Shown here: piece after piece, positions 1 to 64,000 of the stretch | Position numbering within the stretch: the stretch's first letter is position 1 | Layout of the letters: every line of letters starts with the position of its first letter | Source of the DNA: an uncultured Thermoplasmata archaeon | Lineage (GTDB): Archaea > Thermoplasmatota > Thermoplasmata > UBA10834 | Direction: 5' to 3' | Assembly: GCA_963719945.1 (NCBI GenBank) | Contig: CAVRDX010000001.1 | Span: 384,001 to 448,000, forward strand | DNA length: 64,000 nucleotides | The notes under the pieces: generated by a model | The model's database searches: none | What the model was told of the DNA's origin: nothing | The model's input: only the letters and a program-made list of their open reading frames with translations | Translations under genes and position numbers: made by a program

Positions 1-321
1 ACCTCCAGCAGGAAGTCGGAGATCGAACGCTCCAGGAAGCAGAGAGTCGAACGGGCGAAGAAACGGCAGGATGAGATGGCGACGCATGCCCGTGCGGTCA
101 AGAAGGCTACCGTGGCACCGCAACATGGACCTTTCGAAAGCCTCATTCGGGAGGAGTTCGATGTCACTGCAGATGATGAGGTCGGTTACACGTCCGCTCC
201 GCATCTCAAAGACTTGCCAAAGGGGATGAAGATGTGCGAGATATGTGGTGCACAGGCACCGGATAAGGATTATGTCTGCAAGAACTGTGGCGCCTGGTTC
301 CCCAGAGAAACGGTTACATAG
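1..321 (+). CDS. 5'-truncated hypothetical protein with C-terminal zinc ribbon
   Basis: Frame 1 is open from base 1 (TSSRKSEIERSRKQ...) through the 76..321 ORF. It ends with CEIC-x10-CKNC. Confidence 0.65.
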   Translation, partial: TSSRKSEIERSRKQRVERAKKRQDEMATHARAVKKATVAPQHGPFESLIREEFDVTADDEVGYTSAPHLKDLPKGMKMCEICGAQAPDKDYVCKNCGAWFPRETVT

Positions 322-1279
322 TCGCGTGCTTCATCTTCTCGATGAGATCGCACGCCTTACATCTTTCAGCGATCGTCGGTTCACCGCACGCACACATCTT
401 CAGCGTGGCGGGCCCAAACGCCGTTTCCAGAGCAGGGATTATCTGTTCATAACTTTTCAATATCGAATGCCTCGTCCCTGGGAACTGGTCTTCCAGCTCG
501 CCTACGACCGTTCGATAGGAGTTGCGAAGCGCTTCGGGAGCATATGGGCACTCCAGATCGTGAAATTCTATCTCATTTATCATTGCATACAGCATCGACT
601 CATTCTCGGGTATTGTGCGCAATGGTTGAATGCGAGGAACGAGCCCCGTCTGCTTTCTTTTATGTGGGCCGAGCCTAGCTAATCTCTCCACATCTCCTCT
701 TGAGAAATTCATCAGAATTGATTGGGCTGTATCATCTAGGTTGAGTCCAGTCGCGAGATGGGTCGCCATCCATCCGCGCGCAGCTCGATTCATCGCGTTC
801 CTCCTGAGAACCCCGCAGTAGCTGCATGCTGAGAGTCTGCGATCACGGCATGCGATGTCGTCCATTGTGATTCCGAATAGCTCCTCGAATGAAACCACTA
901 TGTGCTCTACTCCAAGATCATCACATTGTCTCTTCACGATTGGGATCGATGAATCACGATACCCTCGTATTCCCTCATCGATCGTTATCGCCGCGATATC
1001 CAGGTCCTTTCTCACTCCCAATATCTTGGATATCATGTGCAGGGCCAAGCTGCTGTCCTTTCCCCCTGAGACTGCAACTGCAATCCTCTCTCCTCCTCTA
1101 ATGTGGAGCTGTTGTCTTATCTCATGTTTGACTCGCTTGTCCACGAACTCGCAAAAGTGATTCTTGCAGAGATGCGCGCCGCTGTATCTGATCAATATTG
1201 CTGCCCTCTTCCGGCACTTGTCGCAATCGGTCACTGGCTTCTGATTCGGGAGCCTACTATTTATTGGTTGTTTCTCCAT
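314..1279 (-). CDS. ttuA: tRNA 2-thiolation protein, TtuA/NcsA (TIGR00269) family
   Basis: N-terminal CDKC...CKNH, PP-loop AVSGGKDS, CSYC, ECPY, C-terminal CACG...CKAC. Start placed at MEKQP (approximate). Confidence 0.9.
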   Translation of the reverse strand: MEKQPINSRLPNQKPVTDCDKCRKRAAILIRYSGAHLCKNHFCEFVDKRVKHEIRQQLHIRGGERIAVAVSGGKDSSLALHMISKILGVRKDLDIAAITIDEGIRGYRDSSIPIVKRQCDDLGVEHIVVSFEELFGITMDDIACRDRRLSACSYCGVLRRNAMNRAARGWMATHLATGLNLDDTAQSILMNFSRGDVERLARLGPHKRKQTGLVPRIQPLRTIPENESMLYAMINEIEFHDLECPYAPEALRNSYRTVVGELEDQFPGTRHSILKSYEQIIPALETAFGPATLKMCACGEPTIAERCKACDLIEKMKHATM

Positions 1280-1329
1280 CCTCTGCATAGTTATTAGTAA
1301 GGTAATCGCATACGAGAGTGAGAGCGAAT

Positions 1330-2292
1330 ATGCAGGACGTCTGGGTAGAGAAGTACAGGCCAAAGAAACTCGCCGACGTGATCGGTCAGAAGATCATCGT
1401 CGAACGACTCTCTGCGTACGTGAAGACTGTCAGCATGCCACACATGCTTTTCGCTGGTCCTGCGGGTTGTGGGAAGACTACCTGTTCGATTGCTCTCGCT
1501 CGAGAACTGTATGGCGACCAATGGAAAGGCAATTTCCTCGAACTCAACGCCTCTGATGAACGAGGCATCGATATCGTCCGAGGTAAGATCAAGGACTTTG
1601 CCAGGGCTGCTTCGATGGGGCAGAATGATTTCAAAATCATCTTCCTGGATGAGGCTGATTCTCTCACTGGTGATGCCCAGGCTGCTCTCAGGCGTACGAT
1701 GGAGCGCTATACTCAGACCTGCAGATTCATTCTGTCATGCAACTACTCCTCCAAGATTATTGAGCCGATCCAATCGAGATGCGCCGTCTTCAGATTCAGA
1801 CCTCTCAGCGAATCGGATGTGAGGACGTGTGTGGAGAGGATATCGAAGGTCGAGGGTATCGAGGTCTCGGAGGAAGGCTTCCTCGCGATTGCCCAGCTTG
1901 CAGCGGGGGATCTGCGTAAGGCTACCAACATCCTGCAGGTCGCATCATCAATGGGCGGCAAGGTGGATGCGGAAACGGTTTTCGAATCGACTGAAAACAT
2001 ACGACCTTCGGAGATCCAGGAGCTTCTGACGACAGCTCTCAAGGGAAACTTCATGGCCGCGAGGACCAAGCTCGATGACATGATTGTCATTCATGGTCTC
2101 TCCGGAGAGGACATCGTGAAGGCAATTCACAGGGCGGTTCTCGATTTACCAGTAAACGAGGATGTGAAGATACGATTGATCGACCGGGTCGGCGAGGCGG
2201 AGTTCAGAATGGTTTCCGGGTCCAGCGAGAGGATACAGCTGGAGGCGCTGCTTGCGCATTTCGCCTACGAAGGCAAGAATGGCAAACCATGA
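1330..2292 (+). CDS. rfcS: Replication factor C small subunit
   Basis: WVEKYRP, GPAGCGKTT, LELNASDERG, DEAD, SRC motifs. Confidence 0.97.
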   Translation: MQDVWVEKYRPKKLADVIGQKIIVERLSAYVKTVSMPHMLFAGPAGCGKTTCSIALARELYGDQWKGNFLELNASDERGIDIVRGKIKDFARAASMGQNDFKIIFLDEADSLTGDAQAALRRTMERYTQTCRFILSCNYSSKIIEPIQSRCAVFRFRPLSESDVRTCVERISKVEGIEVSEEGFLAIAQLAAGDLRKATNILQVASSMGGKVDAETVFESTENIRPSEIQELLTTALKGNFMAARTKLDDMIVIHGLSGEDIVKAIHRAVLDLPVNEDVKIRLIDRVGEAEFRMVSGSSERIQLEALLAHFAYEGKNGKP

Positions 2293-2322
2293 TGACCTGG
2301 CATTGACGCTGCTGCACAAGAG

Positions 2323-2329
2323 TTATATA
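2323..2329 (+). promoter_or_regulatory. Probable TATA box of rpl40e
   Basis: TTATATA about 33 nt upstream of the ATG at 2362. Confidence 0.55.
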
Positions 2330-2361
2330 CAGTCTGCATGTTTGAGGCCGAGAGGGCTGTC

Positions 2362-2511
2362 ATGGCAAGATTCCCTGAAGCAGAGGCGAGGAACCTCGTT
2401 AAGAAGATCTGCATGAATTGCAACGCAAGGAACGCAATACGTGCAACAAGATGCAGAAAGTGTAAATACACTGGTCTGAGAATCAAGACCAGGGAAGCAA
2501 AGAAGGCCTAG
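2362..2511 (+). CDS. rpl40e: 50S ribosomal protein L40e (49 aa, absent from the ORF track)
   Basis: Manual translation gives [49 protein letters not shown], with the KICxxCxARN...CRKC signature. Confidence 0.95.
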
Positions 2512-2609
2512 GCCCTGGGAAATCATTTCTTGTTTTCGTTCTTCTATCTCATACTGGATAGGCTATTCCTTTTTTAGCAATCAATAGCATCTCTGCCATC
2601 AGTAGAGAG

Positions 2610-2634
2610 AAAAAAGGGTGGAGGGGACTCCACC
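2610..2634 (-). terminator. Hairpin plus U-tract, terminator-like
   Basis: The minus strand reads GGTGGAG-TCCC-CTCCACC followed by CTTTTTT. Confidence 0.5.
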
Positions 2635-2838
2635 GCAGTTGGGCATCACCCCTTGGTTACACCTCTCCTCTTCCTCAAAAGAGCGAACCAATAGGCTGAG
2701 TACTGTATGCTCATTAATGGTCTATAACCTTTATCCTTGGCTGAAAAATATGTTTCACCTTTATGCCATGATTGTCGCATCAACCGTAGCAATTGTATCA
2801 TTAGAATCTTTTTATTTGAATTATGCCAATCTAGGTCT

Positions 2839-3900
2839 ATGTGGCGTTTCCTCCAATCCGAGATGTTGGTCATTCTGGGTATGACCGAGGATGCGTGCAG
2901 GACCGATTCTGAGATTGCAGACCTGTACGGCATGAATAAGGGCACTGTCGCATCCGTTCGCAGGCGGATGCTCGATGCTGGCGCCATCTATTACGCTAAC
3001 GTGCCCGCCTTCAACAAACTCGGATGTGAGATGGTATGCTTTCACATGGGCGCCACGGATCCCGGCGTGCCTTCTGACCTTAAAGCCGGTCATTATATGG
3101 ACTTCTGCGAGTCAGCCCCTCAGACGTTCTTCTCCATGATCGGAGGGGGGAATGTAGTATTCTACACCGCTCTATGCGACGCGACTGAATTGGAGGGGTT
3201 CATCCAAGAACACAACAGCTTCTTCACCGGTCAACGTAGGTCGTCCAAGGCGAAGCTTGACACAGTGATGTTTCCGTATCGCATGTCGCGAGGGACCTAT
3301 ACGACCAACTTCGCTCCGACCGTCCACCGCTTCTTCCAGCTGGAAGTGCCTCCGCCGAAGTCTGAGGTTGCGAAGCATCACGATGTGACATCTCCCGATC
3401 TTTCGGATACTGAGAAGAGGACTCTAATCGCGATGGTGGAGAATCCCAATGCTTCGGACAGAGAAATGGCAGGGAAGGTCAAGCTGTCTCGGCAGGCGGT
3501 CACACGGATAAGGAACAAGCTATACGATGAAGGATATGTAACGAAAGTCTGCGTGCCCCGCTTGTACAAGTGGGGTTTCGAAATCTATGCCGTGACCTTT
3601 TCCAAATTCTCGATGGAGGTCACGTGGGATTCTCGGGTAAAGGCCCAACCCAAAGAGCCAATCGACTTGTCCTTCTTCACATTATCCAAGGCTGATGAGA
3701 GCGTCACCAACCATATGATTTCTAGATATCAGGAATATGCGGAGAATCTGGAGGATATACTAGCATGGTACCACAAATCTCGGATCTTCGACGAGAGCCC
3801 GCGAATCAATGTCTTTTCTCTCGAGCGCTGCACCGAGCTCAGAACATTTGATTTTGCCCCCGCGGTCAAACACCTCCTGAGCACAAAGCAAAAACGCTGA
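2839..3900 (+). CDS. Tandem-duplicated Lrp/AsnC-type winged-HTH transcriptional regulator
   Basis: Two HTH units (TDSEIADLYGMNKGTVASVRRRM and SDREMAGKVKLSRQAVTRIRNKL), each followed by a PxxxKxG linker. Confidence 0.75.
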   Translation: MWRFLQSEMLVILGMTEDACRTDSEIADLYGMNKGTVASVRRRMLDAGAIYYANVPAFNKLGCEMVCFHMGATDPGVPSDLKAGHYMDFCESAPQTFFSMIGGGNVVFYTALCDATELEGFIQEHNSFFTGQRRSSKAKLDTVMFPYRMSRGTYTTNFAPTVHRFFQLEVPPPKSEVAKHHDVTSPDLSDTEKRTLIAMVENPNASDREMAGKVKLSRQAVTRIRNKLYDEGYVTKVCVPRLYKWGFEIYAVTFSKFSMEVTWDSRVKAQPKEPIDLSFFTLSKADESVTNHMISRYQEYAENLEDILAWYHKSRIFDESPRINVFSLERCTELRTFDFAPAVKHLLSTKQKR

Positions 3901-3956
3901 CCTCCTGAACAATTTGTAAATATGCGACCTGACCATTCATTCCTTGGTGGTATCCT

Positions 3957-4346
3957 TTGAAAACAACTCCTCAGATGACTGCCAAGTGGGCAAAAGGCGC
4001 GTTCCTGGCATTCTTGGGAATCATACTGTTGCTCTACTCGAGCAATTTCGTAAAGGAACTGGAAGCTAATGCGTCTGATGAATGGAACCTTTCGTTCGAT
4101 TGGACTTGGGATCTCCTCAGCTGGATTCTCTGGATACTAGTCGCCTGGCTGTTCGTAGATGCAGCGTTGACGATTGCCCTCAGCTTCAAGATGGACTATC
4201 ATACGATCAGTGATGTCATGGCACGGCTCGATAAGATCGAGGAACAGATCTCACAGATCGATCGTCCGGATTCATCGGGATCTTCGAATCTGGACGATTC
4301 TAATCCGCAGAAGGACCATGAAGACGAGCCTCCTCCCCCGATATGA
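3957..4346 (+). CDS. Hypothetical membrane protein
   Basis: Two hydrophobic segments, a short coiled coil and an acidic/Pro tail. It fills the gap between genes. Confidence 0.7.
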   Translation: MKTTPQMTAKWAKGAFLAFLGIILLLYSSNFVKELEANASDEWNLSFDWTWDLLSWILWILVAWLFVDAALTIALSFKMDYHTISDVMARLDKIEEQISQIDRPDSSGSSNLDDSNPQKDHEDEPPPPI

Positions 4347-4355
4347 ATCGGGGTA

Positions 4356-6662
4356 TCAGCTCTTCTTTTCGGCCTTCTTCTTCTCTTTCTTGGGGCACTC
4401 CATGTTTATGCATAGAACCCATGGCGGTTTGCCCTTCTGGTTCCAGACCTTGATGATCGGCGAGCCACAAGCATCGCACGGTTCATCGGTCGGGACGATC
4501 TTCCCCATCTGTGGGAGTGGGTAGACTTTCGTGCACTTCGGGTAATTCGAGCATCCAGCGAACCTCTTCCCTTTCTTCGACTGGATCGCCATGAGGTCGC
4601 TTCCACAATCGGGACACTTGCCTACATACCTCTCTTTCTTGGCGCTTGTACACGCAGGGTCTACGCAGACGATCATCGGCGGCTGGCCTTTGGTTACGTA
4701 CTTCATCTTCGGCGCTCCGCAGACATCACACTTCTGGTCTGTGGCAAGCACGAGCATGCCTCTCGGGAGCGGATATGTCCTCTTGCATTCCGGGTATTTG
4801 GAGCATCCGATGAAGCTGCGACCATCCCGCATTCTGATCTCCAATAGCTGGCCCTGGCCGCACTCGGGGCAATCTCCCAGGTTGTGCTGCGCCCTCAAGG
4901 CCTTTCGGATATCGTCCCCGATCTCCTTCTTGTTCTTCTCCAGCACGGTCATGATGTCATCGAGCATGTCTTGGCTCTCTTCAAGGACATCCGCTTGGAC
5001 CCTATCGCCCTGGGCTATCAGGTCCATCTCGTTCTCAAGATGTGAGGTCATCTTCACATCTGTAATCTTATACTCGTCATGCAACCTTGCGTGATCTTCG
5101 AGTGCAGCCACCACGGCTATGCCGCTTTCGGTGGGCTCGATCTTGACTCCCTTGGCGAATCGCCTGTCGTACAGTTTCTGAATCGTCTCATGACGAGTAC
5201 TCTTCGTGCCCAATCCTCGCCTCTCCATATCTTGGATCAACGTGCCTTGCGTATACCTCGCAGGAGGCTGCGTGTTCTTCTCGGTAACCACGATCTTCTG
5301 CACTTCTGCCTGGTCTCCAGCAAGGAGCGTCGGGAGTTTGACTTCGTTGACCTTGAAGAACGGGTAGTACTTTCTCCATCCGGGCGATATGATCTCATAA
5401 CCTTCGCTGGTGAATGGCTCCCCTCCTATGTCCAGGTTCACGATGGTCTTCTTCGACATGCATGGTGGGGCAACTGTCGCCAGGAATCTTCGGGTCACTA
5501 GTTCATACACATCCCATCGATGGCCCTTCAAATCCTGCTTCTTGGCCGCATCCACTGGATGGATCGGAGGATGATCGGTCGTGCTCTTCTTCCCTCTGGA
5601 GGGTCTTATGCTTTCCTGGGCTAGAATCTCCTCTGCCTCCGCGGCAAACTCTGACTTCTTGAGCTTCTCAAGTATGCTCTTCAGACCAAGTGAAGTTGGA
5701 TAGACCGTGTTGTCGGTTCTGGGATAGGAAATGTACCCATCAGTGTACAGGTCCTCTGCGATCTTCATCGCCTGCGAGGCGCTCAATCCGCGCTTGGTTG
5801 CCTCTGCAAGGAATGCTGTCGTGTTGAACGGAGCTGGCGGATACTCGGTATTCTCCTTTTCGTTGGCATCCTTGACATTTGCGATCTTTGCCTTCTTCGC
5901 GTTTGAGACAGCCGTCTGGGCCTTGTCCTTGTTGTCGAAACTCCCGTTCGAATGGGCTGCCCTGAACTCCTCGCCCTTCTTCAGGTTTGCAGAGACCGTC
6001 CAATATGGAATTGGGACAAATTCCCTAATCTCTTTTTCGCGTGCGACGACGAGAGCAAGTGTTGGACTCTGGACTCTGCCCACGGATAGGAAATCCTTGC
6101 CGAGCTGTCCTGATGCCAATGAGATGAACCTTGTCAATGCAGCTCCCCAGACAAGATCTATGAGTTGTCTCGTCTCAGCCGCTGAAGCGAGTTTGTAATC
6201 GATGTCTGTGAGCTCGGAGAACGCTCTCTCGATCTCTCCTTTGGTGAGCGCGCTGAACTTGGCGCGCCGACTGACCTTCTTGAATGATGTCTGTTCGAGG
6301 GCTTCCACCCCGATGAGCTCTCCCTCTCGGTCATAGTCCGTCGCAATGACGACCTCATCCATCGTTTTTGCAAGGTCCTTGAAGACATTCATTATCCTAG
6401 CCGCGGTCGCATCGACTTTCTTCTCTGGCTTGGCATAGATGAGGTCCTTTGGAGAGATCGAATCCCAGTCGTTGTACTTCTTCGGATAATCGAGAATTAC
6501 GATGTGCCCTCTGAGCCCGAGAACTGTGTATTCATCACCGTCTCTATTGAACTCATAAACGGGGACGCCCGATACCGAGCGTCTCTTCTGAGTATAGTTG
6601 GAGAGGATGAATGCAATCCTCTGCGCGGCGTGGTTCTTCTCGCAGATGATTAGCCTGCGCAT
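4356..6662 (-). CDS. topA: DNA topoisomerase IA with C-terminal Zn ribbons
   Basis: TOPRIM (IICEK, ATDYDREGE), SVGRVQSPTL, catalytic ISYPRTD, repeated C4 ribbons. Confidence 0.97.
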   Translation of the reverse strand: MRRLIICEKNHAAQRIAFILSNYTQKRRSVSGVPVYEFNRDGDEYTVLGLRGHIVILDYPKKYNDWDSISPKDLIYAKPEKKVDATAARIMNVFKDLAKTMDEVVIATDYDREGELIGVEALEQTSFKKVSRRAKFSALTKGEIERAFSELTDIDYKLASAAETRQLIDLVWGAALTRFISLASGQLGKDFLSVGRVQSPTLALVVAREKEIREFVPIPYWTVSANLKKGEEFRAAHSNGSFDNKDKAQTAVSNAKKAKIANVKDANEKENTEYPPAPFNTTAFLAEATKRGLSASQAMKIAEDLYTDGYISYPRTDNTVYPTSLGLKSILEKLKKSEFAAEAEEILAQESIRPSRGKKSTTDHPPIHPVDAAKKQDLKGHRWDVYELVTRRFLATVAPPCMSKKTIVNLDIGGEPFTSEGYEIISPGWRKYYPFFKVNEVKLPTLLAGDQAEVQKIVVTEKNTQPPARYTQGTLIQDMERRGLGTKSTRHETIQKLYDRRFAKGVKIEPTESGIAVVAALEDHARLHDEYKITDVKMTSHLENEMDLIAQGDRVQADVLEESQDMLDDIMTVLEKNKKEIGDDIRKALRAQHNLGDCPECGQGQLLEIRMRDGRSFIGCSKYPECKRTYPLPRGMLVLATDQKCDVCGAPKMKYVTKGQPPMIVCVDPACTSAKKERYVGKCPDCGSDLMAIQSKKGKRFAGCSNYPKCTKVYPLPQMGKIVPTDEPCDACGSPIIKVWNQKGKPPWVLCINMECPKKEKKKAEKKS

Positions 6663-6751
6663 CTGGGGTTGGATGCTTCGGCTCTTATATAATCATAATG
6701 GGTGATAACAGGAAACACTCCAGATTGTGTTCTGGCTAGAATTCCCTCGAT

Positions 6752-8065
6752 TCACTTGGCATTCCATTTCTTCCTTCTGAGATCCAGGAGTTCGTTCCTT
6801 CTCCGACCAAGCCCGAGAATGGAGACTGGCACACTCATGTCGTTCTCGACGAATCGTATGTATTCCTTCATGGTCTCCGGAAGCGCGCGGAATCCCTTCG
6901 CGAGGATGCTATCCAGCCGCTTCCCCTCGATCTCCTCCCAACCTCTGAGAGTCTTGTACACTGGTTCGCATCTCTGAAGCACCCGCAGGTCCGTCGGGAA
7001 TCTTGTCACTCTCTTGCCATCGAGTCTATAGTGTGTGCATATCTTGACCTTGTCGAAACCTCCGAGGACGTCTATCTTGGTCATCGCGATGCCCTTGAAA
7101 CCATTCAATGAGTGCGAATATCTGGTGACGACGAGGTCCAGCCATCCACACCGTCTGGATCTCCCTGTCGTTGTGCCGAACTCCCCACCCTTCTCCGCTA
7201 TGCTGCTTCCGATATCGTCGCAGAGCTCTGTCGGGAAAGGGCCTTCACCGACGCGTGTGGTATATGCTTTCATGACGCCGTAGACGTCACCAATCGCGGA
7301 GGGCGGGACGCCAGATCCAGATGCCGCATTAGATGCTGCCGTTATAGATGAGGTGACATATGGGTAAGTGCCATGGTCTATGTCCAGCATGGTGCCCTGT
7401 GCGCCCTCGAAGAGGACGTTCTTATTCTTGGCTAGTGCGCTGCCGATAAGTGCTCCTGTATCCATCACATGCGTACTGAGTCTCTTGCCATATTCTGAAT
7501 ATTCTCTGACTATCTTGTTCTTGTCGAGTTTTGTCGAATCGCCGTAGAATTCCAGAAGCCTCTGCTTAAGCGGAATCAGAAATGCCAGTTTTTCGGACAG
7601 CACCTCTTCTTCGACGAGGTCGCACATCCTCACACCGATTCTCGATGCCTTGTCCGAGTATGCTGGCCCTATCCCCCGGCCCGTTGTGCCCACTTTGGAG
7701 CCCATCTTGAGCCTCTCCTCGGCCCCATCCAAGAGCTTATGGTATGGCATGATGACATGGGCCCGTTCGCTGATTCTGAGGTTCTTAGTGCTGACACCTC
7801 TGGATTCGAGGCCGTCAAGTTCCTGGATGAGCACTCCTGGGTCGATGACCACACCGTTCCCTATCACAGAGAATTTGCCGCGCCTGAGAATCCCCGAAGG
7901 TAGGTGGTGCAGTTTGAACAGCTCCTCGCCGATCTTGACGCTATGTCCGGCATTGTTCCCTCCCTGGAATCTGACGACGAACTGCGCATCCTCTGCGAGG
8001 TAGTCCACTATCTTGCCCTTGCCTTCATCGCCCCATTGTGATCCTACGACAGTCAACGATGGCAT
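6752..8065 (-). CDS. purA: Adenylosuccinate synthetase
   Basis: GSQWGDEGKGK, RFQGGNNAGH, GTTGRGIGP, EGAQG, GTTTGRSRRCGW. True start is MPSLTVVG at 8065. Confidence 0.97.
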   Translation of the reverse strand: MPSLTVVGSQWGDEGKGKIVDYLAEDAQFVVRFQGGNNAGHSVKIGEELFKLHHLPSGILRRGKFSVIGNGVVIDPGVLIQELDGLESRGVSTKNLRISERAHVIMPYHKLLDGAEERLKMGSKVGTTGRGIGPAYSDKASRIGVRMCDLVEEEVLSEKLAFLIPLKQRLLEFYGDSTKLDKNKIVREYSEYGKRLSTHVMDTGALIGSALAKNKNVLFEGAQGTMLDIDHGTYPYVTSSITAASNAASGSGVPPSAIGDVYGVMKAYTTRVGEGPFPTELCDDIGSSIAEKGGEFGTTTGRSRRCGWLDLVVTRYSHSLNGFKGIAMTKIDVLGGFDKVKICTHYRLDGKRVTRFPTDLRVLQRCEPVYKTLRGWEEIEGKRLDSILAKGFRALPETMKEYIRFVENDMSVPVSILGLGRRRNELLDLRRKKWNAK

Positions 8066-8133
8066 CCTATCGATAAGTGCATCCTCGACCTCTGTATTTA
8101 AACATTGGATTCGGTCTGGAATATTGTACCTGA

Positions 8134-9237
8134 TCATCGTTTGAATATCTCGATCAGATCGTCTATCGGTGCATCTGTCTTGAATCCCTTGGGGTCGAAG
8201 TGAGTCCTCGAAGCGGTGAAGCCCGCATCCTCGAGTCTCTCGATGAAGATGACCAGCTTGGGTGGCGAGTGCTTGGTTCTCCGTGCTATTTCGTCGAGTT
8301 TGTAGAACAGCGGCGTAGACATGGCTTCCTCCCTCCAGACCGTCAGCATCTTCTCGCATCGCGATGAAGTCCCAAGATCCCCAGTCACGGACATCTTCCG
8401 CAACAATTCCTTTGAGAACAATTGTCCGGTCCAGAGGGGACCAGCATCCATCTTGCCGCATCTGCTGTCGGTGACTTCGCGGACAAGGGATTCCTTGTCA
8501 TATCTTGCGTATCCCAGACGTTTTATGGCGGCATCCGCCCTGTTGGCCCCGTTCACTATTCTTGCGTAGATCTTGAAGTAATGGTCCGCATGATAGCATA
8601 GCAATGGTTCGCAAGCCCTGTCATGCTTGGCTGCCTCACGCACAAGATATCCCAAGAGTATTCTCAACCCCGTTTCGTGCGCGAACGGAGACCTTGATGA
8701 GTGCGAGCCATACCGTCTGAGGCAAGTCTTGGGATATGTCCCGTACAGCGGCGCGGTGTCGGTAGCCGTTATTGCCACCACTCCCCTGTTCTTGCAGCTC
8801 TGGACGGCTGCGTCTATGAATCCGACTGGGGTCCCAAACGGGTCGACATCGATGTAGTCGAACGCCTCGTCTGCCAGTAGACTGTTAAGATCCCTGGACG
8901 TGACTGCCACATGCTCCAGACTGTTCATGGACGCGTTCTCTTTGATCAACACCGCCGCCATGAGATTCCTGTCGTTCAGTATGAAATCGGCTTTCACACC
9001 ACACTCATTCGCCAGCCGGAGTCCCCTGGCACCGGTTGCGGCCAGCCCATCGAGTATCTTCTGTCCTTCTTGAAAAATCTCACGCCCGAACATGACGGAG
9101 ATGTCTCGGCCGAATTCCATCTGCCTGTTGTAGAACAGATCGCCACGTTTCGTGCCAGGCCCCTTCCTGCAGAAATCATCGGGAACCAGAAGTTCCGTGG
9201 TGCCTTCAATGACCTTGGCAAGCCCAGGTCCGCTCAA
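8134..9237 (-). CDS. trm1: tRNA (guanine26-N2)-dimethyltransferase
   Basis: FYNRQMEFGRD, ATGARGLR, DVDPFGTP, TATD, HETGLRIL, SRTHF. Confidence 0.95.
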   Translation of the reverse strand: MSGPGLAKVIEGTTELLVPDDFCRKGPGTKRGDLFYNRQMEFGRDISVMFGREIFQEGQKILDGLAATGARGLRLANECGVKADFILNDRNLMAAVLIKENASMNSLEHVAVTSRDLNSLLADEAFDYIDVDPFGTPVGFIDAAVQSCKNRGVVAITATDTAPLYGTYPKTCLRRYGSHSSRSPFAHETGLRILLGYLVREAAKHDRACEPLLCYHADHYFKIYARIVNGANRADAAIKRLGYARYDKESLVREVTDSRCGKMDAGPLWTGQLFSKELLRKMSVTGDLGTSSRCEKMLTVWREEAMSTPLFYKLDEIARRTKHSPPKLVIFIERLEDAGFTASRTHFDPKGFKTDAPIDDLIEIFKR

Positions 9238-9788
9238 ACGTACTCGCCCTTCATGAGTTTGATTATCTTGTATGGAAGCAGGTTCCTGTTGATTGGGGTG
9301 ACTTCAAGAATACGTACATCGTCCCTGCGCCTGATGTCTTGGAGGAGCGGATTCCTGGACTTCTTGTGCAGTGTTAGGATGATGGGCTTCTCTACTTCCA
9401 TGGCATCCTTCACTGCCTTGACGAACTTCTCAGATTCCACTTCCATCTTTCCAACTTCGTCGATCACTATCACATCGGCGTTCTTGCTTGCATCGACGAG
9501 TGCCTCGACCCCGACCGTGTCCAGGCTCTCCAGATTCACACCGTATTTTCCCACGCAGAACTTGGATTCAGTGTCCGTATGCGCGAATATGGCCTTTCTC
9601 TTCGTCTTCCAATCCATGACGTAGAATCCTACGCGCTTCCCATTCTCTATGATTGGTTCCGTGACCATTCCACCTACTACAAGCTCTTCTTCCTCCAGCA
9701 TCTCGATGACTTTGACGAGAGCCTGAGTCTTGCCTGCGCCAGGAAGACCTGTGATGCCTATCTTTATTCCTCTTGTCATGGGGATCAC
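9234..9788 (-). CDS. Nucleoside-triphosphatase, THEP1 family
   Basis: ITGLPGAGKT, VGKYGV, IDEVGKME. Confidence 0.92.
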   Translation of the reverse strand: MIPMTRGIKIGITGLPGAGKTQALVKVIEMLEEEELVVGGMVTEPIIENGKRVGFYVMDWKTKRKAIFAHTDTESKFCVGKYGVNLESLDTVGVEALVDASKNADVIVIDEVGKMEVESEKFVKAVKDAMEVEKPIILTLHKKSRNPLLQDIRRRDDVRILEVTPINRNLLPYKIIKLMKGEYV

Positions 9789-9873
9789 CGATCATCCAGA
9801 TGGTCGAATCTCGTATGGTTTTTCAAATATATAATGTGTGTCATAAATCTTAACCGCCAGTTGGGAAAACGGG

Positions 9874-10281
9874 TCACGATTGAGCCGCGTCCATCCCATC
9901 CTTCACGACCCTGCTGACGAACATCAGAGGGTAGTTCATCTCCCTGACGAACTTCATGCCTGCTTCGACCAGGGTATTGTTGTATCTCACGGCTATCGAG
10001 ACATCAAGCATATCCCCTGTGAGGGAGACATACCCGAACTCGCTCACCTTCTCTCTCAGCTTGGTCCGGTCAATGCGGACCTTGACACTCTCGACGAATG
10101 GCTGGACCATGCTTCCTGATTCCATGGCCTTCTCCAGGGTTTCCACATTGTCTGCATTCACTGGGACACCGACGAACTGATGATATATCGTGCCGAGTTT
10201 GATGCCAGCCTCAAAAGTGGCTCTCTCCGAATCGGAGCACATGAAATGAGCGTCAGCTTTCCGCTCCCTTTCGTCTTTCAT
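9874..10281 (-). CDS. mptD: Archaeal dihydroneopterin aldolase (MptD family)
   Basis: ERATFEAGIKLGTIYHQFVG, QPFV, YVSL, NYPLM motifs. Confidence 0.88.
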   Translation of the reverse strand: MKDERERKADAHFMCSDSERATFEAGIKLGTIYHQFVGVPVNADNVETLEKAMESGSMVQPFVESVKVRIDRTKLREKVSEFGYVSLTGDMLDVSIAVRYNNTLVEAGMKFVREMNYPLMFVSRVVKDGMDAAQS

Positions 10282-11032
10282 ACAACGGCCCCCCTATGAT
10301 ATAGCAGATTGTAAGTGCCAGAGCGATGCCTGTGGCGGTACGTGAGAATGCCGTATATAATTGTTGGTCGTCGACAATGGCCAGTCCTGCGATGTACGGC
10401 ATGATTGCGGCGGCGATTCCCATGGCTGAAGCTTTGGCCATCCACCCCTTCACTTTGGGATAGGGTATCTGCGATGCCATGAGCACGCTCGCAGAGACTG
10501 CGCATAGAATGACGACCACTGGAGCCTCGTCGATTGCGAAATATAGGTTGCTAGACTCACTTCCGTCGGTCGCCCCAAACAGCATGCAGACGAGCAGAAT
10601 GAACAATGCCGCTGCAGGTGCGGGCAAGCCTGTGAAGTGTCCTAGTTGATAGCCACCGACGCTGAATCTCGCTAGTCTGAATAGGCCTGCTGCCATGAAT
10701 GCTGCAGCACAGACAAGGATCGCGAAATTCTCCAACGATCCTGTCGGCGATGCGACCAATGGGTCTCTCAGTTCAGCATATATGAGCAGTGCCGGTGCAA
10801 AGGCGAATGAGATGGAATCGGAAATGGAGTCCAGGACTTGTCCTCTAGTGTGCTTGCTCCCGAATCTCCTTGCCGAGTAACCATCCAGGCCATCCATGAC
10901 CATGGATATGAGCAAGAGCCCTGTCGCATACAGATAGCTCCCAGCGACGACATATGCGATTGCGACGAATCCAAGTACGCCATTGGCGAGCGTGAAAAGA
11001 TCCCCGAATGAGACCTTACCCAGTGCGCTCAT
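10253..11032 (-). CDS. pssA: Archaetidylserine/phosphatidylserine synthase (CDP-alcohol phosphatidyltransferase)
   Basis: DGLDGYSARR...GQVLDSISDSISF, RLARF, FTGLPAP; adjacent to the decarboxylase gene. Confidence 0.88.
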   Translation of the reverse strand: MSALGKVSFGDLFTLANGVLGFVAIAYVVAGSYLYATGLLLISMVMDGLDGYSARRFGSKHTRGQVLDSISDSISFAFAPALLIYAELRDPLVASPTGSLENFAILVCAAAFMAAGLFRLARFSVGGYQLGHFTGLPAPAAALFILLVCMLFGATDGSESSNLYFAIDEAPVVVILCAVSASVLMASQIPYPKVKGWMAKASAMGIAAAIMPYIAGLAIVDDQQLYTAFSRTATGIALALTICYIIGGPLYERRKGAES

Positions 11033-11621
11033 CGAGCACCTCCGCGATGCAGGTCACTCCGGCCCTGACATTCTGACCCACATACGCTTTCAGGTCGACC
11101 TTGGTGGGTGGCAGGAATACATCTACCCTGGATCCGAACCTTATCAACGCCAATTTGCTTCCTTTCGAGACTGCGTGCCCCTTTTCTATATATGGCACAA
11201 TTCTCCGCGCAAGGATCCCGGACATATGCATGACAGACATTGGACCGATTCCTGTATCCATTTCCACTTCGATTCGCTCGTTGTTCGGTGATCGATGACT
11301 ATATGCCGGAAGGTGCTTGCCAGGATATCTGGTAACCTTCGTGATTGAACCAGAGGTCGGAGCCCTTGTGACATGGACATTGCTGAGTGAGAGATATATC
11401 GATACCAACCCTTTCGCAGGGTCTATCTCTCTTACCACTCCATCCGCAGGTGACACCACTCCGCTTCCTACAGTCCTCTCAGGGTCCCTGAAAACGAACA
11501 GGAAGAATCCCGTGAGCACCGCAAAACCGACGCAAAACGCTGCACTCACAGGGAGAAGTATGGCTGACGCTGCCGCACTCATTGCTACAAACAAACGCCC
11601 TCCCTTGGCGATCACCGACAT
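11016..11621 (-). CDS. psd: Archaetidylserine/phosphatidylserine decarboxylase proenzyme
   Basis: FRDPER, SPADG, NVHVTRAP, NER, autocleavage motif RFGSRVD. Confidence 0.92.
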   Translation of the reverse strand: MSVIAKGGRLFVAMSAAASAILLPVSAAFCVGFAVLTGFFLFVFRDPERTVGSGVVSPADGVVREIDPAKGLVSIYLSLSNVHVTRAPTSGSITKVTRYPGKHLPAYSHRSPNNERIEVEMDTGIGPMSVMHMSGILARRIVPYIEKGHAVSKGSKLALIRFGSRVDVFLPPTKVDLKAYVGQNVRAGVTCIAEVLDERTG

Positions 11622-11656
11622 ACCTCAGCTTCAGATATCCACTCAAGCACGATATC

Positions 11657-12310
11657 CTATTTAAGGAGCATCTTTGCGTCCACTACGACGACGCCCTTCG
11701 TCTTCACAAATACTGGGTTCAGATCCATCTGGTCCAGCTTGTCCATGTGTTTCTCGCCAAAGGCGGACACTGCAAGAAGAAGGTTGATTATCGCGTCTCG
11801 GTCCAGTTTTATCTTCCTGAAACCTTCGAGTATTGGCGCTGCCTTGATTTCCTTAAGCATCTCCTCTGCATCCTGTCTTCTGATCGGGACTACCCTGAAT
11901 GTCACATCCTTGTAGACTTCAGTATAGATCCCGCCTAGCCCGAACATTATGGTCAGCCCGAAAGTGCGGTCGTTGATGAGGCCAATGATGACCTCGACCT
12001 TCCTGTCCTGCATCGATTCGACCAATATGTTCTCTTTCGGGAACTTCTGACTCAGTTTGTTGAACTCCTGTTCGAACTGGTCCTTTGGTATGTCCAGAAC
12101 GACACCGCCGACATCCGTTTTGTGGAGGATATTCGGCGAACACACTTTCATAACAACTGGGAACTTGAGTTTCTTGGCATCGATCTGGTCGAAACGGTTC
12201 CCTACCTGAAAATCTGTGGTAGGTATCCCTGCCTCTCGAAGAGCTCCCTTGACCTCGTTCTCTGCCAGGGCTTTTCTGCCCTCCTTAAGCACGGAATCTA
12301 TTATTGACAC
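11657..12310 (-). CDS. acdB: ADP-forming acetyl/acyl-CoA synthetase beta subunit (ATP-grasp)
   Basis: FPVVMKVCSPNILHKTDVGGV, FGLGGIYTE, DLNP, VDAK. Confidence 0.9.
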   Translation of the reverse strand: MSIIDSVLKEGRKALAENEVKGALREAGIPTTDFQVGNRFDQIDAKKLKFPVVMKVCSPNILHKTDVGGVVLDIPKDQFEQEFNKLSQKFPKENILVESMQDRKVEVIIGLINDRTFGLTIMFGLGGIYTEVYKDVTFRVVPIRRQDAEEMLKEIKAAPILEGFRKIKLDRDAIINLLLAVSAFGEKHMDKLDQMDLNPVFVKTKGVVVVDAKMLLK

Positions 12311-12343
12311 GCTACCCCTATTTCCGGATGCGCGCTGGTCTCC

Positions 12344-12922
12344 TTAATCCTTGCCCTTGCCCTGGATGGCTTCCAACCCTAGCTTCTTGCCGAGAGCGAG
12401 CGCGGACTTGTTGAGTTCGTGGGTCGCCTTCGGGACTGATTCCAGCATGGCCTTCTCGAGGGCATTGTAAGAGACGATGTCCGAGATCTCTCTGAACGCT
12501 CCCAGCATAATCACATTGGCGACCACTCTGGTCCCCAACTCTTCCGAGACCTTGGTGACCGGTATGTAATATGCATGTCCTTGCGGCCTGCCCCTTACAA
12601 GGTCCGGGTCGATGATTATCTTGGTCTCTGGCTTGATTTCGTCTATATATTTTTCGTATGCCTGCTGGGACATAACGATAAGGTAATCTGGAATCTCGAC
12701 GAACGGGTAATGCATCTCCGTCGTGGATATCTTGACATCGCATTTGGAGTGCCCTCCCCTTGCAGAGGGACCATATGACTGGGTCTGGATCGCGCTCTTC
12801 CGCTGGGTCTTCCCATCCTTTCCGACAGGCCTGTCATAGAGTGCAGCTGCTCTGGCGGTGACTATCCCCATCAGGATGACGCCCTGTCCACCGAAGCCAG
12901 TGAACCTAATGCTTCTCTCCAT
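12344..12922 (-). CDS. korC: 2-oxoacid:ferredoxin oxidoreductase gamma subunit
   Basis: GFGGQGV, QSYGPSARGG, NVIMLG. Confidence 0.9.
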   Translation of the reverse strand: MERSIRFTGFGGQGVILMGIVTARAAALYDRPVGKDGKTQRKSAIQTQSYGPSARGGHSKCDVKISTTEMHYPFVEIPDYLIVMSQQAYEKYIDEIKPETKIIIDPDLVRGRPQGHAYYIPVTKVSEELGTRVVANVIMLGAFREISDIVSYNALEKAMLESVPKATHELNKSALALGKKLGLEAIQGKGKD

Positions 12923-13724
12923 GCTTCTCAACTCCTATGCGCTCCTGATAGCATTCCCTGTCCCTGTTCACGAACTCTCCTATTGTTATCTGGCCTGCCA
13001 TGTTGAGATCAACATGGTCGACTGCGGCACTCCGAGCTTTCTCTCTTCGGACAGAATTCTCCTTGAACCATTCGAGCATACTGGATGTGTCCACCATCTT
13101 GTTCCTGCGGCCAAAATTGGTCGGACATTGGGAAACCACCTCGATGAGGTTGAATCCCTTCTTTTCCAATGCTATCTTGATTGATTTGGTCAGTTCGTGA
13201 ACGTGCCTGGTTGTCCATCTGGCAACATAATTGGCCCCAGCAGCGACCGCGATCTCCGAAAGGTCTAGTGGGTACTCCTTGTTACCGTATGGTGTGGTAG
13301 TCGACTGGAAATCGTGCGGAGTGGTGATCGAAGCTTGTCCTCCGGTCATTCCGTAGATGTTGTTGTTGATGCAGATCACATCCATATCGATGTTCCTCCT
13401 GCATCCGTTCATAAAATGGTTGCCTCCTATTGCGCCCAGGTCACCATCGCCTGTGAATACCACTATATCCAGCTCTGGTCTAGCGAGTTTCAATCCAGTT
13501 GCGAAAGCGACTGCCCTCCCATGTGTGGTGTGCAGAGCATCGGAGTTGATGTACAACGGTATCCTGGATGAGCAGCCGATGCCGCTGACGAAGACCGTGT
13601 TGTCGAGGCTCCAATCGAGTTCCTTGAATGCCCTATAAAAGCAGTTCATCACTGTCCCGTTGCCGCATCCTGGGCAGAAGACGTGTGGCCATCTGTCCTG
13701 ACGATAGAAATCGAATATCTCCAT
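12906..13724 (-). CDS. korB: 2-oxoacid:ferredoxin oxidoreductase beta subunit
   Basis: FCPGCG, SGIGCS, HGR, GDGD...NN TPP motif, YGMTGGQ. Start is MEIFDF. Confidence 0.92.
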   Translation of the reverse strand: MEIFDFYRQDRWPHVFCPGCGNGTVMNCFYRAFKELDWSLDNTVFVSGIGCSSRIPLYINSDALHTTHGRAVAFATGLKLARPELDIVVFTGDGDLGAIGGNHFMNGCRRNIDMDVICINNNIYGMTGGQASITTPHDFQSTTTPYGNKEYPLDLSEIAVAAGANYVARWTTRHVHELTKSIKIALEKKGFNLIEVVSQCPTNFGRRNKMVDTSSMLEWFKENSVRREKARSAAVDHVDLNMAGQITIGEFVNRDRECYQERIGVEKHGEKH

Positions 13725-14854
13725 CAAATCGCCCCCATCTCTCTGAGCTTGTGCCTGACCTCTCCCGGCGTTGGCGGTTCTCCTCCTATCTTTGGGAGCA
13801 GCTCGATCTTCTTGCAGCCTGCCTCGAGCGCAATTCTCTTGATATCGTGATACAGTTGACCCATGTTCATCTCGCAAACGAGGATGTGGTCCGCCTTTGA
13901 AGCGACCTCGCGGATGGGTTCTTCCGGGAGCGGCCATATGGTCTTCAATCGGAGTAGACCGATGCGGTCATCCCCGGCTGCGACTTCTCGTGCGCCGAAA
14001 GACGCTGAACCGTATGAGATTATCATGTGCTTTGAGTCCGGGCAGAACAAGTCCCATTTGTTGATATCCCTTCGGTTCTTGGTGATCTTGTCGTTGAGTC
14101 TGGAAACGAGTTCTTGATGGACCTTCGGGTCCTCGGGCTCTATCCTAGAATCAGGTCCGTGGGTCATGCCAGTGACTGCCGTCTTGTTTCCTTTGCCGAA
14201 TGTCGGGAATGGCGGGACGAGATCATCCGGGACATCATATGCTTCATCAGTTCTGCGCACGCCCTTCTCCTTCCTATTGACAATCTTGATATTGCTGGGT
14301 ACGCTCAGGAGACCTCTCATATGGCCTATCTCTGCATCCGATAGAACGAATGTGGGCACTCTGTATTTCTCAGCGTAATTGAATGCTTTGATTGTGAGGT
14401 CGAACATCTCCTGGACACTGGCAGGTGCGAACGCGATGACCTGGTAATCTCCGTGGGACCCCCACTTGGTGGCCATCACATCTCCTTGGGACGCTCTGGT
14501 AGGCTGGCCAGTAGAAGGTCCTCCCCTCATCACATTGACTATGACTGTTGGAGTCTCGGACATTGCAGCGTATCCAATGGCCTCTTGCATCAACGAAAAG
14601 CCGGGGCCAGACGTGGCGGTCATCGATTTCGCTCCGCCCCAGGAGGCACCTATGATTGCTGAAACGCAAGCGATCTCATCCTCCATCTGTAGGAATGCGC
14701 CTCCAACTTCTGGTAGCTTCCTCGCGAGCCCTTCGGCTATCTCCGTAGACGGTGTGATCGGATACCCTGCGAAGAAATTCAAACCCGAGACCAGTGCTGC
14801 TTCCACGCATGCTTCGTTCCCCTGGAGGAAATACTCTCCTGGTGTCAGGCTCAT
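13724..14854 (-). CDS. korA: 2-oxoacid:ferredoxin oxidoreductase alpha subunit
   Basis: AGYPITPSTE, QMEDE, TATSGPG, RGGPSTG, EMNMGQ. Start is MSLTPGE. Confidence 0.92.
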   Translation of the reverse strand: MSLTPGEYFLQGNEACVEAALVSGLNFFAGYPITPSTEIAEGLARKLPEVGGAFLQMEDEIACVSAIIGASWGGAKSMTATSGPGFSLMQEAIGYAAMSETPTVIVNVMRGGPSTGQPTRASQGDVMATKWGSHGDYQVIAFAPASVQEMFDLTIKAFNYAEKYRVPTFVLSDAEIGHMRGLLSVPSNIKIVNRKEKGVRRTDEAYDVPDDLVPPFPTFGKGNKTAVTGMTHGPDSRIEPEDPKVHQELVSRLNDKITKNRRDINKWDLFCPDSKHMIISYGSASFGAREVAAGDDRIGLLRLKTIWPLPEEPIREVASKADHILVCEMNMGQLYHDIKRIALEAGCKKIELLPKIGGEPPTPGEVRHKLREMGAI

Positions 14855-15093
14855 TTCTTCTCCTCCTCTTCTGGATGCCACGATATTGCCTGGTCTGGAC
14901 AGCTGAGGACGCAGAGTTCGCAAATGAGCTTTCCTTCTCTCTTGTGATTGTAGCAATTCTGCGGTTCACTCACGACCGCAGCGAAGTATCCACGAGGAGA
15001 GATATCTGCCCCCTTCGAGTAGCACTTTTTTGGGCACATATAGATGCAGATATTGCATGCCTTGCAGTACTTCAAATCAATGACGGGTTTCAT
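14851..15093 (-). CDS. korD: 2-oxoacid:ferredoxin oxidoreductase delta subunit (ferredoxin-like)
   Basis: CKACNICIYMCP and C...CELCVLSCPD; first gene of the operon. Confidence 0.88.
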   Translation of the reverse strand: MKPVIDLKYCKACNICIYMCPKKCYSKGADISPRGYFAAVVSEPQNCYNHKREGKLICELCVLSCPDQAISWHPEEEEKK

Positions 15094-15310
15094 TTTGCTC
15101 TGCACGCGCGATTGGGCGTACGATATTTGAATGTTCGTGACATAAACGAATTCTCTAAAGCATCTACTGGCCTCTTTTCCAACTTGGTGGTCAAAATGTT
15201 GGTAAAACACGAGAAAATCATTCAATCAAACTGCTGTCGTGCTATTATGCAGTCGTGTGTTCCTAGCAAAGCATTATTACGAACCTCTTGCTAATGTCGA
15301 AACCGAGAAG

Positions 15311-16216
15311 ATGGACGCCCTTCAGAATCAGATACTGAGGCTGAAAGAAGAGAAGAACGCAGTGATACTGGGCCACAACTACCAGCGCAAAGAGGTCCAG
15401 GAGATATCGGACTTCCTCGGCGATTCGTTCGGTCTGTCTGTCCAGGCATCGAAGACGAAGGCTAGCATGATTGTCTTCTGCGGCGTGGACTTCATGGCCG
15501 AATCAGCGAAGATCCTGAATCCAGAGAAGATGGTGCTTCATCCGAACCTGAAATCGAAATGCCCTATGGCTGGTATGGTGGATGTAAAGTCACTCAGGGA
15601 GCTGAAGGCTGAGCACCCCGGGGCACCGGTCGTATCATACGTAAACACGAGCGCCGATGTCAAAGCCGAGACGGACATATGCTGCACATCCGCGAATGCT
15701 GTGAAGATTGTCCAGTCGTTGCCTGACAAGAAGATTATCTTCGTGCCGGACACAAACCTCGGCCTTTACGTTCAGCGGTTCGTCAAGGACAAGGAGATTA
15801 TCTTCTGGCCTGGATACTGTCCCACACACATGAATATCAAGAAAGACGACCTCGTCAAGCTAAGAGCCGAGCATCCTGGTGCAGAGATACTCGTCCATCC
15901 TGAGTGCACGCCGGAGATCATAGACTATGCAGACTACGCATTCTCGACTGAGGGCATCATCAAGCATATCCAGGCATCCGCAAAGAATGAATTCATAATC
16001 GGCACGGAGAGCAACATGTTGCACAGGCTCAGGCGCGAGGCTCCTGGCAAGGTCTTCTATGAGGTACCAAATGCCACCTGTCCGAACATGCGCGAGATAT
16101 CGCTCGAAGACGTTCGTGACTCACTCACTAAGATTCAATACAAGATCGAACTTCCAGCTGATATCATAAGGAAGGCGCGTGTCCCTCTGGAGCGTATGAT
16201 CAAGGCTGGCCGGTAA
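15311..16216 (+). CDS. nadA: Quinolinate synthase
   Basis: HNYQ, GDS, CGVDFMAE, YVN, CTSAN, HPEC, CPNM. Confidence 0.96.
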   Translation: MDALQNQILRLKEEKNAVILGHNYQRKEVQEISDFLGDSFGLSVQASKTKASMIVFCGVDFMAESAKILNPEKMVLHPNLKSKCPMAGMVDVKSLRELKAEHPGAPVVSYVNTSADVKAETDICCTSANAVKIVQSLPDKKIIFVPDTNLGLYVQRFVKDKEIIFWPGYCPTHMNIKKDDLVKLRAEHPGAEILVHPECTPEIIDYADYAFSTEGIIKHIQASAKNEFIIGTESNMLHRLRREAPGKVFYEVPNATCPNMREISLEDVRDSLTKIQYKIELPADIIRKARVPLERMIKAGR

Positions 16217-16227
16217 GGGACCAACTC

Positions 16228-16863
16228 TTAGGTCGCATCCATTATCGGGCCCACCATGAAGTATACTCCGAATATGATCATCAGCGCCCCGCATGTGCCA
16301 AAGACCAATTCGTGGACGAGTGGAGTCCAGAGATGTTTGCTTCTGAAAACAGCGAATGATGTGAAGCTGTACCATGCGAGGTCGCAGCTCCAGTGTACTA
16401 TCGCGAATGCGAGGACCACAATCGGTCCGAACCATTGAGCCGAGAAGATCAGCAATGCGCCAACCGTTGCCCACCATAGAAAGAAGTATGGGTTCGCGGA
16501 GGTCGTTATGATCCCCGCCATGAAGGCGCCTCCAGGTATGGAATCCTTTCCAGATGTCACGATCTCCTTTCTGCGTCTCACCATCATTATACCCATGAAG
16601 GCAAGCAGGAAACCTCCCACTAGACCTATGCCCAGCATGATCATTGAATCCTCGAATACGTAGCCCATGCTGAGGACTATCAATGCCATCAGCGGGAATT
16701 CGATCAGCCCGTGACCAAGCGCTATCCGGATGCCCGCTTTCTCATCCCTATAGCCTTTCGCTATGGTGGCCGCTAGGACTGGACCTGGCATCATGACTCC
16801 CGAGAACGATATCACGATTGCCATCCCGAAGAATATCCAGATGTTCTCACTGACTGGGTCCAC
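16228..16863 (-). CDS. LysE family translocator
   Basis: SGVMMPGP, GHGLIE, NPYFFLWW; multiple transmembrane segments. Confidence 0.88.
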   Translation of the reverse strand: MDPVSENIWIFFGMAIVISFSGVMMPGPVLAATIAKGYRDEKAGIRIALGHGLIEFPLMALIVLSMGYVFEDSMIMLGIGLVGGFLLAFMGIMMVRRRKEIVTSGKDSIPGGAFMAGIITTSANPYFFLWWATVGALLIFSAQWFGPIVVLAFAIVHWSCDLAWYSFTSFAVFRSKHLWTPLVHELVFGTCGALMIIFGVYFMVGPIMDAT

Positions 16864-16951
16864 GATACCCAGACTGTCGGGCGTGTCTATATAACCGACG
16901 CGCCGGAACCCTTGGGCCGATGCTCAAATATCACGAGCGCATTAGCTCTGA

Positions 16952-17016
16952 AAGATGATGAGAACTGGGTCAGCTGAGGTCTCATGACCTGTGATGAACC
17001 CTATGAGTGCTGAACA
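16952..17016 (+). ncRNA. Box C/D methylation guide sRNA (sR-tMet-like)
   Basis: C box ATGATGA 16955-61, 12-nt guide, D' CTGA 16974-77, GGTC/GACC hairpin, C' GTGATGA 16991-97, 12-nt guide ACCCTATGAGTG, D box CTGA 17010-13. It lies in an intergenic gap. Confidence 0.88.
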
Positions 17017-17036
17017 TCCTCGGAAAAGAATAACTC

Positions 17037-17066
17037 GGCGCACGGAACAGCGTGTCCGTGCCGCCA
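17037..17066. terminator. GC-rich hairpin between the convergent sRNA and rubrerythrin genes
   Basis: GGCG-CACGGA...TCCGTG-CCGCC imperfect inverted repeat followed by a T-run. Confidence 0.45.
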
Positions 17067-17076
17067 TTTAGTTTTT

Positions 17077-17637
17077 TTAGAGTTCGACCTTGCCGTAGTC
17101 TATCTCGCAGATCCGCTTGAAGTATCCTTTGGGGTGCTGGCAGTTGGGGCAACTTTCCGGCGCCTCATTCCCCTTATGGAGGTAGCCACAGTTGGTGCAG
17201 AACCATATCTCGCTCTTGTCTGACTTGTACAGGGAACCTGCCTTCAGTCTGTCCAAGAGCAGTCTGTATCTCTTTGCGTGGTGCTTCTCGATACTTATCA
17301 CGTGCTCGAAGAACTTGGCAGCAGCTTCATTGCCCTCTTCGCGCGCAACCTTGGCGAACTCAGGGTACATGCTGGTCCACTCATGGGTCTCGCCTTCGAA
17401 GGCCTTCTTGAGGTTCTCCTCCGTCGTTCCGACCATCTTGAGCAACTTGATGAGCATCGCTGCGTGCTCATACTCGTTCTCAGCGGTCTCCATGAAGATC
17501 TTCGCTATCGCTTGGTGACCTTCTTTGTTGGCCGCCCCGGCCCATTTGACGTACTTCGCCCTTGCCTCGCTCTCTCCTGCGAGGGCAGCTTTCAGGTTTT
17601 CTTCCGTCTTGCTCAGAATATCTCCTCGCCCAGGCAA
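17077..17637 (-). CDS. rbr: Rubrerythrin
   Basis: GESEA...NEYEHA...GETHE...IEKHH diiron motifs and a C-terminal rubredoxin CTNC...CPNC. The start is uncertain (see findings). Confidence 0.93.
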   Translation of the reverse strand: MPGRGDILSKTEENLKAALAGESEARAKYVKWAGAANKEGHQAIAKIFMETAENEYEHAAMLIKLLKMVGTTEENLKKAFEGETHEWTSMYPEFAKVAREEGNEAAAKFFEHVISIEKHHAKRYRLLLDRLKAGSLYKSDKSEIWFCTNCGYLHKGNEAPESCPNCQHPKGYFKRICEIDYGKVEL

Positions 17638-17713
17638 TCATGTACTATCATATGAATTCAACCCAGAACCTGTTCGCCAAAAGGGCACTCTCAATTCCTG
17701 TTGCTAATGGAGA

Positions 17714-18229
17714 TTAAGACTGCAGCATGACGATGTACTCGATGAATCTGCTGAGCGGCATGCCTTCATTCCAGCGCATTATGAGATTTCCCTCTTTCGA
17801 AGGTGTTATCTTGGGGAGTCGCTGGTAGATGGGTTTAAGTCTTCCATTGATCGGTCCAATGTCAAGTGTGAATATTCGCCACGCGTCCCCTCTCTGCCGC
17901 TTGTACCTGAATGCGTATATAGGCATCAGTCCCACACGCCTGCAGTCATCCATCATCTCCTGCGCTTGGATCGCGAGCTTCTCGTTTCTGCTAAACCTAA
18001 GCACATCGCTGGTGGAGCTCTTTACCTCTATCGGCAGGGAGAGTTCCGAGCGTATTGCAACGAGGTCTATTCCGAGAGAGCCAGCTCCTCTGACGACCAT
18101 AAATGGTCTCTCTCGTATCTTGAGATATCCCGCCTTCTCCTGCTCGTCGCAAGTTTTGGTAATTCTGCTGAGGACGTCCTCGTTTGCAGCAAGAATGCCC
18201 TTGAGCTCACGCTCAAAAATCTTACCCAT
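17714..18229 (-). CDS. hjc: Archaeal Holliday junction resolvase
   Basis: GKIFEREL...VRGAGS...IDLVA...IEVKS (PD-(D/E)xK). Confidence 0.85.
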   Translation of the reverse strand: MGKIFERELKGILAANEDVLSRITKTCDEQEKAGYLKIRERPFMVVRGAGSLGIDLVAIRSELSLPIEVKSSTSDVLRFSRNEKLAIQAQEMMDDCRRVGLMPIYAFRYKRQRGDAWRIFTLDIGPINGRLKPIYQRLPKITPSKEGNLIMRWNEGMPLSRFIEYIVMLQS

Positions 18230-18407
18230 CGCCTTCTGGTGCATATCCTGCTGAAGGATTAAATCCCTTTTGGGGGGTGATGCGAAAATGCATTCGCATG
18301 TCCAGGATTGATGTCTTCTCTCTGACAAACATGGAGAAACATTAATCAAGTGCTCGAATCAGTTACTTGGATGAATCGGTCATCTTGTTCAATGGAGCGA
18401 TTAGGCT

Positions 18408-18686
18408 ATGCCAAAATGTAATTGCTGGACCTTCATGAAGTGCGGAAGGGAACCTGGTGGATTCGCAACGGGTGATCTCGGGATATGCCCCGCTGCGATC
18501 GCAAACGAGCACGATGGTATCAATGATGGAAAGAATGCTGGACGGTTCTGCTGGACCGTGGCAGGAACATTATGCTCTGGGAAACCTTCTGGTAGATTCA
18601 TATCCAAGCTGTCGGTATGCATGAACTGCGAATTTTACCGTGCAGTCGTGAAGGAAGAAGGGCCGAACCTTACGGTCAAATCCTGA
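18408..18686 (+). CDS. Two-CW domain protein (Cys-rich, putative metal binding)
   Basis: NCWTFMKCGREPGG...CPA...GRFCWTVAGTLC...CMNCEFY. Confidence 0.8.
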   Translation: MPKCNCWTFMKCGREPGGFATGDLGICPAAIANEHDGINDGKNAGRFCWTVAGTLCSGKPSGRFISKLSVCMNCEFYRAVVKEEGPNLTVKS

Positions 18687-18699
18687 TAGTGCATTCTCT

Positions 18700-19212
18700 T
18701 CATTTCTCTTCGCAATACTCTATGGCTGCGCGGTCCATCTCATCCAGCTCGAGGTCGTCTGGTATGTCTGTCATGAATTTGGCCCGTTCCGATCCGGTCA
18801 AGTTTGAATCGTCGGTGATGGCCGAGTAGACTATGTACAACCTCTTTATGGTGACTTCCTTGTAGTGCCGGACGACGTCAAACATGGCTATGAGTTGCCG
18901 GCTCCTCAGAGTGACTCCACAGGTCTCCTTGGCAATCCTCGTCACCGATTCTTCGACCTTCTCATAGGTGTTGATGAATCCCGAGGGAAGCGACCACTTG
19001 CCACTGGATTCTGGCTCGATAAGCACAGTGCCCTTCTCTCCCATGACTACAAGGATGACCCTGCCCTTGCAGGGAGTGTAATCCAGGTCCGCATTTGCCC
19101 CTTTCATGTCGTACTCGAACTTGCGAACCTTCAACTCTGGTGTGCTCATGGCGAGCTCATCGATCTCATCTGCCGCCGGCAGCTCTAGGAGCATTCGTGC
19201 TGGTTTGTTCAA
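18700..19212 (-). CDS. Nudix-fold protein with degenerate Nudix box
   Basis: WSLPSG-x5-E-x7-RIAKETCGV; overlaps the aspS stop codon. Confidence 0.7.
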   Translation of the reverse strand: MNKPARMLLELPAADEIDELAMSTPELKVRKFEYDMKGANADLDYTPCKGRVILVVMGEKGTVLIEPESSGKWSLPSGFINTYEKVEESVTRIAKETCGVTLRSRQLIAMFDVVRHYKEVTIKRLYIVYSAITDDSNLTGSERAKFMTDIPDDLELDEMDRAAIEYCEEK

Positions 19213-20537
19213 GGGGTCAACCTCAGCCTGTCTCTCGGATATAGAACGGTCTCTCTTATGTTGGGCAGGTTCAGCATCTTCTGAACGAATCGTTCAACGC
19301 CAAAGCCGAAGCCACCATGCGGGGGCATGCCGTATCTGAAGGCTTTCAAGTAGAATTCGAACGAGTCTAGGTTCAGGTTGTTCTCGCGCATCTGCTCCGT
19401 GAGGACATCATATCTGTGCTCCCTCTGCCCGCCGGAGACTATCTCCTGTCCTCTGTAATCCAGATCGAAGTACCCCGTCAGCTCCGGGTTGAGATCGTTC
19501 CGTTTGGCGTAGAAAGTGCTTCTCTTAAGGGATGTAGGGAACTCTGTGATGAAATAAAGTTCAATCCCTCTGTCCTTCATCATGATGTCTCCCAGGAGCT
19601 TTTCCCCCTCGGTTCCTAGGTCCTCCCCGTGCTCTATCTTCAGTCCATTCGAGGTGACCATTTCGATGGCTTCGTTGTATGTCACCTTTGGGAATGGGAT
19701 CGTTGGGTCCTTTACATCAATCTCGAGTATTTCCAGCTCCTTCTTGCATTTCTCGCGCACGTGCTTCAGGCTGCTGACAACGATGCCCTCAGCGACGTCC
19801 ATGACATCATCAGACGATTTGATGAATGCAAGCTCAACATCCAGCGAGGTGAATTCCGCTATGTGTCTTATAGTATCGGAAGCCTCCGCTCTGAACGCTG
19901 GAGCTATCTCGAATATCTTGTCGAGGCCTGACGCCATTAGGTTCTGCTTGTATAGCTGTGGGCTCTGGGCAAGGTATGCGTTCTTGTCGAAGTACTTGAT
20001 CGGGAATAATGTGGCACCGCCCTCCGCTCCTGCAGCCACAATCTTGGGTGTACTGACCTCGGTGAAACTCTGCGACGTGAGGTAGCTCCTTATGCCCTCC
20101 AACGTCCTCGCCTTTATCTTGAATATCGCCCGGATCTCCTCCTTCCTGAGATCCAGGAATCTGTTGTTCAGTCTAGTGTCCAGGTCTGCGCCGACCTTGT
20201 CCACGACCCCGAGCGGAAGAGGGGTCTCAGCAGCATTGACAACGGTAACGTTGTCCGGAAGTATCTCGTAACCCGCCTTCGCCTCCTTGCTCTCCTTCAC
20301 GATTCCGGTGACGATCACAACGGATTCACGCGGGATCGAGGCGACCTGCTCGAAAATCTCTTTGTTCCTCTTCTTGAGCATGGTCACTTGGATCACGCCG
20401 TATGCGTCCCTGAGCTGGAGGAATGATATGCCTCCGAGGTTCCTCAGGTCCTGGACCCATCCACCGACGGTCACCTGCTGGCCATAGTGTTCAGAAGATA
20501 TCTCTCTTGAATATGTTATGTGCTGCCATGAGGGCAA
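19209..20537 (-). CDS. aspS: Aspartyl-tRNA synthetase (archaeal type)
   Basis: OB fold (GWVQDLRNLGG, FLQLRD), EGGA, LAQSPQLYKQ, FRAE, SGGQR, GMPPHGGFGFGVER. Confidence 0.96.
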   Translation of the reverse strand: MPSWQHITYSREISSEHYGQQVTVGGWVQDLRNLGGISFLQLRDAYGVIQVTMLKKRNKEIFEQVASIPRESVVIVTGIVKESKEAKAGYEILPDNVTVVNAAETPLPLGVVDKVGADLDTRLNNRFLDLRKEEIRAIFKIKARTLEGIRSYLTSQSFTEVSTPKIVAAGAEGGATLFPIKYFDKNAYLAQSPQLYKQNLMASGLDKIFEIAPAFRAEASDTIRHIAEFTSLDVELAFIKSSDDVMDVAEGIVVSSLKHVREKCKKELEILEIDVKDPTIPFPKVTYNEAIEMVTSNGLKIEHGEDLGTEGEKLLGDIMMKDRGIELYFITEFPTSLKRSTFYAKRNDLNPELTGYFDLDYRGQEIVSGGQREHRYDVLTEQMRENNLNLDSFEFYLKAFRYGMPPHGGFGFGVERFVQKMLNLPNIRETVLYPRDRLRLTP

Positions 20538-20571
20538 TTGGATGCACCTTCTTCGCGTAACCGGGTCGGAC

Positions 20572-21498
20572 CTATTTACTACTTCCGTGAACCGTCTTTT
20601 GGCTTCTCTCCGCGATGATTATTCCTATCACGATGACAAACCCGCATAATGCGGTCCACATTGCAACACTCTCTCCCCTGATGATCCATGCGAAAACTGA
20701 TGCGAATACTGGCATGAGGTAGATGAAGAACGCCATCTTCGACACCTCCTCATGTTCCAAGGATCGGAGATACAGCAATGATGAGAGTCCCGCGCAGAAT
20801 ATCCCTAGGACCAAGAGGTTGCTTGTGGAGGATAGGGTGAATTCAGCCACGGGTGTCTGCTCGAAGGGCACTGCTACCGCGAGCATGACCGTTCCGAAGA
20901 CAAGAGCGAGTCCGATGATCAGGTCCGGTGGACTGCTGTTCATCATCTTCTTAGCGGAGACCCATGCGAGACCGTATGATGTAGCGGAGATGAATATGAG
21001 CAAGTTGCTCACGAAGCTCTCGTCCTCCAGGGATATGTTGCCATGGGCCACGAGAAGAATGGTTCCCGCCATGGCCACCACGCTGCCCATCGCCTTCATC
21101 GATGTCATCCGTTCCCTCAGCAGGAGGACCGCGAACAACAAGGTCATGACTGGTCCAGAGGACTGTATGACCGAAGCGACGGACGAAGTGCCGTGCATGA
21201 GCCCCATGTTCTGCGTGATGTTGGGGATAGTCACATAAAGCGCTCCCATGAGCACCAGGGACCAGCGCTCCTTCATGATGGTGGCCCGTATCTCCGATAG
21301 GCTGTATGTGAGGAGAATGAAGACACCGAAGATTGTGGAAGCGATCCCGAACCTTAGGAACCCGAGCATTATCGGTGAGAAGCTGGTGAGTGCATCTTGT
21401 GTAAGTGGAAACGCGAGTCCCCACAGCGCGACGGCAGAAATCGCAGAGCCAGATATGATCCACTGCTTCGGCTTGGGTGACGCCATTACTCCTGGCAT
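20572..21498 (-). CDS. EamA/DMT family transporter
   Basis: About 10 transmembrane segments, WG near the N-terminus, duplicated EamA halves (LRER and IRGE). Confidence 0.88.
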   Translation of the reverse strand: MPGVMASPKPKQWIISGSAISAVALWGLAFPLTQDALTSFSPIMLGFLRFGIASTIFGVFILLTYSLSEIRATIMKERWSLVLMGALYVTIPNITQNMGLMHGTSSVASVIQSSGPVMTLLFAVLLLRERMTSMKAMGSVVAMAGTILLVAHGNISLEDESFVSNLLIFISATSYGLAWVSAKKMMNSSPPDLIIGLALVFGTVMLAVAVPFEQTPVAEFTLSSTSNLLVLGIFCAGLSSLLYLRSLEHEEVSKMAFFIYLMPVFASVFAWIIRGESVAMWTALCGFVIVIGIIIAERSQKTVHGSSK

Positions 21499-21586
21499 GG
21501 CGAACCCCCATTTTAGACTATTGATTCATCAGATGCCTTCATGGCTCATATTCCTAAAACGAGCATTAGGTAGGGGTCGTGCTGCA

Positions 21587-22999
21587 TCAGCTGGTTCCAG
21601 AGTTCTTGGCCGGCTTCTTATCGATCAGCTCCAGCCGCTTCCCCTCGTCGTAGAGACATCTGACGGCCTTCGCTGCTCGCATGGCTGATGGGTACACGGG
21701 TATGTTCTTGACACGCAGGTCCTGGACCACCTCGTTGATCTCGGGTCCACCCACCCAGCATGCGATGATTGGCTTCTTCAGATTCCTCTTCTCCTCGACC
21801 AGTTTGATGACCGCGCCGACGTACTCCCTCGGCCTCGCTATCCCTGCATGGACGCAGGTCATGATGAGCGCATCCACATTCGGGTCGTTCAGCATTATTG
21901 CGCCTGTTGCATGATATCTGTGGAACCTCGCGTCTCCAGTAACGTCCACAGGGTTCCTCGCGGTGGATATTGATGGCAGGTGTGGTCTAAGGGCTTCAGC
22001 GGTCTTCTTTGAGATGTTGGGTACCCTGAGCCCGAGAGACTCGCACCAATCAGCTATCATTATGCCCGCCCCTCCGCCGTTGGATATGATGCCGACTCGG
22101 TTCCCATGTATCGCGGGTTGGTATGCCAACGCCCTCGCCAAATCGAAGAGTTCGTCGACGTCGTATGCTCTTTGGATATGTACTTGTCTGAATGCGGAAT
22201 CGTAAACAGCATCTGACCCACTCAATGCGCCAGTGTGTGTCGATGCCGCCGCGGAGCCTGCGACGGTTCTCCCGGCTTTTATCGCCACTATCGGCTTGCT
22301 GCACCTTCTGGCTGCATCCAGGAACTTCTTGCCGTCCTTGATACCCTCTATGTACATCGCGATGACTTTCGTCTCTTTGTCTGCGTCCAGATAGTCTATC
22401 AGGTCCGCATCATCGATATCGGCCTTGTTGCCGACGCTGATCACTCTAGATAGGCCGATGTGCTCGCCGTTAGCGTAATAGATCATGCCGACGCAAAGCG
22501 CTCCGCTCTGACTTATGAGTGCGATCTCGCCCTTCTGGGGCATGCCGAAAACGAACGCGGCATCGAGGTTGTCTATCGGGTCCTTGTATCCGAGCGTGTT
22601 TGGTCCGACGAGCCTTATGCCTCCCTTGCGGGCGATATCCAGTATCTCTGCTTCCAGCTGCTTTCCCCGCTCGCCGGTCTCTCCGAACCCTGAGGATATG
22701 ACGACCACGCCCTTGACTTTCTTCCTGGCGCACTCCATCATGACCTTGGGCACGAACTCCGCAGGGACGGCCACTATCACGAGGTCTATGTCTTCCTTGA
22801 CTGCGAGGACGCTCGGCTGCGTCTTCAGTCCCATTATCTCGGGGGTCTCAGGGTTGATCGGATAGACCTTTCCCCGGTAGCCATGAACTAGGATGTTCTG
22901 CAGAATCTCATAACCGATCTTCATAGGGCTTCTCGAGGCACCTACGACTGCGATCGACTTTGGCGAGAAGATAGGTCTCAGGTCCTCAACGGTTCCCAT
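21587..22999 (-). CDS. acdA: ADP-forming acetyl/acyl-CoA synthetase alpha subunit
   Basis: AVVGASR, GPNTLG, SQSGA, GNKAD, phospho-His STHTGAL, NGGG, NPVD. Confidence 0.93.
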   Translation of the reverse strand: MGTVEDLRPIFSPKSIAVVGASRSPMKIGYEILQNILVHGYRGKVYPINPETPEIMGLKTQPSVLAVKEDIDLVIVAVPAEFVPKVMMECARKKVKGVVVISSGFGETGERGKQLEAEILDIARKGGIRLVGPNTLGYKDPIDNLDAAFVFGMPQKGEIALISQSGALCVGMIYYANGEHIGLSRVISVGNKADIDDADLIDYLDADKETKVIAMYIEGIKDGKKFLDAARRCSKPIVAIKAGRTVAGSAAASTHTGALSGSDAVYDSAFRQVHIQRAYDVDELFDLARALAYQPAIHGNRVGIISNGGGAGIMIADWCESLGLRVPNISKKTAEALRPHLPSISTARNPVDVTGDARFHRYHATGAIMLNDPNVDALIMTCVHAGIARPREYVGAVIKLVEEKRNLKKPIIACWVGGPEINEVVQDLRVKNIPVYPSAMRAAKAVRCLYDEGKRLELIDKKPAKNSGTS

Positions 23000-23119
23000 C
23001 AGTGACTCACTGTTGACGAATAGCGGACTATGTCAGTTTAAGCCTTTCTAATCGAATCCTACCATCGATGTGGTTGCATGATGATCGTCAGGGGACCCCG
23101 CTGGCACCGATGTTCAAGT

Positions 23120-25099
23120 CTAGTTCGCCTTGGGGAACTCTACTGAGAACACCGTGCCCTTGGCATGATCTCCTGAGACTCGGTCTTCCACTGCGACCCG
23201 CCCACCATAGGTCTCAGTCAGAGTCCGCACGATGGTCAGGCCTAGACCTAATCCTTTTAGTTGGCTGATGGTCGTGAGCCGCTCATATCTCTTGAAGAGG
23301 AACTCCTTCTTGTTCGGATGCACCCCTGTTCCCTCGTCGATCACGCACACTTTCCAAGACGGCGTCTTCTCATCCATGGCCGATTCCATGATCTTGACCG
23401 TCACGGGCTTACCATTCCCATACTTGACCGCGTTGGTGAGCAGGTTGATGAATATCTCATTGGCGAACTCCCCCGCTTCGATGATGAACGGTCCACCTGA
23501 GTAATCTCGTATGATCTTCACACCCATCCTGTCTGCCATAGTCTTCGTATCTGAGATGGTCGTATCCAGTATGTGAACAAGGTCTACTTTGACCATATTC
23601 TCTTTGCCCGTGGCCTTCGCCTTTGCGAGCTTGGCGATCCTATCGACAAGCAAATCCACCTTATTCATCTGTCCCAGGGCGGTCTTTGTCATCTCTCCTT
23701 TCTGTTCCTGAGACATCTTTTCATCGCCTATCAATTCCATGATACCCTTCGCAATGCTGGTGTGATTGCTGATGTCATGGACCAGGAGATCATTGTAGAG
23801 CTGCAGCATGGTTCTTATATCATCCAATTTCTCCTTGGCTTCCTCGAAATCAGTTATATCAAGCCCGATTTCAAGCCTCACCAGCCGCCCATCGGACCAT
23901 TCGATCGCCCTGTCGGATAGACGGTATTTGCGTCCCGTGTTGGTGTTCTGGAAATCCCATACATACGAACCGGTCGGGTTCCCGTCCTTCAGCAGGTACT
24001 TATTCGTGCAGAACGGGCATGGACCATCCATACCCGTCTGGATCACTTTGTAGCATATCTTCCCAACCAGATTATTTCCAAAAGCTTCTTTCATCGGCCT
24101 GTTCGTGGCAAGAATTTCGTAAGTATCCATGTCGGCGACGTATACGATCGCGCCGAGTTCGTTCAGTATCGTGAGTACTTCGTCATGTTCGCTCTTGAGA
24201 TACTCGGCTTTGCGGGAGAGCAGTCTTATCATGCGAGAATTATCATATGCGAGCCCTATCTGCGAGGTCACCGCTTCGAGCAATTTGATCTCGTGCGCGG
24301 ATATCTTCCTCTCGGAGTATGATCCTAGTATCAATGCCCCGAGGATTCTCCCCCGCGCCAGAATCGGTATGCCTATCGCGCACCTTATGGATGGGTTGTT
24401 CGGGACTAGATGTCGGTCGATGAATTCATCGAACTCGCCATGTCTCGTGACAGTCGCGATGTCACGAATGACCTTCGTGCCTATCTTGTCCAGAACCCTT
24501 CGAGCAAAATCATCGCTCCCAGGGATCTCGGCCTGGAATCCCTTGGCATCGATCATCATTACCGCACCGTGCGTGCACCCCAGCAGATTCTGGCATGTTT
24601 CGAGCAGCTTCATCAGCAATTCTCTTTCATCTACCGCTTCCTGAGCGGAGACGAGGCCGATCAGAGTGCCCGCCGAGAACTCTTTTCTCCTGGTATCCTC
24701 AAACGTCTCGCCAAAAGTAATAGTCACCCAGTTCATGACTTCGATGATCTTCTTGACGTCCCGATAGACTTCATCGGAAATATGCTCCTTGTTGGTCTCC
24801 AATACCGCGTCGACGACTATCTCTGTGGCCAGAGAAATGGACTTCATAACTTCGTTGAACCTGAACCCACCGGAACTCCTGGCAGGGGCAATACGCTGGC
24901 TGTACTCCATGAGCCCTGAGTAATCGCCTTCTGCGACCGCAAGATAGACACCATCGATCCAATCCTCAGCCGATTTCTGGAGTATTTCATCCGGCAGAAC
25001 CTGATATCTTGGAATCGATTCCCTGACTTCCTTTACCCAGCGGTCAAGCAAGTCTGCTTTTCTGGTCTTCAGTATACCTGAAAGACTGTTCTCAGGCAA
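23120..25099 (-). CDS. Cytoplasmic sensor histidine kinase (RsbRD_N-like helical domain, GAF, PAS, HATPase)
   Basis: H-box HDISNH, N-box NLLTNAVKY, DEGTG, GLGLGL. The PAS domain has GKICY...PCPFC. The TTG start follows a GGAGGG SD. Confidence 0.88.
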   Translation of the reverse strand: MPENSLSGILKTRKADLLDRWVKEVRESIPRYQVLPDEILQKSAEDWIDGVYLAVAEGDYSGLMEYSQRIAPARSSGGFRFNEVMKSISLATEIVVDAVLETNKEHISDEVYRDVKKIIEVMNWVTITFGETFEDTRRKEFSAGTLIGLVSAQEAVDERELLMKLLETCQNLLGCTHGAVMMIDAKGFQAEIPGSDDFARRVLDKIGTKVIRDIATVTRHGEFDEFIDRHLVPNNPSIRCAIGIPILARGRILGALILGSYSERKISAHEIKLLEAVTSQIGLAYDNSRMIRLLSRKAEYLKSEHDEVLTILNELGAIVYVADMDTYEILATNRPMKEAFGNNLVGKICYKVIQTGMDGPCPFCTNKYLLKDGNPTGSYVWDFQNTNTGRKYRLSDRAIEWSDGRLVRLEIGLDITDFEEAKEKLDDIRTMLQLYNDLLVHDISNHTSIAKGIMELIGDEKMSQEQKGEMTKTALGQMNKVDLLVDRIAKLAKAKATGKENMVKVDLVHILDTTISDTKTMADRMGVKIIRDYSGGPFIIEAGEFANEIFINLLTNAVKYGNGKPVTVKIMESAMDEKTPSWKVCVIDEGTGVHPNKKEFLFKRYERLTTISQLKGLGLGLTIVRTLTETYGGRVAVEDRVSGDHAKGTVFSVEFPKAN

Positions 25100-25362
25100 G
25101 AATGACTCCCTCCAGTTCGAAGTTCCTCGCGATTCCACCCCACAGGCAAAGAACCACTGTTTCGAATAATGCACTAATGGTCTTCTTGATATTTATCCAT
25201 GCCTTCGAAAACCAGACACTGACGCACTGCAATGTCATCTTACCAGATGTCGGGATGTATGCGAATCTTCTGTGTGATACTTGGAAACGGTTAATATATG
25301 TCTAGCTTCTTATCCGCTGAATCTGTGCTAAATAGCAGAATTTGTGTGCGGAGGAAGAAGAT

Positions 25363-26499
25363 ATGTCCGAGAAGATCACGGTTTCGCTTATCAAGGCCGA
25401 TGTTGGATCGATAGCTGGACACTCGAGACCCCACCCGAAGATGATGGAAGTCGCTTCGCTGGCGCTGGCCAAGGGCGTCAAGGACGGCCTTCTGTTGGAT
25501 TATTACGTCACAAGGTGCGGCGATGATATGGAACTCCTCATGACCCATAGGAACGGGGAGAACCACAAGGGCGTTCACGAAGTGGCCTGGAATGCGTTCA
25601 TGGACGCTGCCCAGGAGGCTAAGAAGATGCATCTGTATGCTGCCGGCCAGGACCTGCTGTCCGATGCGTTCTCTGGCAACGTTAGAGGCCAGGGTCCGGG
25701 AGCTGCAGAGATGGAGTTCGTCGAAAGGCCGACGGAGCCAATGCTCATATTCATGGCAGACAAATGCGGCCCAGCAGCGTACTCATTGCCAATTGCCAAG
25801 ATATTCATGGACCCGTTCACCACGACGGGATTGGTGATCGATCCGAGGGCACACATTGGATACGACATCGAGGTGGTCGATGTGATAGACCACAAGAAGG
25901 TCATCATGAGTTCTCCCGCTGAGCTGTACGATATCCTCGCCCTGATAGGAGACACAACCAGATACGCAGTGAAGCGCGTCCTCCACAGAGACATCGGCAT
26001 CGCTGCCGTCGTCTCGACTGAGAAGTTGAACATATCCGCTGGCAAGTATGTCGGCAAGGACGACCCGGTCCTGATGGTCCGATGCCAATCCGGGCTTCCC
26101 GCAGTCGGTGAGGCGCTGCAGCCATTCGCGTTCCCACAGCTGGTGTCCGGTTGGATGAGGGGATCACACTACGGTGCATGGTTCCCCTGCGCGGTAGACG
26201 AGTCGGACCCAACCTATCATGACGGTCCTCCGCGGGTATGCTCGCTCGGGATCCAGATATCCAACGGCAGGATACAGGGGGTAGAGCCACCGAACTCTCC
26301 TCCAGGCAACCATAAGCCTCTTGATTACTTCGCAGGCAAGGAGTGGGACCCGGTCCGTAACAAGGCCATGGAGATATCCATGTACATGCGTGGCCACGGT
26401 CCTTTCATGCCTGGAATCGTCTCCCCCGAGGAGCTCGAGTACACAACCCGGCCGGATGTGCTGAAGAAGATCGAGTCCAGGATGGAGCCTCTCGAATGA
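25363..26499 (+). CDS. fbp: Bifunctional fructose-1,6-bisphosphate aldolase/phosphatase (class V)
   Basis: IKADVG, GDD, AGQDLL, FSGN, YVGKDDP, GWMRGSH, LEYTT. Confidence 0.96.
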   Translation: MSEKITVSLIKADVGSIAGHSRPHPKMMEVASLALAKGVKDGLLLDYYVTRCGDDMELLMTHRNGENHKGVHEVAWNAFMDAAQEAKKMHLYAAGQDLLSDAFSGNVRGQGPGAAEMEFVERPTEPMLIFMADKCGPAAYSLPIAKIFMDPFTTTGLVIDPRAHIGYDIEVVDVIDHKKVIMSSPAELYDILALIGDTTRYAVKRVLHRDIGIAAVVSTEKLNISAGKYVGKDDPVLMVRCQSGLPAVGEALQPFAFPQLVSGWMRGSHYGAWFPCAVDESDPTYHDGPPRVCSLGIQISNGRIQGVEPPNSPPGNHKPLDYFAGKEWDPVRNKAMEISMYMRGHGPFMPGIVSPEELEYTTRPDVLKKIESRMEPLE

Positions 26500-26508
26500 G
26501 GTATCTGC

Positions 26509-27189
26509 GTGTCCTCTAGAAGACCTCTCATAGCCGTGAACTTCAAGACATACGTTGAGGCTAGTGGAGACGAGGCCGTATCGCTGGCAAAGATATGCGA
26601 TGACGTGGTCAATGAGACGGGCGCGTCGATAGTCGTCGCACCGCCCATGCCCGATATCTCGCGGATAGCATCTGTCGTGGACATCCCAGTCTTCGCCCAG
26701 CACGTGGACGATGTGAAGCCTGGAGGCACCACGGGATATGTGACTCTTGAGAATGTCAAAGCGTCGGGCGCTAAGGGCACATTGCTAAACCACTCAGAGC
26801 ACAGGATCAAGGTGGCCGAGATACATGACCTGATTGAGCGTGCCCACAAGCTCGGCCTTTCCACTATCGTTTGCACAAACAACATCGGCGTGAGCCGAGC
26901 GTGTGCGGCCATGGGTCCGAATTATGTCGCGATTGAGCCACCCGAATTGATAGGTGGTGACATCTCCGTCACGACGGCCAACCCGAAGATAGTGAGCGAC
27001 ACCGTGACGACCATCCGTGCCGTGAGCGACAAGGTATCTGTCCTCTGCGGTGCTGGTGTGAAGAACGGCGTGGATGTTCGAAAGGCGATAGAGCTGGGAG
27101 CCGAAGGCGTACTCCTCGCAAGCGGGGTCGTCAAGGCGAAGGATAAGCGCGCGGTCCTGCTCGATCTTGTGTCTGGCCTCGACGGATAG
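26509..27189 (+). CDS. tpiA: Triosephosphate isomerase (archaeal type)
   Basis: VNFKTY, NHSE, AIEPPELIG, CGAG, LLASG. Confidence 0.96.
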   Translation: MSSRRPLIAVNFKTYVEASGDEAVSLAKICDDVVNETGASIVVAPPMPDISRIASVVDIPVFAQHVDDVKPGGTTGYVTLENVKASGAKGTLLNHSEHRIKVAEIHDLIERAHKLGLSTIVCTNNIGVSRACAAMGPNYVAIEPPELIGGDISVTTANPKIVSDTVTTIRAVSDKVSVLCGAGVKNGVDVRKAIELGAEGVLLASGVVKAKDKRAVLLDLVSGLDG

Positions 27190-27244
27190 GAAGCATACCT
27201 GTAGTCATTCCTCATTATGCCTAGATGATCCCCTTTACTCTTCG

Positions 27245-29414
27245 ATGCGGAGGGACTTTCCAGTTGTGGCATCACTGGCCTTGCTACTGCTCCTTGTACC
27301 GGGAATGATTCTTCCGCATCCATCTCCTCCGAGCGCCGTGAGAGTGCATCCGTCGCTCTCCGTTGATGGTCCCATCGTGATCATTTCTGAATTCTATCCA
27401 TGCGGAGTCGATTACGATGAGTACATCGTGCTATGGAACGGTGGTTCGGACGAGGTCGTACTCACGGATTGGACCATCTCAGATGGCGAAGGCGTGTTGC
27501 TGTTCACAACGCCCATCCATATTCTCCCAGGCGATGAAGTCCACATATCCTCGAATGATGATTCATTCGTCGACGCATTTGGAGTCCCTCCTGAGGTTAC
27601 CGTGCAAGGATGGAATACGAACGAATCTGGTCACAGCCTCAGGTTCGTTCAGATTGGCAGACATCGGAGACTCCATTGTCCTCCAATCCCCAGATGGTCG
27701 AGTCGTCGATTCCGCGTGCTATGGAGATTCCGGTGTTCCGGATGGCTGGTTCGGGAGTCCGATGCCTGCCCTCAGACAAGGCGAGGTCGCAAAGCGAGTC
27801 CTGATGGACGGCATCCCTATCGATACTGATGTCTCTACCGATTGGATGCCTTTCAGGGAATACAGGTATGGCTATACCGAGCACACCGCAATCGTGGATG
27901 AGATCCCGGCTGGGGGAATAACGGCATTCGCCAGCCCTGATTGCTCCCTCGAAGTCGTCTTAGACGCGGTCCGGTCAGCATCGGCTTCTGTCCGTATATG
28001 CGCATATGAATTGTATTCGGTCCCATTCTGCGAGACTCTGGCCATCGTCAGCAGGTCTGGAGTGGATGTCTCGGTGCTGGTGGATATTGACCCTGCCGGG
28101 GGTATTTGCCAGATGGAGATCGACTGCCTTTCATTCCTCTCCAACTCTGGTTGCCTGGTCAATGGCATCCATGGCAACCTGGACGATGACATCGTGAGGC
28201 ATATGGGCCCGTTGCATCCAAAGTATATGGTGGTCGATGAGACCAGCATCTTGGTCATGTCCGAGAACTTCGTCCCTGATGGCATTCCTGAGGACCAAGT
28301 TCATGGGAATAGGGGATGGGGTGTCTGGGTCGAGAGCGAGAAGTTAGCTGGATTCCTAACCCATGTGTTCGATGAAGATGCTCGGCAATCCCGTGACGAT
28401 GTGATTGCTTGGACTAGCACCGAATGGTTCGATGTCGACGTAGGATCATTCGAGCAGTCCATGCCAATATACCTCTCAGGTGCCCTCCGACCACATCGTT
28501 CGACAGAGGCGTGCACCGTCCGGCTCCATGTCTCGCCGGATGCGTCGATTCAGAGCCCGTTCCTAACACCATTCCTCGAATCGTCCGGTAATATCATGTT
28601 CGAACAGTTCCAGTCGGATATCTACTGGAACACTAGATGGTCAAGCGAGGCGACCACGAACCCGCTTTTCACCTCCATAATCGATGCTTTGCGAAACGGC
28701 GGACAATCCAGAGGCATACTGGATTCGTCCTGGTTCAACCTGGATCGCAATAATGCTACGGTCTCCTATCTCTCTTCCATAGCTGTATCTGAGGGTCTGG
28801 ACGGTTCGTTCATTCTGATGGATGAACGAAGCCCCATCACAATCCTCCACAACAAAGGTCTCATCTTGGACGACCGAACGGTCGTGATCTCGAGCAACAA
28901 CTGGGTCTATTCGTCGTTCGCTCGGAACCGTGAGCTCGCCGCAATGGTGGATAGTGAAGAGCTGGCAGGCTATTTCACAGATGCCTTCCACATGGATTGG
29001 TTCCCTGATGATGTCCCTCCGATCGCCATCGCTGGTCAGGACATCAATGCCAGGGTGGGCGATGTTGTGCCATTGGATGCCGGCAAATCAAGTGATGACA
29101 GGGCGATTGCCCAGATATGGTGGGACTTCGATGGGGACGGATCGGCTGATTCGTACGGTCCGCGGATAGATTATGCCGTCACGGCTTCGGGGAAGCATCT
29201 TGTGACGGTCCATGTCGAGGATACATGGGGTAACGACGCAAGCGATACGCTGGTCCTGCTCGTTTCAGGATATGAGGACGGCCCTGCAATCCCTATCACG
29301 ACCGTCTACGCACGCCCTCCGACCTGGATACTGCCGCTCGCTCTGATACCTGTAATCTTGGTTCTCAGGCGACTGTCCGTTCGCAAACTTAATCTCGGAA
29401 AAGGCGGTTCATGA
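27245..29414 (+). pseudogene. Secreted lamin-tail + phospholipase D (2x HKD) + PKD protein with C-terminal anchor; +1 frameshift near 27620
   Basis: The signal peptide and LTD start (ISEFYP...EYIVLWN) are in one frame. The LTD end, LHPKYMVVD, LHNKGLILD, the PKD domain (WDFDGDG) and the TM helix are in the +1 frame. An ACGA tandem duplication lies at 27617-27624. Confidence 0.8.
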
Positions 29415-29430
29415 GATTTGACGATTACAA

Positions 29431-29874
29431 ATGCTCGTTGTCAGAAACTTCTCACCCACGGATATCCCTGTCATCACCAAGGTCGTGAAGGATTCATTGG
29501 GGGAGACATACCCATCCTCTCTCTATCTGACCATACACAACCTCTGGCCCGAAGGCTTCCAGGTAGCCCTTAGTGATGGCAGAATCGTCGCATTCGTCGC
29601 GGCAGTGGTGTCGAGTCCTAAAGTGGCCCGAGTCTTGATGCTAGCGGTGAGACCAGAATGCCGCGGACAATTCATCGGGTCGACCCTGATGGATGAGCTC
29701 TATCGCCAATGTATCGGAAAGGGATTGGATTCCATAGTGCTCGAAGTCAGGATGAGCAATACCCGTGCAAGGGCCTTCTACGAGAAGCTCGGCTTCAAGG
29801 TATTCGACGAAATCAAAAAGTTCTACACGAACGGGGAGGCCGCCTTCAAGATGATGAAGGTGCTCCAGAGCTGA
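29431..29874 (+). CDS. GNAT N-acetyltransferase, RimI/Ard1-like
   Basis: LAVRPECRGQFIG, LEVRMSN, FYEKLGF, FYTNGEAA. Confidence 0.9.
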   Translation: MLVVRNFSPTDIPVITKVVKDSLGETYPSSLYLTIHNLWPEGFQVALSDGRIVAFVAAVVSSPKVARVLMLAVRPECRGQFIGSTLMDELYRQCIGKGLDSIVLEVRMSNTRARAFYEKLGFKVFDEIKKFYTNGEAAFKMMKVLQS

Positions 29875-29889
29875 TCATTGGATTGCTTT

Positions 29890-31425
29890 TCAACGATATC
29901 CCTGTTTGTCATCGTGGACATGCTGGTTCCAGTAATGGTATGGTGATGAATCCCTCTCGGATCCGCTCATGTCCTTGGCCACTCCGCCGAGGAAGCTCCC
30001 GTACTTCTCCTTGATCTGCTCTTCAACCGGACGGGCGCGTTTAAGGGCCTCCTTAATGTGTTTCGCCTCAATGAGTGTGGCTCCTTCTACTATCGCCACA
30101 TCGCCAGCAGCTCGGATCAACCCACCAAGTTCCCTTAGCCTCAATGTCAGAGCTTTGTCTTTGTTGTCCATCAGCCTGGCCCTCTTGCGGGCCTCGTCGA
30201 TTATCATCTGGATTGCTTCCCTGGTCGCGTGTGGTATCTTGCCATCCATGACGATCTCCTGGGCCACGAACTGCGCGAGCTTCATGCAGTTCTCGTTCGT
30301 ATCGGGCATTGTGGTATCCACGAGGACCTCGTATCCGCCGCCATTCACTCTCGACCTCAATGGCGACATTATCTGCGGGAGGTCCTGTATGTTGCACGCT
30401 CCGACGAATATGAAATCACAGGGTACGCTATCGACTCTGACGCTTGCGCCTGCGCTCTGAGGGTTTCTGCCGGCGATGGGGAATCTCTTCTCTTGCATGG
30501 CTGTCAGTATGAATCTCTGAAGATGGCCCAGATGAGGCAATTCGTCTACGAAAAGCACTCCCTGATGGGCATTGTGTATGTCACCCGCGACGACTCTGTC
30601 GTAGGGTTGTGTCCCTAGCTGTGGATGTCCTCCGTACGGGTCGTGCCGAACATCTCCAAGTAGTTCTGTCTCGCTTGCGCCTGTTGCTAGGACGAACGGA
30701 TTCCTCCCAATGGGCACTATGACCTTTCTGGGGCTCTCCTTCTCCAACTCCCTCCGTTTCTCGAGGGCTGGCTGGTCGAGAACCTTGATCATATCGCCTG
30801 AACGTTCAAACACTACCACCTCTTCCTTTCCGAACCTCTTCCTGGTGGTAGTGACCCTGTCTCTCCCAGCCATCTGACCCATAGTGACTTCCATTAGCCC
30901 GCCTAGTATGTCCCCGAACGGGTTGTTCGATGTGGAACGTATCTGTTGTGCCACCTTCGCTCGCGCGCATTTGGGGCAGAAACTCTCCTTCGGGGAGGAA
31001 TAGGTCCCACAGCTGGTGCATCTGTATCCAAGTCTCTCAGCAACGTTCACAGGTGCTTCCTTGGGGTCGATGTACTCCCCCTCTGCGTAACCCTTGGATT
31101 CCAGCTCCTTCTCGACCTCATTCGAGTTCCTGACCTCGACCAGGGGTCGCTCTGGATTCTCTGGGTTATGGACCACCCTGATCTCTTCTGTCGGTCTCTT
31201 CAGGTGGAGCGCCAGAGCCTGTGCTATCATCGATTTACCAGTGCCTGGCGGGCCCACGAGCAGAAGATGCCTCATCTGTGAGGCGGCTATCCTCGCAAGT
31301 CGGACGGCCTCCTCTTGTCCGATGACTCTGTCGAGAGGGTCAGAGGCTATCCTGATGTCCTTTGAAGTCTCTATCTCGTCCAACGACTTGAGGACCTTTT
31401 GTCCACCGGAAGCCTCTTCGGTCAT
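29890..31425 (-). CDS. Lon-like (LonB-type) AAA+ ATPase lacking protease domain and membrane anchor
   Basis: DRVIGQEEA, GPPGTGKS, LLGDVRHDPYG, AHQGVLFVDE, PLRSRV, LTLRLRELGGLIRAAGD. It has no Ser-Lys protease domain. Confidence 0.88.
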   Translation of the reverse strand: MTEEASGGQKVLKSLDEIETSKDIRIASDPLDRVIGQEEAVRLARIAASQMRHLLLVGPPGTGKSMIAQALALHLKRPTEEIRVVHNPENPERPLVEVRNSNEVEKELESKGYAEGEYIDPKEAPVNVAERLGYRCTSCGTYSSPKESFCPKCARAKVAQQIRSTSNNPFGDILGGLMEVTMGQMAGRDRVTTTRKRFGKEEVVVFERSGDMIKVLDQPALEKRRELEKESPRKVIVPIGRNPFVLATGASETELLGDVRHDPYGGHPQLGTQPYDRVVAGDIHNAHQGVLFVDELPHLGHLQRFILTAMQEKRFPIAGRNPQSAGASVRVDSVPCDFIFVGACNIQDLPQIMSPLRSRVNGGGYEVLVDTTMPDTNENCMKLAQFVAQEIVMDGKIPHATREAIQMIIDEARKRARLMDNKDKALTLRLRELGGLIRAAGDVAIVEGATLIEAKHIKEALKRARPVEEQIKEKYGSFLGGVAKDMSGSERDSSPYHYWNQHVHDDKQGYR

Positions 31426-31441
31426 GTGAAGTTCCCGCGTC

Positions 31442-32734
31442 CTAGCTCAGATCCTCCTTCGTGAGGATCTCCACATTCGTGGGGAGCTTGGCTACGTTTC
31501 CTACCTTGACACCGACTACGGATGAAATATTCTTTTCCACGGCCAAGTCCAGAACTCGCTGGGTTATTATGCCATCGAGCACCACTGCGCGCACGCCCGT
31601 ACCGGATTCCTTGAGCGTCTCAGCGAGCTTGCTCACATGCACTTCTTTCATCACATTGCCGTTCTCGTTGAGCAGCTTCGCCTTCGAGCTGTTGTTCAGC
31701 TCCGAGAGCACGTCCTTGAATCTGAGCTGTTCGGGGGACAACCTCGGGGTCGACGGCTGTGGCTGCGGCCGGTCCTCGTGTCTCGGTTGACGTGATTCTC
31801 TCGGCTCTCGCCTCCGGTCACGGTCGTCATCCCTTCTTCCGCGGTCTCCACGGCCTTCCTCGGACCTGCCCTGTTTTTCACCATTTCTGCCCGAAGAAGC
31901 TCCAAGATTGACCATTTCTGCAAACTGGTCGGCCGGAACCTTGTTCCTCAGGCACTTGACCATCTGCTTCTGTGTCAACTCCTCGACTTCCTGTCCGTTC
32001 GGAGCACGTGCGACGAAGTCTATTTCGGCAACTTCTAGCAACTCTCTTATGATGAGCTCTCCACCTCTGTCTCCATCGACAAAGGCTGTCACGACCTTCT
32101 CTTTTGCCAGAGCTATGATCGATTGGGGGACATTCGTCCCTTCGACTGCTATCGCGTTCTTGATGCCGTACTTGAGCAGGTTCAGAACATCTGACCTGCC
32201 CTCCACGACTATGATGGCGTCGGAATCATCGATGTTGGGCCCTGCGGGGAGTCTCTCCTTTCCATAGTGCTGCACCTCTTCCATCTGGAATGACTGGCGC
32301 ACCGAATCCGTGAGGTCTCCTCCGCTCGTCTTCGAGGTCTTCATGAGCTCGTTGAGCAGCACCTTGGCCCTCTCGATGATCTTGTTCCTCTTCGATATCC
32401 TTACATCCTCGATCTTGTCGATGGATATCCTGGCCTTGCAGGGTCCGACCCTGTCGATGGTCTCAAGGGCTGATGCAAGTATTGCGGTCTCGACCTGGTC
32501 GAGACTCGAAGGTACATAAACGATGCCTTCGGACTTGCCCTTGTTCGAGCTTACCTCGACCTCTATCCTTCCTATCCTGCCGCTCTTCTGCAGGTCTCTG
32601 AGGTCGAGTTCGTCGCCCAGCAGTCCTTCCGTCTGGCCGAAAATAGCGCCCACAATGTCGGGTTTTTCCACGATTCCATCTGTCGAGAGTTTCGCTTGAA
32701 TCAGATATTTGGTTGTACTTGGATCTATGTCCAT
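31442..32734 (-). CDS. dnaG: Archaeal DnaG (bacterial-type primase homolog, exosome-associated)
   Basis: DIVGAIFGQTEGLLG, LQKSGRIGRI, TOPRIM VEGRSDV...DGDRGG, DGIITQR. Confidence 0.96.
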   Translation of the reverse strand: MDIDPSTTKYLIQAKLSTDGIVEKPDIVGAIFGQTEGLLGDELDLRDLQKSGRIGRIEVEVSSNKGKSEGIVYVPSSLDQVETAILASALETIDRVGPCKARISIDKIEDVRISKRNKIIERAKVLLNELMKTSKTSGGDLTDSVRQSFQMEEVQHYGKERLPAGPNIDDSDAIIVVEGRSDVLNLLKYGIKNAIAVEGTNVPQSIIALAKEKVVTAFVDGDRGGELIIRELLEVAEIDFVARAPNGQEVEELTQKQMVKCLRNKVPADQFAEMVNLGASSGRNGEKQGRSEEGRGDRGRRDDDRDRRREPRESRQPRHEDRPQPQPSTPRLSPEQLRFKDVLSELNNSSKAKLLNENGNVMKEVHVSKLAETLKESGTGVRAVVLDGIITQRVLDLAVEKNISSVVGVKVGNVAKLPTNVEILTKEDLS

Positions 32735-32755
32735 GTATGTGCACCCCTAAGGTGT

Positions 32756-32947
32756 CGAAAAACAGCTCAGGTTCCCGCCACGTCTATCATTCGCTGTCGA
32801 GCATCCCTTTGTCCAGGGGTCGCAGCAGGCTTGACAAACATCTGGCTACTGTGAACCCTATGCCTTTTAGCCAGGCGTATGAGCGTCACTGTGAGATGTG
32901 TTTGGTTAAGCGTGATGATGTCAAACGGGTTTGAACGCTGTTCTTCG
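32756..32947 (-). ncRNA. Candidate structured 5' leader or ncRNA upstream of dnaG
   Basis: An 11-bp terminal inverted repeat with one G-U pair encloses internal hairpins. A TATA-like element lies about 25 nt upstream. Confidence 0.45.
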
Positions 32948-33036
32948 TAACTATTAACGCTCTCTTTGATAAATACTTTTCCTCACAATCTATAAAAGTC
33001 TGCGTCGACCGACTGGCTATATGCTCCAGGACCAGG

Positions 33037-33246
33037 CTAGCCGCCTGAAACGACGGATATCAACTTTATCTCGTCACCATCCAAGAGTGGTTCGTCGATC
33101 GGGACGGGGTCCGTTCCTCTGACTGCTATCCACGAATCGGGCAACAGCCCGAGCTTCCTTATGAGCGCCTCCACATCGATCCCCTCCTCAAGCTCGACCG
33201 TTTTTGTCTCTCTTCTGCTCGGCAGGAGATGTACCGTCACCTTCAT
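33037..33246 (-). CDS. Ubiquitin-like MoaD/ThiS/SAMP family protein
   Basis: 69-aa beta-grasp protein ending DGDEIKLISVVSGG. Confidence 0.9.
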   Translation of the reverse strand: MKVTVHLLPSRRETKTVELEEGIDVEALIRKLGLLPDSWIAVRGTDPVPIDEPLLDGDEIKLISVVSGG

Positions 33247-33304
33247 CACAGCACCGACAGCGTTAATATGGGTACTCGTAATAACGCTTCCGTTCCAGCG
33301 CGGA

Positions 33305-33391
33305 GCCGAGGTAGCTAAGCCCGGTTTAAGGCGGTAGCCTCGAGAGCTACTGGTGCTTGACACCACGGGAGTTCAAATCTCCCCCTCGGCG
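33305..33391 (+). tRNA. tRNA-Ser (anticodon CGA)
   Basis: Acceptor stem GCCGAGG/CCTCGGC, anticodon arm GTAGC-CT CGA GA-GCTAC, long variable arm, T-loop GTTCAAATC. Confidence 0.96.
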
Positions 33392-33479
33392 CTCTTTCTG
33401 CAATCGGCCTTATCTCATCAATTCTTGGGCGGCAATGACGATTAGTGTTATCTACGACCCAGTGTATTCGCAACCGTCC

Positions 33480-34706
33480 ATGAAAGAGAAGAAGATGCTC
33501 ATGATCATATGTGATGGTCTTTCCGACCGTCCCGTGAAGCAGTTCGATAACAAGACCCCTCTCCAGGCCGCGAGGAGACCCGCGATGAACTCCATAGCGA
33601 AGCGGGGCATGAGCGGGATGATGGATGTAATAGCGCCGGGAGTAGTTCCCGGCAGCGATACAGCGCATCTTGCACTCTTCGGCTACGATCCTTACACCGC
33701 ATACACGGGAAGGGGCCCCATAGAGGCGGCGGGAGCCGGCCTGAAGATGTCCAAAGGCGATGTTGCCTTCAGATGCAACTTCGCCACCGTTGATACATCG
33801 ATGAATGTCACTGATCGTAGGGCGGGAAGGATCAAGTCTGGCACAGCCGAACTCTCCGAACTCCTCTCGGGTCTCAAGATCGATGACATCGAAGTCGCGT
33901 TCAAGGAGGGTTCCGAGCATAGGGGTGTGCTGGTCCTCAAGGGCCCCGGGCTAGATTGCAGGGTCTCGGAGGTCGACCCTCACACCGAGGGTAAAGTGCT
34001 GATATCCAGACCTTTGGTCCCTGAGGCCACCAAGACCGCCAGGATCCTGAACGAATTCGTCTCTGAATCGTACAAGCGGCTTGATGCTTCTTCAATCAAT
34101 ACGCAACGGCGCAAGGACGGACTTCCGCCTGCGAACATCGTTCTCCCTCGAGGGGCTGGTAGCCTCGGCAACCTAGACTCCATGCCTGAGCGCTACGGTC
34201 TGAAATGCGCAGGGGTAGCAGGCGTAACCCTGGTGAAAGGGATATGCAGGATGGTTGGTATGGATGTTCCAGAAGTCCCAGGAGCGACGGGTGGATTGGA
34301 TACTGATTACCTTTCGAAGGGACGGTCTGCTCTCAAGTTGCTCGATTCGCATGACTTCGTATTCGTCAATGTGAAAGCGGGTGACGTTGCAGGGCATGAC
34401 GGCGACTTCTTGAAGAAGGTGGAGATTGTCGAGAGCATCGATTCGATGTTGGAACTGATCCTCAGAGAACTGCACGAAGACGTCGTTATCGCGGTCACCG
34501 CGGATCACTCGACTCCCGTGAATGTGCGGGATCACAGTGCCGACCCTGTCCCTGTGATGATTGCTGGCGGTGGCAGCAGGATGGACCACGTCAAAGAATT
34601 CGATGAAGTTTCCGCAGCAGCAGGCGGACTCGGGAGAATTCGAGGAAGGGACCTCTTGCCAATAATGTTGGGGATGGCCGATCGGGCAAGGAAATTTGGG
34701 GCTTAA
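33480..34706 (+). CDS. apgM: 2,3-bisphosphoglycerate-independent phosphoglycerate mutase
   Basis: DGLSD, TPL, PGSDTAH, GRGPIEA, DVAGHDG, TADHSTP, HSADPVP. Confidence 0.95.
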
Positions 34707-34788
34707 TGCATCCTCGGTTGGAACCGTTCAGATCCGGCCCTTCGCACATTTTAATTGCAGAACGCGTATTAATGTTCAAAGCTGGCTG

Positions 34789-35265
34789 TTAGACGTTCAT
34801 CTTCTGCTTGAGGTTCGTGGCAAACTCCTCCGCATGCTTGAGGTCTTCAGCGTTTGGCCTACCCTTATTCATGCCGCCGAAGTATCTGAGGAAACTGTTC
34901 GTATTGAACCCCTTGCAGCTAAATTCGTCGACGATCACATATCCTTTCAACTGCAGTTTCTCCCTCAGAGCCGAGTGGTCTTTGGCAACCTTGTCATCAT
35001 TGATCATAGCGCTCGTCGAGAAGATGAATGATTTCGCTTCCGTGACTTGGGGCAGTGCGTCGGCAAGGTGTAACAAATCTTTGTGGTGTTGCCCATCATA
35101 GATACCTGAACCGAAGCCGATGAGTGTGTACTCTTGAAGATCTTCAGGTCGTATTTGCCGCGGGGTCTTCATGTGTGCATCGAGCACTCTAGCAAATACA
35201 TTGGCAATCTTCTCAGTGCTCTTATGATGATACGAGCACACAATCAAGAGTGATTTCATTGTCAT
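34789..35265 (-). CDS. Flavodoxin family protein
   Basis: SYHHKSTEKIA, GFGSGIY, FSCKG, KGRPN. Confidence 0.85.
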   Translation of the reverse strand: MTMKSLLIVCSYHHKSTEKIANVFARVLDAHMKTPRQIRPEDLQEYTLIGFGSGIYDGQHHKDLLHLADALPQVTEAKSFIFSTSAMINDDKVAKDHSALREKLQLKGYVIVDEFSCKGFNTNSFLRYFGGMNKGRPNAEDLKHAEEFATNLKQKMNV

Positions 35266-35755
35266 GGCTTCTTCCTTCTATCTGTCGTATTCTCTCCGCT
35301 TTGCGATATGAAATAGACGGTCATTTACTGGATATACTCTTCGGTTGCTATGATTGTAGGTATCCCATTGGTGTACCCTCCATGAATAGTGTCAATTCGA
35401 CTCTTCGATCCACCATGCTTGATTGGAGACGAGCTGCTATAAAAGACGGTGAATCTTGCGCTAAGGAATCCGTTAGTCCCCTACAACATCGCATGTCATT
35501 CCTGGAGAATATGAATATGTCCTGCAATTATGGGCAAATCCGAGAGCCGGGATTGATGCATTCTCGCCTCAACCGGCTGTTCGAGTTTCATAACCCACTT
35601 CGCGCATCTCGCAGTACGTGACACTGCGTCGAATGCGGCTTTATTATTATCGTATTGAGCTAAATTCAATTTTCCCTTTTGCATCACTTTCAACGTTCGC
35701 GAAGGGTTAGTATATTAGATGCCTATTCAAATACCGTCAGGCCGGTGTGAATTCT

Positions 35756-36304
35756 ATGGCAGTGATAAAGATTGAGAATGTTGTCGCCTCGACATCTCTC
35801 GGAACGGAGCTAGATCTCCAGGCGATTGTGCTTGCACTTGATGGCGCTGAATACGATCCAGAGCAGTTTCCAGGTTTGATTTACCGGCTCAAGGAACCGA
35901 AGACGGCGACACTGCTTTTCAGAAGCGGAAAGGCTGTATGCACAGGCGGCAAGAGCCTTGAACAGGTTGAGATTGCCATCAGCAAGGTGGTCAAGAAGAT
36001 CGAGGCTGCTGGTGTAGTGATTAAGACAAAGCCGAAGATTGAGGTGCAGAACATCGTCGCTTCAAGCGACCTCGGGGCTAAGATAAATCTCAACTCAATA
36101 GCAATCAGCGTGGGTCTCGAGAAGGTAGAGTACGAACCCGAGCAATTCCCTGGGCTCGTGTACCGTCTCGACGTGCCAAAGGTGGTCGTGCTTCTATTTG
36201 GCAGCGGGAAGCTGGTTTGCACCGGAGCGCGAAAACCGGAAGATGTCGAGACTGCCGTGGATAAGATCACTCTAGAGCTGAGGGCAGCTGGCTTGCTACC
36301 TTAG
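35756..36304 (+). CDS. tbp: TATA-box binding protein
   Basis: Two repeats of NxVAS...YxPEQFPGLxYR...LLFxSGKxVCTG. Confidence 0.98.
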   Translation: MAVIKIENVVASTSLGTELDLQAIVLALDGAEYDPEQFPGLIYRLKEPKTATLLFRSGKAVCTGGKSLEQVEIAISKVVKKIEAAGVVIKTKPKIEVQNIVASSDLGAKINLNSIAISVGLEKVEYEPEQFPGLVYRLDVPKVVVLLFGSGKLVCTGARKPEDVETAVDKITLELRAAGLLP

Positions 36305-36622
36305 ATTTAGTTGGCAGGCCATGCGGGTCCCAGACCCATACGACGGGGCCCCAGCCGATTCCCGGAATGGAGTAACTCGAGGAGTTCGTTCCTCGACGCC
36401 GCTTCCACGATCATCATTCCTCCTATGTTTCGTCTTCTCATTATCCCGATTGAGCCGCGGTTGAGTCTAGAAGCTGGCTTGTCTTCTGCTGAAAGGTATT
36501 CTCTTCAGCGAGATTTCTCATTTATCTGAAGAATATGACTCGCGGTTCAAATCCGGCGCTCGCACATACAGGCCTTGTGAAACCAAATGGGTATGATTAT
36601 CGATTCTCGACCGATATCATGT

Positions 36623-37678
36623 TCATAATTGCTTGGCATATCTATGAAGGATCTCCAGAGCTTCCAGTGTCAGCCATTGCTCGGTCTCCGAATGCGGTCG
36701 ATTGGACTCTACCCATAGACCATCACGATATCGTTTTGAGATGAGCCATCTTATCGGTTTCTCCATCCTGGGATCATCTGGTCCCTTCCCGATTTTCGTG
36801 AGGACCCACATTGCGGCCAGTCCACTGCACCTGTATGCGGGGTACTTGATCGTGGTCCAGTTCTTGCTGCTCTGAAAGAAGTTGGGGTGAGGGTTCTTCG
36901 AGAAGAACCTGCTCAGGAGGAAATCCGCACCCTTCTGCAGGCACTTGCTCTTCCTGAGCAGAGGTTTCTCCATGAGACCCCAGAGGACCATCATCGTGGT
37001 CCAATTGCAGCTGGGGATATCTTGGAACTGCTTGGAATCATGTCCATCACCTTCAGATTTCTCCATCCGCCGTATGAAATCATCCATTTTCAAACCGCTG
37101 TATTCCGGGAGGTACTTGACATCCTGAATGTACGGCATGTTCCAGCCTCCGTCCTTCCTCTGAGATGCCATCAACCACTCTGTGACTCCCTTGACCCTTG
37201 CATCATTTTCCCTGTCAAATCCATACAGTACATAGAGAGCATATCCATTGTAATGCGGCTGTGGAAGACCATGCTTCATCGGCCCTCTTATGAACCCCTC
37301 TTGATCATATCGCTCAAGGACGTTATCAAGCGCCCTGTTGATTCGTTCGTCGTCAGGCCTGGCTACGAAATGCAGGAGCATTAGCAGATTGTTGTACATC
37401 GTGATCTGTGTCTGGTCCATGCCTATGGCTGACTCGGATCGGTTCTGCGCCCGCCGACCGTTTGACACGGGCCATGAACCATCCTCCCGGATGGTCCTGA
37501 GCAGTTTCAAACTGGCCGGGTACTTCTCGCACTCCTCCAATGTGCGTTGGACTATGTGGTCCTCCCTGTCCTTCTCGATGATATCCCTGAGTATCCAGTA
37601 TCTCACCGATGGGGAAGAACCCTGGAGCAACTTCCTAGAAGATTCATCGACTATCCGGTCAATCTCTGCCGCGCGCAT
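36623..37678 (-). CDS. Hypothetical prenyltransferase/squalene-cyclase-like alpha/alpha barrel protein (copy 1)
   Basis: QW-type motifs (EDGSW, SQRKDGGW, RDGLW); paralog at 60596. Confidence 0.7.
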   Translation of the reverse strand: MRAAEIDRIVDESSRKLLQGSSPSVRYWILRDIIEKDREDHIVQRTLEECEKYPASLKLLRTIREDGSWPVSNGRRAQNRSESAIGMDQTQITMYNNLLMLLHFVARPDDERINRALDNVLERYDQEGFIRGPMKHGLPQPHYNGYALYVLYGFDRENDARVKGVTEWLMASQRKDGGWNMPYIQDVKYLPEYSGLKMDDFIRRMEKSEGDGHDSKQFQDIPSCNWTTMMVLWGLMEKPLLRKSKCLQKGADFLLSRFFSKNPHPNFFQSSKNWTTIKYPAYRCSGLAAMWVLTKIGKGPDDPRMEKPIRWLISKRYRDGLWVESNRPHSETEQWLTLEALEILHRYAKQL

Positions 37679-37812
37679 TTCCAGAACTGGAATGGTAATC
37701 TAGCATGAATGTCTTTTGTTTCTGTTTGGTGCTTTGCATGACCGCATGCCCACGACTATGATGTCTTTCAGAAACCGGCTGGAGAATATGAAAGCTACCC
37801 GCTCAGAATGTA

Positions 37813-38100
37813 TCAATATCTAAAATCCTGCAATGCGCTGTTTATCTTATCCTCTTGCAGGTGTCCCACTACCTTTACATCAACTTTCTTCATCTTGGGC
37901 ATCTGGATGAGACGTCTCTTGATATTCATCGCGAGCTGTACACCCAATGGGCAGAATGGAGAAGTGGGCCTGAATACCAGGCTGATGGCGTCTCCTTTGA
38001 CCTCTATTTCAGAAATCAGTCCCATGTCGAAGATGTTGATGTTGGTGTGTGGATCGACAATCTCTCTGAGCGTCGAAATGACCTCGTCCTCGGTCGTCAT
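37813..38100 (-). CDS. DUF59/SufT/PaaD metal-sulfur cluster assembly factor
   Basis: LREIVDP...NIFDMGLI...TSPFCP. Confidence 0.88.
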   Translation of the reverse strand: MTTEDEVISTLREIVDPHTNINIFDMGLISEIEVKGDAISLVFRPTSPFCPLGVQLAMNIKRRLIQMPKMKKVDVKVVGHLQEDKINSALQDFRY

Positions 38101-38213
38101 TTTGAGTTCTCCTGAGTGGACTGGTTAAGTTGATGGATTCTTCCTAGTTTAATCTATTGATTGTCTGGTACGGTGCCGCCACTGGAAACATAGGTGCTTA
38201 ACGCTGTTTGTTC

Positions 38214-38867
38214 TCATACCGAATGTCGCTGCTTCTTGAAGTAATCCAGCACGATCTTCCTCTGTCCTTTTCTGAGGATCTCGGACAGAGTTGATGGTGA
38301 GACATCGAACATTCTAGCCAGTTCTCGAAGGCTTATCCTCTTGGGATAATCGAAGTAGCCTCTTTCGAAGGCGACCTGCGTTATCTTGTCCTGTCTCTCC
38401 GTGAGCGCCTCCTTGTCGTCGATTTTGGTAAGCTTCACGAGATCTGCTACCACCCCTTTGTTTTTGAGGTGTTCGAATATATCCCTCAAGACCTTCTTAT
38501 CGCTCAGGATCAGAGTCCATTCTACATTGCCCTGTCCGCGCGACTGAGCGGAAAGAAGGTAGACGTCGGCATCCGTGAGGATCCTGCAGATTTCGCATCT
38601 GCTCGTAGTGATTGAACCGAGCACCTTTCCCTTCTCGGTCACGGTGGTGTCCATATTGTCCACCAGAGGATTCATCTTGATGTCCTTGAGTATGTCATCC
38701 ATGATGTCACTGGGTGCCTGTATCTCTACCAGGTCTTTGACTCCCTTCTCTGAAAAAGGTACCCTATCTATGACCTTGATTGTGGCCGGATACTTCATTG
38801 ATATCTCGCTCATCCAATAATTCGGCGTTTTGAGCGAGAGCACTGCCTCCATCATTGACGCCACCAA
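38214..38867 (-). CDS. Bat-like (HTH_10) transcriptional regulator
   Basis: C-terminal LTERQ...AFERGYFDYPKRISLRELA...SPSTLSEILRKG. Confidence 0.9.
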   Translation of the reverse strand: MVASMMEAVLSLKTPNYWMSEISMKYPATIKVIDRVPFSEKGVKDLVEIQAPSDIMDDILKDIKMNPLVDNMDTTVTEKGKVLGSITTSRCEICRILTDADVYLLSAQSRGQGNVEWTLILSDKKVLRDIFEHLKNKGVVADLVKLTKIDDKEALTERQDKITQVAFERGYFDYPKRISLRELARMFDVSPSTLSEILRKGQRKIVLDYFKKQRHSV

Positions 38868-39049
38868 ACCTCTGAGTCGAGAAAGCCTCTACGCCCCCTC
38901 AATATCATGAGGCATTTCAGCGTATATCAAGTTTGAGCATCAGGGGTCTTCTCTGATATGTTCGGGTCGGGCAAAAGCCATCATTGGGTAGCATTTTCGC
39001 CCCGCCAGCCGCTTTGCTTATTAGTGTCGAACCGTTTACATCCAGATGG

Positions 39050-40363
39050 ATGGACCTCTCCAATTTCTCCCGCTCTCAGGCCATGGTCGACCATTCTTCG
39101 CTCTTTGACGATATCCTATCTCTTGACAATATCTCGTCCCGAAACTCAAAATGCGCGTATTGTAAGGGTTCAAAGCTCCTATGCGGCAAGGATAGATGTC
39201 CCGTGCTGGCACGATTCTTCTCGACCAATAGGGTAAGAGGCAAGATCGATAGATTGAACATCGATGGCGCCTCCCCGCCAAGCGTGTTCATCGGGAGGTC
39301 TGGATACCCTAAGGTCTCGGTCGGACCTATGATCCCTCCATTCCACGGTGATACATCGCTAATTGACACCCCGGAAAAGTGGGTCGGCCTGCCGATTGAT
39401 GATATCATCGAGTTCAGGTCCAGCCTGATCCGGGGTATGCACCAGGTCAATGTCTCGGATGTCGAGAACAGCAACAAGTTGGTTACTCGGACCAGGGAGC
39501 TTGCGCTTGCGCGAACCCCTCCGGAAGTATCCGCGGAATTCTCCAAGAAACCCCAAGGCAAGTTGACACTTAACGACGACGTCCAACCTTTCGGTCCATC
39601 TGCCCCGATACGCAAATTCGATATCTCGAATGTCAAGTTCGACAGAAGGTTGGAGAAGGCGTTCTATGACACAGATCTCCTTGCCAAGGATGCCCTTTTA
39701 TCGCTCTACCGGGATGGTGCACTACTATCAAGCATCCAGCGTGCGTTCAGCGTGGGTGCGTTCGGGATAGCCAAAAGACGGAGATTCGTGCCTACGCGGT
39801 GGAGTATCACAGCTGTTGACAGTCAACTCGGTCTCAGACTCCTGGAGGACACGAAGACATACCCTTGCATCGACGACTATAGAGTATATGAGACCGAAAG
39901 CCTCGACAACAGATGGGCGATTCTGATGATGCCGACCAGCTGGAGGTACGAGCTCATAGAAGCGTGGTACCCGAAAACCGCCTGGAACCCGCACAGCGAC
40001 AGGATCGCAATAATCTCGGACCATGAATTCTACGATGGCCGCACGACATATGCTCAGATCGGAGGGTGCTATTACGCTGCGAGACTCGCGGTGAACGAGC
40101 TTCTCTCGCAAGAGAGGCGTCAGGCAGGGGTCAGCATAATGAGGGAATCTCATCCAGGATACATACTTCCGGTGGGCGTTTGGAATGTCCGGGAGAATGT
40201 GCGCGCTGCTCTCAGAAACCCGCCGACGAGGTTCTCAGGCTTGAATGCGGCCCTTGCCCATGTCTCTGCTATGATGGATATTCCAATATCGAGGTGGGTG
40301 AAGAACAGCGCGATTCTCAAGGATGCGCTCTATCAGCGGAGGATCGACGATTCCTGGGGGTGA
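39050..40363 (+). CDS. nreA: Nre family DNA repair protein
   Basis: CAYCKG...LCG...CP, SPPSVFIG, VPTRWSITAVD, GGCYYAAR, PVGVWNVRE, C-terminal PIP-like QRRIDDSW. Start is approximate. Confidence 0.9.
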   Translation: MDLSNFSRSQAMVDHSSLFDDILSLDNISSRNSKCAYCKGSKLLCGKDRCPVLARFFSTNRVRGKIDRLNIDGASPPSVFIGRSGYPKVSVGPMIPPFHGDTSLIDTPEKWVGLPIDDIIEFRSSLIRGMHQVNVSDVENSNKLVTRTRELALARTPPEVSAEFSKKPQGKLTLNDDVQPFGPSAPIRKFDISNVKFDRRLEKAFYDTDLLAKDALLSLYRDGALLSSIQRAFSVGAFGIAKRRRFVPTRWSITAVDSQLGLRLLEDTKTYPCIDDYRVYETESLDNRWAILMMPTSWRYELIEAWYPKTAWNPHSDRIAIISDHEFYDGRTTYAQIGGCYYAARLAVNELLSQERRQAGVSIMRESHPGYILPVGVWNVRENVRAALRNPPTRFSGLNAALAHVSAMMDIPISRWVKNSAILKDALYQRRIDDSWG

Positions 40364-40367
40364 ACTC

Positions 40368-41159
40368 TTGACTGTCAAACTGGTCAAGTGCAAGAACGCG
40401 GTCTCTCCATCGAGACTACCTGGACTGGATTGGGCAGTCAATCCCTACCGAGGTTGCGAACACGGTTGCGCATACTGCTACGTCCAGGACGTGACTCGGT
40501 TCTCCCTAGGTTCTCCCTGGGGCGAAAACGTCGAAGTCAAAGTGAACATGGCAAAACAGCTGAAAAAGGAGCTCGGAAGGCATGTATCTGGAGTATACGG
40601 AATCGGAACTGTCACGGATCCCTATCAACCCGCTGAGGTGAAATACGAGCTCACGCGGAATTGCCTCCAGATCCTCAAGCGTTTCGGCGCTTCCATAAGC
40701 ATACTGACTAAATCGGACCTCGTCCTGCGAGATATGGACATACTGTCTTCTTGGACTGACGCAGAGGTCGGAATAAGCCTCGCATGCGTGGATGAGAGCG
40801 TATCATCTATCGTTGAACCGCGGGCGCCCACTCCGATAAGGCGGCTGGATGCATTGTCGAGACTCGTGGATGCGGGCATAGACACCTACCTCATGGCCGC
40901 TCCCATCGTCCCAGGTCTATCTGACTCCGAAGAGATGATCAATCAACTGGTCGACCAGGTAGCTTCCACAGGAGTCAAGAAGATTATGTGGGACAGATAC
41001 AACCCGCGGCCTGTTGCCGATGCGAGAATGTCGTCCAAATTCCCGCATATCGAGATATCTGCCCTGCATAGTCCTCGCGATCCGTTTGGGTTCAAGATGA
41101 GATGCACGATGGAACGCGCATGTTCGGAACGAGGAATCGTACTATTGGATGCATTCTAG
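40368..41159 (+). CDS. Radical SAM protein, SplB-like family
   Basis: NPYRGCEHGCAYCY, TDPYQP, LTKS, RD, EP; TTG start after a GGGGTGA SD. Confidence 0.88.
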   Translation: MTVKLVKCKNAVSPSRLPGLDWAVNPYRGCEHGCAYCYVQDVTRFSLGSPWGENVEVKVNMAKQLKKELGRHVSGVYGIGTVTDPYQPAEVKYELTRNCLQILKRFGASISILTKSDLVLRDMDILSSWTDAEVGISLACVDESVSSIVEPRAPTPIRRLDALSRLVDAGIDTYLMAAPIVPGLSDSEEMINQLVDQVASTGVKKIMWDRYNPRPVADARMSSKFPHIEISALHSPRDPFGFKMRCTMERACSERGIVLLDAF

Positions 41160-41183
41160 CGCTCCATTTATGAGTGGCAAGCC

Positions 41184-41190
41184 TTATATA
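41184..41190 (+). promoter_or_regulatory. Probable TATA box of the thermosome gene
   Basis: TTATATA upstream of a GAGGT SD and the ATG at 41228. Confidence 0.55.
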
Positions 41191-41227
41191 GAAGCACTAT
41201 CATAATCGGACCTTGAGGTATCATCAC

Positions 41228-42875
41228 ATGATGGGTAGCCAACCGATAATTGTGCTCAGAGAAGGAACGGAATCGACGAAGGGCAAGACTGCCCAGAGTA
41301 ACAACATTATGGCGGCAAGAGCAGTCGCCGATGCCGTGCGCAGCACCCTAGGCCCAAAGGGCATGGACAAGATGCTTGTGGACAGCATGGGTGATATCGT
41401 CATCACAAATGATGGCGCTACCATCCTTAAGGAATTGGATATTGAACACCCTGCGGCCAAGATGGTCGTAGAGATTTCGAAGACACAGGACAATGAGTGC
41501 GGAGATGGAACCACGTCCGCTGTCGTGATCGCTGGGGAGCTTCTGAAGAAGTCCGAGGCGCTCATCGAACAGAATGTGCACCCGACCGTTATTGCAAACG
41601 GATTCAGGCTCGCATCCCTGGAGGCAATCAAGATCCTCAAGGGTATCGGTATAAAAGTCTCGCCTACAGACAAGAAGACACTCAGACTTGTGGCTATGAC
41701 TGCCATGACTGGCAAGAGCGTCGGCGGAGAGCGCGACAAGCTCGCGGACATCTCAGTCGAGGCGGTTACATCTGTCTCTGAGAAGACAGATGGCACTTAC
41801 GAGGCAGACATTGACAACATCCAGGTAGAGAAGAAGCACGGCGGCTCAGTCTCGGATACGAAGCTCATCAAGGGTATCGTGCTGGACAAGGAGCGCGTGC
41901 ACCCGAGGATGCCGAAGAGCGTCAAGAACGTCAAGATTGCACTTATCGACTCTGCCCTTGAGATCAAGAAGACTGAGGTTGAAGCAAAGATCCAGATTCG
42001 CGATCCGATGCAGATGCAGAAGTTCTTGGACGAGGAAGAGAACACCATCAAGGATATGGTTGCGAAGCTCAAGAAGTCCGGAGCGAACGTGATCATCTGC
42101 GAGAAGGGAATCGATGACATGGCCCAGCACTACCTCGCCAAGGATGGAATCTACGCTGTACGTCAGGGTCAAGAGGTCCGACATGGAGAAGCTCGCCAAG
42201 GCGACCGGGGGCAAGATTGTCACGAACCTTGATGACCTGACCTCCGCAGAGCTCGGAGCTGCTGAGACTGTCGAAGAGGTCAAGATCGCAGATTCGGACA
42301 TGACCTTCGTAACTGGCTGCAAGAATCCAAAGGCGGTTTCAATCCTTATCAGAGGCGGAACCGAACACGTCATTGACGAGGTCGAGAGGGCATTGCACGA
42401 CGCACTCAAGGTCGTCGCTGTCGCGCTCGAGGATGGAATAGTCGTTCCAGGAGGAGGCGCTCCGGAGATCGAGATCGCGATCAAGCTCAGGGACTATGGA
42501 CAGTCTGTCGGCGGCAGGGAGCAGCTTGCTATCGAGGCCTTCGCCGAGGCTATGGAAGTGATTCCATGGACACTCGCCGAGAACGCTGGTATGGACTCGA
42601 TAAATGTGCTCATAGAACTCAAGAATGCCCACACGAAGAAGGCTGGACGTACTTTCGGGGTCAATGTCGAGGATAACAAGGTCTCTGACATGATCAACGC
42701 GAACGTCATCGAGCCTCTGAGGGTCAAGACGCAGGCAGTCCAGTCCGCAACCGAGGTGGCATCTATGGTCCTCAGGATCGACGATGTCATCGCTGCAAGG
42801 AAGCTCAGCCCTGCGGAGAGGGGTCCCCCAGGCGGCGGAATGGGCGGCATGGGTGGAATGCCCGGAATGATGTAA
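41228..42875 (+). CDS. ths: Thermosome (group II chaperonin) subunit with +1 frameshift near 42163
   Basis: [38 protein letters not shown] tail. The conserved AVRRVKRSD motif is split across frames. Confidence 0.93.
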
Positions 42876-42891
42876 ACACATACGAAACACT

Positions 42892-42924
42892 CGGAGGGGG
42901 CAACCCTCCGCAACTTCATTTTTT
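42892..42924 (+). terminator. Hairpin plus T-tract after the thermosome gene
   Basis: CGGAGGG-GGCAA-CCCTCCG followed by TTCATTTTTT. Confidence 0.6.
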
Positions 42925-43009
42925 AATCTATGCGATTCAATCGATATGAAAAATAGGTGATAGGAGAGATGTGTCTCTCTCCACAATAGGTTTATCGAGT
43001 CCATCGATC

Positions 43010-43777
43010 TCAGTGTGCTGAATGCTTTTCCAGCCAACGATCGAGGTTCTCCAGAAGCCTGTCGAGCGATTTCTGAAGTTGAGGCTGTTCGTCAACTCTA
43101 TCCTGATGGTCTTCGATTGCGCGCAGTAGTCCTGGCGGACCTACCCTGTCATCGTCGGATGGCGGTGGCGTCACCTCTATCGTTACGACTACCTCTGTGC
43201 TCACAGAACCAGTGGCTCCATCGTCATCTGTGACAAGCAGCGTTATCTCAAAGGTTCCGTTCTCTGAGAACGTATGCGTGATGCAATCGCCCACGTAGGA
43301 CGCACCATCAGACAGACGCCACTCGAATGAGGTGATGTCTCCACCATCTGGATCATACGAGTCGCTCGCGCACAGGGACACGGTTCGGTTGACCACCGAG
43401 ACGATCTTGATCACTGCTATCGGGTCATATCCTATCTCGATGTTCACTGCCAGAACGACCTCCATCGAGGTCGTGTTCGCAGCATTCTGGTTGTCCGTTA
43501 TGTTCAGAGTTATTGTGTATGTTCCATTCGTGGCATACGCATGCTCTGAGACAATCCCGAATGTCTGGTTGCCATCTCCGAAATCCCAGGTATAGTTCGC
43601 AATCGAACCATCAGGATCCATGGACTCTGATGCGTTCGCGGTCACCGTAAGGTCAACTGTCTCGATGCTGAAGACTGCGTAAGGGAGTCTGTTCACGGAT
43701 TCCTCGTGCGCAGTCGGCTTCAGAGACGCAATACCTACAGCGGCTACGATTATCGCAGCTGTTGCTGCAATTGTCAC
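43010..43777 (-). CDS. Secreted or surface protein with two PKD domains
   Basis: Hydrophobic N-terminus. Motifs ASESMDPDG...YTWDFGDG...GTYTITLNITD and ASDSYDPDG...GTFEITLLVTDDDG. Confidence 0.85.
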   Translation of the reverse strand: MTIAATAAIIVAAVGIASLKPTAHEESVNRLPYAVFSIETVDLTVTANASESMDPDGSIANYTWDFGDGNQTFGIVSEHAYATNGTYTITLNITDNQNAANTTSMEVVLAVNIEIGYDPIAVIKIVSVVNRTVSLCASDSYDPDGGDITSFEWRLSDGASYVGDCITHTFSENGTFEITLLVTDDDGATGSVSTEVVVTIEVTPPPSDDDRVGPPGLLRAIEDHQDRVDEQPQLQKSLDRLLENLDRWLEKHSAH

Positions 43778-43949
43778 TAGGGCTAGCTTTGTCCTTGGAC
43801 TGATAGTTCTCCCTCCCCGGATATGGTTGCTAATGCAGAACTCATATATGAGCCAGACCAGTCAAATCGAAGCAAATTGTTCATTGATATACGTTGGACC
43901 GGCGCAAAATTGTTCGATATGTGCGATTCTGCCCATGGCCATCAATGTG

Positions 43950-45335
43950 TCAAGGAAGCTGCGACATCCTATCTGCGACCATTGCGATGAATGCAATATT
44001 ATGGATGAGGCTTGGTAGCCAAGCGTTCTCGTTCGGGGCGTGCCCATTCGTATGTTGTAGATCGGCGTAACTATATGCCATGCACATCGGGGCATAGGGT
44101 GTGAAGAGATGGGCTGGGCCGGAGCCTCCGACCATCGGCACGATGTTAGATGGCGCTGGGGAAACGACCTCCTTCGATAATTCGTGGACCATTCGTATGA
44201 ATGGGTCGTTGACTCTACTCCTACTGGGCAGATACCCCGGTGACATCTTGACCTCTATGTCGTCATATCCCTTCTTGGCCAAATGAGCCTTCAGGAGTTC
44301 ATGGACTTTCTCGGGAGTCAGATTAGGCACTAGTCTAACATCCAATTTGGCGCTTGCTGATGATGGGACAATGGTCATGTCCTCCGGTCCTTGATATCCG
44401 CTGGTCAATCCGCTTATTGTTAGTGTGGGCATGAAGTACAGGTGCTTGAGGAGCTCGACACCTTTCCTGTCCAAAAGGGTCTTTCCAAGATTGTAATCAT
44501 CCATCATTCTCCTTGCATAATCTCCTTCGTATTCTGTGAGAACTGCGATGTCTTCATCGGATGGTCGAACAATCTCATCTTGAAAGCCTTCGACGAGAAT
44601 ATTTTCGTCCTGGTCCTTCAGAGTATTCAGTGCCCAGACCAGCCTCCATGCCGCATTCGGAACGCAAGGCGCATCTCCTGAGTGAACGTCTGTGCGTGGG
44701 AAATTCGGTGGACCACTCGTTTTGAGTTCATAGTATGCATCTCCCTTTACTCCACAGATTATTTCTGCAGGACTATCTGGCATGGATGAGATCCCTTCCC
44801 AGACCAATCCATCCGCTCTAAGGAAATCCTTGTTGGTTTCCGTGAATTCATGGAGACTTATCGAGCCTGCTTCTTCCTCTCCTTCGATCACGAATCTGAC
44901 ATTTACAGGCAATTGACCGAGCATCTCCTCTGCAAGGATTATTCCCATGAGGCTCGCGACTATCGGTCCTTTGTCATCCACGGCTCCGCGACCATAAACT
45001 CGATCTCCTCGGACTTCCATCTTCCACGGCGATGAATCCCAGAGCTCAAGCGATCCCTCTGGCTGGACATCATAATGATGGTAGAATAACAGATTCTTCT
45101 TTGCACCAATGTTCTTCTCCGCCGTGACAATGGGGTCTCCTGTTGTATCAAATATTGAGGCTTCAAATCCATATCTCACAAACTGTTTCACGAGTTCCTC
45201 TGCGCATTCTCTTAGTCCGTCTTTATCACGAGGTGAGACAGTCGGAAATTGTATGATTTTCTCCAAGAATTCTAACGATTTTAACTGGTACCTAGAAGCT
45301 TTCTCCACAACTTGGGAGTACACAAGATCTGTCAT
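43950..45335 (-). CDS. M20/M25/M40 family metallopeptidase
   Basis: HHYDVQP, GRGAVDDKG, EGEEE, HSG, HAPNE. Confidence 0.92.
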   Translation of the reverse strand: MTDLVYSQVVEKASRYQLKSLEFLEKIIQFPTVSPRDKDGLRECAEELVKQFVRYGFEASIFDTTGDPIVTAEKNIGAKKNLLFYHHYDVQPEGSLELWDSSPWKMEVRGDRVYGRGAVDDKGPIVASLMGIILAEEMLGQLPVNVRFVIEGEEEAGSISLHEFTETNKDFLRADGLVWEGISSMPDSPAEIICGVKGDAYYELKTSGPPNFPRTDVHSGDAPCVPNAAWRLVWALNTLKDQDENILVEGFQDEIVRPSDEDIAVLTEYEGDYARRMMDDYNLGKTLLDRKGVELLKHLYFMPTLTISGLTSGYQGPEDMTIVPSSASAKLDVRLVPNLTPEKVHELLKAHLAKKGYDDIEVKMSPGYLPSRSRVNDPFIRMVHELSKEVVSPAPSNIVPMVGGSGPAHLFTPYAPMCMAYSYADLQHTNGHAPNENAWLPSLIHNIAFIAMVADRMSQLP

Positions 45336-46302
45336 TCAATCCCTACACGGTATCGCTGACAAATCGATAATCCTTTTGTTCTAGATGCTTCATGTCTTTC
45401 TGCATAGAATATCTTGCCAATAGTATCACATTATTTTGCGTCTGGCTATTCAAACACCATAATGCGCGGGTAAGAATTTCTTTTTGAAGTTTCTTGTATC
45501 AAATCATCATAATCTTTGTCTATTATCGTGCTCAGAATTCGCTTGATATCCTGTGTGGTCATTTCATTGTCAATTTGCATCTTTTTCCTACTCTGAGGTG
45601 TGAAAATTAGCTGTGACATATACTTGCCATGCGTGGAGATGTACGGGAAGGAATATTCGATGTGACAACTATTCGGCTACTTGCAGTGATCATATGTGTG
45701 AAAGTGGATTCTTTGTGCCAAATCTGCTGGCCACGGAGCAATGGTCCAGAGAGTATTCAACTATCTGGCTAGAGCAATATGACGTAGCTGGATGTAGTGA
45801 AGCGAAATTCTTCATAGCTATACAAAGGCGCAGATATTCCCTCTCAAGACTCGTTTTATGTGTTTCTATCAGAAACTAGCCTACTGTCAATGAGCATGCT
45901 GCTCGATAGCATGCGACAATCTGTTTTGTCTGGCATGTCATGTCTTGACGTATCATGCCGTCTGCCGTTGTCGGACAAGAATATATGTGGGAGCGCTACT
46001 ATGTGAGGCAGCGCAGGTAACACAGAGGATAGATATCTGTAAGAGCTAATTTCTGCTATGTTGATTGCCCCCTTCAGGGGCAAGAAAGCGAATTTATGCT
46101 CGGATCACCGAATTTTGTCTATTTCCCCCACCCTAAAACACTACTTTTTCGGATTCCTTGATACACCTTATCATGGTTCACATTATGATTCATGTCTGGA
46201 TAGCATGCTACCGAGGGGATTGATACGGAAAACGGCAATTAATCGGGTATTTGTTGACGCTTTATTGAGGGTTCTCGAAGGAGATATGCGGCTGAGGGCG
46301 TT

Positions 46303-46370
46303 TTTGAGCCAAAATGCGACATTTTTATATAGGCTCAAACCCATGTTTCGTCGGACAATCGTCCAACGAA
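46303..46370 (+). promoter_or_regulatory. Recombinase promoter with nested inverted repeats
   Basis: TTTGAGCC(46303)-AAAATG-cga-CATTTT-tatata-GGCTCAAA(46339) surrounds a TTTATATA box. A second inverted repeat, TTCGTCGGAC-aatc-GTCCAACGAA, spans 46347-46370. Confidence 0.55.
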
Positions 46371-46388
46371 CAAGGGATGGGAATTAGC

Positions 46389-47030
46389 ATGCGAAAGTAT
46401 CTCAAGCAGGATGAACTGAAAGCACTGCTCGAGGCTCCTAAGCGGATGAGAGACCGATTGATCATCAAGTTGCTATACGAAACTGGGATGAGGGTCGGTG
46501 AGCTCGTAGCCTTGGCAATAGGTGACGTGGACCTCGAGTCTAGCGAGATCACGATTCAACAGGCTAAGAGGCATGTTGAGGGCCGTAAGGTTCCAATTAT
46601 CAATAGCTGGACAAAGGCAATGCTTCGTGATTATATCGGAACCCGTAAGAACAGGAGGGATCCGTTATTCGTTTCAAACAAGCGAGGCCAGTTGTCTCGC
46701 AGGCAAGTAGAACGTCTGGTTGCCAACTATGCGTCTGAGGTGGGGATTGACAAAGACAAGAGCCATCCACACGTCCTGAGGCACACTCATGCGGTCCATG
46801 CGCTGAAATCCGGCATAGATCTTAGGACCCTCCAACAAAATCTCGGCCATTCGAGTATTGAGGTCACGGCAATCTACCTTACGATGGATATTGATGACAG
46901 GAAGGAACAGTATTCGAAGCACCCTCTGCCAGGCATGGATGTCTCCGAAGAGCATGGTGTGTCTGGAACAGAATCTGTGGCAGTGACATCGAATCATTCG
47001 AATTCATTCGTGCTTTCTCCTGATGTATAG
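46389..47030 (+). CDS. Tyrosine recombinase, catalytic domain only (213 aa)
   Basis: TGMRVGE (R), AKR (K), HVLRH, LGH, TAIY (Y); no N-terminal core-binding domain. Confidence 0.92.
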   Translation: MRKYLKQDELKALLEAPKRMRDRLIIKLLYETGMRVGELVALAIGDVDLESSEITIQQAKRHVEGRKVPIINSWTKAMLRDYIGTRKNRRDPLFVSNKRGQLSRRQVERLVANYASEVGIDKDKSHPHVLRHTHAVHALKSGIDLRTLQQNLGHSSIEVTAIYLTMDIDDRKEQYSKHPLPGMDVSEEHGVSGTESVAVTSNHSNSFVLSPDV

Positions 47031-47180
47031 GTGCCACATTAAAACCTTTATCTCAAACCGCTTGCGCCTAATTCTTTCTATCTCTGTGCTAAACACCACT
47101 CTTTGGGACCATTTCTTGGGGCACTTTTCACACCGCTTGCAGATAATCTATATCGGAAAAGCAACTTGTCTTAATACAAG

Positions 47181-48560
47181 ATGCAGGAAGATTGGACTGA
47201 GAAATATCGGCCCAAATCCCTTTCACAGGTCGTTGGAAACGAATCTGCGGTTAGGGCAATCCGTCGATGGGCGGAATCTTGGGCTCACGGAGTTCCAAAA
47301 GTAAAGGCTTTGATTCTCAAGGGGGAGCCAGGTATTGGAAAGACCAGCTCTGCTCTTGCACTAGCATATGATCTGAAATGGGACGTCGTCGAGATGAATG
47401 CTTCCGATCATAGGAACGCGGAATCCATCAGAAAGGTTGCTGGAATCGGCTCGATGACACAGACATTCACTTTGGACGGAGAGTTCCTTTCTTCCCATTC
47501 TGGGCGTCGTAAACTCATAATATTGGACGAGGCGGACAATCTCTTTGGCAGAGAAGATTATGGCGGGGCAAAGGCCATCGTTGACACGATTCAGGAATCA
47601 AGCCAGCCAATATTGTTGATAGCGAATGACTATTATGAATTGACCCGGAGAGCATCTGCTCTCAAGAGACTCGCAACAAGCGTCACGTTCAGACGATTGG
47701 ACCAGAAATCAATCGTTGCAGTTCTGCAGTCAATTACGCAGACTGAGAATATTACGGTCTCAATGGAAACCCTTGCGAAGATAGCATCAAACGCAGGTGG
47801 GGATATGCGAGCTGCAATAAACGATCTTCAGATGATCGTGGAAGGACGTTTTCAGCTGGATACGAAAGATACGGATGTCCTCGGCGAACGAAATCAGGAG
47901 AAAGAGATAGGCAGAGCTCTGAGGATAATGTTCGGTGCGAAGACCGTTCGCGAGGCTCAGGATGCGACGCTCAATATTGACAAGATGCCTGATGAGCTGG
48001 AGAAATGGATTGAGGAGAGCATACCCGCCGAGATGAAGAATCCAGATGATCTGGTCCGCGCATTCGACGCGCTATCGAGATCCAACATCTATCTTCGGAG
48101 GGCCAGGGCACTGCAGCATTATGGAATGTGGTCTTATGCGAAGACAATGATGACTGCTGGCGTTGCGTTATCGAGGAAATCTGGTACGCGGCCATATGTG
48201 AGTGAGTACCGTTTTCCTAGTTTCTTGATAGTCATGTCACGCGCGAAGGGCACTCGTTCATCAAGAGAGTCGATATCCTCCAAATTGGCACCGTATTTTC
48301 ATACTTCATCGAGGATGTTTGGTGAATCGATCCTCCCTTACCTGTCAAAATTGTTGGCCATGGATCAAGAGCTGATGGTGAAGTTGGCATGCGAGACCGA
48401 CCTCGACGATGGCGACATCTCGAACCTCTTGCACGTGGATCCTGATTCCAGTATTGTCAAAGCCGTCCGGGCAAAGGTCAGGGCAATCAAAGGCGAGGAT
48501 GAGGTAGTGAGCAAGAAGACTCCTAGACGAAAATCTGGGAGGAGTCTCGCGGAGTTCTGA
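47181..48560 (+). CDS. rfcL: Replication factor C large subunit
   Basis: WTEKYRP, GEPGIGKT, EMNASD, DEADN, GDMRAAINDLQ, C-terminal PIP-like SLAEF. Confidence 0.95.
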   Translation: MQEDWTEKYRPKSLSQVVGNESAVRAIRRWAESWAHGVPKVKALILKGEPGIGKTSSALALAYDLKWDVVEMNASDHRNAESIRKVAGIGSMTQTFTLDGEFLSSHSGRRKLIILDEADNLFGREDYGGAKAIVDTIQESSQPILLIANDYYELTRRASALKRLATSVTFRRLDQKSIVAVLQSITQTENITVSMETLAKIASNAGGDMRAAINDLQMIVEGRFQLDTKDTDVLGERNQEKEIGRALRIMFGAKTVREAQDATLNIDKMPDELEKWIEESIPAEMKNPDDLVRAFDALSRSNIYLRRARALQHYGMWSYAKTMMTAGVALSRKSGTRPYVSEYRFPSFLIVMSRAKGTRSSRESISSKLAPYFHTSSRMFGESILPYLSKLLAMDQELMVKLACETDLDDGDISNLLHVDPDSSIVKAVRAKVRAIKGEDEVVSKKTPRRKSGRSLAEF

Positions 48561-48574
48561 GAGGTGGGAGAGGA

Positions 48575-49501
48575 TTGAGCAGTACTATCCAGCATCTTGA
48601 GAAACAGCAATATCGCATCGTCGAAGAGACCGGTGCGGTCAAGTTGTGTCACTGGATGCGTCAACGGTTGATACATGGGAGACCCTGCTACAAGGAAGAG
48701 TTCTACGGCATCAAGACCCATAGGTGCTTGCAGATGACTCCAGCGGTGAATATATGCAATTTCAGATGCTTGTTCTGCTGGCGTTTCCATGGAATGACTG
48801 GGTTCGAGGGCGCGAAGTACCCTGAACCTGAGGAACTGCTCGAGAGGTGCCTGCAAGAACAGCGCTCTCTCGTGTCCGGTTTTAAGGGTGACGAACGATG
48901 TGATCCTAAGCTATGGGAGGAATCCCGTCATCCGAACCAGGTTGCCATATCCCTCTCTGGGGAGCCGACTCTCTATCCCCACCTGGGAGAATTCATCGCC
49001 CTCTGCAAGAGCAAGGGCATGACCACCTTCTTGGTCACCAATGGCTCGGTTCCCAAAGCACTTGCCAATCTCTCCTCTCTCCCCTCGCAATTGTATGTCA
49101 CAGTCGCAGCCCCGAACAAAGAATTGTTCAAGCGTGTCTGCGTGCCACAGTTCGATGGCGCATGGGAGAATCTCATGGAGACACTCGAATTGCTCCCATC
49201 TCTCTCGACGCGTACGGTGATAAGGCACACTCTGGTGCGCGATTGGAACCTGGGCTGGGAGGATGAATATGCTCGTCTGGATGAGATCGCATCTCCCACA
49301 TTCATAGAGCCAAAAGGGTACGTGTTCGTAGGCGACTCCAGGACCAGGATGACAATCGAAAATATGCCATCTCATTCCTCTGTGGTCGAATTCTCCAGGA
49401 GAATCGCCGACCAACTATCCCTCGAGATACTGGCAGAGCGAGAAGATAGCCGTGTGACCCTGATCGGCAAGAAGGGTTCTAAGCTGAAGATCGTGGACTG
49501 A
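48575..49501 (+). CDS. taw1: 4-demethylwyosine synthase TYW1/Taw1 (radical SAM)
   Basis: VKLCHW, CYK..FYGI, HRCLQMTP, CNFRCLFCWR, AISLSGEPT, GDSR. Confidence 0.95.
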   Translation: MSSTIQHLEKQQYRIVEETGAVKLCHWMRQRLIHGRPCYKEEFYGIKTHRCLQMTPAVNICNFRCLFCWRFHGMTGFEGAKYPEPEELLERCLQEQRSLVSGFKGDERCDPKLWEESRHPNQVAISLSGEPTLYPHLGEFIALCKSKGMTTFLVTNGSVPKALANLSSLPSQLYVTVAAPNKELFKRVCVPQFDGAWENLMETLELLPSLSTRTVIRHTLVRDWNLGWEDEYARLDEIASPTFIEPKGYVFVGDSRTRMTIENMPSHSSVVEFSRRIADQLSLEILAEREDSRVTLIGKKGSKLKIVD

Positions 49502-49504
49502 GGA

Positions 49505-51427
49505 TCACTTCAGTCTGATGGTCTCCAGGTTCATCGGGGCGCGGGTCTCGATCCCGAACTTCTTGTAGAGCGTACTGGCGAGTTCAGAACACTTGTATTC
49601 CTCGCCATGGCCGATGATGATCCTCTCAGGACGCGGTTCGAGCGTGCTGACATAGTTCACCAGTTGCCTCCTGTCGGAGTGGCCAGAGAAACCATCCACT
49701 GTCTCGGTATCCATCTTCATGTGGAGGGTCAGCTGTTTTCCTTTGTCGTTGAGATTGATGTCTGTCCAACCCTTCTGGATCTTACGACCCATGGTCCCCT
49801 CTCCTTGGAAACCGACGAAGACCAGGGTATTCAGTGGGTTGTCACACCATGACTTGAAGTATTCCATGACCGGTCCGCCGTTCATCATTCCGCTCGTGGC
49901 GAGTACGATGCATGCCTCCGTGTCGTGGCATATGCGTTCTCTCATGTCTGGGCTGTCCACCCTCTTGAAGACATCAGACAGGAACGGGTTCTCACCCATC
50001 TGGAATATCTGCGTCCTCAATTGGCTGTTGAGATATTCTGGATATGCAGTGTGTATTGCAGTTGCCTCGAATATCATGCCATCGAGGTAGATCGGCACCT
50101 TGGGGACCTGGTGGTTCCTCATGAGATCTTCAAGGACGAGCATGACCTCCTGAGACCTCCCTACAGCAAACACTGGTGTCAGGACCTTACCGCCTCTTGA
50201 CAGGGCTCTGCGGATGATCTCCTTCAGCTGGCCTGAAGCATCCTGACGGCTAGGCTGCATGTCGTGATAGCCACCATATGTCGATTCCATCACGAGCGTC
50301 TCCAGTCTTGGGAATTTGTTCACAGATGCGTTGAACAACCAGGATTTCTCGAATTTGATGTCGCCCGTGAATGCTATGTTGTAGAGTCCATCTCCTATGT
50401 GGAAGTGCGCGATGGATGAACCAAGGATATGTCCCGCGTTCTGAAGGGTGAGTCTGACATCGGGCGATATGTCCGTTGTCTCTCCATACTTCAAAGGTAT
50501 AGTGTGCATGACGACGTCGCGTATATGGGATGAATCGTAGGGTGCTTTCTTGCCCTCGCCGACCGCGACTTTTATGAAATCAAGTTGCAGGAGAGACATG
50601 AGGTCCCTTGTTGGAGGAGTGCAATATACTGGTCCATCATAGCCATACTTGAATAGTACTGGCAGAAGCCCTGAGTGGTCGAGGTGCGCATGCGTGATGA
50701 TAACCCCGTCGATGGACTCGAGTGGCATCAGTTCCGGAGCGCTAAGATAGGGCGTCGATCCGTTTTCGTCGGCTGATACCGCGACACCGCAGTCTATCAG
50801 TACCTTGCTCTCGCGGGTCATTAGCAGGCTCGCGCTCCGGCCGACTTCACGGAAACCTCCCAATGCGGTCAGCCTCAGCCAGGTCTCGTCGTTCATCCGT
50901 TGCCTCATCAGCCTCCGGCCGACCTTCCTTAGGAACTCCTTTCGTTCCTCCTGGACCTTCCGAAGGTAGTTCCTGATGTCGCTGACAGTCTTGGACGGGA
51001 TCGGAGGTGCTCTCACGACCTTGGCGGCCCATCCGATCTCCTTCTTGATCTCGTTCAGGATGGCCCCGTGCTTGCCTATGACCAGGCCAGGCGATATTGC
51101 TTCGATGGTGACCTCGCCCGTGTCGTCTTCGAAGTATATGTTCGTGATCTTGGCCTCTTCAGGTATGATCTTGCGGATCTTCTCCTCTGCGCTCTCGATA
51201 TCTGCGAGTGTGCTGGGATCTGGCCGTATGGCCACGCGTCTCCGCAATGTCTGGGCCAGCAGTCGAACAAGGTCATTATTGTTGGAGAACTCGTCGAGGT
51301 TCTTTGTGTAGATGACTATGACTGGTCCTTCGAAATCTATGTCTGTCACTTCAATATGCGAGGGTATGGTCTTCTTGACCGCTTCTCTCGCATCTTCCAG
51401 AATCTTCTCTATGCCCATCTGGTTCAC
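49505..51427 (-). CDS. fttA: KH-domain beta-CASP ribonuclease aCPSF1 (FttA, transcription termination factor)
   Basis: KH domains (PGLVIGK), GGFREVGRS, HAHLDH, AGHILGS, FAVGRSQE, FSGHSD. Confidence 0.96.
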   Translation of the reverse strand: MNQMGIEKILEDAREAVKKTIPSHIEVTDIDFEGPVIVIYTKNLDEFSNNNDLVRLLAQTLRRRVAIRPDPSTLADIESAEEKIRKIIPEEAKITNIYFEDDTGEVTIEAISPGLVIGKHGAILNEIKKEIGWAAKVVRAPPIPSKTVSDIRNYLRKVQEERKEFLRKVGRRLMRQRMNDETWLRLTALGGFREVGRSASLLMTRESKVLIDCGVAVSADENGSTPYLSAPELMPLESIDGVIITHAHLDHSGLLPVLFKYGYDGPVYCTPPTRDLMSLLQLDFIKVAVGEGKKAPYDSSHIRDVVMHTIPLKYGETTDISPDVRLTLQNAGHILGSSIAHFHIGDGLYNIAFTGDIKFEKSWLFNASVNKFPRLETLVMESTYGGYHDMQPSRQDASGQLKEIIRRALSRGGKVLTPVFAVGRSQEVMLVLEDLMRNHQVPKVPIYLDGMIFEATAIHTAYPEYLNSQLRTQIFQMGENPFLSDVFKRVDSPDMRERICHDTEACIVLATSGMMNGGPVMEYFKSWCDNPLNTLVFVGFQGEGTMGRKIQKGWTDINLNDKGKQLTLHMKMDTETVDGFSGHSDRRQLVNYVSTLEPRPERIIIGHGEEYKCSELASTLYKKFGIETRAPMNLETIRLK

Positions 51428-51503
51428 TCAACTTAATCGAACAAGCATCGTTCGTTTTGTGGGCGGCAACATAGCCACTCAAATCGCATATTTGACCAGA
51501 GTC

Positions 51504-52145
51504 TCAGGGGAGCAGCTTCATCTTGGCTTGCCTCTTCTGAATCTCTTTCTCGTCGAGGGGTGTGAACGCCTCTTTGGTAATGATTGCGACAGTCATTCCA
51601 TCGCCCGATGCTGAGTCACGCTTCATTGCAGCGTGCAATGACCTTATCGCGAGGTCTGCGCCATCGTTGACCGTCAATCCTTTCTCGTAATGGTCTTCCA
51701 GTACACCATAGACATATGGTGAGCCAGATCCCGTGGTAACATATGTGTCGGGGATGGCTCCACCTACCATGTCAAGCGCGTAGACATGGTTGCCTTCCCT
51801 GTCGACCCCTCCCAGGATAAGTCCGACCCAGTAGGGATAGAACCGGCTACCCGCCAAAATGTTCGACATGAGGGTGGCTCCGGATCTCACAGTCATCTGC
51901 TGTCCTCTCTTGAGTTTATAAAGCTCAACCTCGGCGGTTATGTATCTTGCAAGAGTCTGTGCATCTCCGACCACACCCGCGACTGCAAGTCCCATGTTAT
52001 CGTCGATCTTGAATAGCTTCTGAGTGGTCTTGTGAGCGATGAGTGTCCCCATTGTGGCCCTCATCTCCGTAGCCATCACTACACCATCCTTGCATACCAG
52101 GCCTATCGTGGTCGTGCCCTTCTTGATATCTTCGCTGCTCGTCAT
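51504..52145 (-). CDS. psmB: Proteasome beta subunit
   Basis: Propeptide then G/TTT, GDAQ, GSGS, RDSASG. Confidence 0.97.
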   Translation of the reverse strand: MTSSEDIKKGTTTIGLVCKDGVVMATEMRATMGTLIAHKTTQKLFKIDDNMGLAVAGVVGDAQTLARYITAEVELYKLKRGQQMTVRSGATLMSNILAGSRFYPYWVGLILGGVDREGNHVYALDMVGGAIPDTYVTTGSGSPYVYGVLEDHYEKGLTVNDGADLAIRSLHAAMKRDSASGDGMTVAIITKEAFTPLDEKEIQKRQAKMKLLP

Positions 52146-52486
52146 GAAATAACACCCACGGCGAAAATCTGTGACTAGAAAAGCCGTTTGAGAATAATTG
52201 CCACTCCAGTATTTAAGGGTTTGTCCAACTCCGATTATGTACGCATGCGCGAATCAGAGCATGCAATAAGAATGTTTAAGTTGGTCGTCATAGAATATTG
52301 TCTTGAGATGGGTAGCCTGTAAGTCCCTTCTAAGCAAGCACGCATCCTTCAAGGACTCCGTGCTCCGAAATTTCAATCCGGAAGGGCCTGGCGTCAGGAA
52401 TAAATTGCCTGCCCATCTCCCCTTCTCCATCAAACAACGATAAATACTCTCTAGTATATCCGATGGCTGAGGAGGTATGGCTCCAT

Positions 52487-52843
52487 ATGAAGATCCTGAT
52501 CGTTGATGATTCTGAAGCATTCCGGAAAGTGGTCATCGAACTCCTCGTCAGATCTGGCTTTCACGATGTTAGGGAAGCCAGCAACTACGACGAGGCGGTG
52601 GATGTGTACAGGTCGACGACGCCGGACATCGTTTTCGCGGATATGGTCCTTCCCGGCAAATCTGGTGTCGAGTTGACGAAGGAGATACTGAGAATCAACC
52701 CGGCTGCGAAGATCATCGCCATGAGCTCCATCGTGAACAAGTCCATGATAAAACAGAGCTTGGATGCAGGGGCCAGGGATTTCCTGCTCAAGCCGACGAA
52801 CGAGATCGCGCTCTCATCCGTGCTCGCAATGTGGAGTGATTAG
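52487..52843 (+). CDS. Single-domain response regulator (CheY-like)
   Basis: ILIVDD, phosphoacceptor D in FADMVLP, MSS, FLLKP. Confidence 0.92.
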   Translation: MKILIVDDSEAFRKVVIELLVRSGFHDVREASNYDEAVDVYRSTTPDIVFADMVLPGKSGVELTKEILRINPAAKIIAMSSIVNKSMIKQSLDAGARDFLLKPTNEIALSSVLAMWSD

Positions 52844-53407
52844 ATGAGCCTGTTCCTTTTCAAGAAGGGCAAGGGGAAGAGGAGCACCAAGGAGGCTCAC
52901 CTGGGGATTACCAGGAAGTATTCACTTGCCCCAGGAAAGTGCTATGTGATTGAGGAGGCTCCCCCCAGCATAAGCTTCGATGCTTTTGCCAATATGATAT
53001 CCACCAGTGATGAAGAGGGTGGAAAGACGGTCGGACTAGCGGTGACTCGGCAGCATCCGGATATGCTGAAGGAGAAGTACGGACTCGACAATACTCCGAT
53101 CTACTGGCTTGCGACCCGCGCTGGTGAGAATGTGTTGTCCCCGACTAACCTCGGCATACTCACGCACAATCTGATCAAGTTCATCGAGGATACTACGAAC
53201 GGAGTGATCCTGTTGGATGGACTCGAATATCTCGTGTCCAACAACGATTTCAACAAGGTGCTCAAGGTGATCGACCAGGTGAACGATCATATCTCTCAGA
53301 GCACTTGCAGGCTCATACTACCTGTCGACCCTCGGGCCTTCGAGGCCAGGGAGTTGGCCCTCCTTGAACGGAACATGGAGAAGATCGTGGCCAGAGCCAC
53401 CGGGTAG
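52844..53407 (+). CDS. DUF835 protein (inactivated KaiC/RecA-like fold)
   Basis: GLAVTR, YWL, SPTNL, VILLDGLEYLV..NDF, LLER. Confidence 0.85.
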   Translation: MSLFLFKKGKGKRSTKEAHLGITRKYSLAPGKCYVIEEAPPSISFDAFANMISTSDEEGGKTVGLAVTRQHPDMLKEKYGLDNTPIYWLATRAGENVLSPTNLGILTHNLIKFIEDTTNGVILLDGLEYLVSNNDFNKVLKVIDQVNDHISQSTCRLILPVDPRAFEARELALLERNMEKIVARATG

Positions 53408-53422
53408 CTGACGAAGGTCAGG

Positions 53423-55237
53423 TCAGGAGGCTGTGACCACAGTCGCTGCGAATATCAGCTGCGACACAAGTATGCAGATGCCGATCGATCTCTGCAGAAC
53501 CCTCTTGTCAGTTCCTCCTTCTATTCCCCAAATGAAGTAGCATACGACGGCGTTGATCTCCACCAGGAAGATCCCCAGAATAAAGACCAGTTGTCCCGGA
53601 GTCAGCGTCCCGCTGCCTCCTCCGAGCGATTCCAGGGACATGTAGATCGAGTATGTTATGCCCAGCACTATCGGGCCCATGACATGTGCGGTCATCCTCA
53701 TCATAGATATGATCGGTCTGAGCCTGCTCTTCAGCATCGATTCGATTTGTGACAGGTCTCGAATGTATGTGGCCAGATCCATCGCCAAGAGACCAGCTGA
53801 TTGCTCGTCCTTCTCGGCCGCTCTCTTCACGACCTTCATGGCCTCGTTGGCGCTGGACGTCCTGGTCCTAGTGTTATCGTCATCCATGGCCGTGTTGAAG
53901 TCCTGTCCCAAGACTATGGCTCTTACCGCGATACGATAAGGTACGCGGGTTCCGTCCTTGCCTGAGTCAGTCGCGGCATTTTCAAGCGCCGATTCGAAGT
54001 TCTCCCCCTCGAGCATCCTCGCTCCCATTCTGAACAGCATGTCTCCCTTCACTGCCTCTTTTTCATTCGACATCTCAGAAGATTGACTAGATGAAGCGAT
54101 GAATGAGATGACCGATGCAGGACACGTGAATGCAAGCAGGAGTAACACTGGCTCGATATAGTCTGAGACGAACAGCCAGAATGACAGGCCTGATGCACAT
54201 CCTATTGCGATAGCGATGATGCATCTGTGTCTCTGAGGACCGGAAGATGTTATTCTTCTGGCGCTTCTTTCGAGTGGGTGTCTCGAAACGGCCTCCATCG
54301 CGACCAGCATAGCCACGGCTGGGAACAGAAGATTCATCAAGAACGCGGTCTGGATGATGAACCCGTTCTCGTCATCCAGCGCTGCTCCATCGAGAGCTGG
54401 TGTGGACCATATGTCCCATGAGAGCATGGGGAGGAAGGCCCCAACCATGATGGGTAGCAGGATCCCAAGACCGAACAGTAGCATGCTCGGAGTGGATAGG
54501 GACAGAGCATATTCCTCGATCCGTCTCTTTGCGCCCATTACCATGGCGTGATTCGCTCGGTCGAGCGCTCGCCTCTTTCCCTCCTCCGTCTTCTCAGACG
54601 CTGCAGTCAGAAGCGAGGAGACTGCCATCTTGAGCTCTTCCCCGAACGCGGACCATCTGCATCCAATGTCGTAAAGCGCCGCTTCGAAGCTATTGAACCG
54701 ACCCATTATTACATCCCACACGCACATTCTGAGCTCATCGGAGAACTCAGACCCGCTTTCAGATGCGAATCTGATTGCATTTGGGACGGAGGGCTCGTGC
54801 CGGATGCTCATTGACATTAGGTTTATTGACTCAGTCGACCCTCTCAAGATGTTCGCAGCCCTTTTTCGTGCCATGGATCTGGGATGTCCGATTACTGTCA
54901 GGTGTGCCAGGGCAGGGGATACCACTGATATCGCCATCAACGGAAGTGCGAGTCTGCCATGAATGAACAACATGTACGAAATCGTCGATGCACCCATGGC
55001 TATGATGACGAGCAGGGCCGCGCATTTCGCCGCCATTCTGACCGATTCCACGGTAACAGGAATTCGAGCAAGATCGAGCTGTCGTCTTAGTTCTTCGTCT
55101 GTCGTCCTGGATGTCCCCAACTTCGAACCGGCCGATCTGAACGATGGGGTCAGCCCGATCGCACACCCTACGCGTACGAGAAACTCGCATACGCGAGGAT
55201 ATGTTGTGGAGACGCTAGATGGTGCCAGTTTCGCCAT
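53423..55237 (-). CDS. Type IV pilus/T2SS platform membrane protein (TadC/ArlJ-like)
   Basis: Polytopic protein with two cytoplasmic helical domains, directly downstream of and overlapping the secretion ATPase. Confidence 0.72.
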   Translation of the reverse strand: MAKLAPSSVSTTYPRVCEFLVRVGCAIGLTPSFRSAGSKLGTSRTTDEELRRQLDLARIPVTVESVRMAAKCAALLVIIAMGASTISYMLFIHGRLALPLMAISVVSPALAHLTVIGHPRSMARKRAANILRGSTESINLMSMSIRHEPSVPNAIRFASESGSEFSDELRMCVWDVIMGRFNSFEAALYDIGCRWSAFGEELKMAVSSLLTAASEKTEEGKRRALDRANHAMVMGAKRRIEEYALSLSTPSMLLFGLGILLPIMVGAFLPMLSWDIWSTPALDGAALDDENGFIIQTAFLMNLLFPAVAMLVAMEAVSRHPLERSARRITSSGPQRHRCIIAIAIGCASGLSFWLFVSDYIEPVLLLLAFTCPASVISFIASSSQSSEMSNEKEAVKGDMLFRMGARMLEGENFESALENAATDSGKDGTRVPYRIAVRAIVLGQDFNTAMDDDNTRTRTSSANEAMKVVKRAAEKDEQSAGLLAMDLATYIRDLSQIESMLKSRLRPIISMMRMTAHVMGPIVLGITYSIYMSLESLGGGSGTLTPGQLVFILGIFLVEINAVVCYFIWGIEGGTDKRVLQRSIGICILVSQLIFAATVVTAS

Positions 55238-56981
55238 ATGATTCCCTCCATCTATCCAATCCAGATGTAGGTCCATCTGGGTGGAAGAGCGCACGAGCAA
55301 GCAATTCGTTCGAGCGCAGCCTCACAGAATCATGGGCGTCGCAGGAGTTGTCATTCCTATCGGATTTCTCCGAAAGCAATTGGTCGCAGATTGCTCGCGC
55401 CTTGATTATGCCCATTAGCGCGTCCGCGGTGATCCCCATAGCTGCTGCCGCTCCCCTGACCGTCCGTGACTCAGCCGAGAACTCCTTCGTGGGCTCAGCG
55501 CGTGTACTCACCTTGCCCATCTCGAATAGGTTGACCAGTTCTACACCAGCGCCCTTTGGCCTGACTTCCGCGACCTCAATCACCTTCCTATGGAATCTTG
55601 ATCCATCCGGCGTCCGGACGAGCCCTATCACCACGACTATGTCTGTTGCAGAGAACGCTCGTTCTGATACGCCTAGGTCCTCGATTGCGCGGTCGAGGAC
55701 TCCGCTCGCCGAATTTCCATGGATTGTACCGAGAACTGCGGATCCCGCGCTGCCCGCTCGCATGCTCTCATACAGCACGCGCGCTTCATTCCCTCGAACC
55801 TCTCCGATGACGATTGCGCTCTCTCCCATTCGGAGACTGACCATGAGCGCGCCTTCTGCCGACATGTGAGTGACCTCTTCATCGTTCGTGAATCTAAGCG
55901 TCTGGATATCGTAGCCGAGGTCCCTCATCCTCCGGACGGGTATCTCCGGTGTGTCTTCGATTAGTAGTATCCTCTGTGACAATGGGAACTCGAGCATCAT
56001 CGCAGCAAGGAGCGTGGTCTTCCCGGCGCCGCGACTTCCGGCGACCAGGGCAGTCCTCCTGCCAGTGACGCATGCCCAGAGGAAGCTCGCTAGAAGCGGC
56101 GATAACGAATCGTTCCTGATCAGAAGGGGAAGAGTCCACATTTCGCGAGAATGCTTCCTAATCGCGACGGAAACGCCTTTCTCGCTTATCGGAGGACCTA
56201 CAAGTGTGACCCTGCTCCCGAGTCTTGGTATGTCCGCTTCCAGAACTGGATGTGCCTCCGAGAACGGTAGGCCAGTCTCCAACTTCAGTCGCGAGACGAA
56301 CCCTTGGATATCTCTTGCTCCGATGAAGATGTTCGTCCGACACTTCTGTCTGACACCCTCGATGGTATCTGACCTCAGCACTACAAAGACAGGGGTGACG
56401 CTAGATGGCGCGTTGACGTATATGTCCTGAACCTGCGGATCGTCGAGGAGTGTCTCGAGCAGACCATATCCTGCAGTATACTTGGCGACAATCTCAGAGA
56501 GATTGTCCGTCATCTTCTCATCATCATATTCGCGAGGATGGCCGCGTCCCTTGCTGACGAGCTTGTCGAACACTATGTCCTTGGCACGTGACTTGATATA
56601 TGGCCTCATCAAGTCGAGCGAAGAAGTATCCATCTCCGCAGGGGGTGAGGCGGATATGATTTCGATGGCCTCTGATATTATCCTGAGGTGGATCGGATTG
56701 AGTCTATATTCTGGCGGATCTATGATATATCTCCCGTATGTCTCGTCCTCAAGGGCGAAGAGTGAGACATTGACGTCTCGCACGCTGAACCTGATTTTGG
56801 GCAGTCCCATGACTCTGTGAGCTTCGATCCAGGATGATGTGAAACAGGGTCTCGTCTCGAAAGACGATTCGGTGTGGATGGTCTGTCCTCGTTTCTCACG
56901 ATGCGGCTCATCGACTATCTTGAGCGGGGTAGTACCCATGACCTGACCGATGATTCTTGGTCGCGGTCTACTGCCCCCCAC
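55215..56981 (-). CDS. Type II/IV secretion ATPase (TadA/VirB11/ArlI family)
   Basis: GYGLLE.LL.D, AIRK, GSRGAGKTT, IEDTPE, SLRMG...IGEVRG, GTIHG. Confidence 0.92.
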   Translation of the reverse strand: MGGSRPRPRIIGQVMGTTPLKIVDEPHREKRGQTIHTESSFETRPCFTSSWIEAHRVMGLPKIRFSVRDVNVSLFALEDETYGRYIIDPPEYRLNPIHLRIISEAIEIISASPPAEMDTSSLDLMRPYIKSRAKDIVFDKLVSKGRGHPREYDDEKMTDNLSEIVAKYTAGYGLLETLLDDPQVQDIYVNAPSSVTPVFVVLRSDTIEGVRQKCRTNIFIGARDIQGFVSRLKLETGLPFSEAHPVLEADIPRLGSRVTLVGPPISEKGVSVAIRKHSREMWTLPLLIRNDSLSPLLASFLWACVTGRRTALVAGSRGAGKTTLLAAMMLEFPLSQRILLIEDTPEIPVRRMRDLGYDIQTLRFTNDEEVTHMSAEGALMVSLRMGESAIVIGEVRGNEARVLYESMRAGSAGSAVLGTIHGNSASGVLDRAIEDLGVSERAFSATDIVVVIGLVRTPDGSRFHRKVIEVAEVRPKGAGVELVNLFEMGKVSTRAEPTKEFSAESRTVRGAAAAMGITADALMGIIKARAICDQLLSEKSDRNDNSCDAHDSVRLRSNELLARALFHPDGPTSGLDRWRESYGETGTI

Positions 56982-56983
56982 GG

Positions 56984-57523
56984 CTACGCACCACCGTCAT
57001 ATCGAATCATGGTGGTCGCCAATGCTTCACTGAGGCATTCATATCCTTTGGGACAGGAAGCCTTTGATGCAACTTCTTTCAACCTATCCGACAATGCCGG
57101 TTTTCGTTTCGTGTATGCGACAGGGTCTTGCCTCAGCTGATGGATTAGATATTCTGCAGACTTTCCTTTACTGGCGGGACATGTCAGACACTTCTTGTCT
57201 GACGGGATCACATGGGTGCTCACGATCCTGTTCAAGACGCATAATTCTGTGGCAAGTTCGCAGAGCATTTTGAATGATTCTGATCGATATCTCCGATGTA
57301 TGTATCTCTTGAGTATGATTGAATCCGGTTCGATGCCAGAGCAGAATATGTTCAAGATCCCTTTCGCGCAGTTTCCGTTGCTGATGTCCTGAGCGCCCGC
57401 GCATGCTGAACAATCAACCTCCAATTGCAGCCCATATTCATTCGTATATGAATGCGGACAATGCACATCGGCATGTCTAGATGGTGCGAGTTTCTTCGTG
57501 GGGCCACTGCTACGTTGTCTCAT
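56984..57523 (-). CDS. Cys-rich hypothetical protein, first gene of the pilus ATPase operon
   Basis: CSAC...C, CLTC, C...C; ends 2 nt before the ATPase start. Confidence 0.65.
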   Translation of the reverse strand: MRQRSSGPTKKLAPSRHADVHCPHSYTNEYGLQLEVDCSACAGAQDISNGNCAKGILNIFCSGIEPDSIILKRYIHRRYRSESFKMLCELATELCVLNRIVSTHVIPSDKKCLTCPASKGKSAEYLIHQLRQDPVAYTKRKPALSDRLKEVASKASCPKGYECLSEALATTMIRYDGGA

Positions 57524-57623
57524 GTATGCGATTTACCGCTCGACTGATATTGTATTGTTAGGTTCCTTCGTACGCTACATGTAAGGCTGCACGATTTGTC
57601 GTCTTCGGTTCTCTCAGAAGATC

Positions 57624-58070
57624 ATGCGCTCCGATTGTGATGCAGTGGGTGGATTCACTGAAGACCTGCCCGTGCTTGCTATCGTGATATCCGGCGTTGT
57701 GTTGCTGATGACCACTGCGAGCTGGGTCGGCGATATATTGATGTCAGATGAGGTGTCACGGACGCTGGAGCGGGAGGTCCAAGAGATTGCAGATCGCTTC
57801 GTTCTGCTTATGACCTCCCAATCTCACGACCTTCCACTTGTGGAATCGATACGCACTGGGAACGACAATCTATCGATATTCCATCCAGATGATGGGATCA
57901 ATTGCATAATCACCGTGATTGAATCCTTTCCGGAATATGAGCTGCTCCGATCAATCGAGCACTCCGATGGTAGTCCCATGATGGAGACTGCCTTTGCTAC
58001 AAGATACATCAACGCGATGGACAGATACAACCGGGTGGCGATGTTGGAGGTTAGAGTCCTTGAATGGTAG
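57624..58070 (+). CDS. Putative pilin-like protein
   Basis: Short charged leader followed by a hydrophobic helix (EDLPVLAIVISGVVLL); divergent from the ATPase operon. Confidence 0.55.
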   Translation: MRSDCDAVGGFTEDLPVLAIVISGVVLLMTTASWVGDILMSDEVSRTLEREVQEIADRFVLLMTSQSHDLPLVESIRTGNDNLSIFHPDDGINCIITVIESFPEYELLRSIEHSDGSPMMETAFATRYINAMDRYNRVAMLEVRVLEW

Positions 58071-58071
58071 G

Positions 58072-58623
58072 ATGACCGGGGATTCTCATGCTCAATTAGC
58101 GTTGCTCGATGCCATAGTGTTCTTCACAGTGATTCTGGCACTTTGCAGCAGCATGGTGGCCTATGTCGAGATATTCGAGACCTATAGGCTAGATGAATGC
58201 GGGATCAATGCAGTCGATGCATCCGAACTGCTATCGGTCTTCTTGCGCACCTCCATAGGTGCGTCGGTCCAGGTTGCATCGGGCACAGACATTGAGATGA
58301 CTGGTAGAGAATCCATGGCGGATATCTTGATGGTTATCTGCGATGCAAAGTTGAGCGGGGTTGACGAATCATTCTTCGCTCCTCTTCCCTCGATGATACT
58401 CGAAACCCTCGTTCTGGTAAGCCCATCATATATTGAGCCACATCTAGTTATTCTCGACCTCACATCGAGCCCCAATTCGGAGATGTTGGTCTTGGAGAAT
58501 AGTCCGTGCAGAGAGGCTGATACAAGCGCCGCATCCCAGATGATGATGGACCCTGAGGGACGGTCGTTTCTACTCGTCCTGGTCCTTGAGCCAGCCCTTG
58601 GTCCTCATGACCTGGGTGTCTGA
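58072..58623 (+). CDS. Putative pilin-like protein (class III signal-like)
   Basis: MTGDSHA/QLALLDAIVFFTVILAL: a short leader, Q at +1, a nearby acidic residue and a hydrophobic helix. Confidence 0.55.
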   Translation: MTGDSHAQLALLDAIVFFTVILALCSSMVAYVEIFETYRLDECGINAVDASELLSVFLRTSIGASVQVASGTDIEMTGRESMADILMVICDAKLSGVDESFFAPLPSMILETLVLVSPSYIEPHLVILDLTSSPNSEMLVLENSPCREADTSAASQMMMDPEGRSFLLVLVLEPALGPHDLGV

Positions 58624-58926
58624 TTTGGTCACCTTGAGCTTCGAAATCGCGTATCGGTGCCCTCTTGTCAATTCGGTGAACTGCAATATCAGCAATGCCA
58701 CGACGGCGGCTATCCCAACATAGAGATAATTCCTATTGTCCGTGGTGGTGTTGAGGTAGACGAATGTGAATGTGATGGCCGCGAGCACGTATATGGCGTA
58801 TGTTGCCCAACTCGCCGGTATGGGAATGACCTTCAGGGTGCCCATACACCTGGGACAATAGCCCTTGGTCGGGTACCAGGGTTTGACCCTCAATTCCTTG
58901 CATTTCGGGCAGTATAGGTACTTCAC
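58570..58926 (-). CDS. Zinc-ribbon membrane protein
   Basis: CPKC...CPRC followed by two transmembrane helices. Confidence 0.7.
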   Translation of the reverse strand: MKYLYCPKCKELRVKPWYPTKGYCPRCMGTLKVIPIPASWATYAIYVLAAITFTFVYLNTTTDNRNYLYVGIAAVVALLILQFTELTRGHRYAISKLKVTKSDTQVMRTKGWLKDQDE

Positions 58927-58967
58927 GGAGACGGAATTGCTAGAGTCCTATATATCATAAACCCACA

Positions 58968-59243
58968 ATGCCAGGGAAAGATTCACAGTATGGGACGAAG
59001 ATACTCCAATTGATGATCAAGGATCATGACGTAGATTCTGATGGTTACACGAGCGATGAGAGGAGAGTCCTCGCATCGCTGAGACAGACGACTGGTCGCA
59101 CCTGTAGATATTGTGCATGGCTGTCAATTAGAGGTCCGCAGAGAGGATGCTTCCCAAACGGAAAGTATCGAAAATTCCTCTCTACGGCGGAATACGAATC
59201 CGGATGCCCGGAATATCGTCCAAGAGATCAAAAGGGTTCCTAG
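58968..59243 (+). CDS. Small Cys-containing hypothetical protein
   Basis: CRYC...C...CPEY pattern; divergent from a shared TATATATC element. Confidence 0.55.
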   Translation: MPGKDSQYGTKILQLMIKDHDVDSDGYTSDERRVLASLRQTTGRTCRYCAWLSIRGPQRGCFPNGKYRKFLSTAEYESGCPEYRPRDQKGS

Positions 59244-59316
59244 GGATTCATCCCAAGTCTTCGAATCCACGCATCTTCTGACAAGCCACTCGCTCTGTTC
59301 CACTCTATGGTTTGGC

Positions 59317-59335
59317 GTGACATTTCGAATGTCAC
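59317..59335. other. Perfect palindrome between convergent genes (terminator or operator)
   Basis: GTGACATT-TCG-AATGTCAC. Confidence 0.4.
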
Positions 59336-59415
59336 CGCCGCTGAAGATGTTGGAGTCTTGACGGATTTGATTCTCAGCATAACTCCTATCCAATGAATCT
59401 AGGAGTATTCTCTGA

Positions 59416-60024
59416 TCATACGTCCTGACCGCTTGAGTGTGGATTCCTCTTAGTAGTGATCCAGTTGCGAGATGCCATGATCACGAGTCCGATGGCAGCT
59501 CCAATTCCTCCGATGTGGAGCCCCAGATCGACCACGCTTTGGTAATCGCTCCGCTTGTCGATATACCACGCTACCGATCCTCCATCTACGCTGACAGATT
59601 CAAGCAACCACTTGCCGCTGATCGCTAGAGCGAGACCGATTATCAGAATGATGATGACCATGGCAATGGCTCGGGAATATCTTGGGTATGACTTCCATCT
59701 GACTCGGATGTCTCTCGCCAGAATGATGGTGACTGCTGATATGATGACGAGTCCCGCATATGTGCCAAAGTCCTTCCTGATGTCAAGAAGATCGATAATT
59801 AGCAAGATTACCATCATGGCTGCCACTGCGATCAATACTATCATGAATGACTTGAGATCCTGACGACTGGTTACCATCCTGTGCCCACCGAGGGCGAGTC
59901 TATATTCGGTGTCGGTTCGAGACAGATTCTGTGAAGCGAAGTCATCGCCTGACCAGGTACTTCCGCAATGTGGGCATGTCGTTGTATTCGCCATCAGTTC
60001 CTTTCCGCAATGTGGGCACTCCAT
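59416..60024 (-). CDS. Zinc-ribbon-containing membrane protein
   Basis: MECPHCG...CPHCG N-terminus and four transmembrane segments. Confidence 0.72.
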   Translation of the reverse strand: MECPHCGKELMANTTTCPHCGSTWSGDDFASQNLSRTDTEYRLALGGHRMVTSRQDLKSFMIVLIAVAAMMVILLIIDLLDIRKDFGTYAGLVIISAVTIILARDIRVRWKSYPRYSRAIAMVIIILIIGLALAISGKWLLESVSVDGGSVAWYIDKRSDYQSVVDLGLHIGGIGAAIGLVIMASRNWITTKRNPHSSGQDV

Positions 60025-60595
60025 CCGAACACCATATTCAGAATGGAACTCTATGCTAAATGTCTTTGTGTGGAAATCCTGCGAGAATATTGACCGGTCG
60101 GAAAGAAGATTTGAGCATGGAGTCAATGCAGAGTTCCAAGCTCGTCCTTTGATCGGGCAATCTACATTCATGAATCATTGCGTTGCCTGATAAGCTTTCA
60201 AGCGTTGAATGATCGCGGGCTTAGATCCACTTGTCTGAAGGGAGGGTCACACCCGTGCGGTGGTAGGCGTTGACGATCCATATGGTCATGACGAGCAGGA
60301 ATGTCATCGGTCCTGAGCCTAGAGAGTGAAGGTGAGCGTAGCGGCATGATCTTGGCTATCGTTCACTATCAGTTTTCAATTGCAGCGCGGTGTGCCTTCT
60401 CGTAAGCTAGAAGCCTGTATTTGCCGGCGAAAGAATCGTGCCCGTATGTCTGGAAGCCGCCTCTACGCACGAGCTTCCCCCGCCGCGCATGCAAGCATCT
60501 TCCGGCGTAGAATGTTGGTATAACCACGACATGTTTGAGCCAGGAGATGAAGAGTCCTTCTGGATCTGGGAATCAGAGTCATGAATGTCAATCTG

Positions 60596-61648
60596 TTAGA
60601 GGTTCCTGCTATAATCCCGGAGGACCTCCAATGCCCCAAGCGTGAGCCATTGGTCCCTTTCCCCATGAGGCCTGTTAGATTCTGTCCATAGCCCGTCCCT
60701 GTACCTCTCTGAAAGCAACCACTTCATGGGACTTTCCATCCTCGGGTCGTCGGGACCTCTTCCAAGCAAGGTCAGGATCTCAAGCGCGGCTAATCCGCCG
60801 CACCGGTAGTTAGGGTATCTAAGTTTGGTCCAATTGTCCCTACTCTCGTGGAAGTTGGGATGTGGGTTTCTCTTATAGAACCTGCTCAATAGGAAATCTG
60901 CGCCCCTATGGAGGCGAGGATCCTTCCTGTTGGACGGATTATTGGCCAGGCCCCAGAGAACAATCAAGGTCGTCCAATGGCAGCTCGGTGTCGAAGCCAT
61001 GGGCCTCGGGTCGTATTCAGGCCTATCCTCTGATCTCATTAAATTGACGAACTCATCCAATGTCATCCCCTGATACTCCGGGAGGTATCTCAGGTCTTGT
61101 AGATAGGGCATGCTCCAGCCACCGTCTCTCCTCTGAAGGGACATCAGCCAATTCGAGGCCCTGACAACCCTCGGATCATGCTCCTTGAAGAATCCGCACA
61201 GGATGTACAGAGCGAAACCATTGTAGTGAGGCTGAGGAAGACCATGCGTCATGGGTCCGACAAGGCAGCCTTCCTTTGACTGTCCCCTAAAGAGCCTCTC
61301 TAGGGCCCTGTCCACACCTTCGTCATCAGGCAGCGTCACAAAGTGCAGTAGCCTGAGGAGGTTCCTGTATACTGTAGCCATATTCGGATCCACAGATCGC
61401 GAGGACACGCGCTCGTCGTATCGAGTGGGCCGGGAGATTGGCCAGGTTCCATCCTCTCGTATCGATTTGAGCAGACTTGTCCTGGGCGTGTATCTCCTGC
61501 ACTCGTCCAACGTGCGCTGGACTATGCCGTCCTCACGGTCCTTCCCGAGGACATGCGTATATGTCCAGAACTTCACGGAGGGTGATGCGCTCTGCAGGAG
61601 TTTCCTGCTGGACTCATCGATGGCCCTCTCAATTTCAGCAGCCAGCAT
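60596..61648 (-). CDS. Hypothetical prenyltransferase/squalene-cyclase-like alpha/alpha barrel protein (copy 2)
   Basis: Aligns end to end with 36623..37678; motifs LQRRDGGW and RDGLW. Confidence 0.7.
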   Translation of the reverse strand: MLAAEIERAIDESSRKLLQSASPSVKFWTYTHVLGKDREDGIVQRTLDECRRYTPRTSLLKSIREDGTWPISRPTRYDERVSSRSVDPNMATVYRNLLRLLHFVTLPDDEGVDRALERLFRGQSKEGCLVGPMTHGLPQPHYNGFALYILCGFFKEHDPRVVRASNWLMSLQRRDGGWSMPYLQDLRYLPEYQGMTLDEFVNLMRSEDRPEYDPRPMASTPSCHWTTLIVLWGLANNPSNRKDPRLHRGADFLLSRFYKRNPHPNFHESRDNWTKLRYPNYRCGGLAALEILTLLGRGPDDPRMESPMKWLLSERYRDGLWTESNRPHGERDQWLTLGALEVLRDYSRNL

Positions 61649-61785
61649 GTGCGACTGTATAATGTCAATCATGTTTCTATTGATTTCGGAAGACGAGAGC
61701 GTCGACCCGTCATACTGTATGCTCGAAGTCGTCCATGCGGAAACCTCTGCAGACGGTAATTCTGGTTGTCCAATCTTATTGAGAG

Positions 61786-61870
61786 TGCAGGGGCGCGGAT
61801 TCGAACCGCGGAACCACTTCTGGACAAGGTCCTAAGCCTTGCGCCGTTGACCGGACTTGGCTACCCCTGC
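61786..61870 (-). tRNA. tRNA-Leu (anticodon TAG)
   Basis: Reverse complement reads GCAGGGG...CCCCTGCA. Anticodon arm CAAGG-CT TAG GA-CCTTG, long variable arm, T-loop GTTCGAATC. Confidence 0.96.
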
Positions 61871-61940
61871 TTGTGTTGCATATTCCGGATGCCAGGTTCC
61901 ATATAAGAATCAATCGAATAGATTGCCGTTTCGTGCTTAT

Positions 61941-62387
61941 CTATTCGCTCGGGAATTTGCTTTGCACGTTTGCGAGATATTCACGTGCCCGAGCGATGGC
62001 GTTCTCTCTCTTTGCTGGATATGCCCTGATCTTTATCCTGATTGAGATGGCATCATCATCGGCAGCCAATCGTATAATCTCACGAAACGCATCTTGTTTG
62101 CTCAACCTGAGGAAAAGGTTGCATGCATCATCTATCCTCGATTCGATCGTCCTATCGATCTCTTCAAGGTCCTCTGCCTGCAACTTCCTGAAGACTCCAT
62201 CGATGGTCCGCATCTTTTCGGTACGTGCCTCGACTATCTCCATCTGATTTCCATGGTGTCCCTTTGCCATGGAAACATGCAGCTCGATCTCTCCCAATGC
62301 ATTGAGGATAGATTGTCTGACCTTCTCGATGTCCTCGGTCGAATGGCAGATGGCTCGGGCGCTAAGAGATGAAAAGTTCCTATTCAC
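61941..62387 (-). CDS. DUF54/COG1325 predicted RNA-binding protein
   Basis: HSTEDIEKV, GHHGN, FLRLSKQ, YPAK. Start is approximate. Confidence 0.85.
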   Translation of the reverse strand: MNRNFSSLSARAICHSTEDIEKVRQSILNALGEIELHVSMAKGHHGNQMEIVEARTEKMRTIDGVFRKLQAEDLEEIDRTIESRIDDACNLFLRLSKQDAFREIIRLAADDDAISIRIKIRAYPAKRENAIARAREYLANVQSKFPSE

Positions 62388-62533
62388 ATTCTGCGTAAAT
62401 GCGTACCTCATATCTAAATCCGTCTCGCGTCGCGCTTCCACGTGCCAGGTCATATCATTGCAGGGTCCCGTACTAGTAGGTGAGAGAATACTTAATATGC
62501 CGAAGTCGCTAACGCATAAATTGGTGCATCCGG

Positions 62534-63091
62534 GTGATTGAGGTAAGGTTTCATGGTAGAGGCGGCCAGGGGGTCGTAATAGCCTCGGAAGTCCTGGCGA
62601 AAGCAGCCTTCAAGATGGGATTCGAAGTATCATCCTTCCCTTTCTTCGGCGTCGAGCGGCGTGGTGCACCAGTCACTGCATATGCTCGTATTGACAAGAA
62701 TCCCATCAGGATCAAATCAAGCATCTACGAACCCGATTATATTGTCGTGCTTGACAGCACTCTGCTGAAGGGTGTGGATCTCTTCGAAGGCCTCAAACCT
62801 GGAGGCAAGATTCTGATAAACTACCCTGATGATAAGACTCTTCCTGGGATGTCTGACCAATTCAAGTATTATACATTGGATGCAACAGGTATCGCCGCGA
62901 CACATGGCATCGGATCCAAGATGACACCCATAGTAAATACCGCAATCATGGGCGGGTTCGCAAAGATGAGCGATTGGGTGTCGATCGAGGCGATGTTGGA
63001 GATTATCCGGGAGGTCGCCCCGGTCAAGAAGGAAGAGAATGTCGAGGCGGCCCGGGAAGCATACGAGCGGACTAGAGAGGTTGCCGTATGA
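62534..63091 (+). CDS. porC: Pyruvate/2-ketoisovalerate:ferredoxin oxidoreductase gamma subunit
   Basis: EVRFHGRGGQG, FGVERRGAPV, VNTAIMG. Confidence 0.92.
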   Translation: MIEVRFHGRGGQGVVIASEVLAKAAFKMGFEVSSFPFFGVERRGAPVTAYARIDKNPIRIKSSIYEPDYIVVLDSTLLKGVDLFEGLKPGGKILINYPDDKTLPGMSDQFKYYTLDATGIAATHGIGSKMTPIVNTAIMGGFAKMSDWVSIEAMLEIIREVAPVKKEENVEAAREAYERTREVAV

Positions 63092-63360
63092 CAAAGAGCT
63101 ACGAAGAGATACCGCTGACGCCGATATCGGACAAGCCAAGCACGATGAACATGACCGGCCTTTGGAGGGCATTCAGGCCAATTGTCGATATATCCAAGTG
63201 CAAGAGATGCACTATCTGCTGGAAGTTCTGTCCAGATGCTGCAATAAGGCTCGTGGACTTCGTGCCAGTGATCGACCTGAAATACTGCAAGGGATGTGGC
63301 ATCTGCTCCGCCGAATGCCCTGCGGAATGCATCGAGATGGTGAAGGAGGGTATCGAATGA
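63088..63360 (+). CDS. porD: Pyruvate/2-ketoisovalerate:ferredoxin oxidoreductase delta subunit
   Basis: TGLWR..RP, CKRCTICWKFCPD, YCKGCGICSAECP. Confidence 0.93.
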   Translation: MTKSYEEIPLTPISDKPSTMNMTGLWRAFRPIVDISKCKRCTICWKFCPDAAIRLVDFVPVIDLKYCKGCGICSAECPAECIEMVKEGIE

Positions 63361-64000
63361 GAAAGGTGATGACCGGGAACTACGCATCGGCCTATGCGGC
63401 GAAGCTATCTCGAGTGGAAGTCATCGCAGCTTACCCTATCACTCCTCAGACTTCCATCGTCGAGAAGCTCGCGGAGCTTGTCTCAACCGGAGAGCTGAAG
63501 GCCAAGTTCGTCTCGGTGGAGAGCGAGCACAGCGCTATGGCTGCATGCATATCTGCGTCAATCGCTGGGGCGAGGACTTATACGGCTACTAGCTCGCACG
63601 GCCTCACCCTCATGCACGAGGTCTTGATGTGGGCGTCAGGTGCCAGACTGCCGATCGTGATAACAAATGTGAGCCGGGCCATGGCTCCACCATGGAGCGT
63701 ATGGGTCGACCACATGGACTCCATCGCCCAGAGGGACACGGGTTGGCTGCAGTTCTTCTGTTCGAGCAATCAGGAAGTCCTGGACACTACGATCATGGCA
63801 TACAAGGTCTGCGAGAGCAGGAACGTGATGCTTCCGGCAATGGTGATCGAGGACGCATTCATACTCTCTCATACCTCCGAACCCGTCGATTTGCCCGATC
63901 AGGAAGCCATCGATTCGTTCCTGCCATCGTTCTCGCCTGAGCTGAAGGTGGAGGTCGGCAGGCCGATGGGCTTCGGATCACTTGTGAAGCCCGATCAGTA
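63357..64000 (+). CDS. porA: Pyruvate/2-ketoisovalerate:ferredoxin oxidoreductase alpha subunit (3'-truncated, absent from the ORF track)
   Basis: Manual translation MRKVMTGNYASA...AYPITPQTSIVE...VESEHSA...TATSSHG; open to the window end. Confidence 0.93.
   Translation, partial: MRKVMTGNYASAYAAKLSRVEVIAAYPITPQTSIVEKLAELVSTGELKAKFVSVESEHSAMAACISASIAGARTYTATSSHGLTLMHEVLMWASGARLPIVITNVSRAMAPPWSVWVDHMDSIAQRDTGWLQFFCSSNQEVLDTTIMAYKVCESRNVMLPAMVIEDAFILSHTSEPVDLPDQEAIDSFLPSFSPELKVEVGRPMGFGSLVKPDQ

Follow-up and report, generated by a model that had tools for sequence, protein, structure and literature searches.

A LonB-like ATPase downstream of dnaG

The window analyzed here is a stretch of 64,000 nucleotides from an uncultured Thermoplasmata archaeon. 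It encodes an AAA+ ATPase related to archaeal LonB, the open reading frame of which ends in ...DDKQGYR followed by a TGA stop codon (Table 1). A gap of 16 nt separates the stop codon of dnaG from the downstream start of the ATPase gene. The original prediction pointed to dnaG and a GG-ending SAMP/ThiS gene as co-oriented upstream neighbors, and profile matches bore out both assignments. It also placed psmB in the same window; the gene is present there but lies ~20 kb away and is unlinked to the ATPase gene.

Table 1. Genes, domains, and motifs at the ATPase locus (coordinates in the window; residues in the ATPase)
Feature	Position	Strand	Basis or detail
RimI-type GNAT acetyltransferase, convergent with the ATPase gene	29431..29874	(+)	TIGR01575, 86.5 bits
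Protease-less soluble LonB-like AAA+ ATPase, 511 aa	29890..31425	(-)	TIGR00764 partial match, AF2 model, motifs
C-terminal tail past the AAA lid, ~residues 465-511	29890..30030	(-)	Conserved S[QE][KR]..SPY.YWN block, acidic residues, terminal G-Y-R
Insertion domain, residues 86-245, at the site of the LonB membrane anchor	30691..31170	(-)	Alignment with LonB
Walker A GPPGTGKS	residue 58		
Pore loop HDPYG	residue 261		Pore-loop Tyr intact
Walker B VLFVDE	residue 290		
Sensor-1 ACN	residue 343		
PLRSR	residue 355		
LTLRLR	residue 426		
Archaeal DnaG (Toprim primase/exosome subunit)	31442..32734	(-)	NF003108, 545 bits
SAMP2/ThiS-type beta-grasp protein, 69 aa, ending SGG	33037..33246	(-)	Pfam SAMP2 31.6 bits, ThiS 28.6 bits
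psmB	51504..52145	(-)	

Family placement of the ATPase

The NCBIfam LonB model TIGR00764 aligned with the ATPase only over profile positions 3-90 and 171-402 of 608, and the score of 352.3 bits is below the curated equivalog cutoff of 516.6 bits. The complete AAA+ motif set was located intact in the 511-residue sequence, including the Walker A, Walker B, PLRSR, and LTLRLR motifs named in the original prediction, and the pore loop H261-D262-P263-Y264-G265 is invariant in the family (57 sequences). The predicted loss of the Ser-Lys protease domain was likewise confirmed: a Pfam scan revealed no match to Lon_C, and the open reading frame stops 45 residues past the lid. In the Pfam analysis, the LonB lid and zinc-ribbon matches were weak. 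PAN models scored only 15 to 18 bits, and the best families were LonB, Mg-chelatase, and RuvB, which places the ATPase outside the classical AAA clade. The AF2 model had a pLDDT of 84, and a fold search with it returned T. onnurineus LonB (3k1j/4zpx) as the best PDB matches (E 1e-36, 36% identity). In a phylogenetic tree, the ATPase family was monophyletic and separated from LonB by a well-supported branch (SH-aLRT 98).

Judged from its sequence, the ATPase belongs to an old and separate family of archaeal LonB paralogues, in which membrane anchor and Ser-Lys protease have both been lost. It retains the full set of elements of an ATP-driven hexameric protein translocase (Walker A and B, sensors 1 and 2, Arg finger, and pore loop) and, by analogy with LonB, probably forms a ring. 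The automatic annotation clusters that hold the ATPase (score 0.99) are named 'LonB like ATP-ase no protease domain' and are 100% archaeal, chiefly Thermoplasmatota and Microcaldota. The name is thus already in use and records the domain loss only. The searchable literature contained no account of the function, tail motif, or dnaG operon of this family, and no description was found there for protease-less Lon, T. acidophilum 'Lon2'/Ta1081, a Lon-DnaG link, or HbYX together with LonB. New here are the conserved [G/M/S/T]-[Y/F]-X tail, the pairing with dnaG, the nonconserved SAMP neighbor, and the coexistence with PAN. A metagenome search using distant family members as queries recovered 11 loci.

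The genome itself encodes PAN, two Cdc48 proteins, and a full LonB of 665 aa, which carries the only Lon_C domain of the genome and is unlinked to the ATPase gene. A separately encoded Lon protease partner had been considered in the original prediction; a profile search of the genome, which is 87% complete, found no stand-alone Lon protease domain. PAN was present in 39 of 41 sampled genomes of the class, alongside Cdc48 and LonB. The proposal that the ATPase replaces PAN, and the PAN-lacking background on which it drew, therefore do not apply here, since PAN, Cdc48, and full LonB coexist with the ATPase in this genome and in those 39 relatives.

Every one of the 41 sampled genomes has LonB, whose AAA+ module is locally 47 to 53% identical to that of the ATPase. 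This would fit a helper of membrane LonB, which would form mixed rings with it or hand substrates over to its protease chamber. We regard such a role as highly improbable, given the branch that splits the two families, the unlinked genes, the missing membrane anchor of the ATPase, and the lack of any known receptor on LonB for a C-terminal docking tail.

Zinc-ribbon insertion domain

The original prediction placed a Zn ribbon at the site of the LonB membrane hairpin, and the alignment with LonB agrees: the CX2CX10CX2C ribbon (residues 136-153; CTSC at 136, CPKC at 150) stands where LonB has its transmembrane hairpin. The maximum hydropathy of the ATPase (19-residue Kyte-Doolittle mean) is 1.2, compared with 2.36 and 2.29 in the LonB of the same genome, and neither hydropathy nor the alignment revealed a membrane hairpin of the LonB type. 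The insertion domain also holds a disordered loop (~159-187) and a small beta-sheet/helix unit. Its sequence is conserved across the family; C136, C139, and C153 are invariant, and C150 is present in at least 90% of rows (57 sequences). No fold match was obtained for the isolated domain (Foldseek best E, 0.56; VIA best Z, 3.4), and a sequence search found no longer fused proteins bearing it, which is weak evidence.

In its CX2CX10CX2C spacing and its aromatic residue at -2, the ribbon resembles NZF/RanBP2 fingers, and it gave weak local fold matches to the TAB2 NZF-diubiquitin complex and the ZRANB2 finger. With the SAMP2/ThiS gene upstream here and in Methanomassiliicoccaceae loci, this raises the idea of a receptor and unfoldase for SAMP conjugates, the ribbon of which would recognize sampylated substrates as the NZF fingers of Npl4/TAB2 recognize ubiquitin. 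The fold matches are not significant (E 1-2), however, the spacing is common in zinc ribbons, and the Thr-Phe dipeptide by which NZF fingers bind ubiquitin is out of register. Nor did the predicted SAMP synteny hold: of 53 loci, only 7 had a small open reading frame ending in ...SGG upstream of dnaG, and 46 lacked one. The SAMP2/ThiS gene is a neighbor and not a conserved part of the dnaG-ATPase unit, and we consider a SAMP receptor very unlikely.

Conserved linkage to dnaG

The synteny with dnaG, which was also predicted, is widespread. dnaG lies directly upstream of the ATPase in ~70 of 74 informative loci, and almost all related loci share this gene order, the intergenic distance ranging from -37 to ~+140 nt with frequent overlap. 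The two genes are thus predicted to be cotranscribed across Thermoplasmatota at nearly every locus. Among distant lineages, some members have no dnaG nearby and some have no tail motif. The RimI-type gene adjoins the ATPase in most of the closer relatives (tblastn) and in 26 loci by neighbor clustering but is not universal; beyond dnaG, this clustering was partly spoiled by long antisense open reading frames (GC-rich loci).

The C-terminal tail

The original prediction described a flexible tail with a penultimate Tyr of the HbYX type. Flexibility was only partly borne out: disorder was predicted for ~497-511 and not beyond, and the tail is strongly conserved. The penultimate aromatic residue fared better. 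Y or F occupies position -2 in 119 of 120 close homologues, and 78 of the 79 complete orthologues, which come from different Thermoplasmatota species genomes and are 55 to 97% identical, terminate in [G/M/S/T]-[Y/F]-X, although these counts overstate the independent support because sequences inside one phylum are related. Position -3 is G in 42 orthologues, M in 25 (MF-x and MY-x tails), and S or T in 11, and the last residue is of 11 types among the 78 motif-bearing tails. The tail varies in length through upstream indels, and the aromatic residue stays at -2. A fixed aromatic at -2, a free choice of last residue, and upstream indels are the pattern expected if the aromatic side chain and the free carboxylate are read jointly.

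More distant family members end in LYR, SYL, or GYR, with YFA in Korarchaeota and YFF in Thorarchaeota. The motif is missing from some divergent members whose motor is intact and which end in DVR (Anstonellales), ETA, YEI, or GEN. In a single lineage (P0136, P0137, and L128), the tail was lost together with the pore loop and the Walker B Glu; this is the sole tail-loss lineage. For comparison, 3.6% of the crude open reading frames of the ATPase's own genome end in such a motif. In the same genomes, PAN terminates in MFA, MYA, or MFG and Cdc48 in MYR, YYR, GYV, LYR, FYG, LYL, or IYG.

The original HbYX motif has a strictly hydrophobic residue at -3. In this strict form, it does not describe the tail, since -3 is Gly in the ATPase and in 42 of the 79 orthologues; Met is found in 25 of the 79, and Leu or Tyr is found in a few distant members. 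Under the definition applied to archaeal AAA proteins (small or hydrophobic at -3, F or Y at -2) (PMC3493965), the tail of the ATPase (G-Y-R) is an HbYX motif and is conserved as such among the orthologues. Because -3 is mostly Gly, Ser, or Thr and not hydrophobic, binding of the tail might leave the gate closed, or its target might be something else. The presumed receptor is at hand: all 41 sampled genomes encode a 20S alpha subunit, in which the pocket Lys66 is invariant. A complex prediction that combined two 20S alpha subunits of this genome with tail residues 455-511 gave an ipSAE of 0.01, which speaks neither for nor against docking.

The tails of many orthologues also contain a loosely PIP-like Q-x5-YY pattern. 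A PIP-box reading of the SQK..YY.WN block is weak, since the central hydrophobic residue is missing and the Gln is a Glu in the ATPase and its close relatives. This pattern, the primase-type gene next door, and secondary matches to Mg-chelatase/ComM, RuvB, and MCM in Pfam and fold searches would be compatible with a nucleic-acid motor or loader that acts with DnaG in replication or repair (compare RuvB, MCM, and ComM), its ribbon binding DNA or RNA and its tail a replisome factor such as PCNA. We consider this improbable. LonB, a protein translocase, is the closest relative by far, with RuvB and MCM at only ~1e-7, and the invariant aromatic pore loop is typical of protein translocases.

A candidate proteasomal unfoldase linked to DnaG

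Loss of the protease, pairing with dnaG, and a tail like those with which other archaeal motors dock on the 20S proteasome make the ATPase a testable candidate proteasome partner. The reading that we favor, tentatively, is that it is an additional proteasomal unfoldase linked to DnaG, which would bind the 20S particle. The ring would unfold proteins and thread them out through the face from which the LonB protease domain once hung, and, like the HbYX tails of PAN and Cdc48, its tails may enter the pockets between the subunits of the 20S alpha ring. The zinc-ribbon domain would select clients. DnaG, or exosome and nucleic-acid complexes that contain it, may be the main client or adaptor, as the dnaG operon suggests, and such a pairing would tie RNA- and DNA-processing machinery to proteolysis. 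The ATPase would then be one more node in the archaeal network of proteasomal ATPases and not a replacement for PAN.

Speaking for a proteasomal role are the competent motor, the tail pattern and its agreement with the archaeal HbYX definition, the same tails on PAN and Cdc48, the low base rate of such termini, the presence of the 20S alpha receptor, the joint loss of tail and pore loop, the lack of a stand-alone Lon protease in the genome, and the upstream dnaG. There is also precedent for such pairings: a nuclease complex of Haloferax is connected with both a Ubl and a proteasomal AAA ATPase, and methanogens have RecJ3-Cdc48 operons (PMC10470531). Several points speak against it. The conserved genomic partner is dnaG and not a proteasome gene, the motif is not found in certain divergent members despite their intact motor, and -3 is mostly Gly, Ser, or Thr. 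With PAN, two Cdc48 proteins, and LonB already present, there is no obvious vacancy for another unfoldase. Within the AAA+ proteins, Lon falls in the HCLR clade, of which to our knowledge no member docks by HbYX.

The main rival is a remodeler dedicated to DnaG that has no protease partner. It would unfold, disassemble, or load DnaG or DnaG-containing exosome caps, with the C-terminal aromatic motif binding DnaG or regulating the ring. As the only near-universal conserved neighbor, often translationally coupled, dnaG points in this direction, as does tail conservation that extends past the last three residues (SQK..YY.WN and an acidic run). Distant members without a nearby dnaG, and some that are motif-less, fit as well. 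We regard this explanation as possible but doubtful. A tail with a fixed aromatic at -2 and a free last residue bears the mark of docking anchored by the terminal carboxylate, as in HbYX; PAN and Cdc48 of the same genomes bear the same motif variants; and two loci (L040 and L044) retain the motif although no dnaG lies upstream.

The ATPases that feed the archaeal 20S proteasome are still being worked out. Some lineages have no PAN, and it was only in 2012 that Cdc48 and AMA joined the list. Should a proteasomal role be correct, a Lon paralogue would have shed its protease and gained a docking tail, and the HbYX solution would have arisen outside the classical AAA clade, a case of convergence and a new entry route into the proteasome. 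That the Lon-derived ring represents an unrecognized class of 20S activator, the first HCLR protein with HbYX-type docking, and by way of the dnaG operon supplies the proteasome with DnaG-, exosome-, or primase-associated complexes, we consider rather unlikely; such a route would put a physical footing under the coupling of exosome and proteasome long predicted for archaea. The dnaG-ATPase operon gives a practical starting point for studies of what DnaG does in archaea and of the link that has been predicted between RNA degradation and protein degradation. A Thermoplasma sp. genome carries an orthologue of the ATPase (L075) with a tail ending in ...DDRSYE, so the classic T. acidophilum 20S proteasome could be used for an assay.

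Comparison with known systems

The AAA+ part of the ATPase is colinear with that of archaeal LonB, including the N-terminal segment, NPENPERP, Walker A and B, the HDP-aromatic pore loop, PLRSR, LTLRLR, and the lid. Where LonB has a transmembrane hairpin the ATPase has the zinc-ribbon domain, and in place of the Ser-Lys protease domain it has a conserved 45-residue tail. It falls in a clade separate from that of LonB, scores under the TIGR00764 cutoff, and coexists with a true LonB.

ClpX is a stand-alone unfoldase of the HCLR clade that lacks a protease of its own and docks on a separate self-compartmentalized peptidase, and its zinc-binding domain recognizes substrates and adaptors. The zinc domain of ClpX is N-terminal, whereas the ribbon of the ATPase is inserted within the AAA+ fold. 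ClpX docks by IGF loops, and the candidate docking element of the ATPase is its C-terminal tail; ClpP, the partner of ClpX, is absent here.

PAN, Cdc48/VAT, and AMA (PMC3493965; PMC4192671) are of the classical AAA clade, whereas the ATPase is of the Lon (HCLR) branch and has neither their coiled-coil/OB nor their double-psi-barrel N-domain. Its -3 residue is usually Gly, Ser, or Met, and with respect to 20S docking it is a candidate only. Like the predicted ring of the ATPase, these proteins are ring ATPases with an aromatic pore loop. They carry a flexible tail that ends in [small/hydrophobic]-[Y/F]-X and is conserved across species, as in the ATPase, and several such ATPases are found per cell, as is the case here.

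The ATPase is a soluble, protease-less paralogue of LonB

Pfam analysis revealed no Lon_C domain in the ATPase; the only matches were weak ones to the LonB lid and to a zinc ribbon. Its score against the NCBIfam LonB equivalog TIGR00764 was 352 bits, below the cutoff of 516.6 bits, and only positions 3 to 90 and 171 to 402 of the 608-position profile were covered. Alignment with the 662-aa LonB of the same genome placed the zinc-ribbon insert at the site of LonB's two transmembrane helices, and the ATPase ends about 45 residues past the lid, at the point where LonB continues into its protease domain. The maximum 19-residue hydropathy is 1.2 for the ATPase, compared with 2.36 and 2.29 for LonB. 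Motifs, profiles, and alignment bear out the original prediction of a protein with LonB AAA+ motifs, no protease domain, and a zinc ribbon in place of the membrane hairpin: the ATPase is a motor-competent, soluble, protease-less LonB paralogue.

The structures in the PDB closest to an AlphaFold2 model (alignment of 57 sequences; mean pLDDT, 84) were those of Thermococcus onnurineus LonB (3k1j and 4zpx; E value of 1e-36, 36% identity), followed by MtaLonC (~1e-13) and by ComM, RuvB, and MCM (~1e-7). Set beside this ranking, the suggestion that the ATPase is a nucleic-acid motor appears improbable.

Features of the ATPase and its surroundings in the window
Feature	Position	Strand	Details
PLD/NucT-like protein	27417-29414	+	665 aa; two weak nuclease matches, hydrophobic C terminus
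Protease-less LonB-like ATPase	29890-31425	-	511 residues; C terminus ...HVHDDKQGYR, then TGA
Walker A	ATPase residue 58		GPPGTGKS
Zinc ribbon	30967-31020	-	ATPase residues 136-153; CTSC (136) and CPKC (150), CX2CX10CX2C
Pore loop	ATPase residue 261		HDPYG
Walker B	ATPase residue 290		VLFVDE
Sensor 1	ATPase residue 343		ACN
PLRSR	ATPase residue 355
LTLRLR	ATPase residue 426
dnaG		-	Stop 16 nt ahead of ATPase start
DnaG insert	~31730-31912	-	DnaG residues ~275-335
psmB and aCPSF1	49505-52145	-	psmB (TIGR03634, 252 bits) directly upstream of beta-CASP ribonuclease aCPSF1 (TIGR03675, 965 bits)
psmB	51504-52145	-

Distribution of the family

Homologues of about 500 to 515 residues number in the thousands. 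A tree built with LonB sequences places the protease-less proteins on one side of a branch (SH-aLRT, 98); they are a family of their own, not a truncation of LonB. The ESM Atlas clusters holding the ATPase are automatically named "LonB like ATP-ase no protease domain," so the domain loss is already on record in annotation; literature searches found no papers discussing the family. Carriers within Thermoplasmatota include Methanomassiliicoccales, Methanomethylophilaceae, Thermoplasmataceae, and many uncultured lineages, with remoter members in Korarchaeota, Thorarchaeota, and Anstonellales.

All 41 sampled class genomes have full-length LonB and the 20S alpha subunit, 39 have PAN, and 37 have the paralogue. 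The four genomes lacking it (G015, G027, and G038 of family f15 and G036 of f19) are 90 to 99% complete and encode LonB, PAN, and 20S, which indicates that the gene is dispensable in some lineages. The window's own genome (87% complete) encodes LonB, PAN, and two Cdc48 proteins, with no further Lon protease domain besides LonB. The idea that the ATPase fills in for a missing PAN thus fails for this organism and most of its relatives; in a Thermoplasma sp. genome, however, PAN is absent and the paralogue (tail SYE) is present. That the paralogue acts as a helper of LonB, with which it co-occurs in these 37 genomes, is hardly credible.

The dnaG-ATPase operon is conserved

Across the 80 genome loci examined, dnaG lay directly upstream on the same strand wherever upstream DNA sufficed, the exceptions being L040 and L044; the spacing between the two genes ranged from a 37-nt overlap to a gap of about 140 nt. 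The same order was seen in metagenome loci L123 (tail LYR) and L129. The predicted dnaG synteny therefore holds, and the operon is conserved. No other general neighbor was found; a convergent RimI-type GNAT and a PLD-like protein occur in subsets of loci. The ATPase may be a DnaG-specific remodeller with no protease partner, although we think this rather unlikely.

Loci L087 and L089 are archaeal dnaG-ATPase pairs on contigs filed as "Eggerthellaceae bacterium" and "Methanobacteriaceae archaeon"; mis-binning of Methanomethylophilaceae-like contigs is the probable explanation. About 22 related loci have a homologue of the PLD/NucT-like protein next to their GNAT and ATPase genes. DnaG itself carries an Arg/Asp/Glu/Pro-rich low-complexity insert between its Toprim and C-terminal parts; tblastn alignments to orthologues often break at about residues 277 to 320, so the insert length is variable. 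As speculation, this disordered insert might be an unfoldase initiation site.

psmB is indeed in the window, but 20 kb from the ATPase; with aCPSF1 on the same strand it makes a second proteasome/RNA-processing gene pair. The expected association with a SAMP gene did not extend across the family, a SAMP-like ...SGG open reading frame (ORF) being found upstream of dnaG in just 7 of 53 loci (own genus and Methanomassiliicoccaceae).

The zinc-ribbon insert

Insert residues 86 to 245 show good conservation, with all four Cys invariant or almost invariant and with VTTTR and EEVVVYER..I.VLD retained. Modelled by itself (pLDDT, 76), the domain gave no significant fold match (best Foldseek E value, 0.56; best VIA Z score, 3.4). 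The ribbon shares with NZF/RanBP2 fingers the CX2CX10CX2C spacing and an aromatic residue two positions ahead of the first Cys, and its local fold matches to the TAB2 NZF-diubiquitin complex and ZRANB2 were weak and nonsignificant. Taken with the sparse SAMP synteny, a role as SAMP receptor seems very improbable.

The C-terminal tail and possible proteasome docking

A G-Y-X terminus was present in 119 of 120 close homologues, the odd one being a 481-aa fragment. In 78 of 79 complete orthologues from different species genomes (55 to 97% identity), the residue before the last is Tyr or Phe, which bears out the conservation of an aromatic at this position; the lone exception terminates in RYIG. 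Endings were GY-x (42), MF-x (22), SY-x or TY-x (11), and MY-x (3), with 11 residue types at the final position among these 78 tails. The aromatic stays fixed at -2 despite indels in the preceding segment; it forms a conserved motif of HbYX type, anchored at the C terminus. Judged by sequence, the family qualifies under the published definition of HbYX, the docking motif of archaeal 20S activators (-3 small or hydrophobic, -2 F/Y; PMC3493965); the window's ATPase, with Gly at -3, falls outside the strict form, which has a hydrophobic residue there. Remoter tails include LYR, SYL, GYR, YFA (Korarchaeota), and YFF (Thorarchaeota). Some members with intact motors lack the aromatic (DVR in Anstonellales, ETA, YEI, and GEN), and the lineage of P0136, P0137, and L128 lacks the tail, the HDPYG pore loop, and the Walker B Glu.

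Analogy with the LonB structure would have the tail emerge from the ring face that formerly held the protease domain, which would be the exit face by which other AAA+ proteins dock their protease partners. The ATPase may thereby dock onto the 20S alpha ring, whose Lys66, the acceptor of the carboxylate, is invariant. The zinc ribbon would pick clients, and DnaG could be a client or adaptor; nucleic-acid enzymes tied to proteasomal ATPases have a published precedent in a Haloferax nuclease complex linked with a proteasomal AAA ATPase and a Ubl and in the RecJ3-Cdc48 operons of methanogens (PMC10470531). We hold proteasome docking tentatively, at somewhat below an even chance.

HbYX-type ends occur on only 3.6% of crude ORFs (56) in the own genome, a set that includes PAN, both Cdc48 proteins, and the ATPase. 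Also in it is a 256-aa ORF (G000:C3:13897-14667) terminating in ...LAGYY, which could be a PbaA/PbaB-like proteasome factor. The own-genome PAN (G000:C3:185710-186918) terminates in MFA, Phe replacing the canonical penultimate Tyr; PAN tails of three related genomes are MYA, MFA, and MFG. Across the same genomes, PAN ends in MFA, MYA, or MFG and Cdc48 in MYR, YYR, GYV, LYR, FYG, LYL, or IYG; the tail variants of the ATPase are those found on these accepted proteasomal ATPases.
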